From: Escherichia coli | GTDB lineage: Bacteria > Pseudomonadota > Gammaproteobacteria > Enterobacterales > Enterobacteriaceae | Direction: 5' to 3' (one strand) | Length of the DNA: 64,000 nt | Assembly: GCF_029227855.1 (NCBI RefSeq) | Contig: NZ_CP074356.1 | Shown here: positions 1-64,000 of the stretch, piece by piece | How positions within the stretch are numbered: position 1 is the first letter of the stretch | How the letters are laid out: each line of letters opens with the position of its first letter | The notes under the pieces: model-generated | The model's database searches: none | What the model was told of the DNA's origin: nothing | What the model saw: only the letters and a program-made list of their open reading frames with translations | Position numbers and translations under genes: made by a program

Positions 1-2129
1 TCAACGATCGGGCCGTCATAACCTTTAATGCGGAATTCGCCCTCTTCGATCTCGTAACCGTCGCAGGTTGGGTTATTACCACAGACATGCAACTTACGTT
101 TCGGATCGATGAGATAGCTGTCCATCGCCGTGCCGCATTTCGGGCAACGACGTTTTGCGCGCAGCGCGTTGGTTTCAGCGTCTTCGCCTTCCAGCACGTT
201 CAGCACTTCGTTTTCCGGCACCAGGTTAATGGTGGTTTTGCAACGCTCTTTCGGCGGCAGCGCATAGCCAGAACAGCCAAGGAATACCCCGGTGCTCGCT
301 GTGCGAATCCCCATTTTGCGACCACAAGTCGGGCAGTCAATGCTGGTCAGAACCATCTGGTTCGGGCGCATCCCCCCCTCTTCCGGATCTTTTTCAGCTT
401 TATCTAACTGCTGGGTGAAATCCGAGAAGAAGTGATCCAGTACAGCTTTCCACTCTGCTTCGTGATTTGCCACCTGGTCGAGGCTGTTTTCCATCTGTGC
501 GGTGAAGTCGTAGTTCATTAACTCACGGAAATTTTCTTCAAGGCGATCGGTGACAATTTCACCCATTTTTTCCGCGTAGAAACGACGATTTTCTACTCGC
601 ACATAGCCACGATCCTGAATGGTCGAAATGATCGACGCATAGGTAGACGGACGACCGATGCCGCGTTTTTCCAGCTCTTTAACCAACGATGCTTCACTGA
701 AACGCGCTGGCGGCTTGGTAAAGTGCTGGGCTGGTGTCAGTTCAACGAGTGTCAAAGCATCGCCTTTATCGACTGCCGGTAAGATACGATCTTCATCGCC
801 TTTACGCAGCGCAGGCATCACTTTCGTCCAGCCATCAAAGCGCAAAATACGACCGCGTGCTTTCAGGCGGAAATCGCCCGCACCAACGGTCAGCGTCGTG
901 GAGTCATATTTCGCTGGGGTCATCTGGCAGGCAACGAACTGACGCCAGATTAACTGGTACAGTTTCTGCGCATCTGCTTCCATATCCTTCAGCGATTCCG
1001 CCATCACATTGACGTCAGAAGGACGAATCGCTTCGTGCGCTTCCTGTGAGTTTTCTTTGCTGGCGTACTGATTCGGACTTTCCGGCAGATATTTCTTACC
1101 AAAATTATCGCTGATATAACCGCGAACCATATTTACCGCGTCCTGACTCAGGTTGGTGGAGTCGGTACGCATGTAAGTGATATAGCCTGCTTCATACAAA
1201 CGCTGCGCCATCATCATGGTTTTTTTCACGCCAAATCCAAGACGGGTGCTGGCAGCTTGTTGCAGCGTAGAGGTAATAAAAGGAGCGCCAGGTTTACTGG
1301 TTGTCGGTTTGTCTTCACGTTCCAGCACGCTGTAGCGCGCTTTTTCCAGCAGACTTACCGCAGCCTGTGTTTGTTCTTTGTTGACCGGGCGGAACGGTTT
1401 GTCGTTCTGATGAGTCACCTGCAACGCCAACGCATCACCAGATGGCGTGGTCGTGCTGGCATCGACTTCCCAGAACTCTTCCGGTACGAACGCTTTAATT
1501 TCACGCTCACGCTCGACCACCAGGCGGACCGCCACCGACTGCACACGACCTGCAGACAGACCACGAGCGATCTTTTTCCACAGCAGCGGCGAAACCATAT
1601 ATCCCACCACGCGGTCCATAAAGCGACGCGCCTGCTGGGCATTAACACGATCAATATTCAGCTCACCTGGTTTGTTAAATGCCTGGCGGATCGCGTTTTT
1701 AGTAATTTCGTTAAACACCACTCGGCTATAGCGCGCATCATCACCACCAATCACTTCCCGCAGGTGCCATGCAATGGCTTCCCCTTCGCGGTCAAGGTCG
1801 GTTGCGAGATAGATGTGGTCGGCTTTTTCAGCCAGTTGTTTCAGTTCAGAGACGACCTTCTCTTTACCAGGCAACACTTCATAGTGCGCCTCCCAATTGT
1901 GCCACGGGTCAACCCCCATACGGTTGACGAGAGCGCCACGTTCATCCTTTTTAGGCTTTTTAGCCGTCTTGGTGGAGGTAGAGTCGGCACTCTTTTTGGC
2001 AGCTGAGCCACTGGTCGGCAAATCGCGGATGTGACCGACGCTGGATTTCACCACGTAGTCACTACCCAGATACTTGTTGATCGTTTTGGCTTTTGCCGGG
2101 GACTCAACGATGACAAGAGCTTTACCCAT
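1..2129 (-). CDS. topA: DNA topoisomerase I (partial; C-terminal part runs off the window start)
   Basis: Minus-strand translation from ATG at 2127-2129 gives [10 protein letters not shown]...; frame stays open to position 1, where it reads ...[31 protein letters not shown] (zinc-ribbon region). No stop in window, so absent from ORF track. Confidence 0.93.
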
Positions 2130-2508
2130 ATTCACCTTACCTAATTTGATTCTTCCAGGAATGCGTCGCACGTTGATAAACCTTCCACTGGCAACGAGTT
2201 ACCGATATGGACTCGCTCTCTGCGGATATCAACCCCTTGTCGTGACTCTGTTCACGAAAATTCAGGTGACTGAGTTAACAGGTCTTGGCCTACAGGCGCT
2301 ATAGCACGACGGAATTTTGGTCGAATGTCAAGCAAATCTATTGCCAGATTGACGAAAGCGTCACACTGTACCTGATAAAATCCGATACGCAACTTTATTA
2401 GCATGCAAAATCCAAAGTTGCCAGTAAGGCGCTCTTGCCACCAGCGTGGTATATTTGTCTGCAAGCCATGCCTGGCGTAGACTAATGTCCTTGTTTAAGG
2501 AGTAAATA

Positions 2509-2760
2509 ATGAACAAAGAGACACAACCCATCGACCGCGAAACGCTGTTGAAAGAGGCCAACAAAATCATTCGTGAGCATGAGGATACGCTCGCAGGGAT
2601 TGAAGCCACCGGCGTCACGCAGCGTAATGGCGTGCTGGTATTTACCGGCGACTACTTTTTAGATGAACAAGGATTGCCAACAGCCAAAAGCACCGCGGTG
2701 TTTAATATGTTCAAACACCTGGCCCATGTGCTTTCAGAAAAATATCACCTGGTTGATTAA
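2509..2760 (+). CDS. yciN: small conserved protein YciN (83 aa)
   Basis: ORF track 83 aa [27 protein letters not shown]...; matches recalled YciN; position between topA and sohB as in E. coli. Confidence 0.85.
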
Positions 2761-2795
2761 AGCAAAACGCGAGGTCTTAGCCTCGCGTTTGTCTT

Positions 2796-3845
2796 TTACA
2801 TCAATGGCTTTTGACCCCGCTGCCACCAGCGTAGCAACAATCGATCGGCGCTCTCTGCCGCGCTGCCGGTGAATCGGTCAATGAGTCGTTTACGCTGCAT
2901 ATAGCGTACATTGACCACTTCACGGCCTTCCATCAGGCTAAGAATAACTTCATCACTGGTGTTGATTTCATCAACCAGGCCTTTCTCTACCGCCTGTTGT
3001 CCGTACCAGTGTTCACCCGTTGCCACCTGTTCAATATCCAGAGACGGACGCATACGCTTCACAAAATCTTTAAATAACTGATGCGTTTCGTTCAGCTCTT
3101 CGCGGAATTTCTCCCGCCCTTCTTCGGTGTTTTCACCCAGCAAGGTCAGCGTGCGCTTATACTGCCCGGCGGTGTGCAGTTCGATATCAATATCTTTGCT
3201 TTTCAGGAAGCGGTTAAAGTTGGGCATTTGTGCCACCACGCCAATGGAACCCACAATAGCAAACGGTGCGGAAACAATTTTGTCCGCCACACAGGCCATC
3301 ATGTAACCGCCGCTGGCAGCGACTTTGTCTACCGTAACAGTTAAAGGAATGTTTTTATCACGCAGACGCTGCAGCTGCGAAGCCGCCAACCCGTAACCAT
3401 GCACCATGCCACCAGGGCTTTCCAGACGGAGCACAACCTGATCCTGCGGTTTGAATGCTGCGAGTACCGCCGTTATCTCTTCACGTAGCGAGTTCACTTC
3501 ATGGGCGTCCATGCTGCCTTTAAAATCCAGCACCCAGACGCGGGGTTTACTGTCAGTTGCCACCTCGCCCAGTTTGGCTTTCGCTTTTGCTGCTTTCGCT
3601 TCTTGCTTGTGCTTTTTCTTCTGCGCTTTGTGCCACTGTTTTTGCTGATGTGAGTCCATCAGCGCCGCGGCCAGTTCTTCTTTCATCTCCTTATACTGTT
3701 CGCTGAGATTGTTGACCCGTAACTCGCCACGCTGGCGTTTATTACGTTGAGCAACATTGACAATAATGGCGGCAATCGCCGCAATCGCTAGCACAACGGT
3801 AACGATTTTCGCCAAAAACAAACCATATTCAGACAACAATTCCAC
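2796..3845 (-). CDS. sohB: inner-membrane peptidase SohB (S49 family)
   Basis: 349 aa ORF with N-terminal TM segment (LAKIVTVVLAIAAIAAIIVNV) and peptidase core; conserved neighbour of yciN/yciK. Confidence 0.9.
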   Translation of the reverse strand: MELLSEYGLFLAKIVTVVLAIAAIAAIIVNVAQRNKRQRGELRVNNLSEQYKEMKEELAAALMDSHQQKQWHKAQKKKHKQEAKAAKAKAKLGEVATDSKPRVWVLDFKGSMDAHEVNSLREEITAVLAAFKPQDQVVLRLESPGGMVHGYGLAASQLQRLRDKNIPLTVTVDKVAASGGYMMACVADKIVSAPFAIVGSIGVVAQMPNFNRFLKSKDIDIELHTAGQYKRTLTLLGENTEEGREKFREELNETHQLFKDFVKRMRPSLDIEQVATGEHWYGQQAVEKGLVDEINTSDEVILSLMEGREVVNVRYMQRKRLIDRFTGSAAESADRLLLRWWQRGQKPLM

Positions 3846-4064
3846 GAGTCTCCACCTTGGTTAAACAACGCCTTGGCTCACAGTTTACAACAGGCATGTT
3901 AAGCCGTCTCGCAGAGATGTTATTGCAGCGAAAGTATGACAAAGTATCCATTTTGCGGTGTTATCGCCCCAGGCTGATTGAAATGCCCTTCTGTTTCAGG
4001 CATAAAGCCCCAAAGTCATAAAGTACACTGGCAGCGCGACAGACAACGTCGTTGAGGAGTAGCC

Positions 4065-4823
4065 ATGCATTACCAGCCAAAACAAGATTTACTCAATGAT
4101 CGCATTATCCTGGTGACGGGAGCCAGCGATGGTATTGGCCGTGAAGCCGCGATGACGTATGCACGCTATGGTGCGACAGTGATTCTGTTGGGCCGTAATG
4201 AAGAAAAATTACGTCAGGTAGCCAGCCACATAAACGAAGAAACTGGACGTCAGCCACAGTGGTTTATTCTCGATTTGCTGACCTGCACGTCCGAAGATTG
4301 CCAACAACTGGCACAGCGCATTGCCGTTAATTATCCGCGTCTGGATGGTGTTTTGCATAATGCCGGATTGCTCGGCGATGTTTGCCCAATGAGCGAACAA
4401 AATCCGCAGGTCTGGCAGGACGTCATGCAGGTCAACGTTAATGCCACCTTTATGCTCACCCAGGCACTGCTTCCTTTATTACTCAAATCGGACGCCGGTT
4501 CACTGGTCTTTACTTCATCAAGCGTTGGACGTCAGGGGCGTGCAAACTGGGGCGCATATGCAGCGTCGAAATTTGCCACCGAAGGGATGATGCAGGTACT
4601 GGCTGATGAATATCAGCAGCGTCTGCGCGTCAACTGTATTAACCCAGGCGGTACGCGCACCGCAATGCGGGCCAGTGCATTCCCGACCGAAGATCCACAG
4701 AAACTCAAAACACCCGCTGATATCATGCCGCTCTACCTCTGGCTGATGGGTGATGACAGCCGCCGTAAAACCGGCATGACCTTTGACGCCCAACCGGGCC
4801 GTAAACCAGGAATTTCCCAATGA
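4065..4823 (+). CDS. yciK: short-chain dehydrogenase/reductase YciK
   Basis: 252 aa; Rossmann motif VTGASDGIGRE near N-terminus; stop overlaps btuR start (ATGA at 4820-4823). Confidence 0.9.
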   Translation: MHYQPKQDLLNDRIILVTGASDGIGREAAMTYARYGATVILLGRNEEKLRQVASHINEETGRQPQWFILDLLTCTSEDCQQLAQRIAVNYPRLDGVLHNAGLLGDVCPMSEQNPQVWQDVMQVNVNATFMLTQALLPLLLKSDAGSLVFTSSSVGRQGRANWGAYAASKFATEGMMQVLADEYQQRLRVNCINPGGTRTAMRASAFPTEDPQKLKTPADIMPLYLWLMGDDSRRKTGMTFDAQPGRKPGISQ

Positions 4824-5410
4824 GTGATGAACGCTACCAACAGCGTCAGCAGCGAGTGAAAGAAAAAGTCGATGCTCGTGTGGCCCAGGCCCAGGATGAA
4901 CGCGGTATTATCATCGTCTTTACCGGCAATGGAAAAGGCAAAACCACCGCGGCATTTGGTACGGCAACTCGTGCAGTAGGCCATGGCAAAAAAGTGGGTA
5001 TCGTGCAGTTTATTAAAGGCACCTGGCCTAATGGCGAGCGCAATCTACTGGAGCCACATGGCGTTGAGTTTCAGGTGATGGCAACGGGCTTTACCTGGGA
5101 TACACAAAATCGCGAATCTGATACCGCGGCCTGCCGTGAAGTCTGGCAACATGCCAAACGAATGCTGGCCGATCCTTCACTGGATATGGTTTTGCTCGAT
5201 GAGCTGACTTATATGGTGGCGTATGATTATTTGCCACTGGAAGAAGTGGTGAAGGCGTTAAATGAACGTCCACATCAGCAAACCGTCATTATTACGGGTC
5301 GTGGTTGTCATCGGGATATTCTTGAACTGGCGGATACGGTAAGTGAATTACGCCCAGTGAAACATGCGTTTGATGCCGGTGTTAAGGCGCAAATAGGGAT
5401 TGATTATTAA
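4820..5410 (+). CDS. btuR: cob(I)yrinic acid a,c-diamide adenosyltransferase
   Basis: 196 aa; P-loop-like GNGKGKTTAAFG; translationally coupled to yciK. Confidence 0.9.
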   Translation: MSDERYQQRQQRVKEKVDARVAQAQDERGIIIVFTGNGKGKTTAAFGTATRAVGHGKKVGIVQFIKGTWPNGERNLLEPHGVEFQVMATGFTWDTQNRESDTAACREVWQHAKRMLADPSLDMVLLDELTYMVAYDYLPLEEVVKALNERPHQQTVIITGRGCHRDILELADTVSELRPVKHAFDAGVKAQIGIDY

Positions 5411-5415
5411 GAGAA

Positions 5416-5446
5416 AGCACCTCAAAAGATCGCCTCTTGAGGTGCT
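5416..5446. terminator. inverted repeat between convergent btuR and islet operon
   Basis: Perfect 10 bp stem AGCACCTCAA/TTGAGGTGCT with 11 nt loop, flanked by A/T; lies between the btuR stop and the stop of the 102 aa minus-strand gene. Confidence 0.5.
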
Positions 5447-5462
5447 TTAATCATAATTATAT

Positions 5463-5771
5463 TCAAGCGGCAATAGCAAAACTCAGAATCCGTTTTATCT
5501 CATTCAAATGTCCCTGATATGCTTCATGATTCTCAGCGTCAACATCTTCAATAAATAATATCAGTTCAGTAATTAACGCATTAGCATCGTCATAATTTAT
5601 CCCGGCTAACTCTGGCGAAGTTTCAGTACCATAGTTTATCGTCAGGTTGTTCATAACTGTGAGGATATGGATAAAGTATTTATGACAAACATTGCATGTG
5701 GTTTTATTACCCAAAGTATTATACAGCATATCAAGTAATGCCAGTATTCTACGGTTTTGCACATCGTTCAT
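5463..5771 (-). CDS. hypothetical 102 aa protein, second gene of low-GC islet (acidic C-terminal half, CxxCH motif)
   Basis: ORF track 102 aa MNDVQNRRILALLDMLYNTLGNKTTCNVCHKYF...; strong SD (TAGGAGGT) 7-8 nt upstream of ATG at 5771; only 10 nt after the stop of the upstream lipoprotein gene; AT-rich codon usage unlike flanking genes. No homolog recognised from memory. Confidence 0.6.
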   Translation of the reverse strand: MNDVQNRRILALLDMLYNTLGNKTTCNVCHKYFIHILTVMNNLTINYGTETSPELAGINYDDANALITELILFIEDVDAENHEAYQGHLNEIKRILSFAIAA

Positions 5772-5781
5772 AAAAAACCTC

Positions 5782-6783
5782 CTATAACATTATTCCGCTG
5801 GCAATAAGTAATTTTGCCAGCCCCTCAGACGCCTTTAACCCACTAATGACCTGTGCGCGTAATATTTCATTTAATCTTTTTTGTTCAGCTGCCGTGCGTG
5901 TTTTATTAACGTATAAGCTTTTCAGATAATCACCCTTATCTATAAAGGCATTTAAAGCCTCAATCGCAGGCATGGCAGGTGCCGATGCCTGTAGTCTGGT
6001 TTCATTCACATTGATTACTGAACTTAGAAACTCCTTCCTGTTTTTCAGAGTGTTAAACTCTGTATTCTTAGAGTTTTTAGATGCCGTATTATAATAAAAC
6101 ATATTATCATGCACATTCGCAAAGGTATAATTTTCAATCTTATTGCTTTTTGTATAAATATCATTGCGCAAAACTGCCATGTTCTTTATAAGTCTTACCC
6201 AGTTTTCATCTACCGTTTTGCCTATTTTTCCAGAATTGACTTTAATTATATATAACTCATTGAAATAATTTACCAAATCTTTAACCGCTGCTGCAGATTG
6301 AGCTAAATCTTTGCTATGTGAAACACCAAGTAGTGTTTGTGCGTTGTTTGCGTGATCCAGAGCCTGTTTAAGTAATGCCACTTGCTGACTTTCCGTAGTT
6401 GCCATATCCTTTGTCAGAAGTTCCACATAAGCGCTCATGCTATTAATGACTTCCATTGAAGCCAGTAATTTTTCTTTCTCGAAAGGGACTAATTGTACTT
6501 GTTTTGTATTTGGCCCTGAACGCTGGCATAATTTTCCGCCATTCCCATCACCGCCTATATCAATGGTATAATCAGGTCGCAGGGCACAATCCGGATTAGT
6601 CGCGTAGAAATTAACAAGGAAGTTTTCACGAGAAGCATAGTATTGTTTAAAGAAACTTGCATTCGCCGCTACTGCTTTGTTACCCGCAGTAATAACAGTT
6701 TCAGCTTGTTCGTTTTTCAATGCTTCAGTTGCACAACCTGAAAGCATTAACAGCGATAGAAATATTCCACTATATCTAATCAT
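5782..6783 (-). CDS. hypothetical lipoprotein (333 aa), first gene of low-GC islet; predicted outer-membrane sorted
   Basis: N-terminus MIRYSGIFLSLLMLSGC: basic n-region, hydrophobic core, lipobox L-S-G-C; residue after Cys is Ala (not Asp). SD GAGGTGGG upstream of ATG at 6783. Mature part is Asn/Lys-rich with two further Cys. GC about 28-37 percent in sampled 60 bp stretches versus about 50 percent in flanks. Confidence 0.7.
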   Translation of the reverse strand: MIRYSGIFLSLLMLSGCATEALKNEQAETVITAGNKAVAANASFFKQYYASRENFLVNFYATNPDCALRPDYTIDIGGDGNGGKLCQRSGPNTKQVQLVPFEKEKLLASMEVINSMSAYVELLTKDMATTESQQVALLKQALDHANNAQTLLGVSHSKDLAQSAAAVKDLVNYFNELYIIKVNSGKIGKTVDENWVRLIKNMAVLRNDIYTKSNKIENYTFANVHDNMFYYNTASKNSKNTEFNTLKNRKEFLSSVINVNETRLQASAPAMPAIEALNAFIDKGDYLKSLYVNKTRTAAEQKRLNEILRAQVISGLKASEGLAKLLIASGIML

Positions 6784-6914
6784 AACCCACCTCTTGACGT
6801 TGAATTTATCTCAGATAATTAAATAGTAATGTGGCTATTTCCGGGTATTATTCATAAGCAAGTATGAAATTAAATTAAAATACTGCGACTATTTATCATG
6901 CTTCAAATGAAGAA

Positions 6915-6940
6915 AAGGCCCCGCAGGGCCTTTATTTTAT
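6915..6940. terminator. bidirectional hairpin terminator downstream of rluB
   Basis: GGCCCCGCAGGGCC stem-loop flanked by A-run and T-run just after the rluB stop (minus strand); also bounds the islet promoter region. Confidence 0.6.
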
Positions 6941-6952
6941 ACTTATCTTAAA

Positions 6953-7828
6953 TTAACCGTTATTATTACGTCCGCCAGAACGGCGACCACCGCTCACCTG
7001 GCTATGACGTTTCACCGCACGACGAATCTGATTCGCCTTCATACGACGACGGTCTTTTTCTACGGCAACTTTAGAGCTGGTTTCTGGTGGCAGTTCCACC
7101 AGTTCACGCAGATAGTTAGTCTGAGCGAGGTCCAGCTCCGTCCAGCCACCGCGTGGCAGACCTTTTGGCAGTGGGATATCACCGTAACGCACACGGATCA
7201 GGCGACTTACCTGCACACCAACCGCTTCCCAAAGACGACGAACCTCACGGTTACGGCCTTCGGTCAGAGTAACGTTGTACCACTGGTTGATCCCTTCGCC
7301 GCCGCTGAACTTGATGGTTTTAAAGGCTGCCGGACCATCTTCCAGCTGCACGCCACGACTCAAATCACGCAGTTTCGCGTCGTCAACCTGACCAAATACA
7401 CGCACGGCATATTCACGTTCAACTTCACGGCTAGGATGCATTAAACGATTTGCCAGTTCACCGTCGGTGGTGAAGAGCAACAGACCACAGGTGTTAACGT
7501 CCAGACGACCTACGGCAATCCAGCGTGCGCCACGCAGCTTTGGCAGACGGTCAAACACCGTTGGACGCCCTTCCGGATCGTTACGGGTACACAACTCACC
7601 TTCCGGTTTGTAATAGGCCAGAACGCGACAAATTTGTTCAGCGGACTCACGTACCGAAATCAGGTGACCATCGATACGGATTTTCAATCCAGGGGTAATT
7701 TCAACACGATCGCCGAGTTTAGCAATTTTGCCATCAACACTCACACGACCGGCTTCAATAATAGATTCGATTTCACGGCGAGAACCGTGGCCGGCACGCG
7801 CCAGCACTTTCTGTAGCTTTTCGCTCAT
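6953..7828 (-). CDS. rluB: 23S rRNA pseudouridine(2605) synthase
   Basis: 291 aa; S4 domain N-terminus, RsuA-family catalytic core ([17 protein letters not shown]), Arg/Gly-rich basic C-tail. Confidence 0.9.
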
Positions 7829-7879
7829 AGAGCTTCCTTTTGGTGTCGCCTTCCCAGGCGTCTGATATGCTTTTGTGCA

Positions 7880-7911
7880 ACAGTGAGTCAGAACTTACAT
7901 CTGACTCACTG
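7880..7911. promoter_or_regulatory. perfect 12 bp inverted repeat in rluB upstream/leader region
   Basis: CAGTGAGTCAGA-ACTTACAT-TCTGACTCACTG at 7880-7911, about 55-85 bp upstream of the rluB start codon on its strand. Confidence 0.35.
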
Positions 7912-8038
7912 ATAGTAAAGTCTGTTTGAACTCTTCAGGCCTTAAGTAAACGACTCGACGTTTATCGGCCTGGCTTTGAGGCGCAACATACTACACTATC
8001 TTTATGGTTAAAGCTTGTTTCGATTAACATCAGCTTAA

Positions 8039-9934
8039 TTACCAGCCACCACCGCCTCCGCCACCCGCCCCGCCGCCAGCACCACCACCGGAATAACTTC
8101 GCCCCAACAAACTGGTATTGGCCCCCAGGCTCAGGTGCGTCTGTAATGAGAATAAAACGCCACTACGGGCAATTTCCGGGGCGCGAACAGCCGCTGTGAG
8201 TGATGGGGTGATACGTGCTGCCCATTCTCTGCCAAGGTTTGCCGAGACCGCCCAACCTAACAACGCGTAATCCAGTTTCCGTGTTTCCCCTTTCCGCCGC
8301 CGCCCACTGTGTGTTGCCGCCTCTTTACGCGCAAGATAGTTAACGATAGCTTCACCGTGGGCATAACGTTGCTGCCCAGTTTGGGTAAACTTTGGCAGAA
8401 AAATATACCCTATGCCAGTGAGATAACCGGTCAGGAAAACAGCGCTAAAATAACCCGCTGGCATATACCAGTAAAAGAATACATCTCCGACATTGATATA
8501 GAGAGAATAGAAGGCCACGCCTGAACAAATCAGTGGTAAAAACAAAGTGATGATTACACGATTAACGCAAGGCTTGTCATCATCGCGGGCAAATAAAAGC
8601 TCTAGGGAACAAAATAAAAAAGGAAGAAGCCAGCAGATCATAATAAACATATCGCCTACCAGACTCATTCCTGCCCAGCCTACGGGACTCAGGTTACCGT
8701 AGAGAATGACCGCCAATATTGCCATTCCGCCCCATTGCAAAAACGCATCAGGTCGGTAAAACGAAGACTTTTTACGCGGCAGATAAAATTTCTGCATCCG
8801 TAAAAATGCCTTGCGTAAGACTCTGTTGCGTCTCCCCGTAAGAACGACCTTATCGCCTTTACGAAATAACGCTTCCAGTAATAACTGCTCTGCGGGCAGT
8901 AATACCGCATTATTTCTGGTCGCGCCTTCATTAACACGAATCAGGATTTGCTGGTTCTTGTCATACTGATCTTTCAGATGAATTTTGCCTTTCACAATCA
9001 GATTTACGATATCGGCACAAAAACCTTTATCGTCGTAAACCAGTTTCGCATCGAGACGTAACATGCCGGGCGTGTAATCTGGCGGAATGACATCGGTTTC
9101 AATCACATCTACCGGCGTAAATTGTGGCCTGCGCTTCCAGAGATATAACCATCCACACGCCAGGAACAGACACGGAAACCAAATTAACAACGATGACGTA
9201 GAGGGTAAAAGAAGATGGCTGTAAATATTCGTCGTTTGTGGTGCCGGGGCATTACCAAGTAAAGCGTGAGGCCAGCGGTAGAGGACCGTGAAGTCTTCAC
9301 GATAAAACGGATCGCGGGATTCAATTCTTCCGTCCTCAAGGATGCGGCCATTTCGATATGTGTCGCCCTCTTCTCCAGTAAAGAGATCAATTTCGCTAAA
9401 TGGATTACCCGCAATATCAGGCAACTGGAGAGAAAATCGGGTCTTATAGATTTCAAACGGCCACTTGTTACCGGTCACGTTCCAGATTAACAGATCTGAA
9501 TCTCCCTCACGCAGGAAAGCATTTTTAACCTGATAATGAATTTGATAATGATAGTCGCCTTGAGGCAAGAAACGTTGTTTATCGCCCACGACAATACTCA
9601 TTAACCCGATATGCCAGTCAAGATGCCAGGGTTCAGGAATACCATCACGGGTGACGCCAACAATATGATAGTTCAGTAGTGCAGCGTCCCCATTAGGCTG
9701 CATCCATAGTCGTGGTAAATCACGATAAAATCCGTGCTTAATCTGCTGATTTCGCGCCTGAAAATGAATATTTTCTTTGATGTCGAGCACCCCATCCGGT
9801 TGCAGAGTGGCTTCAACATCAAAGAGCGAGATCCCTTCTTCATAAGAAGGGATCTCCGTGTTTTCTGCATAACTTAGAGATGCTACAAACAGCCCTGCTA
9901 TCAACAGCAAAATGCAGCGAAACTTCCCTGCCAT
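8039..9934 (-). CDS. yciQ: DUF2207-type membrane protein YciQ
   Basis: 631 aa; signal peptide, several TM helices, glycine-only C-terminal tail (GGGAGGGAGGGGGGGW). Confidence 0.85.
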   Translation of the reverse strand: MAGKFRCILLLIAGLFVASLSYAENTEIPSYEEGISLFDVEATLQPDGVLDIKENIHFQARNQQIKHGFYRDLPRLWMQPNGDAALLNYHIVGVTRDGIPEPWHLDWHIGLMSIVVGDKQRFLPQGDYHYQIHYQVKNAFLREGDSDLLIWNVTGNKWPFEIYKTRFSLQLPDIAGNPFSEIDLFTGEEGDTYRNGRILEDGRIESRDPFYREDFTVLYRWPHALLGNAPAPQTTNIYSHLLLPSTSSLLIWFPCLFLACGWLYLWKRRPQFTPVDVIETDVIPPDYTPGMLRLDAKLVYDDKGFCADIVNLIVKGKIHLKDQYDKNQQILIRVNEGATRNNAVLLPAEQLLLEALFRKGDKVVLTGRRNRVLRKAFLRMQKFYLPRKKSSFYRPDAFLQWGGMAILAVILYGNLSPVGWAGMSLVGDMFIMICWLLPFLFCSLELLFARDDDKPCVNRVIITLFLPLICSGVAFYSLYINVGDVFFYWYMPAGYFSAVFLTGYLTGIGYIFLPKFTQTGQQRYAHGEAIVNYLARKEAATHSGRRRKGETRKLDYALLGWAVSANLGREWAARITPSLTAAVRAPEIARSGVLFSLQTHLSLGANTSLLGRSYSGGGAGGGAGGGGGGGW

Positions 9935-9961
9935 AGTCTTCCATCCGTGGAACGCAATTTG

Positions 9962-10582
9962 TTATAAGAAAGGCTTCACATCACCTACGCCTTCACGCAC
10001 CACGACCGGCGTATCATCGGTAAGATCAATAACCGTTGTTGGTTTCTGTCCGAGATAGCCGCCGTGGATAATCAAATCCACCTGTTTTTCCAGACGGTCT
10101 TTAATTTCTTCGGGATCGGATTCGGTAAATTCGCTGCCTGGCAGCATTAGCGAAGTGGAAAGCATCGGTTCGCCCAATGCTTCAAGCAACGCCTGCGCAA
10201 TCGGGTTAGAAGGCACACGCATACCGATGGTTTTGCGTTTTTCCTGCAACAGACGGCGTGGCACCTCCTTCGTCCCTTTCAGGATGAAGGTGTAGTTGCC
10301 CGGCGTGTTGTTTTTCATCAAACGAAACGCAACGTTATCCACGAATGAATAGGTCGAGAGCTCAGAAAGATCGCGACACATCAGGGTAAAGTTGTGACCG
10401 TCCGGCAGCTGGCGAATTCGACAAATACGCTCCATGGCGTTTTTATCTTCAATTTTACAGCCGAGCGCATAGCCGGAATCGGTTGGATAAACAATCACCC
10501 CGCCTTTACGCACGATCTCCACCGCCTGGTTGATCAGTCGTTGCTGCGGGTTATCAGGATGAATATAAAAAAACTGGCTCAT
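9962..10582 (-). CDS. yciO: L-threonylcarbamoyladenylate synthase-like protein YciO (YrdC/Sua5 fold)
   Basis: Start refined to internal Met (MSQFFYIHPDNPQQRL...) giving 206 aa; the ORF-track 218 aa version would overlap yciV by 40 bp. Confidence 0.85.
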   Translation of the reverse strand: MSQFFYIHPDNPQQRLINQAVEIVRKGGVIVYPTDSGYALGCKIEDKNAMERICRIRQLPDGHNFTLMCRDLSELSTYSFVDNVAFRLMKNNTPGNYTFILKGTKEVPRRLLQEKRKTIGMRVPSNPIAQALLEALGEPMLSTSLMLPGSEFTESDPEEIKDRLEKQVDLIIHGGYLGQKPTTVIDLTDDTPVVVREGVGDVKPFL

Positions 10583-11460
10583 AATTCCCTCTCTGTGGTG
10601 TTCTGCGGCTGTTCCCATAGCTGCCAGACGCCTTCAACGCCTGCAGGCAGCCAGAGTTTACGACCCAGTTCAATCCACGGGCACGGCTGATGAAAATCAG
10701 ATCCTTGTGATGCCCATAAATGATGCTGACGCGCAAGTGTCGCCAGCTGGGTGCGTTCATTGGGCGATTGCTGGCACTGCGCGACTTCCATCGCGTCGCC
10801 GTGGTGTTCAGCAAAATGCGCAACCAATCTTTTCAGCCATTTAGCACTAAGATTGTACCGCCCAGGATGAGCTAGCACCGCCTTACCGCCAGAATGATGA
10901 ATGACATCAATAGCTTGTTCTATTGTACACCACTGTGGCGGAACGTATCCGGTTTTCCCGCGCGCCAGATATTTTTTAAAGACATCCGCCATTGAACTGG
11001 CTTTGCCGCACTCCACAAGGAAACGAGCAAAATGACCGCGCGTCACCGCACCGCCCTGCGCCAGTCGTTGCGCGCCTTCCAGCGCACCTGGTATCTGCGC
11101 TTTTTCAAGTCTTTCGGCAATCAGCTGCGCCCGCTGATTGCGCCGTTCTGTCTGCTGCGCGAGGAACTCACACATTAGCGGATGAGTAATATCAATATTC
11201 AGCCCGACAATGTGAATTTCATGATTTTCCCAGACCGTGGAAATTTCCACGCCGGGAATAAGATTCAGCGCCAGTCCCGAACGTGAAATTTCCTCTCTTG
11301 CTGGTGAGATTGCAGCTGTGGTGTCATGGTCGGTGATCGCCAGGGTGCCGACGCGCATCTCGACTGCACGGTGCACCAATGCTTCTGGCGTCAGGCAGCC
11401 ATCGGAAGCTGTGGTATGGCTGTGCAGGTCGTAAATCACTGCGTAATTCGTGTCGCTCAA
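10579..11460 (-). CDS. yciV: PHP-domain phosphoesterase (RNase AM)
   Basis: 293 aa; PHP metal-binding start YDLHSHTTASDG; stop overlaps yciO start by 4 nt. Confidence 0.85.
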   Translation of the reverse strand: MSDTNYAVIYDLHSHTTASDGCLTPEALVHRAVEMRVGTLAITDHDTTAAISPAREEISRSGLALNLIPGVEISTVWENHEIHIVGLNIDITHPLMCEFLAQQTERRNQRAQLIAERLEKAQIPGALEGAQRLAQGGAVTRGHFARFLVECGKASSMADVFKKYLARGKTGYVPPQWCTIEQAIDVIHHSGGKAVLAHPGRYNLSAKWLKRLVAHFAEHHGDAMEVAQCQQSPNERTQLATLARQHHLWASQGSDFHQPCPWIELGRKLWLPAGVEGVWQLWEQPQNTTEREL

Positions 11461-11535
11461 GGCGCACTCCCGTTCTGGATAATGTTTTTTGCGCCGACAT
11501 CATAACGGTTCTGGCAAATATTCTGAAATGAGCTG

Positions 11536-11570
11536 TTGACAATTAATCATCGAACTAGTTAACTAGTACG
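11536..11570 (+). promoter_or_regulatory. trp promoter with TrpR operator
   Basis: TTGACA (11536-11541), 17 bp spacer, TTAACT (11559-11564); operator palindrome CGAACTAGTTAACTAGTACG overlaps the -10. Confidence 0.9.
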
Positions 11571-11597
11571 CAAGTTCACGTAAAAAGGGTATCGACA

Positions 11598-11642
11598 ATG
11601 AAAGCAATTTTCGTACTGAAAGGTTGGTGGCGCACTTCCTGA
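11598..11642 (+). CDS. trpL: trp operon leader peptide (14 aa)
   Basis: atgaaagcaattttcgtactgaaaggttggtggcgcacttcctga = [14 protein letters not shown] with tandem Trp codons; too short for ORF track. Confidence 0.92.
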
Positions 11643-11683
11643 AACGGGCAGTGTATTCACCATGCGTAAAGCAATCAGATACC

Positions 11684-11712
11684 CAGCCCGCCTAATGAGC
11701 GGGCTTTTTTTT
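11684..11712 (+). terminator. trp attenuator (leader terminator)
   Basis: CAGCCCGCCTAATGAGCGGGCT hairpin followed by TTTTTTTT, about 25 bp upstream of trpE. Confidence 0.9.
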
Positions 11713-11733
11713 GAACAAAATTAGAGAATAACA

Positions 11734-13296
11734 ATGCAAACACAAAAACCGACTCTCGAACTGCTAACCTGCGAAGGCGCTTATCGCGACAACCCGACTG
11801 CGCTTTTTCACCAGTTGTGTGGGCATCGTCCAGCAACGCTGCTGCTGGAATCCGCAGATATCGACAGCAAAGATGATTTAAAAAGTCTGCTGCTGATAGA
11901 CAGTGCGCTGCGCATTACAGCATTAGGTGACACTGTCACAATTCAGGCACTTTCCGGCAATGGCGAAGCCCTGCTGGCACTACTGGATAACGCCCTGCCT
12001 GCGGGTGTGGAAAGTGAACAATCACCAAACTGCCGTGTGCTGCGCTTCCCCCCTGTCAGTCCACTGCTGGATGAAGACGCCCGCTTATGCTCCCTTTCGG
12101 TTTTTGACGCTTTCCGCTTATTGCAGAATCTGTTGAATGTACCGAGGGAAGAGCGAGAAGCAATGTTCTTCGGCGGCCTGTTCTCTTATGACCTTGTGGC
12201 GGGATTTGAAGATTTACCACAACTGGCAGCGGAAAATAACTGTCCTGATTTCTGTTTTTATCTCGCTGAAACGCTGATGGTGATTGACCATCAGAAAAAA
12301 AGCACCCGCATTCAGGCCAGTCTTTTTGCTCCGAATGAAGAAGAAAAACAACGTCTCACTGCTCGCCTGAACGATCTTCGCCAGCAACTGACTGAAACCG
12401 CGCCACCGCTGCCGGTGGTTTCCGTGCCGCATATGCGTTGTGAATGTAACCAGAGCGATGAAGAGTTCGGTGGCGTAGTGCGTTTGTTGCAAAAAGCGAT
12501 TCGCGCCGGAGAAATTTTCCAGGTCGTACCATCTCGCCGTTTCTCTCTGCCCTGCCCGTCACCGCTGGCGGCCTATTACGTGCTGAAAAAGAGTAATCCC
12601 AGCCCGTACATGTTTTTTATGCAGGATAATGATTTCACCCTGTTTGGCGCGTCGCCGGAAAGTTCGCTCAAGTATGACGCCACCAGCCGCCAGATTGAGA
12701 TCTACCCCATTGCCGGAACACGTCCACGCGGTCGTCGTGCCGATGGTTCACTGGACAGAGACCTCGACAGCCGCATCGAACTGGAAATGCGTACCGATCA
12801 TAAAGAGCTTTCTGAACATCTGATGCTGGTGGATCTCGCCCGTAATGATCTGGCACGCATTTGCACCCCCGGTAGTCGCTACGTCGCCGATCTCACCAAA
12901 GTTGACCGTTATTCTTATGTGATGCACCTCGTCTCCCGCGTGGTCGGTGAGCTGCGCCACGATCTCGACGCCCTGCACGCTTACCGCGCCTGTATGAATA
13001 TGGGCACGTTAAGCGGCGCGCCGAAAGTGCGCGCCATGCAGTTAATTGCCGAGGCGGAAGGTCGTCGCCGCGGCAGCTACGGCGGCGCAGTAGGTTATTT
13101 CACCGCGCATGGCGATCTCGACACCTGCATTGTGATCCGCTCGGCGCTGGTGGAAAACGGTATCGCCACCGTGCAAGCCGGTGCTGGCGTGGTACTTGAT
13201 TCTGTTCCGCAGTCGGAAGCCGACGAAACCCGTAATAAAGCCCGCGCTGTACTGCGCGCTATTGCCACCGCGCATCATGCACAGGAGACGTTCTGA
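11734..13296 (+). CDS. trpE: anthranilate synthase component I
   Basis: 520 aa [30 protein letters not shown]...; stop overlaps trpD start (TGATG). Confidence 0.97.
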
Positions 13297-14891
13297 TGGC
13301 TGACATTCTGCTGCTCGATAATATCGACTCTTTTACTTACAACCTGGCAGATCAGTTGCGCAGCAATGGTCATAACGTGGTGATTTACCGCAACCATATT
13401 CCGGCGCAGACCTTAATTGAACGCCTGGCGACAATGAGCAATCCGGTGCTGATGCTTTCTCCTGGCCCCGGTGTGCCAAGCGAAGCCGGTTGTATGCCAG
13501 AACTCCTCACCCGCCTGCGCGGCAAGCTGCCAATTATTGGCATTTGCCTCGGTCATCAGGCGATTGTCGAAGCTTATGGGGGGTATGTCGGTCAGGCGGG
13601 CGAAATTCTTCACGGTAAAGCGTCGAGTATTGAACATGACGGTCAGGCGATGTTTGCCGGATTAACAAACCCATTGCCAGTGGCGCGTTATCACTCGCTG
13701 GTTGGCAGTAACATTCCGGCCGGTTTAACCATCAACGCCCATTTTAATGGCATGGTGATGGCGGTGCGTCACGATGCAGATCGCGTTTGTGGATTCCAGT
13801 TCCATCCGGAATCCATTCTTACTACCCAGGGTGCTCGCCTGCTGGAACAAACGCTGGCCTGGGCGCAGCAGAAACTGGAACCGACCAACACGCTGCAACC
13901 GATTCTGGAAAAACTGTATCAGGCGCAGACCCTTAGCCAGCAGGAAAGTCACCAGCTGTTTTCAGCGGTGGTACGTGGCGAACTGAAACCGGAACAACTG
14001 GCGGCGGCGCTGGTGAGCATGAAAATTCGCGGCGAGCACCCGAACGAGATCGCCGGAGCAGCAACCGCGCTACTGGAAAATGCCGCGCCGTTCCCGCGCC
14101 CGGATTATCTGTTTGCTGATATCGTCGGTACTGGCGGTGACGGCAGTAACAGCATCAATATTTCTACCGCCAGTGCGTTTGTCGCCGCGGCCTGTGGGCT
14201 GAAAGTGGCGAAACACGGCAACCGTAGCGTCTCCAGTAAATCCGGCTCGTCGGATCTGCTGGCGGCGTTCGGTATTAATCTTGATATGAACGCCGATAAA
14301 TCGCGCCAGGCGCTGGATGAGTTAGGCGTCTGTTTCCTCTTTGCGCCGAAATATCACACCGGATTCCGCCACGCGATGCCGGTTCGCCAACAACTGAAAA
14401 CCCGCACCCTGTTCAATGTGCTGGGGCCATTGATTAACCCGGCGCATCCGCCGCTGGCGCTAATTGGTGTTTATAGTCCGGAACTGGTGCTGCCGATTGC
14501 CGAAACCTTGCGCGTGCTGGGGTATCAACGCGCTGCGGTAGTGCACAGCGGCGGGATGGATGAAGTTTCATTACACGCGCCGACAATCGTTGCCGAACTG
14601 CATGACGGTGAAATTAAGAGCTATCAGCTAACTGCAGAAGATTTTGGCCTGACACCCTACCACCAGGAGCAACTGGCAGGCGGAACACCGGAAGAAAACC
14701 GTGACATTTTAACACGCTTGTTACAAGGTAAAGGCGACGCCGCCCATGAAGCAGCCGTCGCGGCGAACGTCGCCATGTTAATGCGCCTGCATGGCCATGA
14801 AGATCTGCAAGCCAATGCGCAAACCGTTCTTGAGGTACTGCGCAGTGGTTCCGCTTACGACAGAGTCACCGCACTGGCGGCACGAGGGTAA
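13296..14891 (+). CDS. trpD: bifunctional anthranilate synthase component II / anthranilate phosphoribosyltransferase
   Basis: 531 aa; N-terminal glutamine amidotransferase (GICLGHQ), C-terminal PRTase. Confidence 0.97.
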
Positions 14892-16253
14892 ATGATGCAA
14901 ACCGTTTTAGCGAAAATCGTCGCAGACAAGGCGATTTGGGTAGAAACCCGCAAACAGCAGCAACCGCTGGCCAGTTTTCAGAATGAGGTTCAGCCGAGCA
15001 CGCGACATTTTTATGATGCACTTCAGGGCGCACGCACGGCGTTTATTCTGGAGTGTAAAAAAGCGTCGCCGTCAAAAGGCGTGATCCGTGATGATTTCGA
15101 TCCGGCACGCATTGCCGCCATTTATAAACATTACGCTTCGGCAATTTCGGTGCTGACTGATGAGAAATATTTTCAGGGGAGCTTTGATTTCCTCCCCATC
15201 GTCAGCCAAATCGCCCCGCAGCCGATTTTATGTAAAGACTTCATTATCGATCCTTACCAGATCTATCTGGCGCGCTATTACCAGGCCGATGCCTGCTTAT
15301 TAATGCTTTCAGTACTGGATGACGAACAATATCGCCAGCTTGCTGCCGTCGCCCACAGTCTGGAGATGGGTGTGCTGACCGAAGTCAGTAATGAAGAGGA
15401 ACTGGAGCGTGCCATTGCATTGGGGGCAAAGGTCGTTGGCATCAACAACCGCGATCTGCGTGATTTGTCGATTGATCTCAACCGTACCCGCGAGCTTGCG
15501 CCGAAACTGGGGCACAACGTGACGGTAATCAGCGAATCCGGCATCAATACTTACGCTCAGGTGCGCGAGTTAAGCCACTTCGCTAACGGTTTTCTGATTG
15601 GTTCGGCGTTGATGGCCCATGACGATTTGAACGCCGCCGTGCGCCGGGTGTTGCTTGGTGAGAATAAAGTGTGTGGCCTGACGCGTGGGCAAGATGCTAA
15701 AGCAGCTTATGACGCGGGCGCGATTTACGGTGGGTTGATTTTTGTTACAACGTCACCGCGTTGCGTCAGCGTTGAACAGGCGCAGGAAGTGATGGCTGCG
15801 GCACCGTTGCAATACGTTGGCGTATTCCGCAATCACGATATTGCCGATGTGGTGGACAAAGCTAACGCGTTATCGCTGGCAGCAGTGCAACTGCATGGTA
15901 ATGAAGATCAGCAATATATCGACGCACTGCGTGACGTGCTGCCCGCAAACGTTGCCATCTGGAAAGCATTGAGCGTCGGTGAAACTCTTCCCGCACGCGA
16001 TTTTCAGCACGTCGATAAATATGTTTTCGACAACGGCCAGGGTGGTAGCGGGCAACGTTTCGACTGGTCACTGTTAAACGGTCAATCGCTTGGCAACGTT
16101 CTGCTGGCGGGGGGCTTAGGCGCAGATAACTGCGTGGAAGCGGCACAAACCGGCTGCGCCGGACTTGATTTTAATTCTGCTGTAGAGTCACAACCGGGTA
16201 TAAAAGACGCACATCTTTTGGCCTCGGTTTTCCAGACGCTGCGCGCATATTAA
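14892..16253 (+). CDS. trpC: bifunctional indole-3-glycerol-phosphate synthase / phosphoribosylanthranilate isomerase
   Basis: 453 aa [16 protein letters not shown]...; begins immediately after the trpD stop. Confidence 0.97.
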
Positions 16254-16264
16254 GGAAAGGAACA

Positions 16265-17458
16265 ATGACAACATTACTTAACCCCTATTTTGGTGAGTTT
16301 GGCGGCATGTACGTGCCACAAATCCTGATGCCTGCTCTGCGCCAGCTGGAAGAAGCTTTTGTCAGCGCGCAAAAAGATCCTGAATTTCAGGCCCAGTTCA
16401 ACGACCTGTTGAAAAACTATGCCGGGCGTCCAACCGCACTGACCAAATGCCAGAACATTACGGCTGGGACGAACACTACGCTGTATCTTAAGCGCGAAGA
16501 TTTACTGCACGGCGGCGCGCATAAAACTAACCAGGTGCTCGGTCAGGCTTTACTGGCGAAGCGGATGGGTAAAACCGAAATCATCGCCGAAACCGGTGCC
16601 GGTCAGCATGGCGTGGCGTCGGCCCTTGCCAGTGCCCTGCTCGGCCTGAAATGCCGTATTTATATGGGTGCCAAAGACGTTGAACGCCAGTCGCCAAACG
16701 TTTTTCGTATGCGCTTAATGGGTGCGGAAGTGATCCCGGTACATAGCGGTTCCGCGACGCTGAAAGATGCCTGTAACGAGGCGCTACGCGACTGGTCCGG
16801 CAGTTATGAAACCGCGCACTATATGCTGGGCACCGCAGCTGGCCCGCATCCTTACCCGACCATTGTGCGTGAGTTTCAGCGAATGATTGGCGAAGAAACG
16901 AAAGCGCAGATTCTGGAAAGAGAAGGTCGCCTGCCGGATGCGGTTATCGCTTGTGTTGGCGGCGGTTCAAATGCCATCGGCATGTTTGCTGATTTCATCA
17001 ACGAAACCGACGTCGGCCTGATTGGTGTCGAACCAGGCGGTCACGGTATCGAAACTGGCGAGCACGGCGCACCGTTAAAACACGGTCGCGTGGGCATCTA
17101 TTTCGGTATGAAAGCGCCGATGATGCAAACCGAAGACGGGCAGATTGAAGAATCTTACTCCATCTCCGCCGGACTGGATTTCCCGTCTGTCGGCCCACAA
17201 CACGCGTATCTTAACAGCACTGGACGCGCTGATTACGTGTCAATTACCGATGATGAAGCACTGGAAGCCTTCAAAACGCTGTGCCTGTACGAAGGGATCA
17301 TCCCGGCGCTGGAATCCTCCCACGCCCTGGCCCATGCGCTGAAAATGATGCGCGAAAACCCGGAAAAAGAGCAGCTACTGGTGGTTAACCTTTCCGGTCG
17401 CGGCGATAAAGACATCTTCACCGTTCACGATATTTTGAAAGCACGAGGGGAAATCTGA
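16265..17458 (+). CDS. trpB: tryptophan synthase beta subunit
   Basis: 397 aa; PLP-lysine region [11 protein letters not shown]; stop overlaps trpA start. Confidence 0.97.
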
Positions 17459-18264
17459 TGCAACGCTACGAATCTCTGTTTGCCCAGTTGAAGGAGCGCA
17501 AAGAAGGCGCATTCGTTCCTTTCGTCACCCTCGGTGATCCGGGCATTGAGCAGTCGCTGAAAATTATCGACACGCTAATTGAAGCCGGTGCTGACGCGCT
17601 GGAGTTAGGTATCCCCTTCTCCGACCCACTGGCGGATGGCCCGACGATTCAAAACGCCACACTGCGTGCCTTTGCGGCAGGTGTGACCCCGGCACAGTGC
17701 TTTGAGATGCTGGCACTGATTCGCCAGAAGCACCCGACCATTCCCATCGGCCTTTTGATGTATGCCAACCTGGTGTTTAACAAAGGCATTGATGAGTTTT
17801 ATGCCCAGTGCGAGAAAGTCGGCGTCGATTCGGTGCTGGTTGCCGATGTGCCAGTGGAAGAGTCCGCTCCCTTCCGCCAGGCCGCGTTGCGTCATAATGT
17901 CGCACCTATCTTTATTTGCCCGCCGAATGCCGACGATGATTTGCTGCGCCAGATAGCCTCCTACGGTCGTGGATACACCTATTTATTGTCACGTGCGGGC
18001 GTGACCGGCGCAGAAAACCGCGCCGCGTTACCCCTCAATCATCTGGTCACGAAGCTGAAAGAGTACAATGCTGCGCCTCCATTGCAGGGCTTTGGTATTT
18101 CCGCCCCGGATCAGGTAAAAGCAGCGATTGATGCAGGAGCTGCGGGCGCGATTTCTGGTTCGGCCATTGTTAAAATCATCGAGCAACATATTAATGAGCC
18201 AGAGAAAATGCTGGCGGCACTGAAAGCTTTTGTACAACCGATGAAAGCGGCGACGCGCAGTTAA
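17458..18264 (+). CDS. trpA: tryptophan synthase alpha subunit
   Basis: 268 aa [28 protein letters not shown]... Confidence 0.97.
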
Positions 18265-18270
18265 TCCCAC

Positions 18271-18297
18271 AGCCGCCAGTACCGCTGGCGGCATTTT
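18271..18297 (+). terminator. trp operon terminator (trp t)
   Basis: AGCCGCCAGTACCGCTGGCGGC hairpin plus TTTT directly after the trpA stop. Confidence 0.85.
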
Positions 18298-18644
18298 AAC
18301 TTTCTTTAACGAAGCCGGAAAAATCCTAAATTCATTTTATATTTATCTTTTTACCGTTTCGCTTACCCCTGTCGAACGTCAACTTACGTTATTTTTCCGC
18401 CCAACAGTAATATAATCAAACAAATTAATCCCGCAACATAACACCAGTAAAATAAATAATTTTCTCTAAGTCACTTATTCCTCAGGCAATTGTTAATATA
18501 TCCAGAACGTTCCTCATAATATATTTTCCCACTTTCTTCTCGTTACGCTTAATTTGACTAATTCTCATTAGCGACTAATTTTAATGAGTGTCGACACACA
18601 ACACTCATATTAATCAAACAATGCAACGCAACGGGAGAAATAAC

Positions 18645-18824
18645 ATGGCCGAACATCGTGGTGGTTCAGGAAATTTCGCCGAAGACCGTGAGAAGGCATC
18701 CGACGCAGGCCGTAAAGGCGGTCAGCATAGCGGCGGTAATTTTAAAAATGATCCGCAACGCGCATCTGAAGCGGGTAAAAAAGGCGGTCAACAAAGCGGT
18801 GGTAATAAATCAGGCAAATCCTGA
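18645..18824 (+). CDS. yciG: KGG-repeat general stress protein YciG (59 aa)
   Basis: Start refined to internal ATG with SD GGGAGA: MAEHRGGSGNFAEDREKASDAGRKGGQHSGGNFKNDPQRASEAGKKGGQQSGGNKSGKS. Confidence 0.8.
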   Translation: MAEHRGGSGNFAEDREKASDAGRKGGQHSGGNFKNDPQRASEAGKKGGQQSGGNKSGKS

Positions 18825-18909
18825 TTCACCGTTAATTATTAATATCAGCTGATAAAGATAATTTCATCTGCGGGCCGTATGGCTCGCAGTGATTCCACTG
18901 GAGAAAAAT

Positions 18910-19410
18910 ATGAATATGAAGACCATTGAAGATGTATTTATTCACCTGCTTTCAGATACCTACAGCGCAGAAAAACAATTAACCCGTGCACTGGCAAAAC
19001 TCGCTAGAGCAACATCAAACGAAAAATTAAGTCAGGCTTTTCATGCGCACCTCGAGGAAACCCATGGACAGATTGAACGAATTGATCAAGTTGTGGAATC
19101 TGAATCGAACCTGAAAATTAAGCGCATGAAATGTGTGGCAATGGAAGGTCTCATTGAAGAAGCTAATGAGGTTATCGAAAGCACCGAGAAAAACGAAGTG
19201 CGTGATGCCGCACTGATTGCCGCAGCGCAGAAAGTCGAGCACTATGAGATCGCCAGTTACGGGACATTAGCGACGCTGGCTGAACAATTAGGTTACCGTA
19301 AAGCAGCGAAGCTTCTGAAAGAAACTCTTGAAGAAGAAAAGGCCACCGACATCAAACTGACTGATCTGGCACTTAATAACGTAAATAAGAAAGCCGAAAA
19401 TAAAGCCTGA
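18910..19410 (+). CDS. yciF: DUF892 ferritin-like stress protein YciF
   Basis: Start refined to MNMKTIEDVFIHLLSDTYSAEKQ (166 aa). Confidence 0.85.
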   Translation: MNMKTIEDVFIHLLSDTYSAEKQLTRALAKLARATSNEKLSQAFHAHLEETHGQIERIDQVVESESNLKIKRMKCVAMEGLIEEANEVIESTEKNEVRDAALIAAAQKVEHYEIASYGTLATLAEQLGYRKAAKLLKETLEEEKATDIKLTDLALNNVNKKAENKA

Positions 19411-19455
19411 AATATGAATTTTCACTTTTAGTCATTTTATAAAGAGGACATTTTC

Positions 19456-19962
19456 ATGAATCGTATTGAACATTATCATGACTGGTTACGTGACGCCCAC
19501 GCAATGGAAAAGCAAGCCGAATCTATGCTTGAATCCATGGCCAGTCGTATAGATAATTATCCTGAACTACGCGCTCGTATTGAACAACATCTTAGTGAAA
19601 CCAAAAACCAGATTATTCAACTGGAAACTATTCTTGATCGTAATGACATTTCACGTTCAGTCATTAAAGATTCCATGAGTAAAATGGCTGCGCTTGGGCA
19701 GTCAATCGGTGGTATATTCCCTTCTGATGAAATAGTCAAAGGCTCTATTAGCGGATATGTCTTCGAGCAATTTGAAATCGCCTGTTACACCTCACTATTA
19801 GCAGCAGCAAAAAATGCCGGTGATACAGCTTCAATTCCAACCATCGAAGCGATTTTAAATGAGGAAAAGCAAATGGCCGACTGGCTGATTCAGCATATTC
19901 CGCAAACAACTGAGAAATTTTTAATTCGCTCTGAAACTGATGGCGTAGAAGCGAAGAAATAA
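19456..19962 (+). CDS. yciE: DUF892 ferritin-like stress protein YciE
   Basis: 168 aa, paralog-like to yciF; last gene of yciGFE cluster. Confidence 0.85.
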   Translation: MNRIEHYHDWLRDAHAMEKQAESMLESMASRIDNYPELRARIEQHLSETKNQIIQLETILDRNDISRSVIKDSMSKMAALGQSIGGIFPSDEIVKGSISGYVFEQFEIACYTSLLAAAKNAGDTASIPTIEAILNEEKQMADWLIQHIPQTTEKFLIRSETDGVEAKK

Positions 19963-19986
19963 TACCCTTTATGCCATGTCCTTATT

Positions 19987-20013
19987 GACCCCGTATATTA
20001 CGGGGTCGTTTTT
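19987..20013 (+). terminator. yciGFE terminator
   Basis: GACCCCG-TATATTA-CGGGGTC hairpin followed by GTTTTT. Confidence 0.7.
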
Positions 20014-20021
20014 GTGCAGAA

Positions 20022-20660
20022 TTAAAAACGATATCCTGCTGAGAACATAAACACCCACGGATCGAGGCGTACGCTATCGTGTTGCTGTGCACCGCCCAGC
20101 TTATAATTGGCGGTGGTATCAATATCCATGTACCACACTGACATGTTAACCAACCAGTCACGGTTAATCAGATAATCAACCCCCACCTGCCCGGCAGCTC
20201 CCCAGGAATCTTTCAGACTGAGATCGGAAAGCCCCGCCTCTTTGCCATGATCGTTAAATCCATTATCAAAGAAGGTGGTGTAGTTAATACCTGCCCCAAC
20301 GTAAGGACGGAATTTGCTGCTGGCATCACCAAAATACCACTGCGCCATCAGTGTTGGCGGCAGATGATGAACGGTTGCAATATCGCCGGTCGCCCGGGTG
20401 CCGATTTTATGGCGGAACGGCGTCGCTGCCAGCAATTCCACACCAATGTTATCGGTCGCCATATAAGTAAACGTCAGGCCCAGTTGCGTGTTATTGGTCA
20501 CGCTGAATCCACCCAGACTTCCTAACGTACCACCAGCACCTTCTGTTGGACGTACGGTTGCAGAACCTGCACGCATAAAAAATTCGCCTGCTTCATGCGC
20601 AAAGGCACTGCCAGAGAGAAGAGTTGTTACTGCCAAAGCCGCCACTGTTAACTTTTTCAT
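20022..20660 (-). CDS. ompW: outer membrane protein W
   Basis: 212 aa; signal peptide MKKLTVAALAVTTLLSGSAFA; beta-barrel ending in Phe (..AGYRF). Confidence 0.92.
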   Translation of the reverse strand: MKKLTVAALAVTTLLSGSAFAHEAGEFFMRAGSATVRPTEGAGGTLGSLGGFSVTNNTQLGLTFTYMATDNIGVELLAATPFRHKIGTRATGDIATVHHLPPTLMAQWYFGDASSKFRPYVGAGINYTTFFDNGFNDHGKEAGLSDLSLKDSWGAAGQVGVDYLINRDWLVNMSVWYMDIDTTANYKLGGAQQHDSVRLDPWVFMFSAGYRF

Positions 20661-20808
20661 ATCCGCTCCGTCGTTATGGTTATAAAAACGTGACGAATAT
20701 ACCTACATTGGAGTAACAAATGATCCTACATAGATCACATTACATATGATAATTCACCCTTTATTGATCTGGATTAATTTAGAAGTTGCATTGAGAATCC
20801 TGGTTAAC

Positions 20809-20822
20809 GTGATTTAAATCAA
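20809..20822. promoter_or_regulatory. candidate FNR/CRP-type site upstream of ompW
   Basis: GTGATttaaATCAA matches TTGAT-N4-ATCAA at 9 of 10 positions; about 150 bp upstream of the ompW start; ompW is known to be FNR-regulated. Confidence 0.4.
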
Positions 20823-21016
20823 TTTTTAAATATTTTCGCTACGCAAATATTAACTCGTTCGCCACTTGCCGCGGTTTGCCCACGCCTGAAGGCCAGCAAT
20901 TACCTCCGCTTTACAAAGATATGCTTTTCCATACAAGACCTGATGCTGCCACCCGAGGCTTAACCAGGGTACAATTGCCCGCTAATTAACACCTGCATAA
21001 AACTCAAGGAGAGTGC

Positions 21017-21760
21017 ATGTCTATCACGGCGCAGTCCGTATACCGTGACACCGGAAATTTCTTCCGTAATCAATTTATGACCATTCTGTTGGTATCGTTG
21101 CTATGTGCGTTTATCACAGTGGTGTTAGGGCATGTTTTCTCACCCAGTGATGCACAGCTTGCGCAGCTCAATGACGGCGTGCCCGTTAGCGGCAGTAGTG
21201 GGTTGTTCGACCTGGTTCAGAATATGTCACCGGAACAGCAACAAATTTTGCTGCAGGCTTCAGCGGCGTCCACTTTTTCAGGATTAATCGGTAACGCCAT
21301 TCTCGCCGGAGGCGTAATATTAATTATCCAGCTGGTGTCTGCGGGTCAGAGAGTCAGTGCGCTGCGAGGTATTGGTGCCTGTGCGCCGATATTGCCAAAG
21401 TTATTTATTCTGATTTTTCTGACTACCCTTTTAGTACAGATTGGCATCATGCTGGTGGTCGTTCCGGGAATTATCATGGCTATTTTACTGGCCCTGGCAC
21501 CGGTGATGTTGGTACAGGACAAAATGGGCGTTTTTGCCTCGATGCGTAGCAGTATGCGGCTGACTTGGGCGAATATGCGTCTGGTGGCACCCGCAGTACT
21601 GAGCTGGTTGCTGGCAAAAACACTGTTGCTGCTTTTTGCCTCTTCTTTTGCCGCATTAACCCCGGAAATTGGTGCCGTACTGGCGAACACCTTGAGCAAC
21701 CTGATTTCAGCCGTACTGCTCATCTATCTGTTCCGCCTGTATATGTTGATTCGCCAATAA
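21017..21760 (+). CDS. yciC: UPF0259 inner membrane protein YciC
   Basis: 247 aa, multiple TM helices. Confidence 0.85.
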
Positions 21761-21789
21761 CCTTAAGCATTTGATTACGGAATCGTAAA

Positions 21790-22329
21790 ATGAAGCAGTT
21801 TCTTGATTTTTTACCGCTGGTTGTCTTTTTCGCGTTTTACAAGATTTATGACATCTATGCGGCTACTGCGGCGCTGATCGTCGCCACGGCGATTGTGCTT
21901 ATATATAGCTGGGTTCGCTTTCGTAAGGTTGAGAAGATGGCCCTGATCACTTTTGTTCTGGTGGTCGTCTTCGGTGGCTTAACCCTGTTCTTCCACAATG
22001 ATGAGTTTATTAAATGGAAGGTTACTGTCATTTATGCCCTGTTTGCAGGTGCCCTGTTAGTCAGCCAATGGGTGATGAAAAAGCCGCTAATTCAGCGGAT
22101 GCTGGGTAAAGAACTCACGCTGCCGCAACCGGTATGGTCGAAGCTGAATCTGGCCTGGGCTGTTTTCTTTATCCTTTGCGGTCTGGCAAACATCTACATC
22201 GCATTCTGGCTGCCGCAAAATATTTGGGTCAACTTTAAAGTCTTTGGCCTGACCGCCCTTACCTTAATCTTCACATTGTTAAGCGGTATCTATATCTACC
22301 GCCACATGCCGCAGGAAGATAAATCCTAA
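21790..22329 (+). CDS. yciB: inner membrane protein YciB (intracellular septation protein)
   Basis: 179 aa polytopic membrane protein [23 protein letters not shown]... Confidence 0.85.
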
Positions 22330-22433
22330 CCAGACTGCCAGTCCTTCGGGGCTGGCGCTGTATCTCCTCTGTTCTCCTCAGGAAAATCATAGTAGCATCG
22401 CGCCTGTGATTTTCCTTTTAAGTCGGTTTTACC

Positions 22434-22832
22434 ATGTCTACAACACATAACGTCCCTCAGGGCGATCTTGTTTTACGTACTTTAGCCATGCCCGCCGATA
22501 CCAATGCCAATGGGGACATCTTTGGTGGTTGGTTAATGTCACAAATGGATATTGGCGGCGCTATTCTGGCGAAAGAAATTGCCCACGGTCGCGTAGTGAC
22601 CGTGCGGGTTGAAGGAATGACTTTCTTACGACCGGTTGCGGTCGGCGATGTGGTGTGCTGCTATGCACGCTGTGTCCAGAAAGGGACGACATCGGTCAGC
22701 ATTAATATTGAAGTGTGGGTGAAAAAAGTCGCGTCTGAACCCATCGGGCAACGCTATAAAGCGACAGAAGCATTATTTAAGTATGTCGCGGTTGATCCTG
22801 AAGGAAAACCTCGCGCCTTACCTGTTGAGTAA
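22434..22832 (+). CDS. yciA: acyl-CoA thioesterase (hotdog fold)
   Basis: 132 aa. Confidence 0.85.
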   Translation: MSTTHNVPQGDLVLRTLAMPADTNANGDIFGGWLMSQMDIGGAILAKEIAHGRVVTVRVEGMTFLRPVAVGDVVCCYARCVQKGTTSVSINIEVWVKKVASEPIGQRYKATEALFKYVAVDPEGKPRALPVE

Positions 22833-22837
22833 TAATC

Positions 22838-22862
22838 AAAAGCCTCCGGTCGGAGGCTTTTG
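22838..22862. terminator. bidirectional terminator shared by yciA and tonB
   Basis: AAAAGCCTCCGGTCGGAGGCTTTT: symmetric hairpin with A-run on one side and T-run on the other, between convergent stops. Confidence 0.85.
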
Positions 22863-22871
22863 ACTTTCTGC

Positions 22872-23591
22872 TTACTGAATTTCGGTGGTGCCGTTAATTT
22901 TAAACAGGATATTCACCACAATCCCACTGCCTGGCTTACCCGGCTCATAACGCCATCTGCGCATCGCATTTTTCACCTCACGCTCAAACATGTTCGCAGG
23001 CTTGGCTGAGAGGATTTGTACGTTATCCACGCGACCATCCGGCGTAACGTCAAATTTAACTTTAACCTGCCCTTCAATGCGCAATGCCTGTGCTCGTGCC
23101 GGATACTGCGGCTGATTACGGCTTAATGCGCGTGGTCCTGAAGCCACACTGGTAACCGGCTTGCTGGTTGCAGCCGTTGCTGTACTTGATGTCGGGCGTG
23201 CCGGTGCCGTATTTTCAAACGGTGATGCCGGACGCGACTCTACGGGTTTGACATCGCGTTTTGGCTGTTCCTGTACCTTTTTCACCGGCTTCGGTTTTGG
23301 CTTAGGTTTCGGCTTCGGCTTTTCAATGACCACCGGTGCTTCTTTTGGCGGTTCGGGGATCGGCTCAGGTTCCGGTTCTGGCTCTACCACCGGCTCCGGT
23401 GGCGGCTGAACGGCTTGTGGCGGTTCGAGATCCGCAGGCGCAACCATCGTGACAGAAATTGGCTGCGCAGGCGCAGGTAGTTCAATAACCTGATGTACCG
23501 AGGTATAGAGCAGACCCGCCACAACAGCACCATGAATGCAGACCGAAAGTAACGTCGGCCAGGGGAAGCGGCGAGGTAAATCAAGGGTCAT
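22872..23591 (-). CDS. tonB: TonB energy transducer
   Basis: Start refined to [29 protein letters not shown] (239 aa); (EP)n and (KP)n rigid spacer repeats. Confidence 0.95.
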
Positions 23592-23814
23592 TGAAGTCAT
23601 AATCATTTCAGTAGAAAAACCAGGCCTCGATTTTAAATGCAAATAGCAATCATATTCAATAAGGCAAGACGATCAGGATCAGTGAAAATGTCATTTTTGG
23701 CGTAATTGACCTTACTTTTTAAATGGTCTTAACAAAGACATCATCTTTCCGTTGCAGATCTTCGCCCTTTCAAATAACGTACTTTACAACTTTCCCGAAC
23801 AAGGAGTTGTGCCC

Positions 23815-24111
23815 GTGTTGTATGTTATTTACGCTCAAGACAAAGCTGATAGCCTCGAAAAACGCCTTTCCGTTCGTCCGGCACATTTAGCACGTTTACA
23901 GTTACTGCATGATGAAGGTCGTTTGTTGACAGCTGGTCCAATGCCAGCGGTAGACAGTAACGATCCAGGGGCTGCGGGATTTACTGGCTCAACCGTTATT
24001 GCTGAATTTGAATCGCTGGAAGCAGCTCAGGCCTGGGCCGATGCTGACCCGTACGTAGCGGCAGGAGTCTATGAACACGTTTCAGTGAAACCATTTAAGA
24101 AAGTGTTCTGA
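23815..24111 (+). CDS. yciI: YciI-like protein (Dabb fold)
   Basis: GTG start at 23815 gives 98 aa (M)[27 protein letters not shown]...; the ORF-track ATG extension has no SD. Confidence 0.8.
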
Positions 24112-24411
24112 ATAGAGATTCAATATTTAAGGGCACGGTTTTTGCAACCGTGTTCTTGTTTGGCCTTTCCTTATAGGTCGGTCAGTGCATTCACCCCCAC
24201 AAGCAGATAATAACTTTATCTGTATTTCTTTATATGATGTGAGCATATTCAGGAAAAATGCCCTTTCCTGACGCAGAGTTGCTCACTCAAAACCTTTGAT
24301 TACTGCGGATAAAGTCATCTACTATTGTTTAACACATTCACGCGCTGCATGTATGTTCAGAAAATGTGCACGCTCAGATAATTAAACAAAATTGTGGTTA
24401 CAGAGGTATCA

Positions 24412-25665
24412 GTGAGTCACTGGGCTACATTCAAACAAACAGCAACTAATTTATGGGTGACCCTACGGCACGACATTCTCGCGCTGGCCGTCTTTTTAAA
24501 TGGATTGCTTATTTTTAAAACAATCTATGGTATGTCGGTCAATTTGCTAGATATTTTCCATATCAAAGCATTTTCAGAGTTGGATCTCTCCTTGCTGGCA
24601 AACGCCCCACTCTTTATGCTCGGCGTTTTTCTTGTCCTGAACTCCATTGGCTTACTGTTCCGGGCAAAGCTCGCATGGGCAATCAGTATCATTTTGTTGT
24701 TGATAGCGCTAATTTACACCCTGCATTTTTATCCCTGGCTGAAATTTAGTATTGGATTTTGCATTTTTACGCTGGTGTTTTTGCTGATACTGCGCAAAGA
24801 CTTCTCCCACAGTAGCGCCGCAGCCGGGACAATTTTCGCATTTATTAGTTTCACGACGTTACTATTTTACTCCACCTACGGTGCGCTTTATTTAAGCGAA
24901 GGTTTTAATCCGCGAATAGAAAGTTTGATGACCGCGTTCTATTTTTCGATAGAAACCATGTCAACCGTCGGCTATGGCGATATTGTCCCTGTTTCTGAAT
25001 CAGCACGATTGTTCACTATTTCGGTCATTATTTCCGGCATTACCGTTTTTGCCACCTCCATGACTTCAATTTTTGGTCCGCTTATCCGCGGGGGATTCAA
25101 TAAACTTGTAAAAGGAAACAATCATACAATGCATCGTAAAGATCATTTTATTGTTTGCGGACATTCGATTCTCGCCATCAATACGATTCTGCAACTGAAT
25201 CAACGCGGACAAAATGTAACGGTTATCAGCAACTTGCCTGAAGATGATATCAAGCAACTTGAGCAACGCTTAGGTGATAACGCTGATGTTATCCCCGGTG
25301 ACAGTAATGACAGTTCAGTATTAAAGAAAGCAGGAATCGATCGATGCCGGGCCATTCTGGCTCTGAGTGATAACGATGCAGATAACGCGTTTGTTGTACT
25401 CTCGGCAAAAGATATGAGCAGTGATGTCAAAACAGTTCTCGCCGTCAGTGATAGCAAAAACCTGAATAAGATTAAGATGGTACATCCGGATATCATTCTC
25501 TCGCCGCAACTGTTTGGCAGCGAAATTCTGGCGCGAGTTTTAAATGGTGAAGAGATTAATAATGATATGCTCGTTTCAATGCTGTTGAACTCCGGTCATG
25601 GCATTTTCAGCGATAACGATGAACAAGAAACGAAAGCTGACAATAAAGAATCGGCGCAAAAATAG
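24412..25665 (+). CDS. kch: voltage-gated K+ channel Kch
   Basis: GTG start with SD GAGGTA gives 417 aa (M)SHWATFKQTATNLWV...; selectivity filter TVGYGD; C-terminal TrkA/RCK domain. Confidence 0.85.
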   Translation: MSHWATFKQTATNLWVTLRHDILALAVFLNGLLIFKTIYGMSVNLLDIFHIKAFSELDLSLLANAPLFMLGVFLVLNSIGLLFRAKLAWAISIILLLIALIYTLHFYPWLKFSIGFCIFTLVFLLILRKDFSHSSAAAGTIFAFISFTTLLFYSTYGALYLSEGFNPRIESLMTAFYFSIETMSTVGYGDIVPVSESARLFTISVIISGITVFATSMTSIFGPLIRGGFNKLVKGNNHTMHRKDHFIVCGHSILAINTILQLNQRGQNVTVISNLPEDDIKQLEQRLGDNADVIPGDSNDSSVLKKAGIDRCRAILALSDNDADNAFVVLSAKDMSSDVKTVLAVSDSKNLNKIKMVHPDIILSPQLFGSEILARVLNGEEINNDMLVSMLLNSGHGIFSDNDEQETKADNKESAQK

Positions 25666-25719
25666 ACTTTAAAGACGGAAGAGTAAACTTATTGGGCACC
25701 GCAATGGTGCCCAGTACAT

Positions 25720-25893
25720 TTAGATACTGTAGATCGCAAACAATAACGAGTTACGCTGTTTGTTTAGAATGCACTTCCTGATGCTGTGGATACGCATATT
25801 TCGGCGCGACTGCCCCTCAAGCCAACGCGATTTACGTCGGCTAGCCTGACGCTGCATGCGCCAGCGCCCCACTTCCGTTCTACTCCGCTTCAT
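25720..25893 (-). CDS. yciY: small basic protein (57 aa), possibly YciY
   Basis: Internal Met of the 94 aa track ORF gives MKRSRTEVGRWRMQRQASRRKSRWLEGQSRRNMRIHSIRKCILNKQRNSLLFAIYSI; matches my recollection of a 57 aa Arg-rich K-12 small protein between kch and cls. Weak evidence. Confidence 0.35.
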   Translation of the reverse strand: MKRSRTEVGRWRMQRQASRRKSRWLEGQSRRNMRIHSIRKCILNKQRNSLLFAIYSI

Positions 25894-26035
25894 GTTAACT
25901 ACTCTATGCAATAACAGAATGGTCATTATACCCCCGCCCCCGACGCTGACCAGTGCTTTTCCCGCGTTTTTATTTGCCAGATGAATCCATATGCGTAAAC
26001 TCATAACAATGCGCTTTCAAAAGGATTTCTAATCT

Positions 26036-27860
<1,825 letters not shown>

Positions 27861-27912
27861 ATAATCGCTTTCGGCGTGAAAAAGGGCTGACAACTGTCAG
27901 CCCTTATTGTGT

Positions 27913-28917
27913 TTAAAGCGGATCGACTTTCAGGCAAGAAACGGCGTGTCTGAAACTCCCCTCCAGAACAGGACGTGTTTTGGCGCACTCCGGACCGGCA
28001 ATCGGGCAACGGGTACGGAAAACACAACCGGAAGGCGGGTTGATCGGCGACGGTAATTCCCCTTCCAGTAACTGGATGATTTTGTTCTTCTCCAGATCCG
28101 GATCAGGTATGGGGACTGCCGACATCAATGCCCGGGTGTAAGGATGTAGTGGATTGTGGTAGACCTCATCATAGGTCCCCAGTTCTACCGCATGGCCGAG
28201 ATACATCACCAGCACACGATCGGAAATGTGTTTTACCACGGCCAGGTCGTGAGCGATAAAAATTAATGACAATCCCATCTCGCGTTGCAGCTGCTGGAGC
28301 AGGTTGACCACCTGCGCCTGAATTGACACGTCCAGCGCCGACACCGGCTCATCACAGATAATCAGCTTCGGTTCAAGAATAAGAGCACGAGCAATCCCGA
28401 TACGCTGGCACTGCCCACCAGAGAACTCATGCGGATAGCGGTTAATCAGGTTAGGCAATAACCCGACTTTCAGCATCATCGCCTTCACGCGCTCGCGAAC
28501 TTCCTGGCGTGACATTTTCGGATGATAAGTACGCAGTGGTTCAGCGATGATCTCGCCGATGGTCATACGCGGGTTAAGCGATGCCAACGGATCCTGGAAA
28601 ATCATCTGAATATCACTGCGAACGGCACGCCATTCATCGGGCTTCATGCCCAGCAACTCTTTACCTAACCAGGCAACATGACCGTCGGTCGCCTTGACCA
28701 AACCGATGATGGCGCGAGCAAAGGTGGACTTACCGCATCCCGATTCCCCTACCACACCTAATGTTTCCCCTTCATACAGGCGAAGAGTGACACCATCGAC
28801 GGCTTTGAGCGTTTTCGGCGGTTGCCAGAACCACTGTTTGCCATCTTTGATTTCAAAGTGCACTTTCAGATCGGCGATTTCAAGGAGGACTTTTCTTCCT
28901 TCAGTTACAGCATTCAT
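27913..28917 (-). CDS. oppF: oligopeptide ABC transporter ATP-binding protein
   Basis: 334 aa; Walker A GESGCGKST, signature LSGGQ; overlaps oppD stop. Confidence 0.95.
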   Translation of the reverse strand: MNAVTEGRKVLLEIADLKVHFEIKDGKQWFWQPPKTLKAVDGVTLRLYEGETLGVVGESGCGKSTFARAIIGLVKATDGHVAWLGKELLGMKPDEWRAVRSDIQMIFQDPLASLNPRMTIGEIIAEPLRTYHPKMSRQEVRERVKAMMLKVGLLPNLINRYPHEFSGGQCQRIGIARALILEPKLIICDEPVSALDVSIQAQVVNLLQQLQREMGLSLIFIAHDLAVVKHISDRVLVMYLGHAVELGTYDEVYHNPLHPYTRALMSAVPIPDPDLEKNKIIQLLEGELPSPINPPSGCVFRTRCPIAGPECAKTRPVLEGSFRHAVSCLKVDPL

Positions 28918-29927
28918 AACAGTTCCTCCACCGGTTTAAAGCAAGCACGCAGACGGCCAGGCGTAAACTCTTCCAGCGGCGGTGCGCTACTACAAATTTC
29001 CATCGCATGCGGACAACGTGGCTGGAACGGGCAACCTTTCGGTAATCGCAGCAAGTTTGGCGGATTACCCGGGATGGTCAACATTGTTTCACCTTCCGCA
29101 TCAAGACGCGGCACCGCGTTGAGCAAACCGATAGAATAAGGATGAACGGGTTGATAAAAGACATCGCGCGCATTGCCATATTCCATCGTGCGCCCGGCGT
29201 ACATTACCAGCACTTTGTCGCAGATCCCCGCAACCACGCCAAGATCGTGGGTGATCATAATGATGGCGGTATTAAATTCCCGCTTCAGTTCATTTAATAG
29301 CGTCATGATCTGCGCCTGTACGGTGACGTCCAGCGCAGTAGTGGGTTCATCCGCAATCAGCAGCTTAGGTCGACATAGCAATGCCATCGCAATCATGACT
29401 CGCTGACGCATGCCACCAGAAAATTCATGCGGGTACATTTTCATGCGTTTACGTGCTTCCGGCATTTTTACCGCATCGAGCATCCGCACCGACTCTTCAA
29501 ACGCCTCAGCTTTGCTCATGTTCTTATGCAGCATCAGCACTTCCATCAACTGCTCACCGACGCGCATATAGGGATTCAACGAAGTCATTGGGTCCTGAAA
29601 AATCATTGAGATTTGTTCAGCGCGCAGTTTATTGAGTTCATGCTCTGGCAAATTGAGGATTTCACGCCCATTGAAGGTTGCCGATCCGCCAATACGTCCG
29701 TTGGCAGCCAACAGGCCCATCAACGCAAATGCAGTTTGCGATTTACCCGAACCAGACTCACCTACAATGCCCAGCGTTTCTCCGGCACGTAGGGAAAAAT
29801 TCAAATCATTGACCGCCGTGACGTCGCCGTCCGGGGTACTAAAGGTGACACGCAAATCTTTCACGTTCAGCAGTGCGTCAGCCTGTTGTTGTGCGAGCGG
29901 CACAGTTGCAGTTTCAATTACGCTCAT
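28914..29927 (-). CDS. oppD: oligopeptide ABC transporter ATP-binding protein
   Basis: 337 aa; Walker A GESGSGKSQ. Confidence 0.95.
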   Translation of the reverse strand: MSVIETATVPLAQQQADALLNVKDLRVTFSTPDGDVTAVNDLNFSLRAGETLGIVGESGSGKSQTAFALMGLLAANGRIGGSATFNGREILNLPEHELNKLRAEQISMIFQDPMTSLNPYMRVGEQLMEVLMLHKNMSKAEAFEESVRMLDAVKMPEARKRMKMYPHEFSGGMRQRVMIAMALLCRPKLLIADEPTTALDVTVQAQIMTLLNELKREFNTAIIMITHDLGVVAGICDKVLVMYAGRTMEYGNARDVFYQPVHPYSIGLLNAVPRLDAEGETMLTIPGNPPNLLRLPKGCPFQPRCPHAMEICSSAPPLEEFTPGRLRACFKPVEELL

Positions 29928-29938
29928 GGCTGCACTCC

Positions 29939-30847
29939 TTAACGATCTTTCGGGTCGAGGGCATCACGCAAGCCATCGCCGATAAAGTTGAAACAAAATA
30001 GCGTCACCACGAGGAATCCCGCTGGGAACAACAATAACCATGGAGAGACTTCCATCGAGTTCGCGCCATCACTCAGCAATGCACCCCAGCTGCTTAACGG
30101 CTCTTGCGTACCCAACCCCAGGAAGCTAAGGAAAGATTCAAAGAGGATCATGCTGGGCACCAGAAGTGATGCGTAGACCACCACCACACCGAGTACATTC
30201 GGCACAATGTGGCGAATAACAATGCCCGACGTCGATACACCGCCAACTTGTGCCGCCTCAATAAACTCTTTGCGCTTCAGACTCAGGGTTTGCCCACGCA
30301 CAATACGAGCCATATCCAGCCAGGAAACCATGCCTATCGCCACGAAAATCAGCAGGATGTTTTGACCGAAAAAGGTCACCAGCAAAATGACGAAGAACAT
30401 GAATGGGAAGGAGTTGAGGATTTCCAGCAGACGCATCATTACCGAATCCACTTTACCGCCCAGATAACCGGAAAGCGAACCGTAAAGTGTCCCGACGACC
30501 ACTGCCACCAGTGCCGCAGCAACACCGACCATGAGTGAGATACGCCCGCCAATCGCAACGCGCACAAGCAGATCGCGACCGGATGAGTCAGTACCAAAGT
30601 AGTGACCGGACTCCATATCCGGGGCGCTGGACATCATCGCCCAGTCAGTATCGTCATAGGCAAACTGCGAAAGCATCGGTGCCAGGATGACAAATAACGC
30701 GATCAGCACCAGCACTATCAGACTGGCAACCGCCGCACGGTTATGCATAAAACGTCGACGTGCGTCCTGCCACAAGCTGCGCCCTTCGACCTCCAGCTTT
30801 TCACTGAAATTTTCCAGCGTCTCGCTGTTTTTCTTACTTAACATCAT
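29939..30847 (-). CDS. oppC: oligopeptide ABC transporter permease
   Basis: 302 aa polytopic permease. Confidence 0.95.
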   Translation of the reverse strand: MMLSKKNSETLENFSEKLEVEGRSLWQDARRRFMHNRAAVASLIVLVLIALFVILAPMLSQFAYDDTDWAMMSSAPDMESGHYFGTDSSGRDLLVRVAIGGRISLMVGVAAALVAVVVGTLYGSLSGYLGGKVDSVMMRLLEILNSFPFMFFVILLVTFFGQNILLIFVAIGMVSWLDMARIVRGQTLSLKRKEFIEAAQVGGVSTSGIVIRHIVPNVLGVVVVYASLLVPSMILFESFLSFLGLGTQEPLSSWGALLSDGANSMEVSPWLLLFPAGFLVVTLFCFNFIGDGLRDALDPKDR

Positions 30848-30861
30848 CGCGAGCTCCAGTA

Positions 30862-31782
30862 TCAGTAACGGATTTTCGGGTCGATAACCGCATATAGCAC
30901 ATCGACAATGGCATTAAACAAAATGGTTAACGCACCAACCAGAATGGTCAGACTTAACACTAAGGAATAGTCACGATTCAATGCGCCATTAACGAACAAT
31001 TGCCCAATCCCCGGTAAACCATAAATGGTTTCGATGACCATAGAACCGGTAATAATGCCGACAAATGCAGGGCCCATATAGGAGAGCACGGGTAACAGAG
31101 CAGGTTTTAATGCATGGCGTAAAATGATCCGCCGCATAGGTAACCCTTTCGCCCGGGCAGTACGAATAAAGTTGGAGTGTAATACTTCAATCATAGAGCC
31201 ACGGGTAATACGCGCAATACTGGCGATATAGGCGAGTGACAACGCCACCATTGGCAGTATCATGAATTTAAGCGCACCACCATTCCAGCCACCTCCCGGC
31301 AGCCAATGCAAAATGATCGCAAATATCATGACTAATAATGGCGCAACCACAAAACTGGGGATAACAACCCCGGTCATTGCCAGCCCCATCACGGTATAGT
31401 CCCATTTGGTGTTTTGTTTTAATGCGGCAATAACGCCAGCACTAACACCCAGTATTACCGCAAGGAAAAATGCTGCGGCTCCCAGTTTGGCAGAAACGGG
31501 AAAACTGGATGCAACCAGGTCGTTGACCGAATAATCTTTATATTTAAACGATGGACCGAAATCGCCATGCACCAGTTGTTTCAGGTAGCTGAAATACTGT
31601 GTCATGATCGGATCATTAAGATGATATTTCGCTTCGATATTGGCCATCACTTCTGGCGGTAAAGTACGTTCGCCGGTAAAAGGGCTTCCCGGCGCGAGGC
31701 GCATCATGAAGAACGAAATAGTAATAAGAATAAATAGCGTCGGAATCGCTTCCAGACAGCGACGTAGAATAAATTTTAACAT
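30862..31782 (-). CDS. oppB: oligopeptide ABC transporter permease
   Basis: 306 aa polytopic permease. Confidence 0.95.
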   Translation of the reverse strand: MLKFILRRCLEAIPTLFILITISFFMMRLAPGSPFTGERTLPPEVMANIEAKYHLNDPIMTQYFSYLKQLVHGDFGPSFKYKDYSVNDLVASSFPVSAKLGAAAFFLAVILGVSAGVIAALKQNTKWDYTVMGLAMTGVVIPSFVVAPLLVMIFAIILHWLPGGGWNGGALKFMILPMVALSLAYIASIARITRGSMIEVLHSNFIRTARAKGLPMRRIILRHALKPALLPVLSYMGPAFVGIITGSMVIETIYGLPGIGQLFVNGALNRDYSLVLSLTILVGALTILFNAIVDVLYAVIDPKIRY

Positions 31783-31867
31783 TGCCCTACCTTCTGGCCT
31801 GTGCCTTCTGTAATGCGATAAAAATCAGACACCGTGGAGCAGGACACGCCTGCCCCACGTATTGCCA

Positions 31868-33499
31868 TTAGTGCTTCACAATGTACATATTCCGGGTGTA
31901 GGTATTATCCAGCGGATCTTTGCCGGTATAGCCACCAACCCACGGTTTCACCAGACGCGCATTCACGTAGTAATAAACAGGAACAATGGCCGAATCCTTA
32001 TCCAGCTGTTGTTCTGCTTTAGTGTACAGAGCTGTGCGCTGCGCCTCGTCAGTCACTTTCAGCGTTTCCGCCATAATGCTGTCAAAGGCCGGGCTCTTAT
32101 AATGCGCGGTATTCATCGAGCTGTTCGACAGCATGGTGTTCAGGAAGGAAGTTGGTTCGTTGTAGTCTGCACACCAGCCTGCACGGGCCACATCAAAAGT
32201 GCCCTGGTGACGGGTGTCGAGGAACGTTTTCCACTCCTGGTTAACCAGTTTGACGTTTACACCAATGTTTTTCTTCCACAATGAAGAGGCTGCAATCGCC
32301 AGCTTTTTATGCAGATCGGAGGTGTTATACAACAGGTTGATGGTTAACGGTTTGTCTGCGGTATAACCCGCTTCAGCCAGCAGTTTTTTCGCTTCTTCGT
32401 TACGTTTTTCCTGGCTCCAGCCAAACCATTCCGGCTGAGTCAATTTTGCGCCATCAGTATACGGTGGAGTGTAACCATAGGCGGGCATGTCGCCCTGCGC
32501 TTTCACTTTATTAACAATGATATCGCGGTCCATACCCAGTTTCAGTGCGGTACGCACACGTACATCGTTAAATGGCGGTTTCTGGTTGTTAATTTCGTAA
32601 TAATAAGTGCACAGGTATGGATCAACGTGAACTTCGTCCGGGATCTCTTTTTTCAGCTTCTGGAACAATTCGATCGGCATGTTGTTATACGTCATGTCGA
32701 TTTCACCACTACGGTAGCGGTTGACATCGGTAACTTCAGAAGCAATAGGCAAATAGGTTACCTGGTTAATAACGGTTTTCGCGTTGTTCCAGTAAGTCGG
32801 GCTGCGTTCAAGAACGATTCGCTCGTTTACGACCCAATCTTTTAAGGTATAGGCACCGTTGGTGACGATATTTCCAGGCTGGGTCCATTTTTCGCCGAAT
32901 TTCTCGATAGCGGCTTTTGGCACCGGTGAAGTTGATGGGTGAACAAGTAATTTATAGAAGTACGGAACAGGTTCACTTAAGGTGACTTCTAATGTGTGAT
33001 CATCAATAGCTTTCACGCCGAGATCGGTAATCGGTTTTTTCCCTTCAAGAATTTCATCAATACCGGCGATATGCCCATATTGCAGATAACTGGCATACGG
33101 AGAAGCGGTGTTCGGATCAACAGAACGTTGCCAGCTATACACAAAGTCTTGGGCTGTGACTGGCGTGCCATCAGACCATTTCGCATCTTTACGCAAATGG
33201 AAGGTCCAGACTTTCGCGTCTTTATTATCCCAGGATTCAGCGACGCCAGGTGCCGGATGGCCGTCAAGATCGCTGACCAGTAAGCCTTCAAACAGGTCTC
33301 GGCTGATATTAGACTCCGGAACACCTTCAATTTTGTGCGGATCTAATGACTGAACTTCTGAACCATTGTTACGTACCAGCGTTTGTTTTTCCGCCAGTGT
33401 GACGCCTGCGGGTACATCAGCTGCCAGCGCGACATTCCCTGCCATTAGCGCAGCCAGAACGCCAGCTGCTACTAAACTTCTCTTGGTGATGTTGGTCAT
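31868..33499 (-). CDS. oppA: periplasmic oligopeptide-binding protein
   Basis: Start refined to MTNITKRSLVAAGVLAALMAGNVALA (543 aa with signal peptide); long AT-rich 5' leader upstream. Confidence 0.95.
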   Translation of the reverse strand: MTNITKRSLVAAGVLAALMAGNVALAADVPAGVTLAEKQTLVRNNGSEVQSLDPHKIEGVPESNISRDLFEGLLVSDLDGHPAPGVAESWDNKDAKVWTFHLRKDAKWSDGTPVTAQDFVYSWQRSVDPNTASPYASYLQYGHIAGIDEILEGKKPITDLGVKAIDDHTLEVTLSEPVPYFYKLLVHPSTSPVPKAAIEKFGEKWTQPGNIVTNGAYTLKDWVVNERIVLERSPTYWNNAKTVINQVTYLPIASEVTDVNRYRSGEIDMTYNNMPIELFQKLKKEIPDEVHVDPYLCTYYYEINNQKPPFNDVRVRTALKLGMDRDIIVNKVKAQGDMPAYGYTPPYTDGAKLTQPEWFGWSQEKRNEEAKKLLAEAGYTADKPLTINLLYNTSDLHKKLAIAASSLWKKNIGVNVKLVNQEWKTFLDTRHQGTFDVARAGWCADYNEPTSFLNTMLSNSSMNTAHYKSPAFDSIMAETLKVTDEAQRTALYTKAEQQLDKDSAIVPVYYYVNARLVKPWVGGYTGKDPLDNTYTRNMYIVKH

Positions 33500-34236
33500 T
33501 GTTTTTTGGACTCCCTCATTATAATTACTGGTATTAACCAGCATGTGTAATCCCGGATTGGGACCCTGCACAGGCTCGGAGACTTTCTGCTGTCAGGTTA
33601 CTTTATCGTTACGTATTACTATCACCGACTTTATTTATTCTGGTGATTCAGACGATCACCTTATGTCGATTCGTACTGTGTCTCCCCTGTCGAGACACAT
33701 TATTCTTTCGCGACGCTCTTAAATTGTTAATTATTCTCATTACCAATAAAGAATCGTCTGGCGGTTGCCCGGAAAGTACCAAATGCGCTTCTTACTCGCC
33801 AATACATTTTGCAAAATTGTTAAGCAATTCTCTTTTATTGACCGTATCAGAATCTATAGCTTGCATCCATGTCTTAACAAACATCTTTCAATTCAATCAA
33901 ATAGAGATTGGTTAAGCATGTCTATCTTTTCTGATTACAGTTCCAGTAGTGAAATGCACAATAATTTAACAATTGATTATTATTTAGCACTTTCCTCTAC
34001 CAAAGGCAGTGGAATTACTAATATCATTTCAATTATTCTTCAGCAAGCCCAGGATTATGATGTGGCGAAAATAACATGATGGTGAGGAGAAGCAGTTAAG
34101 GAAATCCTTATAACCAACTGTAATTTGAGAAGAATATTTTCACCCATTCCTTTTGCTTTTGATAACTGCGCGGTAACAAAGTAAAAATAATGACGAAGTA
34201 AACGGAGCATGGCAGCTCCGTTTCATTTGAAAGGAA

Positions 34237-34884
34237 TTAATTAAGCAAGCCGGGGAAAATCCCCTTAACACCAGTAACGATAAATTCAATCCCCAATGCC
34301 ATCAGCAATAGCCCCATAATACGCGTGATCACGTTGATGCCGGTTTGGCGTAAAACCCGTACCAGCCACGGTGCCATGCGGAACAATCCCCAGCAACATA
34401 AAGCGAACAATGCAATAGCCACAAAGAAACCAAACAGATAGCTAATGCTGTGATAACGCGTACCCCAGACGATGGTAGAACTGATCGCCCCTGGCCCCGC
34501 CATCAACGGCAACGCCAACGGCACCACACCAATGCTTTCACGTACCGCGGTTTCTGATTTTTCTTGCTTATTCTGTTTATCCTCGCCAAGCTTGCCGCTG
34601 ATCATCGACATCGCTATTGTCACCACCAGGATGCCACCGGCGATACGGAATGAATCAATTGATATACCAAAAAGTTGTAGAATCGTGTCGCCGAGAAAAA
34701 GCGAGATCCACAAGATAATGGCCACAGACAGGTTGGCTGTAAGGTTCGTTTTGTTTCGCGCTGCCGCTGTCTGATAACTGGTCATGCTGATAAAGACGGG
34801 AATAATCCCTACCGGGTTGACCAGCGCAAATAACCCGATGAAAAATTTGAAGTAAACGGGAAAATCAAAAAGGATCTGAATCAC
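34237..34884 (-). CDS. ychE: MarC-family inner membrane protein
   Basis: 215 aa polytopic membrane protein. Confidence 0.85.
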   Translation of the reverse strand: MIQILFDFPVYFKFFIGLFALVNPVGIIPVFISMTSYQTAAARNKTNLTANLSVAIILWISLFLGDTILQLFGISIDSFRIAGGILVVTIAMSMISGKLGEDKQNKQEKSETAVRESIGVVPLALPLMAGPGAISSTIVWGTRYHSISYLFGFFVAIALFALCCWGLFRMAPWLVRVLRQTGINVITRIMGLLLMALGIEFIVTGVKGIFPGLLN

Positions 34885-35360
34885 GGTTAGCTCCGAAGCA
34901 AAAGCCGGATAATGTTAGCCATAAATAAGGTTGAAAAGACGCGCTGACAATACGCCTTTTGACAGCATTTTTCACCTCCTAACTACTTAAAATTGCTATC
35001 ATTCGTTATTGTTATCTGGTTGTGCAAAACATGCTAATGTAGCCACCAAATCATACTACAATTTATTAACTGTTAGCTATAATGGCGAAAAGCGATGCTG
35101 AAAGGTGTCAGCTTTGCAAAAATTTGATTTGGATCACGTAATCAGTACCCAGAAGTGAGTAATCTTGCTTACGCCACCTGGAAGTGACGCATTAGAGATA
35201 ATAACTCTAATGTTTAAACTCTTTTAGTAAATCACAGTGAGTGTGAGCGCGAGTAAGCTTTTGATTTTCATCGGTTAAGCAAATCATCACCGCACTGACT
35301 ATACTCTCGTATTCGAGCAGATGATTTACTAAAAAAGTTTAACATTATCAGGAGAGCATT

Positions 35361-38036
35361 ATGGCTGTTACTAATGTCGCTGAACTTAACGCACTCGTAG
35401 AGCGTGTAAAAAAAGCCCAGCGTGAATATGCCAGTTTCACTCAAGAGCAAGTAGACAAAATCTTCCGCGCCGCCGCTCTGGCTGCTGCAGATGCTCGAAT
35501 CCCACTCGCGAAAATGGCCGTTGCCGAATCCGGCATGGGTATCGTCGAAGATAAAGTGATCAAAAACCACTTTGCTTCTGAATATATCTACAACGCCTAT
35601 AAAGATGAAAAAACCTGTGGTGTTCTGTCTGAAGACGACACTTTTGGTACCATCACTATCGCTGAACCAATCGGTATTATTTGCGGTATCGTTCCGACCA
35701 CTAACCCGACTTCAACTGCTATCTTCAAATCGCTGATCAGCCTGAAGACCCGTAACGCCATTATCTTCTCCCCGCACCCGCGTGCAAAAGATGCAACCAA
35801 CAAAGCAGCTGATATCGTTCTGCAGGCTGCTATCGCTGCCGGTGCTCCGAAAGATCTGATCGGCTGGATCGATCAACCTTCTGTTGAACTGTCTAACGCA
35901 CTGATGCACCACCCAGACATCAACCTGATCCTCGCGACTGGTGGTCCGGGCATGGTTAAAGCCGCATACAGCTCCGGTAAACCAGCTATCGGCGTAGGCG
36001 CGGGCAACACTCCAGTTGTTATCGATGAAACTGCTGATATCAAACGTGCAGTTGCATCTGTACTGATGTCCAAAACCTTCGACAACGGCGTAATCTGTGC
36101 TTCTGAACAGTCTGTTGTTGTTGTTGACTCTGTTTATGACGCAGTACGTGAACGTTTCGCAACCCACGGCGGCTATCTGTTGCAGGGTAAAGAGCTGAAA
36201 GCTGTTCAGGACGTTATCCTGAAAAACGGTGCGCTGAACGCGGCTATCGTTGGTCAGCCAGCCTATAAAATTGCTGAACTGGCAGGCTTCTCTGTACCAG
36301 AAAACACCAAGATTCTGATCGGTGAAGTGACCGTTGTTGATGAAAGCGAACCGTTCGCACATGAAAAACTGTCCCCGACTCTGGCAATGTACCGCGCTAA
36401 AGATTTCGAAGACGCGGTAGAAAAAGCAGAGAAACTGGTTGCTATGGGCGGTATCGGTCATACCTCTTGCCTGTACACTGACCAGGATAACCAACCGGCT
36501 CGCGTTTCTTACTTCGGTCAGAAAATGAAAACGGCTCGTATCCTGATTAACACCCCGGCTTCTCAGGGTGGTATCGGTGACCTGTATAACTTCAAACTCG
36601 CACCTTCCCTGACTCTGGGTTGTGGTTCCTGGGGTGGTAACTCCATCTCTGAAAACGTTGGTCCGAAACACCTGATCAACAAGAAAACAGTTGCTAAGCG
36701 AGCTGAAAACATGTTGTGGCACAAACTTCCGAAATCTATCTACTTCCGCCGTGGCTCCCTGCCAATCGCGCTGGATGAAGTGATTACTGATGGCCACAAA
36801 CGTGCGCTCATCGTGACTGACCGCTTCCTGTTCAACAATGGTTATGCTGATCAGATCACTTCCGTACTGAAAGCAGCAGGCGTTGAAACTGAAGTCTTCT
36901 TCGAAGTAGAAGCTGACCCGACCCTGAGCATCGTTCGTAAAGGTGCAGAACTGGCAAACTCCTTCAAACCAGACGTGATTATCGCGCTGGGTGGTGGTTC
37001 CCCGATGGACGCCGCGAAGATCATGTGGGTCATGTACGAACATCCGGAAACTCACTTCGAAGAACTGGCGCTGCGCTTTATGGATATCCGTAAACGTATC
37101 TACAAGTTCCCGAAAATGGGCGTGAAAGCGAAAATGATCGCTGTCACCACCACTTCTGGTACAGGTTCTGAAGTCACTCCGTTTGCGGTTGTAACTGACG
37201 ACGCTACTGGTCAGAAATATCCGCTGGCAGACTATGCGCTGACCCCGGATATGGCGATTGTCGATGCCAACCTGGTTATGGACATGCCGAAGTCCCTGTG
37301 TGCTTTCGGTGGTCTGGACGCAGTAACTCACGCCATGGAAGCTTATGTTTCTGTACTGGCATCTGAGTTCTCTGATGGTCAGGCCCTGCAGGCGCTGAAA
37401 CTGCTGAAAGAATATCTGCCAGCGTCCTACCACGAAGGATCTAAAAATCCGGTAGCGCGTGAACGTGTTCACAGTGCAGCAACTATCGCGGGTATCGCGT
37501 TTGCGAACGCCTTCCTGGGTGTATGTCACTCAATGGCGCACAAACTGGGTTCCCAGTTCCATATTCCGCACGGTCTGGCAAACGCCCTGCTGATTTGTAA
37601 CGTTATTCGCTACAACGCGAACGACAACCCGACCAAGCAGACTGCATTCAGCCAGTATGACCGTCCGCAGGCTCGCCGTCGTTATGCTGAAATTGCTGAC
37701 CACCTGGGTCTGAGCGCACCGGGCGACCGTACTGCTGCTAAGATCGAGAAACTGCTGGCATGGCTGGAAACGCTGAAAGCTGAACTGGGTATTCCGAAAT
37801 CTATCCGTGAAGCTGGCGTTCAGGAAGCAGACTTCCTGGCGAATGTGGATAAACTGTCTGAAGATGCATTCGATGACCAGTGCACCGGCGCTAACCCGCG
37901 TTACCCGCTGATCTCCGAGCTGAAACAGATTCTGCTGGATACCTACTACGGTCGTGATTATGTAGAAGGTGAAACTGCAGCGAAAAAGGAAGCCGCTCCG
38001 GCTAAAGCTGAGAAAAAAGCGAAGAAATCCGCTTAA
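35361..38036 (+). CDS. adhE: bifunctional acetaldehyde-CoA / alcohol dehydrogenase
   Basis: 891 aa [35 protein letters not shown]...; Lys/Ala-rich C-tail. Confidence 0.97.
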
Positions 38037-38338
38037 TCAGTAGCGCTGTCTGGCAACATAAACGGTCCCTTCTGGGGCCGTTTTTTTGTTTTACCCAAAG
38101 CAACTTTCCCATAAACCGACAGCATTTGCCTTCATCATATTTACGGCGATGTATAACGCCTACACACAGCGATATTGTACTTTACAGGTCACAAGTCAAC
38201 GTCACTGTAAAAGCGCTCTGTGAGGGGTATAGTGGCGTTAAAGAACTGTCGAGAAGGGTATATACACCGGATGAAGTGAGTAAAACGAACTGACAGGATA
38301 AAAGCGCCCTGCTCACCCTGTCAGTAAAGAAATTCTTA

Positions 38339-38956
38339 TTAATCGTGGCGATGCCTTTCCTGAATAGCCGTTAATGAGCCGACTTCTAACGCTTCTTTAT
38401 AGTGTTTACGGCATACAGAAACGTAGCGTTCATTACCACCAATAACCACCTGCTCACCTTCGTTATAAGGTCTGCCTGCTTGATCAAGACGCAGCACCAT
38501 GCTTGCTTTGCGGCCACAAAAACAGATGGTTTTTAATTCAACCAGTTTGTCGGACCATGCCAGTAAGTATTGGCTGCCAATAAATAACTCACCTCGAAAA
38601 TCGGTACGTAAACCATAACAAAGTACGGGTATATCGAGTTGATCGACAACCTCCGATAATTCATATACTTGTTGTCTGGTTAAAAACTGGCATTCATCAA
38701 CCAGTACGCAATGAATTGCCTGCTGTTCATGTTCCGCACGAATCTCATCAAATAATGATGAATTTTGGTTAAATAATTTTGCAGGCGATGACAAACCTAT
38801 ACGCGAGCTGACTTTCCCGGCACCAAAGCGATCATCAATTTCTGCCGTATATACGACAGTGCGCATGCCGCGTTCCTGGTAATTGTATGAAGATTGCAAC
38901 AATGCTGTAGACTTACCCGCATTCATTGCGGAATAGTAGAAATATAGCTGTGCCAT
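38339..38956 (-). CDS. tdk: thymidine kinase
   Basis: 205 aa; P-loop [10 protein letters not shown]. Confidence 0.92.
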
Positions 38957-39559
38957 CAGCCACAGGCCCTCAATGATATGAATTAAAGTTGGCTGGAGTT
39001 TATCATAATTCGTCAGTTTTTCAGCTCAACAGTATGCACAGAAGTGGTATATGCGTTCTCCCTTACGAAGCCTTGCATAATCCTTCTGAGCTATCATTAC
39101 AACTGCCTCGCTTGTTATAAGCGGGTAAATGACTGCTGGTAACTATTCACAATCTTTAACCTGTTGCGCAAGTAATAGCCCTCTGTTGACCTCCTGGAGA
39201 TAGTGCAATACTAAGTCCCTGCTCTTATTGCGACTGTTCTACTTTTCATCATTCGCTTAATAGGGAATTCTCGTAAACACGACTAATACAGAAGACTGAA
39301 AGGTCGTCAGCCTACGATAATCTCCCCATAAAATGTGACATGAATCAGGAAGTTTTAACCTCACGTGCTGCGAAATCATCGGCGCAAATAGGGCTATATG
39401 CCGCGTCTTTTCTGGCTAATTTTATGAAAAGATATTTATTGGCGGCACAAAATAAAGAACAATTTTGAATTCCTTACATTCCTGGCTATTGCACAACTGA
39501 ATTTAAGGCTCTATTATTACCTCAACAAACCACCCCAATATAAGTTTGAGATTACTACA

Positions 39560-39973
39560 ATGAGCGAAGCACTTAAAATTCTGAACAACATCCGTACTCT
39601 TCGTGCGCAGGCAAGAGAATGTACACTTGAAACGCTGGAAGAAATGCTGGAAAAATTAGAAGTTGTTGTTAACGAACGTCGCGAAGAAGAAAGCGCGGCT
39701 GCTGCTGAAGTTGAAGAGCGCACTCGTAAACTGCAGCAATATCGCGAAATGCTGATCGCTGACGGTATTGACCCGAACGAACTGCTGAATAGCCTTGCTG
39801 CCGTTAAATCTGGCACCAAAGCTAAACGTGCTCAGCGTCCGGCAAAATATAGCTACGTTGACGAAAACGGCGAAACTAAAACCTGGACTGGCCAGGGCCG
39901 TACTCCAGCTGTAATCAAAAAAGCAATGGATGAGCAAGGTAAATCCCTCGACGATTTCCTGATCAAGCAATAA
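39560..39973 (+). CDS. hns: nucleoid-associated protein H-NS
   Basis: 137 aa [44 protein letters not shown]...TWTGQGRTP...; AT-rich upstream region 38957-39559. Confidence 0.97.
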
Positions 39974-39996
39974 TCTTTTGTAGATTGCACTTGCTT

Positions 39997-40025
39997 AAAA
40001 ATCCCGCCATCGGCGGGATTTTTTA
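39997..40025 (+). terminator. hns terminator
   Basis: ATCCCGCC-ATC-GGCGGGAT hairpin followed by TTTTTT. Confidence 0.85.
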
Positions 40026-40062
40026 TTGTCCGGTTTAAGACAATTTAATAAGAATAAGCTAT

Positions 40063-40774
40063 AATAAATATCCTCCGGCATAGCCGGAGGTTTTTCAAAT
40101 GCGCCTATAAGGCTCTCTTACCAGCCGCGCCCTAACAGGCGCACACGATCTGACATTTGCATCCAACTTCGTTACTTACGGCCCGTAAACGGGCTGCCCG
40201 GATAGGGAATCGATAACTGCTCTCCCATTTTATCCTCTTCAAGCTGGTGCTTTATGTAATCCTGTATCTTCGCCGTGTTCTTACCCACCGTATCGACGTA
40301 GTACCCTCTGCACCAGAACTCCCTGTTCCTGTATTTGAATTTCAAATCACCAAACTGCTCGTAAAGCATCAGACTGCTTTTCCCTTTCAGATATCCCATA
40401 AAGCCGGATACGCTCATTTTGGGCGGGATCTCCACAAGCATATGGATATGATCTGCACAGCATTCAGCTTCCAGAATCCGTACACTTTTCCACTCACACA
40501 GCTTTCTCAAAATACTGCCTATTGCTCTACGCTTCTCTCTGTAGAACACCTGTCTTCGGTATTTTGGCGCAAAAACTATGTGATATTTACAGTTCCATCG
40601 GGTGTGCGCTAAGCTCTTTTCGTTCCCCATTGGGACCCCCTTTTGATTTCTTGTTTGACACTTGCAGTTGCCAGACCGCAAGGTGTTTTAACAAATCAAA
40701 AGGGGTTTTAATAACTGGCTTAAAGCTGAAAGCTTTCCGGAACCCCCAGCCTAGCTGGGGGTTTTCTGTGCACA
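40063..40774 (-). mobile_element. IS200 copy 1 (IS200/IS605 family), head-to-tail with copy 2
   Basis: About 712 bp unit with tnpA (HuH/Y1 transposase) and subterminal palindromes (CCTCCGGCATAGCCGGAGG at one end; CCCCCAGCCTAGCTGGGGG at the tnpA-proximal end). Boundaries are ambiguous by 1-3 nt. Confidence 0.85.
40172..40630 (-). CDS. tnpA: IS200 transposase TnpA (152 aa)
   Basis: Start refined to MGNEKSLAHTRWNCKYHIVFAPKYRR...; HxH motif (ADHIHMLVEIPP) and catalytic Tyr region (YIKHQ). Confidence 0.88.
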   Translation of the reverse strand: MGNEKSLAHTRWNCKYHIVFAPKYRRQVFYREKRRAIGSILRKLCEWKSVRILEAECCADHIHMLVEIPPKMSVSGFMGYLKGKSSLMLYEQFGDLKFKYRNREFWCRGYYVDTVGKNTAKIQDYIKHQLEEDKMGEQLSIPYPGSPFTGRK

Positions 40775-41487
40775 AATAAATATCCTCCGGCATAGCCGGA
40801 GGTTTTTCAAATGCGCCTATAAGGCTCTCTTACCAGCCGCGCCCTAACAGGCGCACACGATCTGACATTTGCATCCAACTTCGTTACTTACGGCCCGTAA
40901 ACGGGCTGCCCGGATAGGGAATCGATAACTGCTCTCCCATTTTATCCTCTTCAAGCTGGTGCTTTATGTAATCCTGTATCTTCGCCGTGTTCTTACCCAC
41001 TGTATCGACGTAGTACCCTCTGCACCAGAACTCCCTGTTCCTGTATTTGAATTTCAAATCACCAAACTGCTCGTAAAGCATCAGACTGCTTTTCCCTTTC
41101 AGATATCCCATAAACCCGGATACGCTCATTTTGGGCGGGATCTCCACAAGCATATGGATATGATCTGCACAGCATTCAGCTTCCAGAATCCGTACGCTTT
41201 TCCACTCACACAGCTTTCTCAAAATACTGCCTATTGCTCTACGCTTCTCTCTGTAGAACACCTGTCTTCGGTATTTTGGCGCAAAAACTATGTGATATTT
41301 ACAGTTCCATCGGGTGTGCGCTAAGCTCTTTTCGTTCCCCATTGGGACCCCCTTTTGATTTCTTGTTTGACACTTGCAGTTGCCAGACCGCAAAGTGTTT
41401 TAACAAATCAAAAGGGGTTTTAATAACTGGCTCAAAGCTGAAAGCTTTCCGGAACCCCCAGCCTAGCTGGGGGTTTTCTGTGCACAA
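40775..41487 (-). mobile_element. IS200 copy 2, directly abutting copy 1
   Basis: Second unit, same orientation, no spacer; differs from copy 1 at a handful of positions; ends at the A-run of the galU terminator. Confidence 0.85.
40884..41342 (-). CDS. tnpA: IS200 transposase TnpA (152 aa), copy 2
   Basis: Protein identical to copy 1 in the ORF track although the DNA differs at a few sites. Confidence 0.88.
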   Translation of the reverse strand: MGNEKSLAHTRWNCKYHIVFAPKYRRQVFYREKRRAIGSILRKLCEWKSVRILEAECCADHIHMLVEIPPKMSVSGFMGYLKGKSSLMLYEQFGDLKFKYRNREFWCRGYYVDTVGKNTAKIQDYIKHQLEEDKMGEQLSIPYPGSPFTGRK

Positions 41488-41516
41488 AAAAACGGCGTCG
41501 ATTGCTCAACGCCGTT
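41484..41516 (-). terminator. galU terminator
   Basis: On the minus strand AACGGCG..CGCCGTT hairpin followed by TTTTTTTT, just after the galU stop. Confidence 0.8.
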
Positions 41517-41540
41517 TCGTGGATAACACCGATACGGATG

Positions 41541-42449
41541 TTACTTCTTAATGCCCATCTCTTCTTCAAGCCAGGCTTTAAATTCCGTGCCAAGGGTGTT
41601 ATGACGAATACCGTATTCAACGAAGGCCTGCATGTAACCTAATTTATTACCGCAGTCATGGCTCTTCCCTTTCATATGATAGGCTTCCACCGTTTCTTTT
41701 TCGATCAGCATATCAATTGCGTCGGTGAGCTGAATTTCATCACCAGCTCCCGGAGGGGTTTTTGCCAGCAACGGCCAAATATCCGCGCTAAGTACGTAAC
41801 GACCCACAATAGCGAGATTAGACGGCGCAACATCCGCTTTCGGTTTTTCTACCACACCAACCATCGGTACGCTTTCACCCGGCGCTAATTCAACGCCTTT
41901 ACAATCCACAACGCCATATGCGGTAACATCAGCAACCGGTTCAACCATGATCTGGCTATGACCCGTTTCATCAAAGCGGCGGATCATCTCTGCCAGGTTA
42001 TCCTGTGACAAATCGGATTCATATTCATCCAGAATAACGTCAGGCAAAATAACAGCCACAGGTTCATCACCCACTACCGGGTGAGCACACAATACCGCAT
42101 GTCCCAGGCCTTTCGCCAGCCCCTGACGAACTTGCATAATAGTCACGTGCGGCGGACAAATAGACTGCACTTCATCAAGCAGTTGACGTTTTACACGTTT
42201 TTCCAGCATTGCTTCCAGTTCAAAACTGGTATCAAAGTGGTTTTCAATCGAGTTTTTAGATGAGTGAGTAACCAGCACAATTTCAGTAATGCCAGCCGCA
42301 ATACATTCATTCACGACGTATTGAATTAATGGCTTATCGACAAGTGGCAGCATCTCTTTCGGGATGGCTTTCGTCGCCGGCAACATCCTGGTTCCTAATC
42401 CCGCAACGGGGATAACGGCTTTTTTGACTTTCGTATTAATGGCAGCCAT
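41541..42449 (-). CDS. galU: UTP-glucose-1-phosphate uridylyltransferase
   Basis: 302 aa [35 protein letters not shown]... Confidence 0.95.
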
Positions 42450-42650
42450 TTAAATTCTCCTGGACTGTTCGTGTTTTGAACGTGTTCATATTTCTGTATC
42501 GCATCCCAGTATATCAGCACCCCGAAGGGGCTAAGTTCTGAAAAGGAGGCGAGTTAGCATAATTAAGACAATTACTTATACGAATGGCGACGATAGTAAC
42601 ACCAGCCGACATGAGCAGGTAATGCAAATTTAGCCCGCGTTATCGTTTGC

Positions 42651-43664
42651 TCATTCTGCAGACAACATCAAGCGAAGCCGACCACCGGTTCCCCATATTT
42701 GGCATTGCCAGGCATCGCATCGCTGGCTCAATTGATTCAAATAAGCGTTACCTAAAGTGCCTAACGGAACACCATTACTGATTTGCACCTGGTGTTCGCC
42801 AGTATTTAATGTCGCATTCAGACCCGCAGAAACCAGAATGAGATTTTTCAGTTCGCGATGATAATAGCCAACTAATAGCGGAAACAGCCCCGGTAGATTG
42901 GCCTGACGGAGTAAATGGTTTACCTGCTTCAATAACGCGCCCAACTCTGGCAACCGTTGATTTTGATGTGCAAGCTGTTCCTGTAATAATCCGTTAAACA
43001 ATGCGCGTAATAACAAGGCAGCAAGTACGCCATTATGTCCAGCTCGGGTGACATCAAGGCAATAAAATGCCAGATCGTTTTCCGAAAGTGCGGCAATATC
43101 AAGCACCAGGCCGGGTTTGTCCGCGGCAACCAATTGACGATAATTAACCCGGCAATGGGAAATCACCTGCTGAACCGGCGGTTGCAATTCCTGTAATAAT
43201 TTCGCCGCTGCGGCAGGGTTATCAACCATTGCATCCCAGTCGCGAAAAAGCCTCTCCTCTTCCTCAACGCGGGAATTAAACATGCTGGGATAGAGACAGG
43301 CAAAAACCATCTCGCGCAAGCGATTCAGATCTTTAACTGGTTTCAGCAAAACATCTTCAACGCCCAGACGTAACGCTTTGGCAATATCTGCCATATTTTC
43401 AGTGGCAGATATCACCAGAACAGGTGTCTGGTCGCCTCTGTTACGTATATGCTCCAGCAGTTTAAGCCCGTTCATTCGTGGCATCGCGATATCACATATC
43501 ATCAGGTCTGGAGTGAAACCTCCCAGCAACTCAAGGGCATCCACCCCATCAGCCGCCAGTACCGTTGTCGCTCCCAATGAGGAAAACCACGAATCCAGAA
43601 GCGAGCGAAATACCTGCTCATCTTCAACAATGAGAATCTGTTTTCCGACCAATGGCTGCGTCAT
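42651..43664 (-). CDS. rssB: RpoS proteolysis adaptor / response regulator RssB
   Basis: 337 aa; receiver domain with phospho-acceptor Asp context (LMICDIAMP). Confidence 0.92.
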   Translation of the reverse strand: MTQPLVGKQILIVEDEQVFRSLLDSWFSSLGATTVLAADGVDALELLGGFTPDLMICDIAMPRMNGLKLLEHIRNRGDQTPVLVISATENMADIAKALRLGVEDVLLKPVKDLNRLREMVFACLYPSMFNSRVEEEERLFRDWDAMVDNPAAAAKLLQELQPPVQQVISHCRVNYRQLVAADKPGLVLDIAALSENDLAFYCLDVTRAGHNGVLAALLLRALFNGLLQEQLAHQNQRLPELGALLKQVNHLLRQANLPGLFPLLVGYYHRELKNLILVSAGLNATLNTGEHQVQISNGVPLGTLGNAYLNQLSQRCDAWQCQIWGTGGRLRLMLSAE

Positions 43665-43755
43665 GTTCTCTCCCCTGACTGGCTTTACTCAATAGTGGCA
43701 TGCTATTGCCACCTGCGCCTGTCAGAATTAACTTAAGTGTAGATAAAAATTCTGG

Positions 43756-44661
43756 TCAAATGTTGGTGCGTACCAACGGCAAAAGTTCATCCATTTTCTT
43801 TTCCACTGCCAGCTGCCCAGCCGCAATGGCAGCGTGCGCGCGATGGAAATCAAGCGTAGATATTTGCGGGCAAACAGGTTGAATCAGAATATCGGGCGGA
43901 TCACCTGCCATGCGGTTCCTTTTAAGGCGGTTCTCCAGCACCTGGATAGAAGTGGTCATAATCTCTGTTGCCGTTGGCGCTGTCACCGCCCGACGTGTCG
44001 TTATGCTGCCCAACCTTTCTTTCAGACGCGCATGCCACGGCAGAGAATCACCATTCTCGCTATTTTCTTCACTAACATTAAAGGAGAGCAGATCTTGTTG
44101 CATCAAATGAGCATCGTGCTGCAGGTCGACCGCTATCACAATATCAGCACCCAATGCACGCGTGAGCGAAATAGGAATTGGGTTAACTACAGCGCCATCA
44201 ACCAGCCAGTAGCCGTTATGCGCAACGGGTGCCATTAGTCCTGGAATACTGCATGATGCACGAATAGCAAGATGGAGATCGCCTTCAGTAAACCATAATT
44301 CGCGCCCAGTACTTAAATTGGTGGCAACAGCCGCGAAGCGACGGGAACAATTTTCGATCTCTGTTTCCGGCATTATTTCGCGATATTGATTGAAGACACG
44401 CTCGCCGCGCAGTAACCCACCGCGCTGCCAGGAGAGATCCATCAGGCGTAAAACATCCCAATAACTGAAAGAGGTCACCCAATCTTCCAGCGCAGATAGT
44501 CGATCGCATGCATAGGCAGCGCCCACCAGCGAACCAATTGAACATCCTGCAACGATATCAATTTCAATACCCACTTTTTTTAGCGCATTAATAACGCCAA
44601 TATGCGACCAACCTCTCGCCGCGCCAGATCCCAGCGCCAGCCCTATTTTTATCTTTCTCAT
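43756..44661 (-). CDS. rssA: patatin-like phospholipase RssA
   Basis: 301 aa; GxSxG motif GCSIGS. Confidence 0.88.
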   Translation of the reverse strand: MRKIKIGLALGSGAARGWSHIGVINALKKVGIEIDIVAGCSIGSLVGAAYACDRLSALEDWVTSFSYWDVLRLMDLSWQRGGLLRGERVFNQYREIMPETEIENCSRRFAAVATNLSTGRELWFTEGDLHLAIRASCSIPGLMAPVAHNGYWLVDGAVVNPIPISLTRALGADIVIAVDLQHDAHLMQQDLLSFNVSEENSENGDSLPWHARLKERLGSITTRRAVTAPTATEIMTTSIQVLENRLKRNRMAGDPPDILIQPVCPQISTLDFHRAHAAIAAGQLAVEKKMDELLPLVRTNI

Positions 44662-44773
44662 TATTCCCGCAAGATTCCCCTGGAATGCAATCGTAGCAAC
44701 ATCGCTACCGCTCGGTTAACATAGTGCTACTCAGGCGGTTAATACGCCGTTATTGTTTCCAGGGAGATTATTT

Positions 44774-45232
44774 GTGTCTCAGCTTTGTCCCTGTGGTAGT
44801 GCTGTCGAGTATAGCCTATGTTGCCACCCTTATGTGTCTGGTGAAAAGGTTGCACCTGATCCAGAACATCTCATGCGTTCGCGTTACTGCGCTTTTGTGA
44901 TGAAAGACGCAGATTATTTAATAAAGACCTGGCATCCATCTTGTGGAGCGGCGGCGTTACGTGCCGAATTGATTGCCGGATTTGCGCATACTGAATGGTT
45001 AGGATTGACCGTATTTGAACATTGTTGGCAGGACGTCGACAATATCGGATTTGTCAGTTTTGTTGCGCGATATACCGAAGGTGGCAAAACAGGTGCAATC
45101 ATTGAACGTTCGCGATTTTTGAAAGAAAACGGTCAATGGTACTATATTGACGGTACACGTCCGCAGTTTGGCCGCAACGATCCCTGCCCTTGTGGTTCAG
45201 GTAAAAAATTTAAAAAGTGCTGCGGCCAATAA
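44774..45232 (+). CDS. ychJ: UPF0225 protein YchJ (SEC-C metal-binding motifs)
   Basis: GTG start with SD AGGGAG gives 152 aa (M)[19 protein letters not shown]...; C-terminal [14 protein letters not shown]. Confidence 0.8.
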
Positions 45233-45281
45233 TGGTTGACGGTACGGTTTAGCAAACACTCTCAACAAGGTTTTTCCAGCA

Positions 45282-46124
45282 ATGCATTCACTCCAACGTA
45301 AAGTTCTGCGTACTATTTGTCCGGACCAAAAAGGTCTGATCGCACGTATTACCAATATTTGCTACAAGCACGAGTTAAATATCGTACAGAACAATGAATT
45401 TGTTGATCACCGTACCGGGCGCTTTTTTATGCGCACGGAACTGGAAGGGATTTTTAATGATTCCACCCTGCTGGCGGATCTCGATAGCGCATTGCCAGAA
45501 GGCTCCGTGCGTGAGCTGAATCCTGCCGGTCGTCGCCGGATAGTGATTCTGGTCACTAAAGAAGCGCATTGCCTTGGCGATTTGTTGATGAAAGCCAATT
45601 ACGGCGGCCTGGATGTCGAAATCGCGGCAGTTATTGGTAACCACGATACTTTACGTTCTCTGGTTGAGCGTTTTGATATTCCGTTTGAGCTGGTAAGTCA
45701 TGAAGGATTAAGCCGCAACGAGCACGATCAAAAGATGGCGGATGCCATTGATGCTTATCAGCCTGACTACGTGGTGCTGGCGAAGTATATGCGGGTATTA
45801 ACGCCAGAATTTGTGGCACGCTTCCCGAATAAGATCATCAATATTCACCATTCATTCCTGCCAGCGTTTATCGGCGCACGTCCTTATCACCAGGCCTATG
45901 AACGTGGCGTGAAGATTATTGGCGCAACCGCTCACTATGTGAATGACAATCTGGACGAAGGTCCAATCATCATGCAGGACGTTATTCATGTCGATCATAC
46001 CTACACAGCTGAAGATATGATGCGCGCAGGTCGTGACGTCGAGAAAAACGTCTTAAGTCGCGCACTCTACAAAGTACTGGCGCAGCGCGTCTTTGTTTAC
46101 GGTAATCGGACGATTATTCTTTAA
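45282..46124 (+). CDS. purU: formyltetrahydrofolate deformylase
   Basis: 280 aa; N-terminal ACT domain and formyltransferase core. Confidence 0.92.
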   Translation: MHSLQRKVLRTICPDQKGLIARITNICYKHELNIVQNNEFVDHRTGRFFMRTELEGIFNDSTLLADLDSALPEGSVRELNPAGRRRIVILVTKEAHCLGDLLMKANYGGLDVEIAAVIGNHDTLRSLVERFDIPFELVSHEGLSRNEHDQKMADAIDAYQPDYVVLAKYMRVLTPEFVARFPNKIINIHHSFLPAFIGARPYHQAYERGVKIIGATAHYVNDNLDEGPIIMQDVIHVDHTYTAEDMMRAGRDVEKNVLSRALYKVLAQRVFVYGNRTIIL

Positions 46125-46205
46125 TCGCCAGCAAAAATAACTGGTTACCTTTAATCCGTTACGGATGAAAATTACCCAACCAGTTCATTTTTCTCAACGT
46201 AACAC

Positions 46206-46233
46206 TTTACAGCGGCGCGTCATTTGATATGAT
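46206..46233 (+). promoter_or_regulatory. tyrT promoter (stringently controlled)
   Basis: TTTACA (46206-46211), 16 bp spacer, TATGAT (46228-46233), then GC-rich discriminator GCGCCCC; about 41 nt leader before the mature tRNA. Confidence 0.8.
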
Positions 46234-46282
46234 GCGCCCCGCTTCCCGATAAGGGAGCAGGCCAGTAAAAGCATTACCCCGT

Positions 46283-46367
<85 letters not shown>

Positions 46368-46401
46368 TCTCAAGCATTACCTCAAAATTTGAATTACCCC
46401 T

Positions 46402-46486
<85 letters not shown>

Positions 46487-46672
46487 TCACTTTTCAAAAG
46501 TCCGTGAACTCTCAAACGAATCCGCAATTAAATATTCTGCCCATGCGGGGAAGGATGAGAAGCTTCGACCAAGGTGCGACTCGGGCGCCAGCGAGAAAGC
46601 GTTGCCGCAGGCAACGACCCGAAGGGTGAAGCGCGCAGCGCTGAGTAATCCTTCCCCCACCACCATCACTTC
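46487..46672 (+). ncRNA. rttR: tyrT operon distal repeat unit (rtT-like) ending in a copy of the tRNA 3' terminus
   Basis: About 186 bp after tyrV ends with TCCTTCCCCCACCACCATCAC, repeating the last 19 nt of the tRNA; matches the recalled organisation of the K-12 tyrT distal repeats. One unit seen here. Confidence 0.4.
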
Positions 46673-46804
46673 CTGTAAATACTCAAAACCTGTTACTCCG
46701 AGCTAATTCTACCCAATGGCACCGCGTTTACCGGACCTACAATATCCTCCCCTGTAGGTCGGATAAGCGAAGCGCATCCGACAACTCACCCCGTACCGTG
46801 CCCA

Positions 46805-46829
46805 TAAAAAAACCCCGCCGAAGCGGGGT
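46805..46829 (-). terminator. narGHJI operon terminator
   Basis: On the minus strand ACCCCGCTTCGGCGGGGT hairpin followed by TTTTTTT, immediately after the narI stop; preceded by a REP-like palindrome at about 46757-46790. Confidence 0.85.
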
Positions 46830-46849
46830 CTATGCAAACTAAAATTCGC

Positions 46850-47527
46850 TTAGTGACGAGCGCGCACCAGCTGATACTTACGTGTCAGATACTCCACCGG
46901 TACGCTCCAGATGTGCACCAGACGTGAGAACGGGAACAGCAAGAATAACGTCATCCCCAGCACCAGGTGCAGACGGAAGATAAACGCCACACCATCAAGG
47001 TGTTGAGAAGCGCCACCGTGGAAGGTCACTACCGACTGCGCCCAGCCAACCAGTTTCATCATCTCGCTACCGTCCATATGCTGGGCGGAGAACGGAATGG
47101 TCAGCAAGCCCAGAGCGCACTGGATAACCAGCAGAGACAGGATCAGGATATCCGCTCCGGTAGTCGTTGCACGCACGCGTGGGCTGAACAGACGACGTTT
47201 CAGCAACAGCACGCCGCCAATCAGACACAGCACGCCGCTGGCACCACCAGCAAACATCGCCATTTTCTGTTTCACTTCAATCGGCAGCCAGGCTTCATAC
47301 ATCCAGTGCGGCGTCAGCATACCGAAGAAGTGACCGACAAAAATCCCCAGAATACCGATATGGAACAGGTTCGACGCCAGGTTCATCCCTTTGCGATCCA
47401 GCATCTGGCTGGACGCCGCGCGCCAGGTGTACTGCCCGTAGTCATAACGCAGCCAGCTACCAATCAGGAAGACCGCCCCGGTTATGTACGGGTAGATATC
47501 AAAGAAGAACATATTCAGGAATTGCAT
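46850..47527 (-). CDS. narI: respiratory nitrate reductase gamma subunit (cytochrome b)
   Basis: 225 aa polytopic membrane protein. Confidence 0.95.
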
Positions 47528-48237
47528 TAGTGCTGTCCTCCGGTGGTGATATTCAGATATTGCGGCGCGACGGCACCAGCAAAGCGACGCTGATGAGCAG
47601 TGATTGCTGAATCACCGCAGCCTTTGTCAGCAAAGAATTTAACCTGCTCTTCTTCCCAGACAGCATCCAGCGCCTGCGGCGTATCGTCGCGCGCTTCGTC
47701 GGCAATTTTTTCCGCCACTTTGTCGCTGTCGATTGCGGTATTCGCCAGTTTCAGCAGCAGATCAAACAGCACGGCATAACGGCTTTCACGCTGTTGCAGA
47801 CGCGCACTCAGCAATGCCAGAATCGGCGCAATATCTTTCAAACCCTCCACGGCTTCGCTTTGCGGCAGCTGCGCCAGGTACTCCAGATACAGCGGCAGAT
47901 GGTCGGGCAATTCGCGGCTGTTTAACTGCAAACCGTGCTGCTCATACTGCGCCAGCAGGTCTACCATCGCCTGACCGCGGTCGCGGGATTCACCGTGCAC
48001 ATGTTCAAACAGCAACAGTGACGTGGCACGACCACGGTCGAACAGTTCGCTGTACTGGGCCTGAGCATCGAGCGGATCCATCGCCGTTAAATCGCGCAGG
48101 AAAATGCCCAGCGCATGGGCATCTTCTTTCGACAGATTTTTCGACGCAGCAATCGCCTCAAACATCTCTTGTTGATGCTGCCATAAGGCAGCATCCGGAT
48201 ATTCAAGGAGACGCGATACAATCACGAGTTCGATCAT
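47527..48237 (-). CDS. narJ: nitrate reductase assembly chaperone
   Basis: 236 aa. Confidence 0.95.
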
Positions 48238-49772
48238 GGGTGCGACTCCGTTTTGCTCGTTACGTCGATGGCATCGATACGGCGGCTGTTGAACAGATTG
48301 AATTTGGTATCTGAACCGTGGCAGCCATCACCAAAGGTAAAGCCGCAGCCATTTTTCTCCGGGAAGGCTTCCCGCGCCAGTTCACGATGACTGCTCGGCA
48401 CCACAAAGCGATCTTCGTAGTTAGCAATCGCCAGATAACGGTACATCTCCTGTGCCTGGGCTTCGGTCAGACCGACCTCTTCCAGCGCACGGGTATCGAC
48501 TTTACCGTCAACGGTTTCAGCACGTTTGTAATGACGCATCGCCAGCATACGTTTCAGCGCGCGCAGTACTGGTTTGGTATCACCGGCGGTCAGCAGATTC
48601 GCCAGATACTGTACCGGAATACGCAGACTTTCGACGTCTGGCAGAATGCCGTTGCTGCCCAGTTCACCCGCATCTGCCGCAGACTGAATCGGCGACAGAG
48701 GCGGCACGTACCAGACCATCGGCAGTGTGCGATATTCCGGATGCAGCGGCAGCGCCAGTTTCCATTCCATCGCCATTTTATAAACCGGCGACTGCTGTGC
48801 GGCTTCAATAACGCTCAGCGGAATACCGTCTTTAATTGCCTGCTCGATGACTTTCGGATCGTTCGGATCGAGGAACACCTCCAGCTGACGCTGGTAGAGA
48901 TCTTTCTCGTTCTCGGTGCTGGCTGCACGTTCAATGGCGTCGGCATCGTACAGCAGCACGCCGAGATAACGGATACGACCGACACAGGTTTCAGAGCACA
49001 CCGTCGGCTGACCGGCTTCAATACGCGGATAGCAGAAGATGCACTTCTCAGACTTACCGCTCTTCCAGTTGAAGTAGATTTTTTTGTACGGGCATCCGGT
49101 GATGCACATACGCCAGCCACGGCATTTATCCTGGTCGATCAGGACGATGCCATCTTCTTCACGCTTGTAAATCGCACCGCTCGGGCAGGTCGCCACACAT
49201 GCCGGGTTCAGGCAGTGTTCGCACAGGCGCGGCAAATACATCATGAAGGTGTTTTCGAACTGGCTATACATCGCCTTCTGGATGTTGTCGAAGTTCTTGT
49301 CTTTCGCCAGCTTGTCAAACTCACCGCCCAGGTCATCTTCCCAGTTCGGCCCTTTTTCGATTTTCGCCATCCGTTCGCCGGTAATCAGCGAACGCGGACG
49401 GGCAATCGGCTGCGATTTGCTGCCTTCCGGCGCGGTATGCAGGTTCTGATAATCAAAATCGAACGGCTCGTAATAATCGTCGATACCCGGCAGATGCGGG
49501 TTAGCAAAGATTTTACCCAGCAGCATGGCGCGGTTACCCATGCGCGGCTGCAGTTTGCCGTTGATTTTACGGATCCAGCCGCCTTTGTATTTTTCCTGGT
49601 TTTCCCAGTCAGTCGGGAAGCCCTGGCCCGGCTTGGTTTCCACGTTGTTGAACCACGCGTATTCCACACCTTCGCGGCTGGTCCAGACGTTTTTACAGGT
49701 AACTGAACAGGTGTGGCAGCCGATGCACTTATCGAGATTCAGCACCATGCCGACTTGTGAACGAATTTTCAT
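48234..49772 (-). CDS. narH: respiratory nitrate reductase beta subunit (Fe-S)
   Basis: 512 aa; ferredoxin-type Cys clusters (CIGCHTCSVTC, CEHCLNPACVATCP). Confidence 0.95.
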   Translation of the reverse strand: MKIRSQVGMVLNLDKCIGCHTCSVTCKNVWTSREGVEYAWFNNVETKPGQGFPTDWENQEKYKGGWIRKINGKLQPRMGNRAMLLGKIFANPHLPGIDDYYEPFDFDYQNLHTAPEGSKSQPIARPRSLITGERMAKIEKGPNWEDDLGGEFDKLAKDKNFDNIQKAMYSQFENTFMMYLPRLCEHCLNPACVATCPSGAIYKREEDGIVLIDQDKCRGWRMCITGCPYKKIYFNWKSGKSEKCIFCYPRIEAGQPTVCSETCVGRIRYLGVLLYDADAIERAASTENEKDLYQRQLEVFLDPNDPKVIEQAIKDGIPLSVIEAAQQSPVYKMAMEWKLALPLHPEYRTLPMVWYVPPLSPIQSAADAGELGSNGILPDVESLRIPVQYLANLLTAGDTKPVLRALKRMLAMRHYKRAETVDGKVDTRALEEVGLTEAQAQEMYRYLAIANYEDRFVVPSSHRELAREAFPEKNGCGFTFGDGCHGSDTKFNLFNSRRIDAIDVTSKTESHP

Positions 49773-52700
49773 TTTACGCTCTCCTGTACCTGGTCATTGC
49801 CTTCGCCATCTAACCAGTCAATGTTCTTCATCTTACGCACTACAACAAACTCATCGCGGTTAGAACCTACGGTGCCGTAGTAGTTAAAGCCGTATGCCAG
49901 ATGGGCATAGCCGCCGATCATATGCGTCGGTTTCGGCGTGATACGGGTGACCGAGTTATGGATACCACCACGCTGTTGGGTAATTTCCGAACCAGGCAGG
50001 TTAACGATACGTTCCTGCGCGTGGTACATCATGGTCATCCCTGCCGGAACACGCTGGCTGACAACCGCACGGGCAGTCAGAGCACCGTTGCTGTTGAAGA
50101 CTTCAATCCAGTCGTTATCGGCGATACCCAGCTCTTTGGCATCGGCTTCACTCAGCCAGACCACCGGACCACCGCGACCTAAAGTCAGCATCAGCAGGTT
50201 GTCGCTGTAGGTGGAGTGGATACCCCACTTCTGGTGCGGCGTCAGGAAGTTGAGCGCTTTTTCCGGGTTGCCATTGGATTTCTGGCCCATCACTTCTTTC
50301 ACCGAACGGGTGTCGATCGGCGGACGATAAACCAGCAGGCTTTCACCGAAATCACGCATCCATTGGTGATCCTGATACAGTTGCTGACGGCCAGAGAGCG
50401 TACGCCACGGGATCAGCTCGTGAATGTTGGTGTAACCGGCGTTGTAAGAAACGTGTTCATCTTCAAGGCCAGACCAGGTTGGGCTGGAGATGATTTTGCG
50501 CGGCTGTGCCTGAATATCGCGGAAGCGAATCTTCTCGTCTTCTTTATTCAGCGCCAGATGCGTATGGTCACGACCGGTAAACTCGCTCAGGGCAGCCCAG
50601 GCTTTCACGGCTACCTGACCGTTGGTTTCCGGTGCCAGCGTCAGGATCATCTCTGCCGCATCAATGGCGGTGTTCAGCATCGGCTGGCCTTTTGCCGGAC
50701 CTTCCGCTTTGGTGTAGTTGAGCTTACGCAGCAGATCCATCTCGCTCTGGGTGTTCCAGGCAATCCCTTTACCGCCGTTACCGATTTTCTCCATCAACGG
50801 GCCGATAGAGGTAAAGCGTTCGTAAGTTGCCGGATAATCGCGCTCTACGACCATAATGTGCGGTGCAGTTTTACCTGGGATCAGGTCGCATTCGCCTTTT
50901 TTCCAGTCTTTCACATCCAGCGGTTGCGCCAGTTCAGCGGCAGAGTCGTGCTGGATAGGCAGCGTGACGATGTCGGTTTCTTTACCCAGGTGGCCGACGC
51001 ACACTTCGGAGAATTTCTTCGCGATGGCTTTGTAGATTTCCCAGTCGCTTTTCGCTTCCCAGGCCGGATCGACCGCCGCAGACAGCGGGTGAATAAACGG
51101 ATGCATATCCGAAGTATTCATGTCGTCTTTTTCGTACCAGGTCGCCGTCGGCAAAATGATGTCGGAATAGAGACAGGTGCTCGACAGACGGAAGTCCAGC
51201 GTAACCACCAGATCCAGCTTGCCTTCCAGACCATTGTCCTGCCAGTCCACTTCTTCCGGCTTCACGCCGCCCTGCTGCCCCAGATCTTTACCCTGGATAC
51301 CGTGCTCCGTCCCCAGCAGGTACTTGAGCATAAACTCATGACCTTTACCGGAAGAACCGAGCAGGTTAGAACGCCAGATGAACAGGTTGCGCGGGTGGTT
51401 TTTACCGTTTTCCGGCTGTTCCGCAGCGAAACGGATAGAACCCTCTTTCAGGGATTTCACCGTATAGTCCACCGGATTCATCCCGGCTTTTTCTGCTTCG
51501 CGAGCGATAGTCAGCGGGTTAGTGCCTAACTGCGGCGCAGACGGCAGCCAGCCCATGCGTTCTGCACGGACGTTAAAGTCGATCAAGTGTCCGGTATAGC
51601 GAGATTTATCCGCCATCGGCGACAGCAGTTCTGCCGCAGTCACGGTTTCATAACGCCACTGGCTGGAGTGGTTATAGAAATAAGAGGTACTGTTCATGTG
51701 ACGCGCCGGACGCTGCCAGTCGAGGGCAAACGCCAGCGGCTGCCAGCCGGTTTGCGGACGCAGTTTTTCCTGACCTACATAGTGCGCCCAGCCCCCCCCG
51801 CTCTGACCGACACAGCCGCAGAAAATCAGCATGTTGATCAGACCACGATAGTTCATATCGAGGTGATACCAGTGGTTCAGCCCCGCACCGACGATAATCA
51901 TCGAACGACCGTGCGTCTTGTCAGCGTTATCGGCAAATTCACGGGCAATACGGATAATCTGGCTACGAGAAACGCCAGTGATTTGCTCGGCCCAGGCAGG
52001 GGTGTAAGCTTTCACGTCGTCATAGCTGGTTGCACAATTAACGTCGTTCAGGCCACGTTCCAGACCGTAGTTTGCCAGCGTCAGATCATAAACGGTGGTC
52101 ACCAGGGCGGTGCTGCCATCAGCCAGTTGCAAGCGTTTCACCGGCAGCTTGTGCAGCAGCACGTTTTCCAGTTCCACTTTGTTGAAGTGTTCCGTGCCGT
52201 CGCCACCAAAGTACGGGAAGCCCACCTCAGCGATCTCATCCTGGCTACCCAGCAGGCTCAGTTGCAGCTCGGTTTCTTCGCCAGTTTTGCCGTCGCGCTG
52301 TTCAAGATTCCATTTGCCCTTCTCGCCCCAGCGGAAGCCGATAGAACCGTTCGGCGCAACCATTTCGCCATTGGTATTAAAGGCGACAGTTTTCCATTCC
52401 GGATTGTTTTCCTGGCCCAGCGCATCCACCAGATCAGCAGCGCGCAGCATACGACCCGCAGCGTAGTAACCGTCGCGTTCTTCCAGCATCACCAGCATCG
52501 GCATGTCGGTGTAGCGACGCACATAGTCGGTGAAATACTGGCTTGGGTTGTCGAGGTGGAATTCACGCAGCATTACGTGGCCCATCGCCAGCGCCATTGC
52601 TGCGTCGGTGCCCTGTTTCGGTGCCAGCCACAGATCGCACAGTTTGGCGATTTCAGCGTAGTCCGGTGTGACGGCAACAGTTTTGGTGCCTTTGTAACGC

Positions 52701-53512
52701 ACTTCAGTAAAGAAGTGAGCATCCGGGGTACGCGTCTGCGGCACGTTTGAACCCCAGGCGATGATGTAGCTGGAGTTGTACCAGTCAGCAGATTCCGGTA
52801 CGTCAGTCTGCTCGCCCCAGGTTTGCGGAGATGCAGGAGGCAGGTCGCAGTACCAGTCGTAGAAGCTTAAGCAAGTACCGCCAAGCAGCGAGAGATAGCG
52901 CGCGCCGGAAGCGTAAGAAACCATCGACATTGCCGGAATTGGCGAGAAGCCAGCGACGCGGTCCGGGCCGTAGTTTTTGATGGTGTAAACGTTAGAGGCG
53001 GCGATCATTTCATTCACTTCCTGCCAGGAAGAACGAACAAAACCACCGCGTCCACGCGCCTGCTTAAAGCTTTTCGCTTTATCGGCGTCTTCAATGATAG
53101 AAGCCCATGCCTCAACCGGATCGCTATGCAGCGCCTTCGCTTCACGCCACATTTTCATCAGGCGTTTGCGCATCATCGGGTATTTCAGACGGTTGGCGCT
53201 GTAAAGATACCAGGAGTAGCTGGCACCACGCGGGCAGCCGCGAGGTTCATGGTTTGGCAGGTCCGGGCGAGTACGCGGATAGTCAGTCTGCTGGGTTTCC
53301 CAGGTCACCAGACCGTTTTTAACGTAGATTTTCCAGCTGCAGGAGCCGGTGCAGTTTACCCCGTGGGTAGAGCGGACGATTTTGTCATGCTGCCAACGCT
53401 GGCGATATCCATCCTCCCAGTCACGGTTGGTATTGAGAAGCTGGCCATGCCCATCGGCAAAGGTTTCACCCTTCTGTTTGAAGTAGCGAAACCGGTCCAG
53501 GAATTTACTCAT
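49769..53512 (-). CDS. narG: respiratory nitrate reductase alpha subunit (Mo-bisMGD)
   Basis: 1247 aa MSKFLDRFRYFKQKGETFADGHGQLL... Confidence 0.96.
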   Translation of the reverse strand: MSKFLDRFRYFKQKGETFADGHGQLLNTNRDWEDGYRQRWQHDKIVRSTHGVNCTGSCSWKIYVKNGLVTWETQQTDYPRTRPDLPNHEPRGCPRGASYSWYLYSANRLKYPMMRKRLMKMWREAKALHSDPVEAWASIIEDADKAKSFKQARGRGGFVRSSWQEVNEMIAASNVYTIKNYGPDRVAGFSPIPAMSMVSYASGARYLSLLGGTCLSFYDWYCDLPPASPQTWGEQTDVPESADWYNSSYIIAWGSNVPQTRTPDAHFFTEVRYKGTKTVAVTPDYAEIAKLCDLWLAPKQGTDAAMALAMGHVMLREFHLDNPSQYFTDYVRRYTDMPMLVMLEERDGYYAAGRMLRAADLVDALGQENNPEWKTVAFNTNGEMVAPNGSIGFRWGEKGKWNLEQRDGKTGEETELQLSLLGSQDEIAEVGFPYFGGDGTEHFNKVELENVLLHKLPVKRLQLADGSTALVTTVYDLTLANYGLERGLNDVNCATSYDDVKAYTPAWAEQITGVSRSQIIRIAREFADNADKTHGRSMIIVGAGLNHWYHLDMNYRGLINMLIFCGCVGQSGGGWAHYVGQEKLRPQTGWQPLAFALDWQRPARHMNSTSYFYNHSSQWRYETVTAAELLSPMADKSRYTGHLIDFNVRAERMGWLPSAPQLGTNPLTIAREAEKAGMNPVDYTVKSLKEGSIRFAAEQPENGKNHPRNLFIWRSNLLGSSGKGHEFMLKYLLGTEHGIQGKDLGQQGGVKPEEVDWQDNGLEGKLDLVVTLDFRLSSTCLYSDIILPTATWYEKDDMNTSDMHPFIHPLSAAVDPAWEAKSDWEIYKAIAKKFSEVCVGHLGKETDIVTLPIQHDSAAELAQPLDVKDWKKGECDLIPGKTAPHIMVVERDYPATYERFTSIGPLMEKIGNGGKGIAWNTQSEMDLLRKLNYTKAEGPAKGQPMLNTAIDAAEMILTLAPETNGQVAVKAWAALSEFTGRDHTHLALNKEDEKIRFRDIQAQPRKIISSPTWSGLEDEHVSYNAGYTNIHELIPWRTLSGRQQLYQDHQWMRDFGESLLVYRPPIDTRSVKEVMGQKSNGNPEKALNFLTPHQKWGIHSTYSDNLLMLTLGRGGPVVWLSEADAKELGIADNDWIEVFNSNGALTARAVVSQRVPAGMTMMYHAQERIVNLPGSEITQQRGGIHNSVTRITPKPTHMIGGYAHLAYGFNYYGTVGSNRDEFVVVRKMKNIDWLDGEGNDQVQESVK

Positions 53513-53603
53513 CGGTTTTCTCCTGTGGGAGCCTGTCGGCCCTCTGATAAATCGACATTGCTAATGTTTAAGGGCAAGGTAACGCTCTGAAACAGCGTGG
53601 GAA

Positions 53604-53617
53604 TTGATAACGATCAA
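53604..53617. promoter_or_regulatory. FNR site of narG promoter
   Basis: TTGATaacgATCAA, perfect match to TTGAT-N4-ATCAA, about 90-105 bp upstream of the narG ATG; TACCCCT NarL-type heptamer at 53655-53661. Confidence 0.8.
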
Positions 53618-53856
53618 GAGTGATGGGGATGAAAAATAAAGTAAATTCCTAAGATACCCCTTTAGGATAATTAACAGCCACAACATAACAGACTGTAAAT
53701 TAAGACGTTTTATACCTGTAGTTATTTAAACTATTAAGATTTTTATGCAGATGGGTATTAAGGAGTATTCCCCATGGGTAACATATTAATGGCTCTTAAT
53801 GAAATCCGGCGAAATAAGCCACTCACACATGAGTATGTTGTAACTAAACGACAGAT

Positions 53857-53882
53857 AAAAAAAGCGCGACATCATGCCGCGC
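53857..53882 (-). terminator. narK terminator
   Basis: On the minus strand GCGCGGCATGATGTCGCGC hairpin followed by TTTTTTT, about 25-50 nt after the narK stop. Confidence 0.75.
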
Positions 53883-53905
53883 AAAGGATAATCAAATATT
53901 AAGAT

Positions 53906-55297
53906 TTATTTTTTAGAATGCCGACCATATACCGCCCAAGTAATCACTACACAGGCGATATAGAAAATCAAAAATACTTTCATTGCGCCGACTGGCGAAC
54001 CCGTTAATGCCAGCGAGCTACCGAACGCTTTCGGGATAAAGAAGCCACCAATCGCGCCAATCGCAGAGATGAAACCCAGCGCCGCCGCCGTGTCGGTTGC
54101 TGCTTCACGCATCGCACGTTCGTCAGAACCCCCTTCTGCTTTCACGCGATCCATTGTCAGTTTACGGAAGATCACGGAAATCATCTGGAAAGTGGAACCA
54201 CTACCCAGCCCAGCTGTCAGGAACAGCGCCAGGAAGACTGCGAAGAACGCCATGAAGCTTCCGCCCTGTCCGTCAGTCGGTAAGGTCAGGAACAGCAGGC
54301 CGCTGAAAATTGCCATCAGAATAAAGTTCACCAGCGTGACACGAGTTCCGCCAAGACGGTCAGATAATGCACCACCTGCAGAACGCGCCAGCGCACCAAT
54401 AAACGGCCCGAAGAAAGCGTATTGCAGAATCTGAACATCCGGGAACTGCGTTTTTGACAGCATCGCAAAGCCCGCGGAGAAGCCGATGAAGGAGCCGAAG
54501 GTTGCCAGATACAGCAGGCTCATAATCCACAGATGACCCCGTTTGAGTACCGGCAACTGCTCCTTGATGGAGGCTTTCGAGGTAGCAAGATCGTTCATGC
54601 CAAACCACGCCGCAATGGTGAAGATGGCAAGGAACGGCACCCATACCCAGGACGCATTCGCCAGATACAGCTCAGTCCCATCCGGCTGTTTGACACCCTG
54701 GCTACCAAATACTGCGAAAATCGACAGTGATACCACCAGCGGAGCAACCAACTGCATGACGCTGACGCCCATGTTGCCCAGACCACCATTCAGACCCAGC
54801 GCGCCACCCTGCTTCTGTTTCGGAAAGAAGAAGCTGATGTTTGCCATACTGGAAGCGAAGTTCGCGCCAGCAAAGCCGCACAGTAGAGAGATGATGATGA
54901 AGACGCTATAAGGCGTGGAGGTATCCTGCACGGCAAAACCCAGCCAGACGCAAGGAATAATCAGAATACCGGTGCTGAACGCCGTCCAGCGACGACCACC
55001 GAAGATAGGAACCATAAAGGAGTATGGAACACGTAATAACGCGCCAGAAACCGAAGGCAGCGCAGTCAACATAAATAGCTGATCGGTCGTAAAATTAAAA
55101 CCGACTTTCGGTAAGTTCACCGCAACAGCGCTGAACAACATCCATACGCAAAACGCCAGCAGCAGACAGGGAACGGAAATCCACAGGTTGCGGCTGGCAA
55201 TACGTTGACCGCGTTGTTGCCAGAACGCAGGATCTTCCGGTCGCCAATCTGTAATGACAGCTCCAGTAGCCCTTTCGGGGGCGGATGAGTGACTCAT
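53906..55297 (-). CDS. narK: nitrate/nitrite antiporter (MFS)
   Basis: Start taken at second Met (MSHSSAPERATGAVITDWRPEDPAFW..., 463 aa); the ORF-track start is 2 codons upstream. Confidence 0.93.
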   Translation of the reverse strand: MSHSSAPERATGAVITDWRPEDPAFWQQRGQRIASRNLWISVPCLLLAFCVWMLFSAVAVNLPKVGFNFTTDQLFMLTALPSVSGALLRVPYSFMVPIFGGRRWTAFSTGILIIPCVWLGFAVQDTSTPYSVFIIISLLCGFAGANFASSMANISFFFPKQKQGGALGLNGGLGNMGVSVMQLVAPLVVSLSIFAVFGSQGVKQPDGTELYLANASWVWVPFLAIFTIAAWFGMNDLATSKASIKEQLPVLKRGHLWIMSLLYLATFGSFIGFSAGFAMLSKTQFPDVQILQYAFFGPFIGALARSAGGALSDRLGGTRVTLVNFILMAIFSGLLFLTLPTDGQGGSFMAFFAVFLALFLTAGLGSGSTFQMISVIFRKLTMDRVKAEGGSDERAMREAATDTAAALGFISAIGAIGGFFIPKAFGSSLALTGSPVGAMKVFLIFYIACVVITWAVYGRHSKK

Positions 55298-55356
55298 AGA
55301 CACCTCTGATACTCGTTTCGATGTCTGCCACCTTAGTGTCTGTAGCTAAAGGCAAT

Positions 55357-55370
55357 TTGATGTAAATCAA
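55357..55370. promoter_or_regulatory. FNR site of narK promoter
   Basis: TTGATgtaaATCAA, perfect consensus, about 60-70 bp upstream of the narK start; TACCCAT heptamer at 55409-55415. Confidence 0.8.
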
Positions 55371-55635
55371 ACGATAAGATAACTTTATCTATCATTGATA
55401 TTTATCATTACCCATAGTGAGTACAGTGATTTCATAAAAATTATGAGATTTTTCACGGTGCTGTAAAATCCCTACCCTTACCGATGTAAAGCGACTAACC
55501 ACGCGGCAAATAAGGAGTAACTCTTTCCGGGTATGGGTATACTTCAGCCAATAGCCGAGAATACTGCCATTCCAGAATGTATCGCCACATTCATTAAGGT
55601 TATTGCTCATTTAAAGCCTGAAGGAAGAGGTTTAC

Positions 55636-57432
55636 ATGCTTAAACGTTGTCTCTCTCCGCTCACCCTGGTTAATCAGGTTGCGCTTATTGTGTTGCTTTC
55701 TACTGCTATTGGACTGGCAGGGATGGCAGTTTCTGGCTGGCTAGTGCAAGGCGTTCAGGGCAGCGCCCATGCGATCAACAAAGCGGGATCGCTGCGCATG
55801 CAAAGTTACCGTCTGTTGGCGGCAGTGCCATTAAGCGAGAAAGACAAGTCCTTAATTAAAGAGATGGAACAAACAGCATTTAGCGCCGAATTAACCCGAG
55901 CAGCAGAACGAGACGGACAACTGGCGCAATTACAGGGTTTACAAGATTACTGGCGTAATGAACTGATCCCTGCGCTGATGCGTGCACAAAACCGCGAAAC
56001 GGTGTCAGCGGATGTCAGCCAGTTTGTTGCCGGGCTTGATCAGCTGGTATCTGGTTTTGACCGCACCACGGAAATGCGTATTGAGACAGTGGTGCTGGTC
56101 CATCGGGTAATGGCGGTATTTATGGCACTTTTACTGGTGTTCACTATTATCTGGTTGCGGGCGCGATTGCTACAACCGTGGCGGCAACTGCTGGCAATGG
56201 CGAGTGCCGTCAGCCATCGCGATTTTACCCAACGCGCGAACATCAGCGGGCGCAACGAAATGGCGATGCTTGGAACTGCGTTGAACAATATGTCTGCAGA
56301 ACTGGCCGAAAGTTATGCCATACTTGAGCAGCGGGTTCAGGAGAAAACCGCCGGGCTGGAGCATAAAAATCAGATCCTCTCTTTTTTATGGCAGGCCAAC
56401 CGCCGATTGCATTCCCGCGCCCCGCTGTGTGAACGCCTGTCACCTGTACTCAACGGCTTACAGAATTTGACCCTGCTACGTGATATTGAACTGCGGGTGT
56501 ATGACACTGATGATGAAGAGAATCATCAGGAGTTTACCTGCCAGCCAGATATGACTTGTGATGATAAAGGCTGCCAGCTCTGCCCGCGCGGCGTATTACC
56601 CGTTGGCGATCGCGGCACAACCCTGAAGTGGCGGCTGGCTGACTCTCATACGCAGTACGGTATTTTGCTGGCGACCCTGCCGCAGGGGCGTCATCTTAGC
56701 CATGATCAACAACAACTGGTGGATACCCTGGTTGAACAACTCACCGCCACGCTGGCGTTGGATCGCCATCAGGAACGTCAGCAACAGTTGATCGTGATGG
56801 AAGAGCGTGCCACCATTGCGCGCGAACTGCATGATTCTATTGCCCAATCTCTCTCTTGCATGAAGATGCAGGTGAGTTGTTTACAGATGCAGGGCGATGC
56901 GCTGCCAGAAAGCAGTCGCGAACTGTTAAGTCAGATCCGTAACGAACTGAATGCATCCTGGGCGCAGTTGCGTGAATTGCTCACCACATTCCGTTTGCAG
57001 CTCACCGAGCCTGGATTACGTCCGGCGCTGGAGGCGAGTTGCGAAGAGTACAGCGCCAAATTTGGCTTCCCGGTGAAGCTGAATTATCAATTGCCGCCTC
57101 GTCTGGTGCCTTCGCATCAGGCAATCCACTTGTTGCAAATTGCCCGTGAGGCATTAAGTAACGCCCTCAAACATTCGCAAGCGAGTGAAGTCGTGGTGAC
57201 GGTGGCGCAAAACGATAATCAGGTCAAACTGACCGTCCAGGATAACGGCTGCGGCGTGCCTGAAAATGCCATCCGCAGCAATCACTACGGCATGATAATA
57301 ATGCGCGACCGTGCGCAAAGTTTACGAGGCGATTGCCGCGTCCGCCGTCGTGAATCAGGTGGCACCGAAGTGGTGGTCACCTTTATTCCCGAAAAAACTT
57401 TCACAGACGTCCAAGGAGATACCCATGAGTAA
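55636..57432 (+). CDS. narX: nitrate/nitrite sensor histidine kinase
   Basis: 598 aa; periplasmic P-box region, HAMP, H-box ([11 protein letters not shown]), ATPase domain; 3' end overlaps narL by 8 nt. Confidence 0.95.
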
Positions 57433-58075
57433 TCAGGAACCGGCTACTATCCTGCTGATCGACGATCACCCGATGCTGCGAACTGGCGTAAAACAGCTTA
57501 TCAGTATGGCACCAGATATCACCGTGGTTGGCGAAGCGAGTAATGGCGAACAGGGTATTGAACTGGCGGAATCTCTTGATCCCGATTTGATCCTGTTAGA
57601 TCTCAATATGCCCGGCATGAACGGTCTGGAAACGCTGGATAAACTGCGCGAAAAGTCCCTCTCCGGGCGCATTGTGGTATTCAGCGTTTCTAACCATGAA
57701 GAAGATGTGGTCACCGCACTGAAACGCGGCGCGGATGGCTATCTGTTAAAAGATATGGAACCGGAAGATCTGCTGAAAGCGTTACATCAGGCAGCTGCTG
57801 GCGAAATGGTATTAAGCGAAGCATTAACGCCTGTTCTGGCCGCCAGCTTGCGTGCTAACCGTGCCACTACTGAGCGCGATGTTAACCAGTTAACCCCACG
57901 CGAGCGCGATATTCTCAAGCTGATTGCCCAGGGTTTGCCGAACAAGATGATTGCCCGCCGCCTGGACATCACCGAAAGCACAGTAAAAGTGCACGTCAAG
58001 CACATGCTGAAGAAAATGAAGCTCAAGTCTCGCGTGGAAGCAGCGGTATGGGTGCATCAGGAGCGCATTTTCTGA
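57425..58075 (+). CDS. narL: nitrate/nitrite response regulator
   Basis: Start refined to [22 protein letters not shown] (216 aa); LuxR-type HTH C-terminus. Confidence 0.95.
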
Positions 58076-59470
58076 TTACGGTTCCCAGCGCAGTTCGTCG
58101 TTTGACAATGCATCGAACGGTTCGACAAGCGTTAGCGTGATCTCATTGGAGGAGACACGCTGCCCCTGGTTATCTTCCACCACCACCGACAATCGCCAGT
58201 GATTGCTCGCCCCTTCCCCGTTCTGCCAGTCAGGCATGATCAGCGTCCAGCCCTCCACGCTGTTGGCTTGTGCGCCCGGCGTCAAACTTAATATCTGCGT
58301 ATCGCCCTGCCAAATCAGTTGCCGAATACCGTAACGACTGCGGATTTGTAATTTCAGCGGCACTGTTTCGCCAGGTTTTAGATCCCACGGAGGTGTCGCC
58401 AGAAACACCGTTAACGTTTTTCGCTGTCGGTACTCAAGAGTCGGTAGATTATTTCGCTGCGGATTGTCATAGCGACTACCACGTAACGACTGACTTTCGG
58501 CAACCTCGCCCGCAGAAAGTTGTTTTTTGAGCGGTACACCAAAGCGGTAATTAAGACTCAGCCCGAGGTTATTTTGATTTTCGCCACTTTCACCCTGTTT
58601 ATGCTGGGCCGTCACAGTGACTAATGGCACTGGGGTGTAATTTAATCCCAGACTCAACGCGACGGGATTGTGATAACCCGTACCAGAGTTAAACAAATCA
58701 ACACGATCACCAAAATACTGTTCTACGCTGACACTGGTATTGAGGTGTTGATAGAACGGCATGCGCATCCGGGCTGTCAGGTCGTACCCGCGCGCCATCC
58801 GTTGTTCCTGCGTGGCTGTCTGTTCGTGCCATGCAGCAAACGGCTGGTAAAAGTTTGCCGATAGTCGCAAATATTCGCCCCACGCTTCGGCACCAAAGCC
58901 CGCTCGCTGAAGATTTTCGTCCAGCAAGTAGTCATAAAAAGTGTTATAACCCACCAGCCAGCTGCCGCGCGCCCAGCGTTGCCCAACGCCCACATTGCTC
59001 ACCAACCCATCATCCTGCTGAGTAAGACCCAGCTGGCTCCAGGTGAGATAACGATCATTATCTTGTAACGGCACAAACCAGCTTCCACGACTGCCGGTGA
59101 AATGTCCTTCGTTATCCAGTTTGACGTCAACACTGGCATTTCCCCACGGTGATAGCCAGGATTCTACGTGCTGATTAACCTGTTGACTAAGCGCATCGCG
59201 GACTTTTCCCAATGCGAAAGCTTTTGCCTGCTCGCCAGTATCCAGCCCGTTATCATTCATACTGGTTTCGCCGAAATCTTTCACAATTTCAGCAAAGTGT
59301 TTTTCCCCATCATGATTTTCAGGTGCCATGCCTAAATCCGGCAGACCATCATTGTTATTATCAAAGGGATTTGCCGCTTTTTGCTCGAAGGTAGATTGTG
59401 CGTTAGCTGTACCGCCTGCCGCCAGTAAGAGTAAATAAAACGGAATAATGCGAGGAACGAAACGGCTCAA
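58076..59470 (-). CDS. ychO: invasin/intimin-like outer membrane beta-barrel protein YchO
   Basis: ORF-track ATG at 59506 gives 476 aa; a TTG 12 codons downstream gives a cleaner signal peptide (M)SRFVPRIIPFYLLLLAAGGTANA-QS. Start uncertain. Confidence 0.7.
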   Translation of the reverse strand: MSRFVPRIIPFYLLLLAAGGTANAQSTFEQKAANPFDNNNDGLPDLGMAPENHDGEKHFAEIVKDFGETSMNDNGLDTGEQAKAFALGKVRDALSQQVNQHVESWLSPWGNASVDVKLDNEGHFTGSRGSWFVPLQDNDRYLTWSQLGLTQQDDGLVSNVGVGQRWARGSWLVGYNTFYDYLLDENLQRAGFGAEAWGEYLRLSANFYQPFAAWHEQTATQEQRMARGYDLTARMRMPFYQHLNTSVSVEQYFGDRVDLFNSGTGYHNPVALSLGLNYTPVPLVTVTAQHKQGESGENQNNLGLSLNYRFGVPLKKQLSAGEVAESQSLRGSRYDNPQRNNLPTLEYRQRKTLTVFLATPPWDLKPGETVPLKLQIRSRYGIRQLIWQGDTQILSLTPGAQANSVEGWTLIMPDWQNGEGASNHWRLSVVVEDNQGQRVSSNEITLTLVEPFDALSNDELRWEP

Positions 59471-59534
59471 AACGTCGGTAACTTCCGGTAAAAAATGAAA
59501 AACCATAGCCCTAAAGAATAACGATTACTGGCAA

Positions 59535-59638
<104 letters not shown>

Positions 59639-59655
59639 GAATACAGGAGTAAATA

Positions 59656-60009
59656 ATGCAAAAAATCGTGATCGTTGCCAATGGCGCACCTTACGGGAGC
59701 GAATCCTTGTTTAACAGCTTGCGGCTGGCCATTGCGTTACGAGAGCAGGAGAACAATCTGGATCTGCGTCTGTTCCTGATGTCTGATGCGGTCACAGCCG
59801 GGTTGCGCGGGCAAAAACCAGGGGAAGGCTACAACATTCAGCAAATGCTGGAGATCCTTACCGCTCAGAATGTACCGGTGAAATTGTGCAAAACCTGTAC
59901 CGACGGGCGCGGGATTAGCACACTTCCTCTGATTGATGGGGTGGAAATCGGTACTCTTGTGGAACTGGCGCAATGGACGCTGTCAGCCGATAAAGTGCTC
60001 ACATTTTAA
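59656..60009 (+). CDS. ychN: DsrE/DsrF-like protein YchN
   Basis: 117 aa MQKIVIVANGAPYGSESLFNSLRLAIAL... Confidence 0.88.
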   Translation: MQKIVIVANGAPYGSESLFNSLRLAIALREQENNLDLRLFLMSDAVTAGLRGQKPGEGYNIQQMLEILTAQNVPVKLCKTCTDGRGISTLPLIDGVEIGTLVELAQWTLSADKVLTF

Positions 60010-60052
60010 TGTTTGAGGGGGCGTCTGACGCCCCACTATGAGGGAAGTTTAC

Positions 60053-60748
60053 TCAGGCGAATCCCGGCCGTAACACACCATCCGGATAATTCTCCGCCAG
60101 CAGTTTTTTTACCGATACCAGCAAATCATTCAGCCCATCGTCCTGCATTCCCAGTTTGATAAGCTCCTGTTCCAGTGAAAACAGGTATTGTGCGTTGGTT
60201 CCCAGTGGACCGCTCGCCGCCGCAATCAACGGCGCGATGACCTGAGCGCGAGTGTCAGATTCATATTCTGGATGTCGCGGGTCCATAATAAACACAATGG
60301 CGTTTACTGTGCGTCCATCATCAAGATCAAGCTGACACCAGGTTGGCAGATAACAGCCGGTAATCATCTCGCGCTTCCACAACAGGGTTAGTTCCTGCTC
60401 CAGCGTCTCTTCTGGCAGTCGATAGGCGACGCCTGAGGTGCGTCCGCCCTCTTTCAGTGCAAGCATCCGTCCCGGCTGGTGCGCAGTCCCGCGCCCGGCG
60501 GTCAGGCGCAGGCAAAACGCGCGATGCCATCCAACCAGTGTACCGGTGCACGACTCGGTAAACTCCAGTGCCGGATTCCACATCAACGATCCATAACCGA
60601 AGATCCACACCGGTCCCTCATCAGGTCGACAAGCCAGCGTCGCCGCCAGCGAAGCCGCCCGTTGCTCTGCTGACCATAAGAGTGATTCTTCAATGGCACC
60701 AAATGCCGTTTTACAATCGGCATTCATCAAGAAATCACGCGTTATCAC
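60053..60748 (-). CDS. chaC: gamma-glutamylcyclotransferase ChaC
   Basis: GTG start gives 231 aa (M)ITRDFLMNADCKTAFGAIEESL...; YGSL motif (IFGYGSLMWNP). Confidence 0.85.
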   Translation of the reverse strand: MITRDFLMNADCKTAFGAIEESLLWSAEQRAASLAATLACRPDEGPVWIFGYGSLMWNPALEFTESCTGTLVGWHRAFCLRLTAGRGTAHQPGRMLALKEGGRTSGVAYRLPEETLEQELTLLWKREMITGCYLPTWCQLDLDDGRTVNAIVFIMDPRHPEYESDTRAQVIAPLIAAASGPLGTNAQYLFSLEQELIKLGMQDDGLNDLLVSVKKLLAENYPDGVLRPGFA

Positions 60749-60905
60749 CTTACACCTCCGCCACTGCATACTTCCCTGCGACAACTTTTTGGTGTCTTCC
60801 GGACATTTTTACTGCTCATTTTGAAACCACTAACGGGACAATATGCAATCCACGGACCACTTGCAAGGCAACACCGCACGAATAGCTTTAACTAAGCTAC
60901 CGGTT

Positions 60906-61136
60906 TTACGATTTTTTATGCCATTTATCATCATCCCCTTTGGCATATTCATGCTTCACAGCAGCCCAGGCCACTTTATGCGCGGTTTCTTCGCGACTGG
61001 CGTCATCACGCCGATCTTCTTTATCTTTATATTGATCCCATGCGCTGTTGAACGCTTCTTTATAGATATCCTGAGCATGAGACGGTAGCACGTGCTTTAC
61101 GCTTTCCGGCAGATCGCTTTTCGTTTTATACGGCAT
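60906..61136 (-). CDS. chaB: cation transport regulator ChaB
   Basis: 76 aa MPYKTKSDLPESVKHVLPSHAQDIYKEAFNSAWDQY... Confidence 0.9.
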   Translation of the reverse strand: MPYKTKSDLPESVKHVLPSHAQDIYKEAFNSAWDQYKDKEDRRDDASREETAHKVAWAAVKHEYAKGDDDKWHKKS

Positions 61137-61405
61137 CGTTGACTCCTTTTACAAAGTTGAACATTAAGTGTGGTCAACAATATCCACTCTTGCCAAAACA
61201 TAAGAATTTTCATGTCAGACTCTTCTTAAGAAACGCTAAAACAAACATTGTCTAAACGCATTGCTTATTTTTATGGCCCGATGAGTAAAAAATCGACAGC
61301 GGGGTAAAAATTCGTAAAATGTTACCGATATCCAGACACTTTCTGTTATTTTTCCTACCTATTTTTTACATTTTCGATAAATTCATCTGCAAAGGGATAA
61401 CCATA

Positions 61406-62506
61406 ATGTCAAATGCTCAAGAGGCGGTAAAAACCCGCCACAAGGAGACTTCGCTTATTTTCCCGGTTCTGGCGCTGGTAGTGCTGTTCCTGTGGGGAAG
61501 CAGCCAGACACTACCAGTGGTCATTGGCATCAATCTTCTTGCTCTTATTGGTATTTTAAGTAGCGCCTTTAGTGTTGTCCGTCATGCGGACGTATTAGCC
61601 CATCGCCTGGGAGAACCTTACGGTTCGCTTATTCTTAGCCTTTCAGTGGTTATTCTTGAAGTCAGTTTGATTTCAGCTTTAATGGCAACCGGCGATGCAG
61701 CGCCAACGCTAATGCGTGATACGCTCTATTCAATCATTATGATTGTTACCGGTGGGCTGGTTGGCTTTTCATTATTGTTGGGCGGACGCAAGTTTGCCAC
61801 CCAATATATGAATCTGTTTGGTATCAAGCAGTATTTAATTGCGCTGTTCCCCCTGGCGATAATCGTACTGGTATTTCCAATGGCTCTGCCTGCGGCGAAT
61901 TTTTCAACCGGTCAGGCGTTACTGGTAGCATTAATTTCTGCGGCAATGTATGGCGTATTTTTGCTGATCCAGACCAAAACGCATCAAAGTTTATTTGTCT
62001 ACGAGCACGAAGATGACAGTGATGATGACGACCCGCACCACGGTAAACCGTCTGCCCATAGCAGCCTTTGGCATGCTATCTGGTTGATTGTCCATCTGAT
62101 TGCCGTTATTGCAGTCACCAAAATGAACGCCAGCCCGCTGGAGACATTGCTCGACAGCATGAATGCCCCTGTCGCCTTTACTGGCTTCCTGGTGGCTCTG
62201 TTGATTCTGTCGCCGGAAGGTTTAGGTGCGTTAAAAGCAGTGTTGAACAACCAGGTCCAGCGCGCGATGAATCTGTTCTTTGGTTCAGTGTTAGCAACCA
62301 TTTCGCTTACCGTACCTGTCGTCACGCTAATTGCCTTTATGACGGGTAACGAATTGCAGTTTGCACTTGGTGCGCCAGAAATGGTAGTGATGGTGGCCTC
62401 TTTAGTGCTGTGCCATATCTCCTTCTCCACCGGACGTACTAACGTGCTCAATGGCGCAGCGCATCTGGCACTGTTTGCCGCCTATTTGATGACGATATTT
62501 GCCTGA
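61406..62506 (+). CDS. chaA: Na+(K+)/H+ and Ca2+/H+ antiporter ChaA
   Basis: Start refined to MSNAQEAVKTRHKETSLIFPVLALVV (366 aa). Confidence 0.9.
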   Translation: MSNAQEAVKTRHKETSLIFPVLALVVLFLWGSSQTLPVVIGINLLALIGILSSAFSVVRHADVLAHRLGEPYGSLILSLSVVILEVSLISALMATGDAAPTLMRDTLYSIIMIVTGGLVGFSLLLGGRKFATQYMNLFGIKQYLIALFPLAIIVLVFPMALPAANFSTGQALLVALISAAMYGVFLLIQTKTHQSLFVYEHEDDSDDDDPHHGKPSAHSSLWHAIWLIVHLIAVIAVTKMNASPLETLLDSMNAPVAFTGFLVALLILSPEGLGALKAVLNNQVQRAMNLFFGSVLATISLTVPVVTLIAFMTGNELQFALGAPEMVVMVASLVLCHISFSTGRTNVLNGAAHLALFAAYLMTIFA

Positions 62507-62792
62507 CAGTTATATCTCCTCCGATGACAGAAATCGGGGGAGATAATATAAATTCCTGCTTATTGTATTTCTTCATACTACCTGAACAGGTTGTTAATCA
62601 GAATTGCGAGCCTGTACCAGAACCTGCACGAAACCACTGCAACAGCTGTTGAAAAGCCGGAATGTACTCTTTATTGCAAACATTTCAGGGATGAAGTGAA
62701 GATGAATTGAGACGTAGTATCCACACCAAGCCGGCGTTATCCGGTGAGGCGCAATGTTGCGGGGGCTTTATCCCTGGTGGCATTGGTTGCTG

Positions 62793-62858
62793 GAAAGAGA
62801 AAACCCCCGCACGTTGAGAGGTAAAACCTGACAACAGAACGGGGGCTAATCTTGAACC
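62793..62858 (-). ncRNA. rdl: Rdl-type antisense RNA (antitoxin), copy 1
   Basis: Minus strand reads GGTTCAAGATTAGCCCCCGTTCTGTTGTCAGGTTTTACCTCTCAACGTGCGGGGGTTTTCTCTTT, matching recalled Rdl sequence and ending in a stem plus U-tract; lies antisense to the ldr leader. Ends approximate. Confidence 0.5.
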
Positions 62859-62911
62859 ATCAACAATTCAAGAATAGCCGCAAAATGTTGTCATTACAAC
62901 AAGGCGGCTAT

Positions 62912-63019
62912 ATGACGCTCGCGCAGTTTGCCATGATTTTCTGGCACGACCTGGCAGCACCGATCCTGGCGGGAATTATTACCGCAGCGATTGTCAGCTG
63001 GTGGCGTAACCGGAAGTAA
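62912..63019 (+). CDS. ldr: Ldr type I toxin peptide (35 aa)
   Basis: atgacgctcgcgcagtttgccatgattttctggcacgacctggcagcaccgatcctggcgggaattattaccgcagcgattgtcagctggtggcgtaaccggaagtaa = MTLAQFAMIFWHDLAAPILAGIITAAIVSWWRNRK; below ORF-track size cutoff. Confidence 0.85.
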   Translation: MTLAQFAMIFWHDLAAPILAGIITAAIVSWWRNRK

Positions 63020-63327
63020 GGTGAAAACGGGCGTCAGGCTGCCGTGATGGCAATATGCGCCCGAAACCGGCCGCAGGTGTAACAGCCTGCGGCCTTTTTT
63101 GTCTTTATCTCTTCCACAAGTAAATATTGGCAACCCGAGCTGGAAGCATCATCCAGAGCACTCATGAAACGACTGTAACAGCTGTTGAAAAACCGGAATG
63201 CACTCTTCATTGCATACATTTCAGGGATGAAGTGAAGATGAATTGAGTCGTAGTATCCACACCAAGCCGGCGTTATCCGGTGAGGCGCAATGTTGCGGGG
63301 GCTCTATCCCTGGTGGCATTGGTTGCT

Positions 63328-63393
63328 GGAAAGAGAAAACCCCCGCACGTTGAGAGGTATAACCTGACAACAGAACGGGGGCTAATCTTGAAC
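63328..63393 (-). ncRNA. rdl: Rdl-type antisense RNA (antitoxin), copy 2
   Basis: Same sequence as copy 1 with one or two substitutions. Confidence 0.5.
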
Positions 63394-63445
63394 CAGAACA
63401 ATTCAAAATAGCCGCAAAATGTTGTCATTACAACAAGGCGGCTAT

Positions 63446-63553
63446 ATGACGCTCACGCAGTTTGCCATGACTTTCTGGCACGACCTGGCAGCACCGATCC
63501 TGGCGGGAATTATTACCGCAGCGATTGTCAGCTGGTGGCGTAACCGGAAGTAA
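63446..63553 (+). CDS. ldr: Ldr type I toxin peptide (35 aa), variant copy
   Basis: MTLTQFAMTFWHDLAAPILAGIITAAIVSWWRNRK; differs from copy 1 at two residues (A4T, I9T). Confidence 0.85.
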   Translation: MTLTQFAMTFWHDLAAPILAGIITAAIVSWWRNRK

Positions 63554-63700
63554 GGTGAAAACGGGCGTCAGGCTGCCGTGATGGCAATATGCGCCCGAAA
63601 CCGGCCGCAGGAGTAACAGCCTGCGGCCTTTTTTGTATCCGGCCCCATGAAAAAAGCCTTAACGCAGAACGCTAAGGCTTTAGTTTTCAAGCAAAAAAGA

Positions 63701-64000
<300 letters not shown>

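Follow-up and report, generated by a model that had tools for sequence, protein, structure and literature searches.

The closest described relatives of IS200C are IS200 of Salmonella and IS1541 of Yersinia. All of these share a length of about 0.7 kb, a single Y1/HUH tnpA gene, the lack of terminal inverted repeats and of target duplication, and a left end in which a terminator-like hairpin is followed by a 5' UTR stem-loop (the art200/STnc490 region). This left-end region contains art200 and the tnpA 5' UTR, the roles of which have been described (PMC4513863). IS200 is notoriously inactive in the laboratory (PMC4513863), and for this reason little has been documented about its target rules. 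IS608 of Helicobacter pylori serves as the mechanistic model of the family; it has hairpins near both ends and a transposase homologous to that of IS200C (PDB 2a6m, E=4e-19), but carries tnpB, a gene that IS200C lacks. The four nucleotides 5' of each IS608 hairpin base-pair with the cleavage site, and those at the left end are also responsible for target selection (PMC3201880). Like IS200C, IS608 inserts 3' of a short target that stays beside its left end. Its left cleavage/target site (TTAC) differs from its right cleavage site (TCAA), so that the right end of IS608 is not a target.

Tandem arrangements, known as (IS)2 dimers, are formed by elements of the IS30, IS21 and IS911 type, which have DDE transposases. 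The two copies lie in direct orientation with abutted ends, separated by a short spacer (2-3 bp) between inverted repeats, and such dimers are highly reactive intermediates. For IS200, no description of tandem or head-to-tail pairs, or of target sites, was found in the searchable literature, which is itself incomplete.

The DNA analysed in the current study (the window) is a stretch of 64,000 nucleotides from Escherichia coli (contig NZ_CP074356.1). At positions 40063-41485 it holds two intact 711-bp copies of IS200C, placed head-to-tail between hns and galU. The element is a known insertion sequence already labelled in public annotation, and is itself no different from IS200; only the abutting head-to-tail arrangement differs, and this is uncommon. 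The galU-terminator-proximal unit was named UP and the hns-proximal unit DOWN. The features of the locus are as follows.

39560..39973, + strand: hns CDS, a 137-aa ORF, with hns at equal coordinates in the near-identical JNEC-KY178 record
39998..40025, + strand: hns intrinsic terminator AAAAATCCCGCCATCGGCGGGATTTTTT, intact, identified from the sequence and also present in the empty K-12 site; it ends 37 nt before the element
40063..40773, - strand: IS200C copy DOWN, 711 bp, right end at 40063 and left end at 40773, from the comparison of empty and filled sites
40072..40090, unstranded: DOWN right-end hairpin CCTCCGGC-TAT-GCCGGAGG, from the scan for terminator-like sequences on both strands and the DNA fold
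40172..40630, - strand: tnpA of DOWN, 152 aa, Y1/HUH, from the ORF, Pfam Y1_Tnp and PDB relatives; annotated WP_000526135.1
40640..40763, - strand: DOWN left-end structured region, Rfam STnc490, with a hairpin at 40743-40761 and the tnpA 5' UTR stem-loop
40774..40774, unstranded: extra base between the UP right end and the DOWN left end, T on the tnpA strand, from the empty-site comparison
40775..41485, - strand: IS200C copy UP, 711 bp, right end at 40775 and left end at 41485
40784..40802, unstranded: UP right-end hairpin, from the terminator-like scan and fold, with the tail ATATTTATT(T) directly before the DOWN left end
40884..41342, - strand: tnpA of UP, its protein identical to that of DOWN, from the ORF and annotation
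41352..41475, - strand: UP left-end structured region, Rfam STnc490, with a hairpin at 41455-41473, also from the fold
about 41486..41517, - strand: galU intrinsic terminator, hairpin and T7, intact, from sequence and fold, with an equal T7 at empty sites
41541..42449, - strand: galU CDS, from the ORF and annotation, in the same orientation as both tnpA genes

Self-comparison of the window revealed a direct repeat with a period of 712 and five mismatches (+ strand 40289, 40403, 40484, 40682 and 40721). On the galU-sense strand the empty hns-galU site reads T7+ATAGC in K-12 and three other strains, and in the window this T7 and ATAGC enclose two 711-bp units with a T between them, each unit having the sequence GTGCAC...TATTTATT. 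The net gain over the empty site is 1423 bp (2x711+1) with no repeated target bases, and the unit is therefore 711 bp long with a 1-nt spacer. Because the ends sit in T-runs, the element boundaries can be slid by up to 2 nt. The 31-mer spanning the junction occurs only once in the window, and its occurrence by chance is not expected. The original prediction had correctly described two complete IS200 units in direct orientation, but had given them a size of about 712 bp, no spacer and a combined span of 40063-41487; these values are corrected here to 711 bp, one extra T at the junction and 40063-41485. Its further statements that each unit has subterminal palindromes and a 152 aa Y1/HuH TnpA, and that both host terminators were left intact, agree with the ORFs, the Pfam match and the folds, and with the unbroken hairpins at 39998-40025 and about 41486-41517. 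The statement that IS200 is not part of K-12 matches the empty K-12 hns-galU site, and insertion without target duplication is seen from T7+ATAGC at empty sites versus T7, element, ATAGC at filled ones.

The T-run of the galU terminator (galU/tnpA strand) adjoins the left end of UP, and we infer that it was the target of insertion. On the hns side, what follows the right-end hairpin of DOWN is ATATTTATT when read on the tnpA strand and TTTTTC when read on the + strand. It had been proposed that this hairpin and T-run add another terminator downstream of hns, and the mechanical scan indeed scored the hairpin as terminator-like on both strands. A promoter-like pair (AAGACA, 17 nt, TATAAT) was seen at 40037-40065 (+), with a -10 element that lies across the border between the hns-side flank and the right end of IS200C; the pair of hexamers points into the insertion sequence, antisense to tnpA, and promoter-like sites in the region showed no excess over shuffled sequence. 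A weak, sub-threshold Rfam STnc490 match at 39990-40092 (-; 25.6 bits, E=0.03) covers the hns terminator and the right-end hairpin of DOWN, and is probably a chance likeness of two hairpins.

The TnpA protein matched Pfam Y1_Tnp over residues 11-129 (E=4.4e-38) and has relatives in the PDB (2ec2, 2f4f, 2a6m and 2xm3, E=1e-15 to 1e-23), with which its DHIH motif and R-x-Y-[FY]-V segment align. By analogy with Y127 of IS608, the latter segment would hold the catalytic tyrosine. Rfam family RF01405 (STnc490, the IS200 sRNA family) was detected in both left ends, with 146 bits in DOWN and 144.6 bits in UP (gathering score 56). The left-end hairpin, CCCCCAGC-TAG-GCTGGGGG, differs from the right-end hairpin, and no terminal inverted repeats were reported in the repeat analysis of the element. 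The sole annotated gene of the 711-bp unit, and its sole frame with a family match, is tnpA (152 aa); tnpB is absent. Comparison of filled with empty sites revealed no target duplication at hns-galU, ybfA-rhsC or kdsA-ldr. At the identical locus of JNEC-KY178, RefSeq annotates two 'IS200C family transposase' genes between hns and galU. In every property that could be tested IS200C thus belongs to the IS200 group, and the IS200 identity proposed from the sequence is borne out by matches in Pfam, PDB, Rfam and the RefSeq annotation alike.

Among 5,426 complete E. coli genomes, 50 contained a contiguous right-end/left-end (RE-LE) junction, as counted with a 70-bp query at E<=1e-12; a 160-bp query was uninformative, its halves being joined across a single copy. 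The 11 junctions that were inspected represent 10 loci: hns-galU, nifJ-ompN, yddM-fdnI, ldr-kdsA (twice), yodD-yedP, yebQ-htpX, ydcO-ydcL, ymgL-icd, rhsC-ybfA and an IncI-type plasmid. Tandem pairs thus recur at a low frequency, and the expectation that abutting IS200 copies would be unusual holds as far as rarity is concerned, but not if it is taken to mean that the pair is unique. The plasmid pair lies near nikA on pNMBU-W05E18_02 (IncI-type), directly after a hairpin and T-run, and has a TT spacer. At hns-galU itself, a search with a chimeric single-copy query found an element in 121 of the 5,426 genomes, the remainder being empty; both the single-copy and the empty-site alleles that the original prediction had proposed to look for exist. 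The count of about 1,938 genomes with an element at hns-galU, obtained with a two-copy query, was discarded as meaningless, as any IS200 copy covers 84% of that query. IS200C was found at 8,685 places in 2,182 genomes, so that each carrier has about 4 copies on average. On the rough estimate that a genome has on the order of a thousand terminators, chance re-use of terminators could give roughly the observed pair frequency of about 0.6%.

The hns-galU pair was most probably formed by two successive insertions of IS200C at the same spot, directly 3' of the intrinsic terminator of galU. Five element positions (53, 92, 290, 371 and 485) distinguish UP from DOWN, and all of these differences are non-coding or synonymous (the three coding ones are all synonymous). 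UP shows 0/711 differences from the aaeB-yhcO copy (downstream of aaeB) of JNEC-KY178 and is also identical to copies in CFT073 and other strains. For DOWN, exact twins over the 711 nt exist at nifJ-ompN, ydcO-ydcL and rhsC-ybfA of other strains. Both haplotypes are thus present at other loci, and occurrence elsewhere does not single out one unit as the mobile one. As the units differ at five sites and each has an exact twin elsewhere, two separate insertions fit better than a duplication or an artefact. It is unlikely that five changes made after a duplication would all have landed on existing haplotypes, although gene conversion among copies could blur this reasoning.

Alternatively, a single resident copy could have been duplicated in place, through replication slippage, unequal exchange between sister chromatids or a rolling/replicative transposase event, with later divergence by mutation or gene conversion. 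This would also produce a junction running exactly from right end to left end with a 712-bp period, and several other pairs do consist of identical units (L002, L005, L008, L009 and L011), as a duplication would yield. We nevertheless consider a duplication at hns-galU improbable, since every state at the five differing sites belongs to a pre-existing haplotype, that of aaeB-yhcO for UP and that of the three other loci for DOWN, and since only A/T-run microhomology is available at the site to drive an exact 712-bp event. Units of other pairs differ at up to 30 sites (L004/L007, kdsA-ldr), and the kdsA-ldr and ymgL-icd pairs clearly combine different copies. Of the two origins named in the original prediction, a second insertion beside a resident copy is accordingly supported by the five differences and the twin haplotypes elsewhere, which at the same time speak against a rolling/replicative event.

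It is still less probable that the pair was formed at another locus and moved whole, as a 1423-nt unit, by means of the left end of UP and the right end of DOWN. The mechanism of the family would need just one left and one right end on the same strand, which would permit such a move. The combination of UP and DOWN haplotypes was found in 0/10 of the other inspected pairs, however, and stepwise occupation is the simpler explanation because single-copy alleles fill the exact hns-galU site in the 121 genomes.

The whole 1701-bp hns-galU locus is 100% identical in JNEC-KY178. Over 26 kb (window positions 20020-46369) the identity with that record is 99.875%, with 29 mismatches and 4 gaps, and JNEC-KY178 has an Stx2e prophage next to ompW that is absent from the window. 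The strain of the window is therefore distinct from JNEC-KY178, though related to it, and the tandem pair exists in two different strains. Expansion of one true copy into two during assembly is thus a very remote prospect: repeats of about 0.7 kb can be miscounted, and assemblies disagree on the lengths of the T-runs around the element, in part perhaps through homopolymer error, but the identical pair occurs in two strains, the five differing positions match real haplotypes and the same kind of junction is found in 50 complete genomes. Positions 1-20019 of the window do not align with the JNEC-KY178 record and in other strains match the trp-side chromosomal backbone; no 100% match to the left flank of the window was found among the genomes of the collection.

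The target context of IS200C was compared across loci. In all of 40 distinct left-end flanks a GC-rich hairpin preceded a T-run with TT at its end, and 2-8 nt separated the hairpin from the insertion point. These flanks, to which a uniform hairpin test was applied, came from 10 E. coli loci and from 30 loci in other Enterobacterales (Citrobacter, Kluyvera, Brenneria, Mangrovibacter, Entomohabitans, Kosakonia, Pluralibacter, Yersinia and others), the latter located by their exact match to the element's first 20 bases. The control hairpin rate in the window was 9% at TNTT sites and 14% at TTTTT sites. The target tetranucleotide is degenerate (T-N-T-T), and the element is oriented in the same way as the T-run of the terminator. 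Unlike those of IS608, the sites of IS200C always include the preceding hairpin.

The right end of IS200C has a similar structure, a GC-rich hairpin followed by the T-rich tail ATATTTATT, which ends in TATT. At the internal junction of the pair the hairpin is followed by 10 nt and then by the left end of DOWN, and at the galU terminator the hairpin is followed by about 8 nt and then by the left end of UP, so that one geometry mirrors the other. The tetranucleotide AAAA lies 5' of both end hairpins. In contrast to the two different sites of IS608, both sites of IS200C are T-rich (T-N-T-T and TATT), and since the same AAAA precedes both hairpins the right end is target-like.

By analogy with IS608, transposition of IS200C would proceed via single-stranded DNA, and the AAAA tetranucleotides would read T-rich cleavage/target sites; if such sites are read at both ends, the right end would be a look-alike of the target. 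Insertion leaves the terminator target undestroyed and unduplicated. As the target survives and the right end consists of a hairpin with a T-rich tail, a resident copy would offer the next one two landing sites, namely its own right end and, directly before its left end, the T-run of the original terminator. From either of these, two separate IS200C copies inserted in succession would give a head-to-tail pair with a precise right-end/left-end junction. This precise RE-LE junction is the same as the known circle junction, which is no proof of a single-stranded circle mechanism. The pairs share direct orientation and abutted ends with the (IS)2 dimers, but a Y1 transposase and the lack of inverted repeats mean that they are not reactive dimers of the IS30/IS21 type, and the hns-galU pair persists in at least two strains. 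Judged from their sequences, IS200C pairs would be explained by ordinary target choice, with nothing to indicate a reactive junction.

In a 2025-26 preprint, sequences resembling intrinsic terminators were reported, from statistics, to lie directly upstream of insertion sequences, most markedly in IS200/IS605. There the signal was read as a limit on transposase expression, whereas target choice is the reading suggested by the present data (40/40 flanks, a distance of 2-8 nt and pairs at the same site); the two readings are compatible. Terminator targeting could also partly reflect the survival of neutral insertions rather than a preference of the enzyme. We tentatively suggest, stopping just short of endorsing it, that IS200C may be a dedicated terminator-targeting element that recognises a hairpin and T-tract in single-stranded DNA, uses the same AAAA guide at both ends and carries in its right end a built-in copy of its target, with pairs and chimeric collapse products as a predictable, so far undescribed part of its life cycle. 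If this suggestion is true, pairs and chimeras would be a natural readout of a transposition that is almost unobservable in the laboratory.

The order of insertion could be followed at kdsA-ldr. The common single-copy allele of this locus (sampled as L053) matches the DOWN unit of the pair with 0/711 differences and has the same private base at position 709, and the UP unit differs from it at 30 sites. The newcomer at kdsA-ldr was therefore the terminator-proximal copy, which lies between the terminator and the resident. An element is present at kdsA-ldr in 259 genomes, and 59/60 of those listed carry the type of L053.

At hns-galU the order of insertion is ambiguous. The single-copy alleles nearest to the pair, found in at least 22 genomes, differ from UP by 1 SNP and from DOWN by 4, which would favour UP as the resident, while the kdsA-ldr precedent points the opposite way, to UP as the newcomer. 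UP has an exact potential donor elsewhere in the related JNEC-KY178 genome, namely the aaeB-yhcO copy. No single-copy allele identical to UP or DOWN was found at hns-galU in the search with the chimeric query (121 genomes with the element). The nearest relatives by the 25-kb left flank (GMF065, KE55 and NRZ14408) all have empty hns-galU sites and hence carry no information on the order.

Two types of single-copy allele at hns-galU, that of L055 (WP2-W18-ESBL-10; 22 genomes) and that of L017 (EC16; 3 genomes), are chimeras with a 5' part of UP and a 3' part of DOWN, and share their outer flanks with the hns-galU pair. An analogous chimera is found at kdsA-ldr in E. coli C1 (L054), with a type-2 5' part and a master-type 3' part. 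From their sequences, these chimeric single copies would fit the product expected from homologous recombination between the units of a pair, or from gene conversion. Pairs may thus be short-lived, and some 'single' alleles may be their scars. That IS200 alleles at a given locus can be recombinant matters for strain typing based on IS200. Tandem IS200 pairs, for their part, are real structures and should not be collapsed by assemblers or annotators.

The extra T at the junction is not explained by the precise insertion of two 711-bp units, and neither model of pair formation fits it without an added assumption. The same extra T was found at hns-galU and at six other loci, and other pairs have a spacer of 0, TT or ATT. 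At rhsC-ybfA the flank is not the source of the ATT spacer, which is absent from the K-12 empty site. The spacers could have arisen if cleavage in T-rich flanks was shifted in register, through slippage in homopolymers or from sequencing error. The number of T residues also varies among the single-copy alleles of hns-galU (L017-L020 and L055), which read T7, element, ATAGC; T7, element, T+ATAGC; or T6, element, T+ATAGC. Independent insertions in different registers, homopolymer slippage or assembly error could account for this variation.

As both flanking terminators are intact, the pair is probably neutral for hns and galU. Together, the pairs, the invariable hairpin/T-run context and the chimeras offer a testable picture of how IS200C lands, forms arrays and decays, although the gain is modest. 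Elsewhere in the window, two tandem tRNA-Tyr genes were present (46283-46367 and 46402-46486). The equivalent region of JNEC-KY178 has one tRNA-Tyr followed by the RtT sRNA, with a 120-bp indel relative to the window, and this difference is copy-number variation in the tyrT/rtT repeat region.

Follow-up and report, generated by a model that had tools for sequence, protein, structure and literature searches.

A head-to-tail tandem of two non-identical IS200C copies between hns and galU in Escherichia coli

The hns-galU locus

In the window, the 64,000-nucleotide stretch of E. coli DNA analysed here, two copies of the insertion sequence IS200C lie head to tail between hns and galU (40063–41485, Table 1). 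From hns to galU (39560–42449) the sequence was 100% identical to that of E. coli JNEC-KY178 (NZ_AP045174.1). Over 22.7 kb, the window and JNEC-KY178 differed by four SNPs and by one extra 119-nt tRNA-Tyr unit, and the dimer was identical in both. In JNEC-KY178 both transposase genes are annotated as “IS200/IS605-like element IS200C family transposase” (WP_000526135.1). The genome of this strain has about 24 IS200 copies.

Table 1 Features of the hns-galU locus, with positions in the window. Bases at the mismatches are given as copy 1/copy 2.
Feature	Position	Strand	Remarks
hns CDS	39560..39973	+	ORF; annotated hns in JNEC-KY178; left neighbour, convergent with galU
IS200C copy 1, 711 bp	40063..40773	-	Downstream, right-end-side copy in element orientation; - strand reads GTGCAC...TTATT; delimited by empty K-12 versus occupied site and by period-712 comparison
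Right-end subterminal hairpin, copy 1	40072..40090	-	CCTCCGGCTATGCCGGAGG, then ATATTTATT; A5 run before; terminator-like in scan
tnpA, copy 1	40172..40630	-	152-aa Y1 (HUH) transposase; Pfam Y1_Tnp; WP_000526135.1
Left end, copy 1	40640..40763	-	Terminator hairpin (40741–40763) and RBS-burying 5′UTR stem-loop; Rfam RF01405 (STnc490), 146 bits
Extra A between the copies	40774	.	T in element orientation; period 712, not 711
IS200C copy 2, 711 bp	40775..41485	-	Upstream, left-end-side copy; abuts the T-run of the galU terminator
Right-end hairpin, copy 2	40784..40802	-	With the tail ATATTTATTT makes the right-end/left-end junction
tnpA, copy 2	40884..41342	-	Protein identical to that of copy 1
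Left end, copy 2	41352..41475	-	Terminator hairpin (41453–41475) and 5′UTR stem-loop; RF01405, 144.6 bits
Insertion target (galU intrinsic terminator)	41486..41514	-	CGGCGT..ACGCCG hairpin, then T7 (galU/IS orientation)
galU CDS	41541..42449	-	ORF and annotation; right neighbour, same orientation as both tnpA
Mismatch 1	40289/41001		C/T
Mismatch 2	40403/41115		G/C
Mismatch 3	40484/41196		A/G
Mismatch 4	40682/41394		G/A
Mismatch 5	40721/41433		T/C

Anatomy of the element

The only substantial sense ORF of each 711-bp unit was tnpA, and tnpB was absent. The 152-aa TnpA matched Pfam Y1_Tnp with an E-value of 3.8e-38, covering positions 2–121 of the 121 in the profile. The element ends (GTGCAC... 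and ...TTATT) had no terminal inverted repeats, and subterminal hairpins were present at both. Directly 5′ of both hairpins there were A-runs: ..CAGAAAA precedes CCCCC at the left end, and ..TTGAAAAA precedes CCTCCGG at the right end.

The left end of IS200 is described as carrying a terminator hairpin, a 5′UTR stem-loop that sequesters the RBS, and the art200/STnc490 region (PMC4513863). All were recognized in both copies, with full-length RF01405 matches scoring above the gathering score of 56 bits. A third STnc490 match (39990–40092) reached 25.6 bits, below the gathering score, and was dismissed as a hairpin resemblance. In both copies the predicted fold paired AAAAGGGGG with CCCCUUUUG, burying the Shine-Dalgarno sequence, and the predicted energies of the 5′UTR fold were −40.0 kcal/mol for copy 1 and −40.4 kcal/mol for copy 2.

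Each core was 100% identical to many annotated IS200C records, and the PGAP annotation and sequence identity with hundreds of records support the assignment of the element to IS200C. The element is a textbook, already known IS200C, and only its arrangement is unusual. The intact ORF, the full Y1_Tnp domain, the intact ends and the intact predicted 5′UTR fold suggest that both copies are functional.

Differences between the two copies

The preliminary description of this DNA had stated that the two IS200 copies differ at a few nucleotides and yet encode the same TnpA. An exact comparison at period 712 (40063–40774 against 40775–41486) bore this out, giving five mismatches, zero gaps and 99.3% identity. 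All the variant strings quoted in that description were found, namely HRIDVVP/HCIDVVP, SHKAGYAH/SHKPGYAH and PYTFPL/PYAFPL in the antisense-frame translations, and ggcttaaagctg/ggctcaaagctg and gcaaggtg/gcaaagtg in the DNA. The span that had first drawn attention (40172–41342) is bounded by the stop codon of the first tnpA on one side and by the start codon of the second on the opposite side. The right-end hairpin sequence occurred exactly two times in the window, against zero expected, and the repeat is therefore far beyond chance.

The TnpA proteins were identical both as the 152-aa annotated forms and as the 169-aa ORFs starting from TTG. Every coding change was synonymous, as had been proposed, the three differences affecting the third base of codon 49 (AGT/AGC, Ser), codon 76 (GGC/GGG, Gly) and codon 114 (ACG/ACA, Thr). 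In the antisense 121-aa ORF, the same three differences are each non-synonymous, an argument against this ORF being a gene. The two non-coding differences, in the 5′UTR/left end (IS positions 53 and 92), left the predicted 5′UTR fold unaltered.

Under neutrality, three out of three synonymous changes have a probability of about 0.007 (Nei-Gojobori, with 88.7 synonymous and 367.3 non-synonymous sites), or about 0.013 once transition and transversion classes are allowed for. Between the two copies the tnpA count was three synonymous to zero non-synonymous differences. Against a divergent IS200 subfamily it was 18 synonymous to 4–5 non-synonymous, with a dN/dS of about 0.05, indicating that purifying selection acts strongly on TnpA throughout the family. 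The all-synonymous pattern is explained by this family-wide selection.

Occurrence of the two sequences elsewhere

The sequence of copy 1 is the commonest IS200C sequence in E. coli: IS200C copies with 100% identity to its 709-nt core were present in more than 60 records, some of them ST131 chromosomes and plasmids. Copy 2 was rare: its core gave 100% matches in 14 records only, including CFT073, and recurred at a second locus of JNEC-KY178, yhcO-aaeB. All five variable sites were also polymorphic among IS200C copies elsewhere. Because the exact sequences of both copies are present elsewhere, they represent two pre-existing IS200C lineages, and none of the differences arose at hns-galU. As judged from these matches, the five differences are long-standing polymorphisms within the IS200C family. 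The earlier suggestion that the copies are genuinely separate, and no trivial duplicate, is supported by each of them exactly matching IS200C copies at other loci and in other strains.

Insertion sites of IS200C

In K-12 the hns-galU site is empty and reads, in galU orientation, terminator hairpin, T7 and ATAGC. Compared with it, the occupied site has 711 bp (GTGCAC...TTATT) exactly after the T7, without target duplication. Comparison of empty and occupied sites gave a similar result for a single insertion at ldr-kdsA, with 711 bp after T6 and no duplication. At each of the 12 loci examined, the left end directly followed the tail of an intrinsic terminator, seen as a GC-rich hairpin plus T5–7 or, at yfeX-yfeY, as TTATT. 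The right end of IS200C itself consists of a hairpin and then ATATTTATT, and is called terminator-like by a simple scan. At the family level, a 2025–26 preprint reports that terminator-like sequences are enriched upstream of IS200/IS605 elements, so the association with terminators is not new.

IS200 was found at hns-galU in 127 of 5,426 complete E. coli genomes, with one copy in 126 of them and two only in JNEC-KY178. None of the single-copy genomes carried at this site the exact sequence of copy 1 or copy 2. Residents with near-identical flanks read C-C-G-A-C, C-G-A-A-C and C-G-G-G-C at the five sites, and the commonest resident sequence (L003) was separated from copy 2 by one step and from copy 1 by four. 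For the flanking 22 kb, the collection contained no close relative besides JNEC-KY178, the next best having about 99.1% identity. The single-copy genomes at this site carry several mosaic sequences, and comparison with the nearest relatives did not single out one of the two copies as the resident.

Head-to-tail dimers across E. coli

We surveyed the 5,426 complete E. coli genomes for dimers, using full-length matches to a 101-nt probe that spans the right-end/left-end junction. The junction was found in 68 genomes (about 1.3%), and dimers were present at at least 11 loci. Ten further junctions that we examined were from ten different loci, all head to tail: nifJ-ompN, yodD-yedP, yddM-fdnI, ydcO-ydcL, a 50-kb plasmid, ldr-kdsA, yebQ-htpX, ymgL-icd, yfeX-yfeY and htpX-prc. 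With hns-galU counted, the copies were identical in six of the 11 dimers examined, and differed at 1, 2, 4, 5 and 29 positions in the remaining five. Beyond the right-end tip TTATT, the junctions had zero, one or two additional T. A single extra T was commonest, as at hns-galU, where the tip TTATT is followed by one T and the left end GTGCAC. This extra T needs an added assumption, for example a slipped cleavage register in the T-run.

The most divergent dimer, at ldr-kdsA, was present in three separate assemblies. It consists of an IS200C and a subfamily copy differing from it at 29 positions, both whole and unmixed. Its right-end-side copy is the same as the single IS200C of NMBU_W05E18, down to an unusual TTTTT tip, and lies between identical flanks. 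IS200C occupies ldr-kdsA in about 250 genomes. The divergent copy lies on the terminator side and had 100% matches at this locus only in the three dimer genomes. In this dimer the newcomer was inserted directly after the T-run, ahead of the resident's left end. The whole, unmixed copies further show that insertion of a foreign copy, and not duplication, can make a dimer.

The head-to-tail arrangement of IS200 is thus uncommon yet recurrent, and is explained by the known insertion chemistry of the family. Simple reuse of targets is supported by a rough estimate: with some ten copies in a genome, and a few hundred terminators that could serve as targets, a dimer frequency at the percent level would be expected. 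A search of the accessible literature gave no description of tandem or head-to-tail IS200 copies, which is not proof of novelty.

Origin of the tandem

Members of the IS200/IS605 family move as single-stranded DNA and insert 3′ of a short target, which is left intact. Because insertion leaves the target intact, an occupied target should be reusable. We consider it most probable, at roughly 60%, that the dimer was formed by a second IS200C lineage inserting directly at the already occupied target. One IS200C would first have resided after the T-run of the galU terminator. A second one, from elsewhere in the genome, would then have transposed onto the same target, and this repeat insertion would have joined the two copies right end to left end. 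If the mixed dimer at ldr-kdsA is taken as a guide, the newcomer was probably copy 2, on the terminator side, and its likely donor was the identical yhcO-aaeB copy of the same genome. The closeness of L003 to copy 2, taken alone, would make copy 2 the resident, opposite to the ldr-kdsA analogy. Order of arrival, donor and mechanism of target recognition are what we infer from these comparisons.

Alternatively, a resident IS200C may have been duplicated on the spot, for instance through insertion of a further copy of itself at the same target, with one of the two copies later overwritten by gene conversion, which the preliminary description had named as its second option. The identical copies in six of the 11 dimers would fit such a local doubling, and conversion among IS200 copies is demonstrable. 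In strain C1, the single ldr-kdsA element is a clear mosaic, with IS200C-like sequence over the ~160 nt nearest the right end and divergent-like sequence in the interior, and it has tip and flanks in common with the IS200C resident. Among hns-galU residents with near-identical flanks, the alleles at sites 40484 and 40682 occur in all four combinations. Together, the C1 mosaic and these combinations indicate that IS200 copies exchange sequence. The five differences of the tandem lie within 433 nt, a plausible conversion tract, and the genome contains a possible donor, e.g., the yhcO-aaeB copy. However, two events are needed, and the tract must cover all five sites to match an existing sequence exactly. 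The intermediate, a dimer of identical copies, was not seen at hns-galU in the 5,426 genomes, and heterodimers of very different, unmixed subfamily copies show that direct foreign insertion does occur. Local doubling followed by conversion is a realistic, though less probable, alternative origin. A Campbell-type homologous integration of a double-stranded IS circle was also considered and is disfavoured, because the ldr-kdsA copies are whole and unmixed.

With a dimer at hns-galU in only one of 5,426 genomes, the tandem could be suspected to be an assembly artefact, in which the repeat of one real IS200 was wrongly expanded. A spurious duplication should give identical copies, whereas these differ at five genuine population variants. 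Furthermore, the window and JNEC-KY178 are distinguishable by their SNPs and tRNA-Tyr units, yet share an identical dimer, and the same type of junction recurs across the 68 genomes and the other loci, with the ldr-kdsA heterodimer in three assemblies. An artefact is thus highly improbable. Exact tandem duplication followed by local point mutation, with selection against non-synonymous changes, would suit the three synonymous coding changes but was rejected as having next to no likelihood, because all five alleles and both complete sequences already exist at other loci and in other strains, so that five mutations would have had to recreate two existing sequences exactly, and because a divergence of 0.7% would imply great age for a dimer that is found in one genome lineage only.

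Implications for IS200 target choice

Long known and nearly dormant, the insertion sequence IS200 is rarely mobile in the laboratory, and its target choice has been hard to study for this reason. Silent differences between IS200 copies are to be expected, and finding them matters little of itself. The tandem is a real biological arrangement, which annotators and assemblers should not collapse. Because IS200C copies in E. coli exchange by gene conversion, the differences between them are no simple record of insertion times. The strict placement of left ends after terminator T-runs, together with the reuse of occupied sites, gives a testable picture of how IS200 chooses its targets.

A more far-reaching reading sees in IS200C a dedicated terminator-tail inserter, complete with guides, target mimicry, slippage and a reactive junction; taken as a whole, we find it doubtful. 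By analogy with IS608, the A-runs beside both hairpins may act as guides that would read the T-rich pentanucleotide TT(A/T)TT, and the right end of IS200C (hairpin plus TTATT) may mimic the target. A T-run would permit the cleavage register to slip, producing periods of 711, 712 and 713 bp. If this reading is true, head-to-tail dimers would be a regular product of reusing occupied targets. The dimer junction, like the excised-circle junction, might then be unusually reactive, promoting transposition or rearrangement.

Comparison with known systems

The two copies agree with the IS200 of Enterobacteriaceae (IS200C isoform; IS200/IS605 family, IS200 group) in their size of ~710 bp, the lone tnpA and the 152-aa Y1/HUH transposase. 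They also have the same lack of terminal inverted repeats and of target duplication, the same subterminal hairpins, and the same left-end terminator hairpin, RBS-sequestering stem-loop and STnc490/art200 region. The window differs in arrangement alone, with two non-identical copies directly head to tail.

Directly abutted copies are described for the (IS)2 tandem dimers of the copy-out-paste-in elements IS30, IS21 and IS911 (PMC9333248). These dimers share with the IS200C tandem the abutted copies and a junction resembling a transposition intermediate. They differ in having DDE transposases and inverted repeats joined into a reactive, promoter-forming junction, whereas IS200 has no inverted repeats and its Y1 transposase acts on single strands. 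Because its ends lack abutted inverted repeats and its transposase is of the Y1 and not the DDE type, the tandem does not qualify as a reactive dimer of the (IS)2 type.

IS608 and ISDra2 serve as the models of single-strand transposition by “peel and paste”. In IS608, an AAAG 5′ of the hairpin foot recognises the target/cleavage sequence TTAC, and the target stays intact beside the left end (PMC5027513). IS200C has the same end layout as IS608 and ISDra2: the short cleavage/target sequence 5′ of the left end remains part of the flank, the right-end tip consists of a similar sequence, and each subterminal hairpin has a short complementary run on its 5′ side. The A4–5 runs of IS200C face TT(A/T)TT, whereas the AAAG of IS608 faces TTAC. 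IS200C targets a T-run or TTATT, which in nearly all cases belongs to the tail of an intrinsic terminator, in contrast to TTAC or TTGAT for IS608/ISDra2, and, unlike these systems, the IS200C here is without tnpB. By analogy, IS200C would resemble IS608/ISDra2 in how its guides pair, in where it is cleaved and in its dependence on the lagging strand. The sequence layout of IS200C is consistent with a single-stranded circular intermediate on the lagging-strand template, and the right-end/left-end junction of the dimer has the form of the excised-circle junction.

Variation among IS200 residents

We compared the single IS200 copies resident at hns-galU in other genomes (L003, L008, L010, L009 and L011). 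Their sequence varied among strains with near-identical flanks. Of the five sites at which the copies of the dimer differ, two occurred in all four combinations of alleles when these residents were taken together. In two strains (L009 and L011) the right end had an additional T, so that the insertion was 712 bp instead of 711 bp.

The single IS200 of E. coli C1 (L020, NZ_CP010116.1), located at the ldr-kdsA site, was a mosaic when compared with L014 and L019. Counted from the right end, positions 1–156 matched IS200C and positions 192–557 a subfamily about 4% divergent, while the tip and flanks were those of the IS200C resident at ldr-kdsA. This mosaic is direct evidence for gene conversion between IS200 subfamilies.

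IS200 occupied the ldr-kdsA site in 259 other complete genomes, and a mixed-subfamily dimer did so in three. The site is a second IS200 hot spot within the window, besides hns-galU, and is not used here (Table).

Comparison with JNEC-KY178

The window carried the same IS200 dimer as the near-identical strain JNEC-KY178, despite four SNPs over 22.7 kb and a 119-nt difference in the tRNA-Tyr genes, of which the window had two in tandem and the JNEC-KY178 RefSeq record one. The window therefore comes from either a sister isolate or a different assembly.

Features within and around the IS200 copies

All three differences between the copies that fall in the ORF antisense to tnpA alter its amino acids (R/C, A/P and T/A), which argues against a coding gene. 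At the right end of copy 1, a promoter-like match had its -10 hexamer across the boundary between flank and element; it was not significant, since the region contained only a single match of this kind versus 2.2 expected. The weak STnc490 match extended across the terminator of hns as well as the right-end hairpin of copy 1, and is probably a mere resemblance of hairpin to hairpin.

Table Features in the window.
Feature	Position	Strand	Details
STnc490 match (Rfam)	39990-40092	-	Sub-threshold; 25.6 bits, E = 0.034
Promoter-like match	40037-40065	+	AAGACA-17 nt-TATAAT, 10/12; aimed into element, antisense to tnpA
Antisense ORF, copy 1	40247-40612	+	121 aa, open
Antisense ORF, copy 2	40959-41324	+	121 aa, open
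tRNA-Tyr genes	46283-46486
Insertion relative to JNEC-KY178	46370		119-nt unit
SNPs relative to JNEC-KY178	42886, 46584, 59162, 61699
ldr-kdsA terminator T-run	63645-63675		Without IS200; CATGG-T6-hairpin in IS orientation

Right-end tip and target

TTTTT replaced TTATT as the right-end tip in some IS200 copies, namely L014, L019 and L020 at ldr-kdsA and L016 at ymgL-icd, where the copy lies at the junction of a dimer. The flank adjoining the left end at yfeX-yfeY (L017) was TTATT, with no T-run. Together, these sequences suggest that position 3 of the cleavage/target pentanucleotide can be either A or T.

Follow-up and report, generated by a model that had tools for sequence, protein, structure and literature searches.

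Perfect-consensus FNR sites and NarL heptamers upstream of narG and narK in an Escherichia coli chromosome segment

Introduction

Do the FNR-type palindromes in front of narG and narK in this E. coli chromosome belong to anaerobic, nitrate-responsive control regions of the kind mapped in K-12, and are those regions intact? We address this question in a 64-kb stretch of DNA (the window, by which we mean the whole stretch analyzed), a part of the E. coli chromosome that extends from topA to kdsA. The list of open reading frames, together with an annotated E. coli record that is 100% identical, puts narGHJI and narK on the minus strand; narXL is encoded on the plus strand. The narG gene occupies 49769-53512 (minus strand), and narK, which encodes a nitrate/nitrite antiporter of 463 amino acids, occupies 53906-55297 (minus strand). 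The narX-narL pair (55636-58075, plus strand) consists of the nitrate sensor kinase gene narX (55636-57432) and the gene for the response regulator that acts with it on NarL heptamers, narL (57425-58075); ychO follows downstream of narL on the minus strand. The fnr gene is located outside the window.

The two palindromes fall in separate intergenic regions. The 393-bp spacer between narK and narG, upstream of narG, holds the first, and the 338-bp divergent spacer between narK and narX holds the second. The span 53604-55370 is made up of two 14-bp sites with the whole of narK between them and is not a single feature. Colinearity of the window with the 100%-matching genome of JNEC-KY178 was considered and rejected: there, an Stx2e prophage sits beside ompW, whereas the window carries an ordinary topA-trp-ompW core.

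Two perfect FNR palindromes

The exact TTGAT-N4-ATCAA palindromes that an earlier note on this DNA had described in both nar promoters are borne out by the letters and by a pattern search. The narG site lies at 53604-53617 (minus strand, centre 53610.5) and reads TTGATAACGATCAA on the plus strand and TTGATCGTTATCAA on the narG strand. The narK site lies at 55357-55370 (minus strand, centre 55363.5) and reads TTGATGTAAATCAA on the plus strand and TTGATTTACATCAA on the narK strand. Both match 10 of the 10 specified bases of the consensus. Candidate FNR sites were scored by mismatch counts with shuffle controls; a perfect core is the maximum under any matrix with the consensus TTGATNNNNATCAA.

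These two sites are the only perfect TTGATNNNNATCAA matches in the 64-kb window. The expectation from 100 dinucleotide-preserving shuffles of the window is 0.11, and two or more perfect sites were reached in 0 of the 100. When up to one mismatch is allowed, the window contains 8 sites against 2.96 expected, a count that was likewise reached by no shuffle. One of the six extra matches, TTGATATTTATCAT, lies 38 bp upstream of the narK FNR site. This second FNR-like site of narK (55395-55408, minus strand, centred at -79.5) has one mismatch and is identical in K-12; it is presumably an element that has been described before.

A pattern with 10 specified bases does arise by chance in large genomes, and one-mismatch matches are expected about three times per 64 kb. 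The two palindromes could thus be chance matches without a regulatory role. Against this stand the excess of perfect sites over the shuffled expectation, the location of both palindromes at class II distance from their genes, and their identity with sites that have published FNR ChIP peaks. We therefore consider a chance origin extremely improbable, and the cross-species data given below point the same way.

Promoter architecture and transcription starts

A comparison with the mapped K-12 sites, which the earlier note had put forward as a check, gives a clear result: each of the palindromes is a known FNR site of K-12, and the sequence from each site to its ATG is identical to that of MG1655. 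FNR ChIP peaks have been reported at narGHJI and narK in K-12, with each site at -41.5 (Myers et al. 2013, Table 1). Because the K-12 sequence from site to ATG is unchanged and the K-12 sites lie at -41.5, transcription starts are implied at 53569 for narG (minus strand; a 5' UTR of 57 nt to the ATG at 53512) and at 55322 for narK (minus strand; 25 nt to the ATG at 55297). Setting the narG start in this way puts NarL heptamers exactly at the published footprint positions of -89 and -195, and the start is therefore cross-checked to the base. Given identity with K-12 and these starts, both promoters have the class II spacing of about 41.5 bp between site centre and start.

Both promoters also have a recognizable -10 element without a usable -35. 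The narG -10 hexamer is TACCTT (53576-53581, minus strand, -12 to -7), with TAnnnT kept across genera, and the narK hexamer is TAAGGT (55330-55335, minus strand, -13 to -8), with CtaA.gt kept across genera. A sigma-70 consensus scan of 53450-55700 called neither the narG nor the narK promoter. This is expected because these are activator-dependent class II promoters that lack a usable -35, and the outcome is uninformative as support. Within the same interval, the scan flags TTTACA-16-CATAAT (narK strand, 55467-55440).

CRP and FNR sites share the same 5-4-5 core geometry within related 22-bp sites, and single-base changes in a half-site can switch specificity between the two proteins. On these grounds, the palindromes could be bound mainly by another member of the CRP/FNR family, such as CRP itself, rather than by FNR. 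However, the half-sites in both promoters are TTGAT and not the GTGA of CRP, expression of NarS and narK in Salmonella requires FNR, and published ChIP and genetics assign the sites to FNR (Myers et al. 2013). We give almost no credence to binding mainly by a relative of FNR.

The arrangement at narG and narK resembles that of other class II promoters under FNR and NarL, namely dmsA, nirB, and nrfA, which combine an FNR palindrome near -41.5 with NarL heptamers. The FNR sites of all three are at -41.5, and NarL represses dmsA (Myers et al. 2013). The nar promoters differ from these three in their heptamers, which are scattered far upstream as single or directly repeated copies and do not form a 7-2-7 inverted pair.

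NarL heptamers in both spacers

The two NarL-type heptamers singled out in the earlier note, TACCCCT at 53655 and TACCCAT at 55409, are present where it had placed them, and both turn out to be recorded NarL sites. Both read this way on the plus strand, which makes them inverted with respect to the genes, which are on the minus strand. In the narG spacer, TACCCCT (53655-53661, plus strand) is centred at -89 and is a high-affinity NarL site. Farther upstream, the principal nitrate-response cluster of narG, on the minus strand (53751-53780), comprises TACCCAT at -208 (53774-53780), TACTCCT at -195 (53761-53767), and TACCCAT at -185 (53751-53757). The TACYYMT scan adds a fifth heptamer in this spacer, which is centred at -263 when numbered from the inferred start.

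At narK, the proximal heptamers (55409-55423, minus strand) are ATGGGTA at -90 (55409-55415; TACCCAT on the plus strand) and TACTCAC at -98 (55417-55423). Together they form a converging pair, TACTCAC-T-ATGGGTA, with a spacer of 1 bp. The distal heptamers (55513-55539, minus strand) are TACTCCT at -194 (55513-55519) and TACCCAT at -214 (55533-55539). The TACYYMT pattern is matched at -89, -185, -195, and -208 of narG and at -90, -194, and -214 of narK.

TACYYMT is enriched in both spacers. The 64-kb window contains 49 matches on both strands, or about 0.77 per kb. The 393-bp spacer holds 5 of them against 0.57 expected (fraction of mononucleotide shuffles reaching 5, 0.00015), and the 338-bp spacer holds 3 against 0.46 expected (fraction of mononucleotide shuffles reaching 3, 0.011).

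Published records place phosphorylated NarL at these same positions. NarL-P footprints cover regions at -89 and -195 of K-12 narG, and the -89 sequence is printed as TACCCCT (PMC4549865). The MotifAdjuster supplementary tables, which carry over database entries based on the footprints of Li, Kustu, and Stewart 1994, list AGGGGTA/TACCCCT, TACTCCT, and TACCCAT as NarL sites of narG (b1224). For narK (b1223), the same tables list ATGGGTA/TACCCAT, TACTCAC, TACTCCT, and TACCCAT (Li, Kustu, and Stewart 1994). Taking the published regions, the site lists, and the identity with K-12 together, NarL-P-footprinted regions coincide with the heptamers found here.

Neither promoter contains a 7-2-7 inverted pair. 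At narG, the heptamers at -185, -195, and -208 point in the same direction and the inverted one at -89 has no nearby partner, in agreement with the description of narG as lacking 7-2-7 sites (PMC4549865). At narK, the proximal heptamers are separated by 1 bp and do not make such a pair. The narG and narK heptamers are NarL sites of the non-7-2-7 kind.

A plus-strand open reading frame of 42 amino acids (53774-53902) was rejected as a gene. Its Shine-Dalgarno-like motif, AAGGAG, is simply the TACTCCT heptamer read on the opposite strand, and in K-12 the same frame is shortened to 22 amino acids by an indel.

Conservation within E. coli and across genera

Among 5426 complete E. coli genomes, 5414 contain a 60-bp segment spanning the narG site at 98% identity or more (4271 records identical, the other 1145 at 95-99%). 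For narK, 5415 of the 5426 carry, again at 98% identity or more, an 87-bp segment that takes in the -90 heptamer along with the two FNR-like sites; 3548 records are identical. Variants that we sampled fall at 53619 (narG -50, in two genomes), 55342 (narK -20), and 55411, the last of which changes TACCCAT to TATCCAT in strain NR341. The FNR cores are unchanged in all four variant genomes, two per site, in what is a sample and not a census.

For comparison across species, we used one genome per species and a degenerate pattern for the NarG N-terminus, MSKFLDRFRYFK, which returned at least 120 loci. Among the matches listed, 116 narG loci had at least 160 bp of upstream sequence, and 61 narK loci had an upstream region that could be counted. 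A perfect FNR site lies within 250 bp of narG in 86 of the 116 loci listed, and a further 7 have a site with one mismatch. The centre of the site is mostly 93 to 103 bp before the ATG in Enterobacteriaceae, among the matches listed. At narK, again among the matches listed, a perfect site is found about 65 to 71 bp before the ATG in 48 of 61 loci. Another 11 show a single mismatch, and the last 2 lack a qualifying site.

The remaining 23 of the 116 narG loci listed have two or more mismatches at best, and in 19 of these 23, narK ends 130 bp or less upstream. Among the matches listed, loci with narK this close come from Morganellaceae (Proteus, Providencia, and Moellerella), from several Pantoea, and from Yersinia. 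The abutment of narK and narG suggests that the two genes may be fused into a single narK-narG operon in such taxa. Taxa of this kind are included in the narK counts and, among the matches listed, those with readable sequence upstream of narK mostly carry an FNR-like site there.

Conservation extends beyond the palindromes. We stacked the sequences of the different species on the FNR site without gaps, separately for narG and narK. Among the matches listed, the narG stack keeps TTGATCGttATCAATT, a TAcctT -10, GGTA near -90, and taCCCCttaAtaCC from about -200 to -185 across genera. The narK stack, over the matches listed, keeps TTGATTTatATCAA, a CtaA.gt -10, and cTaCtca.taagggt from about -100 to -86; its distal part keeps tacccataCC and ttacccctt from about -215 to -190. 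Since the -10 and heptamer regions are kept as well, the whole architecture is conserved and not the palindromes alone. Both position and sequence are thus retained across species among the matches listed, as is characteristic of functional cis-elements. In dozens of genera among the matches listed, the palindromes are perfect and keep their distance from the gene, which further argues against their being chance matches. The comparison illustrates that selection across Enterobacterales keeps the FNR sites of narG and narK at perfect consensus.

The second FNR-like site of narK is distributed differently. Among the matches listed, the 14-mer at -79.5 has at most one mismatch in 2 of 59 loci and three or more in the other 57; viewed locus by locus among the same matches, the site appears in E. 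albertii and E. coli.

Comparison with K-12 and its regulators

Both spacers were aligned to K-12 MG1655 as the reference. The narGHJI promoter is identical to that of K-12 from the ATG to about -255 except at -113, so that the two strains share the FNR site, the -10 region, and the heptamers at -89, -185, -195, and -208. The exception, at 53682, is a C in K-12 and an A in the window on the plus strand (G to T on the narG strand). Upstream of about -255, the window diverges from K-12, which carries a 123-bp insert directly after the narK stop codon that the window lacks. At the narK promoter, the FNR site, the FNR-like site at -79.5, and all listed NarL heptamers are identical to those of K-12. 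The narK-narX spacer has three substitutions, at narK -108, -181, and -263, and the one at -181 adjoins GTGGTTA. All four substitutions relative to K-12 lie outside the FNR sites and the listed heptamers.

The regulators encoded in the window are also close to those of K-12. NarL is identical at 216 of 216 residues, and NarX (598 amino acids) differs by P72S, V229I, and D483N. Intact narX and narL genes supply the complete NarX-NarL two-component pair. The transporter NarK differs by a single residue, I218V. The claim of the earlier note that the regulatory architecture is intact, as expected for anaerobic nitrate control, therefore holds: the sites and NarL are identical to those of K-12, and NarX and NarK nearly so.

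It could be argued that the sites are intact while regulation nevertheless differs from K-12 through changes outside them, such as the loss of the insert with its TACTTTA heptamer, the substitution at narG -113, the NarX substitutions, or a different fnr allele. The insert, which is ERIC-like and contains a NarL heptamer listed in databases, is indeed absent from the window; the substitution at 53682 lies near the region bent by IHF; and NarX carries P72S, V229I, and D483N. Yet absence of the insert is the majority state: 2457 of 5416 complete E. coli genomes carry it and about 55% do not; O157:H7 and ABU 83972 also lack it, and E. albertii has a short spacer as well. In the published footprinting of narG, the DNA fragment reached only to -236 and did not include the insert position (PMC4549865). 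Furthermore, among the matches listed, narG -113 shows no strong conservation between genera, and no substitution touches a listed site. A regulatory difference of this kind is thus very unlikely.

The sites are almost certainly the canonical, K-12-type control regions of the narGHJI operon and of narK. Published K-12 work supplies the FNR occupancy, the placement of the sites at -41.5, and the footprints of NarL, and from the match in sequence we infer that transcription starts and regulation in the window strain would equal those of K-12. Without oxygen, an FNR dimer would bind each perfect palindrome, the centre of which lies 41.5 bp before the start. As the FNR site overlaps the -35 position, RNA polymerase would be activated through class II contacts. 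In the presence of nitrate, NarX would phosphorylate NarL, and phospho-NarL would then fill the TACYYMT heptamers. At narG, NarL would occupy -89 and the region around -195, with IHF bending the DNA between them, and at narK it would occupy about -90/-98 and -194/-214; in both cases, it would be expected to raise FNR-dependent transcription.

Nothing in the sequence runs contrary to this canonical reading beyond the absent TACTTTA heptamer. The strain appears to carry the standard anaerobic and nitrate switch for respiratory nitrate reductase and the nitrate transporter, and nothing suggests that this control has decayed. What we describe here is already known biology on an ordinary E. coli chromosome and is of little consequence except for the quality of annotation.

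An ERIC-like insert in the narK 3' UTR

The presence or absence of the ERIC-like insert is the only element at this locus that is not textbook. The K-12 insert contains CACCCCAGTCACTTACTTTAGTAAGCTCCTGGGATTCA, and we take it to be an ERIC/IRU repeat. It also contains the listed narG NarL heptamer TACTTTA (context TCACTTACTTTAGTAAG), and this heptamer is missing from the window because the insert is absent. An ERIC-like element occurs at the same place in five Citrobacter loci, representing several species, in the opposite orientation. This difference in orientation suggests that the E. coli and Citrobacter elements may have been inserted independently.

The insert falls within the RNA annotated as NarS in MG1655. 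An insertion near the narK stop codon has been described in E. coli K-12, where NarS is longer as a result (Wang et al., NarS paper), and the 123-bp insert corresponds to that insertion. In the window, the narK 3' UTR occupies 53857-53905 (minus strand), and a terminator scan finds an intrinsic terminator in it, with a stem at 53882-53864 followed by a T-run. From AATATTTGATTATCC through the terminator hairpin and T-run, this 3' UTR is identical in the window and in K-12. The interval 53857-53905 corresponds, minus the ERIC-like insert, to the region that the K-12 annotation assigns to the small RNA NarS. A search of 53400-55700 against Rfam returned no match to a NarS family; a sub-threshold match to the L20 leader in the same interval was rejected as driven by the terminator.

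In Salmonella, the narK 3' UTR gives rise to the small RNA NarS of about 63 nt, and expression of narK and NarS depends on both FNR and NarL (Wang et al., NarS paper). The window strain likewise has a short 3' UTR that ends in a terminator. ERIC-less strains might make a short NarS of roughly the Salmonella size, about 63 nt, instead of the longer K-12 form, which could change the level of NarS and the repression of nirC, although we consider this improbable. If true, it would mean a strain-level difference in nitrate/nitrite homeostasis, in strains from which one distal NarL heptamer is missing as well. For researchers working on NarS, the ERIC-like polymorphism of the narK 3' UTR is a minor lead.

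Elements upstream of narK

A second FNR-like site lies upstream of narK. This site, TTGATATTTATCAT (55395-55408), carries one mismatch and is centered at -79.5; the principal FNR site of narK is 38 bp downstream of it. The same sequence is present in K-12. Across species, a site at this position with one mismatch or fewer is found at only 2 of 59 loci, and in the per-locus listing it is visible in E. albertii and E. coli loci.

The NarL heptamer at -90 of narK is polymorphic within E. coli, since strain NR341 (L128) reads TATCCAT (a change at window position 55411) rather than the consensus form TACCCAT, which the window carries. Further upstream, a sigma-70-like element, TTTACA-16-CATAAT (10 of 12 matches), is located on the minus (narK) strand at 55440-55467, and the inferred start of narK transcription is approximately 120-145 bp downstream of it. 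It sits inside a gTGAaaaacca block that is kept across genera. The element may serve to bind a protein or to bend the DNA, or it may act as a secondary promoter.

The narK-narG junction

In several other taxa, narK directly abuts narG. In Morganellaceae, several Pantoea, and Yersinia, only 58-130 bp separate the end of narK from narG (loci including L021, L027, L042, L053, L059, L063, L067, L068, and L083, among others). No FNR-like site of narG's own was detected in these loci; instead, those with a readable narK upstream region have an FNR site upstream of narK that is perfect or has a single mismatch, except L090, where none was found. The presence of an FNR site before narK and its absence before narG suggests that narK and narGHJI form a single operon in these taxa.

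The narK-narG interval also differs between the window and K-12. Immediately 3' of the K-12 narK stop codon is a 123-bp ERIC-like insert (5352-5474 of the K-12 locus, L001), located within the sRNA annotated as NarS. This insert is missing from the window, where the junction is at 53900-53906; it is present in 2,457 of 5,416 E. coli genomes. Five Citrobacter loci (L005, L049, L052, L071, and L095) have an ERIC-like element at the same position as that of K-12, in reversed orientation. TACTTTA, a NarL heptamer listed in databases for narG, is located within the K-12 insert.

A 42-amino-acid ORF lies antisense to the narK terminator (53774-53902, plus strand), and its AAGGAG motif is the complement of a TACTCCT NarL heptamer. 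In K-12 this ORF is shortened to only 22 amino acids, so we rejected it as a gene candidate: it very probably does not represent a gene.

FNR-like sites and structural differences elsewhere in the window

Other FNR-like sites with one mismatch each are distributed across the window. Two of these, 45 bp apart (20764-20777 and 20809-20822), are upstream of ompW (20022-20660, minus strand), for which an FNR ChIP peak has been published in K-12. The remaining sites are in the ychE/ychT-adhE intergenic region (TTGATTTGGATCAC, 35124-35137), within purU (45748-45761), and in the trp-side core region (10308-10321).

The strain closest to the window in the nar region among database entries, JNEC-KY178, has an Stx2e-encoding prophage adjoining ompW, whereas the window has no prophage next to ompW (at ~20020), where the ordinary topA-trp core continues. 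Between hns and galU, the window contains a tandem duplication of ~715 bp (40063-41492), which corresponds to two IS200C transposase copies according to the annotation of the near-identical JNEC-KY178.

Follow-up and report, generated by a model that had tools for sequence, protein, structure and literature searches.

The closest described system is NarS, a small RNA of Salmonella enterica reported by Wang et al. 2020 (STnc2040; PMC7038943), which RNase E makes from the narK mRNA and which is abolished when RNase E is inactivated (PMC7038943). It occurs as a major 63-nt species, NarS-S, and a minor species of ~110 nt, NarS-L; a silent UUC-to-CAG change at a UCAUUC site abolishes NarS-S, and a UUAUU site has been described as well (PMC7038943). 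The FNR/NarL-controlled narK promoter is required, its deletion abolishes NarS, and NarS cloned with the 100 bp preceding it yields no RNA (PMC7038943). NarS is Hfq-dependent, with an Hfq footprint on the poly-U tail, and carries a conserved, single-stranded seed just 5' of the terminator, which pairs with the Shine-Dalgarno region of its published target nirC; NarS-nirC chimeras were also found in E. coli K-12 RIL-seq, as cited in the same work (PMC7038943).

Other small RNAs are built along similar lines. CpxQ and SdhX likewise use the terminator of the parent gene as Hfq module, have a 5' end set by RNase E and act on functionally related mRNAs, whereas their sequences and targets are unrelated to those of NarS (PMC9438474). 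GlnZ, from the 3'UTR of glnA, is also 3'UTR-derived, RNase E-processed and Hfq-dependent, and keeps its seed and terminator constant as insertions vary its length between E. coli lineages; it differs from NarS in gene, seed and targets, and in that its strain types have been described and tested. These types measure 197 nt in K-12, 85 nt in O157 and 230 nt in O111, and swapping the GlnZ 3'UTR types had a negligible effect (PMC9731577).

The narK locus and its terminator

Our window, the whole 64,000-nt stretch of Escherichia coli DNA that was analysed, carries narK on the minus strand at 53906-55297 (ORF list and RefSeq), encoding a nitrate/nitrite transporter of 463 aa, whose mRNA would be the parent of the small RNA. 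The gene is 1392 nt long in the RefSeq annotation of a 100% identical strain, the listed ORF extends further, to a GTG at 55303, and the naming of the homologues recovered by a NarK homologue search agrees. It lies between narX (55636-57432, plus strand) and narG (minus strand, starting at 53512), both placed from the ORF map and the RefSeq annotation of the identical strain, and the order narX/narK/narG is the same in the ORFs of the window and in the RefSeq annotation of one identical swine ETEC chromosome. Several swine ETEC chromosomes match a 401-nt stretch around the narK 3' end with 100% identity, and as a query this stretch matched 5415 of 5426 complete E. coli genomes. The segment discussed below thus has the position of NarS, at the 3' end of narK, on the same strand and upstream of narG.

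Past the narK stop codon (TAA, 53908-53906, minus strand) come 23 A/U-rich nucleotides and then a hairpin, GCGCGGCA-UGA-UGUCGCGC (53882-53864, minus strand; 8 bp, six of them G-C, with a loop of 3 nt), which runs into a U7 tract (UUUUUUU, 53863-53857, minus strand), the predicted 3' end of the transcript and expected Hfq-binding tail. The terminator scan returned six terminator-like sites between 52000 and 56000, against a shuffle expectation of 4.5, and that of narK was by far the best, the remaining five having 5 pairs and interrupted T runs. Folded by itself the hairpin reached -11.8 kcal/mol, and the predicted 63-nt RNA -13.6 kcal/mol, where dinucleotide shuffles averaged -7.55 (z = -2.49; 2 of 200 as good). 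A preliminary description of this DNA had noted a strong terminator ~25-50 nt past the narK stop, which is borne out by a hairpin starting after 23 nt and a U tract ending 49 nt past the stop. It had also taken hairpin and U tract as able to form the 3' end of NarS; both are present, its low coordinate of 53857 is the last U, and a Rho-independent terminator with a U tail is the type of 3' module that Hfq binds in NarS.

Homology to NarS and placement of the 5' end

Alignment to the K-12 gene b4813 and to the Salmonella span predicts a short form of 63 nt, the equivalent of NarS-S, at 53857-53919 on the minus strand (AUUCUAAAAAAUAAAUCUUAAUAUUUGAUUAUCCUUUGCGCGGCAUGAUGUCGCGCUUUUUUU), of which the first 14 nt are the final narK codons and stop. 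A motif scan found an RNase E-type motif, GC|AUU (RN|WUU), at 53917-53921 (minus strand) in the His-Ser codons CAU UCU, that is, in the last narK codons, where NarS has its RNase E site. The motif, GC|AUUC, is homologous to the UCAUUC processing site of Salmonella, and cleavage there would set the 5' end at 53919 and give exactly 63 nt. The annotated 5' end of K-12 narS maps to 53917, which gives 61 nt, and the numbering used in the publication (U26U27; seed at nt 21-33) suits a start 2 nt downstream of 53919, i.e. 53917, better, so the 5' end is uncertain by ~2 nt. We infer from homology that it lies at 53919 or 53917, to about ±2 nt, although the preliminary description had held that this boundary could not be set from sequence alone.

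Farther inside narK an AU-rich RNase E-like site, GAUUUU (RN|WUU; 53964-53969, minus strand), aligns with the CUUAUUUUC region of Salmonella; a cut at 53969-53964 would yield 110-111 nt, which hints at this site as the source of a possible NarS-L equivalent. The segment originally marked out, 53857-53990, holds in its coordinates: the high end falls within narK, far enough up to take in the short form as well as a possible long one of ~110 nt; its strand had been left unstated and is that of narK, minus.

In K-12 MG1655 the ncRNA narS (b4813) is 184 nt long (NC_000913.3, 1279337-1279520) and overlaps the last 12 nt of narK. The alignment to published NarS called for at the outset showed that, outside an insertion in K-12, 59 of 61 positions are identical to b4813, and that seed and stem are common with Salmonella. 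In the pairwise alignment the window equals K-12 in the narK tail (…GGUCGGCAUUCUAAAAAAUAA), the stretch AAUAUUUGAUUAUCCUUUG, the hairpin and the U tract, so that the 5' end region and seed are also those of K-12 narS at the same locus of the same species; the differences are a 123-nt insertion missing from the window and two substitutions beside the insertion point.

Compared with Salmonella, whose narK 3' sequence (…GACGUCAUUCUAAAAAUAAAAAGUAACUUUUGAUUAUCCUUUGCGCGGCGUUAGACCGCGCUUUUUUUU) measures 63 nt from AUUC to the last U of a U8 tract, the window has the same narK 3' end position, the same 63-nt span to the end of the U tract, a processing motif in the same His-Ser codons (UCAUUC in Salmonella, GCAUUC here), the same seed UUGAUUAUCCUUUG directly 5' of a GCGCGGC...CGCGC hairpin, and a 3'UTR that is likewise without insertion. 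The two differ in the last codons of NarK (465 aa in Salmonella vs. 463 aa here), in the spacer from stop to seed (AAAGUAACUU vs. AUCUUAAUAU) and in the hairpin, which is GCGCGGCG-UUAGA-CCGCGC followed by U8 in Salmonella and the stem described above, with its UGA loop and U7, in the window. Together these alignments support the narK 3' end of the window as an ortholog of the described NarS.

With no NarS model in Rfam and a RefSeq annotation of narS in K-12 only, strains such as that of the window are left without an annotated gene; none of the Rfam matches in 53000-56000 at E ≤ 1 was to a NarS family. A match to RF00558 (L20_leader, 53852-53985, minus strand) scored 26.1 bits against a gathering score of 58.7 (E = 0.031), aligned over the AU-rich stretch and the terminator only, and was dismissed as a chance match.

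Pairing of the seed with nirC

Directly 5' of the hairpin lies the seed core AUUUGAUUAUCCUUU (53883-53897, minus strand), which forms 15 contiguous Watson-Crick pairs with nirC at -13..+2, its partner there being AAAGGAUAAUCAAAU; the UU-containing stretch of the seed is GAUUAUCC on the minus strand. RNAduplex, run against the K-12 nirC sequence from -50 to +30, nirC itself being located outside the window, extended this to a 19-bp duplex with two G-U pairs (53900-53882, minus strand) at -22.7 kcal/mol, a value not equalled in 1000 shuffles of the 36 nt at the 5' end (mean -10.1, sd 1.8). The footprint on nirC covers the Shine-Dalgarno sequence and the AUG, and the seed is largely unpaired in the ensemble fold, as is expected of the conserved, single-stranded seed of NarS. 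The contiguous pairing is 15 bp here, with E. coli nirC, vs. the 14 bp published for Salmonella. Of 5413 E. coli records, 5386 share one and the same 37-nt stretch of nirC around the Shine-Dalgarno sequence and AUG, and the strain of the window is thus almost certain to have the target site too.

An ERIC element divides E. coli NarS into two length types

The point at which K-12 carries its insertion is an empty site in the window, between 53900 and 53901 on the minus strand, as established by alignment, primer matches and population counts. We assigned elements to ERIC/IRU on a length of ~125 bp, a central inverted repeat, matches to the primers ERIC1R and ERIC2, whose sequences were checked against published literature, and several intergenic copies per genome. 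The 123-nt insertion (positions 355-477 of the K-12 extract compared) is such a repeat: its reverse complement matches ERIC2 at 19 of 19 positions and ERIC1R at 18 of 19 with one gap in local alignment, taken alone it gives a long hairpin with a folding energy of -38 kcal/mol, and E. coli genomes contain further copies, ~88-90% identical, in regions that carry no annotation. An ERIC core pattern that allows substitutions only gave no match owing to a 1-nt indel, and the primer alignment was used instead.

Both forms are common. Matching the K-12 junctions and the insertion in full, we found the ERIC-bearing form in 2457 of 5426 complete E. coli genomes (~45%), and the contiguous ERIC-free sequence of the window in 2957 of the same 5426, the two counts together making 5414. 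The short form is that of O157:H7, ST131, F11 and the window, and the long form that of K-12 derivatives and KO11FL. E. albertii, Salmonella and seven other genera lack the ERIC element, and since all outgroups are ERIC-free the short form is ancestral and the ERIC-bearing 184-nt form derived. E. coli NarS has been published as long, with an insertion of 170 nt and an RNA of ~230 nt (PMC7038943, PMC9731577); we measured instead an insertion of 123 nt and a K-12 RNA of 184 nt, and from the counts above the description of E. coli NarS as long is valid for only ~45% of complete genomes. On the alignment, the mature RNA in the strain of the window should be the compact, Salmonella-type one and not the 184-nt K-12 form.

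NarS itself is an already described sRNA, and to re-identify it matters little as such; the allele frequencies and the ERIC element are the only new part of this analysis, as our literature search found neither a description of NarS length types among E. coli strains nor a link of NarS or narK with ERIC. The length polymorphism is plain in the genomes, and any functional consequence is speculation: of the two common architectures of E. coli NarS, one has the ERIC hairpin between RNase E site and seed, where it could alter the repression of NirC, an idea we hold with considerable doubt. If functional, the hairpin could act on the processing, half-life or Hfq loading of the RNA or on the efficiency of the terminator, and lineages would then differ in how they handle nitrite when growing anaerobically in the gut. 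By the precedent of GlnZ, the polymorphism may be neutral. In either case, ERIC-free strains offer natural controls for the effect of a repeat element on the processing and activity of a 3'UTR-derived sRNA.

The 3' edge of the ERIC element also brings a GA|AUU RNase E-type motif (K-12 extract, 450-521). Cleavage there would give an RNA of ~58 nt holding seed and terminator, and K-12 might in this way have a short NarS species too.

Conservation across genera

We aligned the narK 3' ends of 10 other genomes with that of the window (11 loci), the loci of the relatives having been obtained by a NarK homologue search followed by exact-protein contig look-ups. Nine loci, those of E. coli E69, E. 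albertii, Salmonella, Enterobacter ludwigii, Trabulsiella, Kosakonia, Cronobacter, Cedecea and 'Erwinia sp.', show (U)UGAUUAUCC or UGGUUAUCC directly 5' of a GCGCGGC…GCCGCGC hairpin and U tract, a pattern which agrees with the published conservation. The stem GCGCGGC..GCCGCGC is kept in 10 of 11 genera with loops that vary, and, being almost invariant, it lends no independent support through covariation. A contig pattern scan with ATTTGATTATCCTTN{15,40}TTTTTT returned, among the matches listed, E. albertii and two E. coli loci; the other matches listed were chance hits of an AT-rich pattern in unrelated phyla. The narK 3'UTR of a Kluyvera cryocrescens MAG (extract 2593-2660) has the terminator and lacks the NarS seed, so that, amid NarS-bearing genera, the Kluyvera lineage could have lost NarS or could use another seed.

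Proposed mechanism and alternative explanations

The segment is, very probably, the E. coli narK 3' end encoding NarS, a 3'UTR-derived, processed, promoter-less and Hfq-dependent sRNA that would repress nirC. The preliminary description had proposed a NarS-type sRNA at the narK 3' end, and the homology to K-12 b4813, the conservation of seed and hairpin and the complementarity to nirC support it. For transcription control, cleavage, Hfq binding and repression in the strain of the window we infer the course of events from the Salmonella experiments (PMC7038943). Under anaerobiosis and nitrate, FNR and NarL would activate narK, by homology with Salmonella; its transcription would stop at the hairpin and U7 (53882-53857), as the sequence supports. 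RNase E would cut in the last narK codons, at the GC|AUUC motif seen at ~53919, to release an RNA of ~61-63 nt, of which Hfq, as in Salmonella, would bind the U tail and hairpin. The single-stranded seed (53897-53883), whose complementarity is visible in the sequence, would then pair with the Shine-Dalgarno sequence and AUG of nirC and repress it as in Salmonella, so that translation of the nitrite importer would be blocked with nirBD and cysG unaffected, and nitrite import would be restricted during nitrate respiration.

The simplest competing view is that the segment holds an intrinsic terminator of narK and nothing else, the 3' fragment being a decay intermediate with no regulatory role and the terminator insulating narK from the narG promoter region. 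Any transcription unit is expected to end in a terminator, and the narG control region does begin directly after this one. A bare terminator, however, leaves unexplained a single-stranded motif of 10-15 nt 5' of the hairpin that is kept in at least nine genera when the flanking 3'UTR is not, as well as a complementarity to the nirC ribosome-binding site well beyond chance; the repression and Hfq binding seen in Salmonella and the NarS-nirC chimeras of E. coli RIL-seq (PMC7038943) also speak against it, and we consider it unlikely. Less likely still is an independent sRNA with its own promoter inside the 3' coding region of narK (a type I 3'UTR sRNA) that is not processed. Salmonella dRNA-seq did once point to a primary 5' end (PMC7038943), yet in the same organism the upstream 100 bp with NarS stayed silent, and deletion of the narK promoter or inactivation of RNase E removed the RNA (PMC7038943). 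For the window, a sigma-70 consensus scan, a method unable to exclude a promoter, returned nothing promoter-like between 53920 and 54100 on the minus strand, which accords with an RNA made by processing.

On the plus strand, a 42-aa ORF with an ATG start in the ORF list (53774-53902), antisense to the narG upstream region, terminator and seed, could in principle encode a small protein and account for the signal. It is unannotated in the identical RefSeq genome, spans the conserved narG upstream region and the terminator, would be disrupted by the K-12 ERIC insertion and by an indel at ~53827, and is followed by no plus-strand terminator; we judged it spurious and give the small protein next to no credence.

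The narK-narG spacer

The short region just 3' of the terminator (53856-53821, minus strand) is unusually diverged from K-12, with ~8 substitutions and one indel in ~35 nt against a single SNP in the other ~310 nt of the narK-narG spacer; only 210 E. coli records are at least 99% identical to the 401-nt query. The allele of the window has here a palindrome, ACTCATGTGTGAGT (53834-53821, minus strand), which contains TACTCAT where K-12 has TACTAAT. TACTCAT fits TACYYMT, the NarL heptamer consensus, and in the palindrome the window may have a variant form of the NarL site far upstream in the narG promoter. A few bases past the terminator, TTAGTTACAACATACT (53847-53832, minus strand) is kept in at least 9 of 11 enterobacterial loci between flanks that vary, one further locus extract ending within the motif, and it probably belongs to the narG upstream control region and not to NarS.

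What the first reader, a model, noticed from the sequence alone, without database searches (positions are those of the whole stretch)
62630..63637. Two Ldr/Rdl type I toxin-antitoxin long direct repeats between chaA and kdsA, missed by the ORF track
The chaA-kdsA spacer is built from two near-identical units of about 470 bp with a 537 bp period. Each unit encodes a 35 aa hydrophobic Ldr-type peptide (62912-63019 and 63446-63553) ending WWRNRK, and on the opposite strand a short structured RNA with a terminator, matching what I recall of Rdl antisense RNA. K-12 is described as having three LDR copies (ldrA/B/C) at this locus, whereas only two are present here. The second toxin copy carries two substitutions (A4T, I9T) in the N-terminal segment. 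Copy number and toxin sequence therefore both vary at this locus.
Basis: partly seen in the sequence, partly recalled or inferred. Interest (0 to 1): 0.5.

Follow-up and report, generated by a model that had tools for sequence, protein, structure and literature searches.

The report
Two known Ldr/Rdl toxin-antitoxin repeats
The gap between the chaA and kdsA genes of this E. coli sequence holds two copies of the well-known Ldr/Rdl toxin-antitoxin repeat, and having two copies instead of the three in K-12 is a common strain-to-strain difference already recorded in public genomes.

Summary

- **Repeat:** the 1,194-bp chaA-kdsA spacer holds two tandem LDR units with a period of 534-536 bp. Their cores are 96.9% identical.
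- **Toxin:** each unit encodes a 35-aa peptide that matches Pfam Ldr_toxin over its full length (E about 1e-24).
- **Antitoxin:** each unit also has, on the opposite strand 49-114 nt upstream of the ldr ATG, a full-length match to Rfam rdlD. Scores are 83.6 and 87 bits against a gathering score of 50.
- **Relation to K-12:** peptide 1 is identical to K-12 LdrA/LdrC. Peptide 2 (A4T, I9T) is the RefSeq protein WP_000176713.1, found on 995 public contigs. Unit 1 is closest to K-12 LDR-C and unit 2 to LDR-A.
- **Public record:** a 100% identical locus is in RefSeq (strain JNEC-KY178), with both toxins annotated.
- **Copy number:** in 58 resolved complete E. coli genomes, the spacer length implies one copy in 14, two in 19 and three in 25. 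Two copies is therefore an ordinary polymorphism, most simply explained by unequal recombination between the repeats.

How Rdl blocks translation is not settled in the literature. Nothing here departs from the family, so interest is low.

The parts
61406..62506 (+). chaA (Na+/K+:H+ antiporter), the left flank of the spacer
   Evidence: Annotation of the 100% identical RefSeq locus L001, transferred by coordinate offset. The ORF is listed.
62640..63098 (+). LDR unit 1 (chaA-proximal core), closest to K-12 LDR-C
   Evidence: Repeat families. It is 96.8% identical to the K-12 LDR-C unit over a 498-nt comparison. Core identity to unit 2 is 96.9%.
62727..63098 (+). Putative ldr-1 mRNA, about 372 nt, with a 5' UTR of about 185 nt. 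The start is inferred, not mapped.
   Evidence: Conservation with K-12 LDR-D begins at about 62712, at a TAGTAT/TAGAAT -10-like box. The 3' end is set by the terminator. The consensus promoter scan found nothing at 9 of 12 matches or better.
62798..62863 (-). Rdl-1 antisense RNA (antitoxin), complementary to positions -114 to -49 of the ldr-1 5' UTR
   Evidence: Rfam RF01813 rdlD: 83.6 bits, gathering score 50, model positions 1-66 of 66. Fold -27.3 kcal/mol, z = -4.5. A terminator-like hairpin with a U-run is present on the minus strand.
62912..63019 (+). ldr-1 CDS, 35 aa plus stop, identical to K-12 LdrA/LdrC
   Evidence: Translation. Pfam Ldr_toxin E = 1.8e-24 over positions 1-35 of 35. It is RefSeq WP_000170955.1 and occurs on at least 1,000 contigs.
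63069..63100 (+). Intrinsic terminator of ldr-1
   Evidence: Stem of 10 pairs, 8 of them G-C, followed by TTTTTT. Fold.
63176..63632 (+). LDR unit 2 (kdsA-proximal core), closest to K-12 LDR-A
   Evidence: 98.0% identical to the K-12 LDR-A unit. Repeat families.
63334..63399 (-). Rdl-2 antisense RNA (antitoxin)
   Evidence: Rfam RF01813 rdlD: 87.0 bits, model positions 1-66 of 66. Fold -26.7 kcal/mol, z = -5.3.
63446..63553 (+). ldr-2 CDS, 35 aa plus stop, the A4T/I9T variant
   Evidence: Translation. Pfam Ldr_toxin E = 7.7e-25. It is RefSeq WP_000176713.1 and occurs on 995 contigs.
63603..63634 (+). Intrinsic terminator of ldr-2
   Evidence: Stem of 9 pairs, 8 of them G-C, followed by TTTTTT.
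63701..64000 (-). 3' part of kdsA, the right flank, cut by the window end
   Evidence: Annotation of the identical locus L001. ORF.

Best explanation
The spacer holds two tandem copies of the chromosomal Ldr/Rdl type I toxin-antitoxin module, the 'long direct repeat' (LDR), at the same site as LDR-A/B/C of E. coli K-12.

**How each unit is thought to work:**
- Each unit makes an ldr mRNA of about 370 nt, ended by a strong intrinsic terminator. The mRNA encodes a 35-aa single-pass inner-membrane peptide.
- When over-produced, this peptide damages the membrane, stops ATP synthesis and arrests or kills the cell.
- From the opposite strand each unit makes a 66-nt Rdl RNA. It is perfectly complementary to positions -114 to -49 of its own ldr 5' UTR.
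- Rdl pairing keeps the toxin untranslated. It does not cover the Shine-Dalgarno sequence or the AUG, so the block must be indirect. The candidates are loss of an upstream ORF or standby site, RNase III cleavage of the duplex, or both.

**Why there are two copies:** unequal homologous recombination between the 535-bp tandem units, which produces one-, two- and three-copy alleles across E. coli.

**Shown here:** the identity of all parts, their positions and their family membership; the identity of peptide 1 to a toxin tested experimentally; and the spread of copy number in the population.

**Inferred:** the transcript start sites, expression in this strain, the toxicity of the A4T/I9T variant, and the step by which Rdl blocks translation.
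For: - **Family matches:** full-length Rfam rdlD hits above the gathering score in both units. Full-length Pfam Ldr_toxin matches for both peptides.
- **Relation to K-12:** unit-by-unit alignment shows 96.8% identity of unit 1 to LDR-C and 98.0% of unit 2 to LDR-A, and peptide 1 equals LdrA/LdrC. The flanking genes chaA and kdsA are the same.
- **RNA features:** terminators and stable Rdl hairpins are present.
- **Public record:** a 100% identical locus in RefSeq is annotated with two 'type I toxin-antitoxin system toxin Ldr family protein' CDSs.
- **Copy number:** 14 genomes with one copy, 19 with two and 25 with three among 58 resolved. The length classes were checked against annotation in Nissle (one copy), O157:H7 (two) and MG1655 (three).
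- **Literature, toxin:** LdrA and LdrD are toxic, membrane-located and inhibit ATP synthesis (PMC7472228, PMC12643268).
- **Literature, antitoxin:** Rdl represses translation from a site in the 5' UTR that does not overlap the ribosome-binding site, and the ldrX coupling model is unconfirmed (PMC4147584). An RNase III-cut dsRNA was captured at ldrD/rdlD (PMC7373196).
- **Literature, evolution:** lineage-specific duplications and losses of Ldr loci are reported (PMC2887945).
Against: - No expression data exist for this strain.
- The consensus sigma-70 scan found no promoter at 9 of 12 matches or better. The candidate promoters I read by eye are weaker, at about 8 of 12 for rdl.
- The upstream TTG ORF that could serve as a coupling ORF is not kept in one configuration. 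In unit 1 it is fused in frame to ldr. In unit 2 it stops after 7 codons. In K-12 ldrB and ldrC it ends at the ATGA of ldr. A strict uORF-coupling mechanism is therefore not supported by conservation.
- The toxicity of the A4T/I9T peptide is untested.
Confidence: 0.95

Rival explanations
1. One or both units are decayed relics: the sequences are kept but no longer act as toxin-antitoxin modules. For example, unit 2 might encode a weakened A4T/I9T peptide, or have a weakened rdl promoter because of the 1-nt deletion just upstream of Rdl-2.
For: - Unit 2 has two N-terminal substitutions.
- It also has a 1-nt deletion (CAAGAAT to CAA-AAT) in the stretch that would hold the rdl -10 box.
- The promoter scan found no strong consensus.
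- Decayed copies of chromosomal type I loci are known for hok (PMC2887945, introduction).
Against: - Both ORFs are intact, and both Rdl matches are full length and well above the gathering score.
- Both terminators are intact.
- I9T is also present in K-12 LdrB.
- Positions 4 and 9 lie in the variable N-terminal part, which also differs in LdrD.
- The variant peptide is found unchanged on 995 contigs, which suggests it is maintained.
Confidence: 0.08
2. The units belong to, or work exactly like, the hok/sok family, with a mok-like leader ORF and a fold-back mRNA that is activated by processing.
For: - The Rfam sok model gives weak hits on the plus strand, across the ldr 5' UTR and ending at the ldr AUG (27.0 and 25.3 bits).
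- The predicted minimum-energy fold of the putative full-length mRNA pairs the Shine-Dalgarno sequence (62903-62909) with the 3' UTR (63037-63043).
- The literature proposes a hok-like mechanism through ldrX (PMC4147584).
Against: - The sok hits are far below the gathering score of 59 and contain many non-canonical pairs.
- The peptides match Ldr_toxin, not Hok.
- The candidate leader ORF is not conserved in frame among units.
- The fold is a prediction on an inferred transcript. The mean unpaired probability of the SD-to-AUG stretch is 0.39-0.45, so the pairing is not dominant.
Confidence: 0.03
3. The repeat is a non-coding intergenic repeat, and the small ORFs and hairpins are incidental.
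For: LDRs were first catalogued only as intergenic repeats (Rudd 1999, as cited in PMC4147584).
Against: - Both parts give full-length, highly significant family matches.
- Peptide 1 is identical to LdrA, whose toxicity and membrane location were shown experimentally (PMC7472228, PMC12643268).
Confidence: 0.01

Closest known systems
E. coli K-12 LDR-A/B/C (ldrA-rdlA, ldrB-rdlB, ldrC-rdlC) between kdsA and chaA
   Same: - Same chromosomal site and orientation, and the same unit length of about 535 bp.
- Same internal layout: ldr 5' UTR, antisense Rdl 49-114 nt upstream of the ATG, a 35-aa ORF, and a terminator.
- Unit 1 is 96.8% identical to LDR-C and unit 2 is 98.0% identical to LDR-A.
- Peptide 1 is identical to LdrA/LdrC.
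   Different: - Two units instead of three; the spacer is 1,194 bp against 1,729 bp.
- Peptide 2 has A4T, which is not in K-12, and I9T, which is in LdrB.
- The units are mosaics. The 5' end of Rdl in unit 1 (GAACCATCAACAATTC) is the type found in O157:H7 unit 2 and Nissle, not the LDR-C type.
- The upstream TTG ORF is in a different frame configuration in both units.
E. coli K-12 LDR-D (ldrD-rdlD), the experimentally characterised member and the seed of Rfam RF01813
   Same: - Same architecture and the same families.
- The 5' UTR from about 62728, the Rdl stem, the region around the start codon and the 3' UTR hairpin region are strongly conserved.
   Different: - Different locus, between bcsG and yhjV.
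- About 67% nucleotide identity over the unit.
- The peptide is MTFAELGMAFWHDLAAPVIAGILASMIVNWLNKRK.
RefSeq locus of E. coli JNEC-KY178 (NZ_AP045174.1, 2934461-2935661)
   Same: 100% identical over the 1,201-nt spacer query and over 4 kb of flanks. Both Ldr CDSs are annotated, as WP_000170955.1 and WP_000176713.1.
   Different: None in sequence. That record does not annotate the Rdl RNAs.
Fst/RNAI-RNAII (par of pAD1), the Gram-positive branch of the Fst/Ldr superfamily
   Same: A small single-pass membrane toxin with a conserved tryptophan after the transmembrane helix, followed by charged residues. There is a weak NCBIfam Fst hit of 14.6 bits. The superfamily link is published (PMC2887945).
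   Different: The hit is below the curated cutoff of 26 bits. The Fst antitoxin RNAs lie opposite the 3' end of the toxin gene, whereas Rdl lies opposite the 5' UTR (PMC2887945).

Membership tests
Ldr toxin (Pfam PF13940) | 35-aa peptide matching the Ldr_toxin profile over its full length | tested here: met
   Peptide 1: E = 1.8e-24, 85.9 bits, positions 1-35 of 35. Peptide 2: E = 7.7e-25, 87.1 bits, positions 1-35 of 35.
Ldr toxin (Pfam PF13940) | Hydrophobic transmembrane segment followed by tryptophan and a cluster of charged residues at the C-terminus (Fst/Ldr superfamily signature, PMC2887945) | tested here: met
   Read directly from the sequence...LAAPILAGIITAAIVSWWRNRK in both peptides.
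Ldr toxin (Pfam PF13940) | Growth arrest or killing on over-expression | not testable with these tools
   Peptide 1 is identical to LdrA, for which toxicity is published (PMC7472228, PMC12643268). The A4T/I9T variant has not been tested.
Rdl antitoxin RNA (Rfam RF01813 rdlD) | Match to the covariance model at or above the gathering score of 50 bits | tested here: met
   83.6 bits (62798-62863, -) and 87.0 bits (63334-63399, -), both covering model positions 1-66 of 66.
Rdl antitoxin RNA (Rfam RF01813 rdlD) | Encoded in cis, antisense to the ldr 5' UTR, without overlapping the ribosome-binding site or start codon (PMC4147584) | tested here: met
   Rdl covers positions -114 to -49 relative to each ldr ATG. 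The Shine-Dalgarno sequence (AAGGCGG) lies at about -14 to -8.
Rdl antitoxin RNA (Rfam RF01813 rdlD) | An expressed, unstable RNA of about 60-70 nt that represses Ldr synthesis | not testable with these tools
   Only the sequence is available. A stable hairpin with a U-run is predicted.
LDR (long direct repeat) at the chaA-kdsA locus | Tandem units of about 530 bp between chaA and kdsA, homologous to K-12 LDR-A/B/C | tested here: met
   Period 534-536 bp. Identity to the K-12 units is 92.8-98.0%. The flanking genes are the same.
Hok/Sok (Rfam RF01794 sok) | Match to the sok model at or above the gathering score of 59 bits | tested here: not met
   27.0 and 25.3 bits, on the ldr sense strand.
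Fst toxin (NCBIfam NF033608) | Score at or above the curated cutoff of 26 bits | tested here: not met
   14.6 and 14.5 bits.

The most novel reading that the evidence does not exclude
The two units might not be redundant. Three differences could give them distinct regulation.
- The A4T/I9T toxin could differ in potency, or in its interaction with YajC.
- The two Rdl RNAs differ by one loop nucleotide and by 3-4 nt at the 5' end, which could make each specific to its own mRNA.
- The upstream TTG ORF is rearranged. It is fused in frame to ldr in unit 1, giving a possible 55-aa extended peptide, and it is cut to 7 codons in unit 2.

If the 'ldrX' coupling model is true, this strain would be a natural test of it. 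Nothing in my evidence excludes this, and nothing points to it either. All these variants are widespread alleles.
Probability: 0.1. Interest if true: 0.3.

Novelty: already known. Interest (0 to 1): 0.08.

Why it matters
It matters little beyond correct annotation. The window carries two intact, textbook type I toxin-antitoxin modules. An ORF caller with a length floor will skip the toxins, and the RefSeq record of the identical locus leaves the Rdl RNAs unannotated. The copy-number survey is a useful reminder that K-12's three copies are only one of three common alleles at this site (one, two or three units). Deletion or expression studies of ldr/rdl in non-K-12 strains should therefore check the local copy number and alleles first.

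Tried and rejected
- **Promoter scan:** no sigma-70-like site at 9 of 12 matches or better in 62500-63710. The shuffled-sequence expectation was 1.5. The promoter positions I give were read by eye and from conservation with LDR-D, and they are marked as inferred.
- **NCBIfam:** no Ldr-specific model hit, only a sub-threshold Fst hit. I used Pfam instead.
- **Sub-threshold sok hits:** considered as a sign of hok/sok relatedness and rejected as family membership.
- **Papers I could not read:** Kawano 2012 (RNA Biol) and Kawano 2002 (DNA Res) are not held. The published transcript start sites, half-lives and early strain comparisons therefore come only through secondary citations (PMC4147584, PMC7373196, PMC12643268).
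- **First attempt at the ldrD locus:** I used outdated coordinates and corrected them.
- **'K-12 minus LDR-B':** rejected as too simple, because the units are mosaics.
- **Conserved leader ORF under the Rdl target:** the TTG ORF is not conserved in frame. A 25-aa ATG uORF is kept in most units, but nucleotide conservation of a structured UTR could explain that. I make no coding claim.
- **Large collection scans:** I did not scan genome contigs or metagenome contigs for distant Ldr loci. The finding is ordinary and the cost was not justified.

Full report
**1. What is in the sequence**

The region between the stop codon of chaA (61406-62506, +) and the stop codon of kdsA (63701 onward, -) is 1,194 bp long. 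The flanking genes were named from a 100% identical annotated RefSeq locus.

The repeat finder reports two direct-repeat families that together span the spacer:
- 62560-62859 versus 63096-63395: 300 nt, 87% identity, spacing 536.
- 62873-63102 versus 63407-63636: 230 nt, 99% identity, spacing 534.

A global alignment of the well-conserved cores (62640-63098 and 63176-63632) gives 445 identical columns out of 459, or 96.9%. A poorly conserved linker of about 75 bp lies between the units. Chance cannot produce this.

**2. The parts of each unit**

*Toxin ORFs.*
- The ORFs at 62912-63019 and 63446-63553 each have 35 codons plus a stop.
- They encode MTLAQFAMIFWHDLAAPILAGIITAAIVSWWRNRK and MTLTQFAMTFWHDLAAPILAGIITAAIVSWWRNRK.
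- Both match Pfam PF13940 (Ldr_toxin) across all 35 profile positions, with E = 1.8e-24 and 7.7e-25.
- NCBIfam gave only a sub-threshold hit to the related Fst family (14.6 bits, cutoff 26). This fits the published Fst/Ldr superfamily link (PMC2887945).

*Antisense RNAs.*
- On the minus strand, Rfam RF01813 (rdlD antitoxin) matches 62798-62863 at 83.6 bits and 63334-63399 at 87.0 bits.
- Both matches cover model positions 1-66 of 66, and the gathering score is 50.
- Each folds as a long interrupted hairpin followed by a U-run. The energies are -27.3 and -26.7 kcal/mol, with z = -4.5 and -5.3 against shuffles. The terminator scan also picks them up.
- Each Rdl is complementary to positions -114 to -49 of its ldr 5' UTR. 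It does not touch the Shine-Dalgarno sequence (AAGGCGG, about -14 to -8) or the AUG.

*Terminators.* Strong intrinsic terminators close each ldr transcript at 63069-63094 and 63603-63628, with stems of 9-10 pairs followed by T6.

**3. Comparison with K-12**

MG1655 carries ldrC/rdlC, ldrB/rdlB and ldrA/rdlA, in that order from chaA to kdsA, in a 1,729-bp spacer. In 498-nt unit alignments:
- Unit 1 is closest to LDR-C (96.8%).
- Unit 2 is closest to LDR-A (98.0%).
- The two window units are 93.6% identical to each other.

Peptide 1 is identical to LdrA/LdrC. Peptide 2 differs by A4T and I9T, and I9T is also the LdrB residue.

The units are mosaics. The stretch at the 5' end of Rdl in unit 1 (GAACCATCAACAATTC) is the type seen in O157:H7 unit 2 and in Nissle, not the LDR-C type. 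'K-12 minus the middle copy' is thus a simplification. Recombination and gene conversion among units fit the pattern better.

Against the more distant LDR-D (about 67% identity overall), conservation starts at about 62712. It is strongest in four places: the 5' UTR, the Rdl stem, the region around the start codon, and the first 3' UTR hairpin.

**4. How common this is**

- A megablast of the spacer finds the locus in 5,425 of 5,426 complete E. coli genomes. One of them, JNEC-KY178, is 100% identical. Its RefSeq annotation lists both toxins, WP_000170955.1 and WP_000176713.1, as 'type I toxin-antitoxin system toxin Ldr family protein'.
- Both exact peptide sequences are in the large protein collection. 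Peptide 1 is on at least 1,000 contigs and peptide 2 on 995.
- To estimate copy number, I searched with a flank-only query (2 kb ending at the chaA stop plus 2 kb starting at the kdsA stop). I read the spacer length from the span of the joined match in an evenly spread sample of 60 records.

| Spacer length | Implied LDR units | Genomes |
|---|---|---|
| about 660 bp | 1 | 14 |
| about 1,194 bp | 2 | 17 |
| about 1,906 bp | 2 plus an IS200C insertion | 2 |
| about 1,729 bp | 3 | 25 |
| not resolved | - | 2 |

- I checked the length classes against annotation: Nissle has one Ldr CDS, O157:H7 F6667 has two, MG1655 has three, and strain 98228 has two plus IS200C.
- The sample is ordered by similarity to the query and includes several laboratory K-12 and B derivatives, so the fractions are rough. 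The conclusion that two copies is a common allele is safe.
- Fozo et al. 2010 had already reported differing Ldr counts among enterobacterial genomes, and inferred lineage-specific duplications and losses (PMC2887945).

**5. How it most likely works**

*Established for the family, from the literature.*
- LdrA and LdrD are toxic when over-produced. LdrA sits in the inner membrane and stops ATP synthesis, presumably by forming pores (PMC7472228, PMC12643268).
- Rdl represses Ldr synthesis.
- Its target is in the 5' UTR and not at the ribosome-binding site, so the block is indirect. A hok/mok-like coupling through a leader ORF, 'ldrX', was proposed but remains unconfirmed (PMC4147584).
- An RNase III-cut duplex of about 21 nt was captured in the ldrD/rdlD overlap (PMC7373196).

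*What I could add from the sequence.*
- A TTG ORF starts inside the Rdl target, at about -59 or -60. In K-12 ldrB, K-12 ldrC and O157:H7 unit 1 it ends at the ATGA that overlaps the ldr start. This is the geometry a coupling model needs.
- In unit 1 of this window a 1-nt insertion fuses that ORF in frame to ldr, giving a 55-aa ORF. Some GenBank records annotate this longer form. In unit 2 a 1-nt deletion stops it after 7 codons. Conservation therefore does not support a strict coupling model through this ORF.
- A 25-aa ATG uORF (62754-62831 and 63290-63367) is kept in nearly all units, including LDR-D. Nucleotide conservation of a structured UTR could explain that equally well.
- I took the mRNA to start at about 62727, downstream of a TAGTAT/TAGAAT box where conservation with LDR-D begins. 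This start is inferred, not mapped. On that transcript, the minimum-energy fold pairs the Shine-Dalgarno sequence (62903-62909) with 63037-63043 in the 3' UTR, which recalls the hok fold-back. The pairing is not dominant, with a mean unpaired probability of 0.39-0.45. I treat it as a lead only.

**6. Rivals**

- *Decayed copies.* This is unlikely, because all parts are intact and the variant peptide is widespread.
- *hok/sok membership.* This is rejected. The sok model scores 27 and 25 bits against a gathering score of 59, and the peptides are Ldr, not Hok.
- *A purely non-coding repeat.* This is rejected by the family matches and by published experiments on the identical peptide.

**7. Verdict**

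The feature is a known module at its known locus, in a known and common copy-number state, with known toxin alleles. The exact sequence is already in RefSeq. Novelty: already known. Interest is low.

Noticed in passing
window 40065-41491 (-): Two tandem IS200C copies lie between hns (39560-39973) and galU (41541-42449). The period is 712 bp and the internal repeat is 100% identical over 300 nt. Each carries a Y1 transposase ORF and a full-length Rfam STnc490 hit, at 40640-40763 and 41352-41475.
   Followed up: partly
window 63651/63652; L005 about 3147-3858: The closest relatives apart from JNEC-KY178 carry a 712-bp IS200C between LDR unit 2 and kdsA, which this window lacks. They are dozens of clinical isolates at 99.8% identity. 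The inserted element is 99.3-99.9% identical to the two IS200C copies at 40065-41491.
   Followed up: partly
window 62761-62914 and 63297-63448 (+): The Rfam sok model gives sub-threshold matches (27.0 and 25.3 bits, gathering score 59) over the ldr 5' UTR, ending at the ldr AUG. They are too weak for membership. At most they hint at a hok-like leader architecture.
   Followed up: partly
window 62852-63019 and 63388-63411 (+): The TTG ORF that begins inside the Rdl target is fused in frame to ldr in unit 1 (55 aa) and stops after 7 codons in unit 2. In K-12 ldrB and ldrC it ends at the ATGA of ldr.
   Followed up: partly
window 62754-62831 and 63290-63367 (+): A 25-aa ATG uORF (MLRGLYPWWHWLLERENPRTLRG.T) is kept in both units, in K-12 LDR-A, -B and -D, in O157:H7 and in Nissle. 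It is lost in K-12 LDR-C through a 1-nt deletion. This could reflect UTR structure rather than coding.
   Followed up: no
window 62885-62920 with 63030-63056; likewise 63419-63454 with 63564-63590: The predicted fold shows long-range pairing of the ldr translation-initiation region with the first 3' UTR hairpin. That 3' UTR stretch is more conserved against LDR-D than the coding sequence is. No covariation test was possible with the few sequences in hand.
   Followed up: partly
L004 about 2320-2335 (E. coli O157:H7 F6667, unit 1): A 6-nt deletion (CAACAGAACGGGGGCT to CAACAGGGCT) removes part of the 5' arm of the Rdl stem in the chaA-proximal unit of O157:H7. That antitoxin copy may be defective.
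   Followed up: no
L003 2398-2505 (E. coli Nissle): The single-copy allele encodes a further Ldr variant, MTLAQFAVIFWHDLAAPILAGIITAAIVGWWRSRK (M8V, S29G, N33S relative to LdrA), and has a 3-nt insertion just upstream of the Shine-Dalgarno sequence.
   Followed up: no
window 11619-11712, 46283-46483, 46534-46665 (+): Other Rfam hits above the gathering score: the Trp operon leader, two identical tRNA hits 119 nt apart, and RtT RNA. All three are catalogued Rfam families; I did not check their gene context.
   Followed up: no
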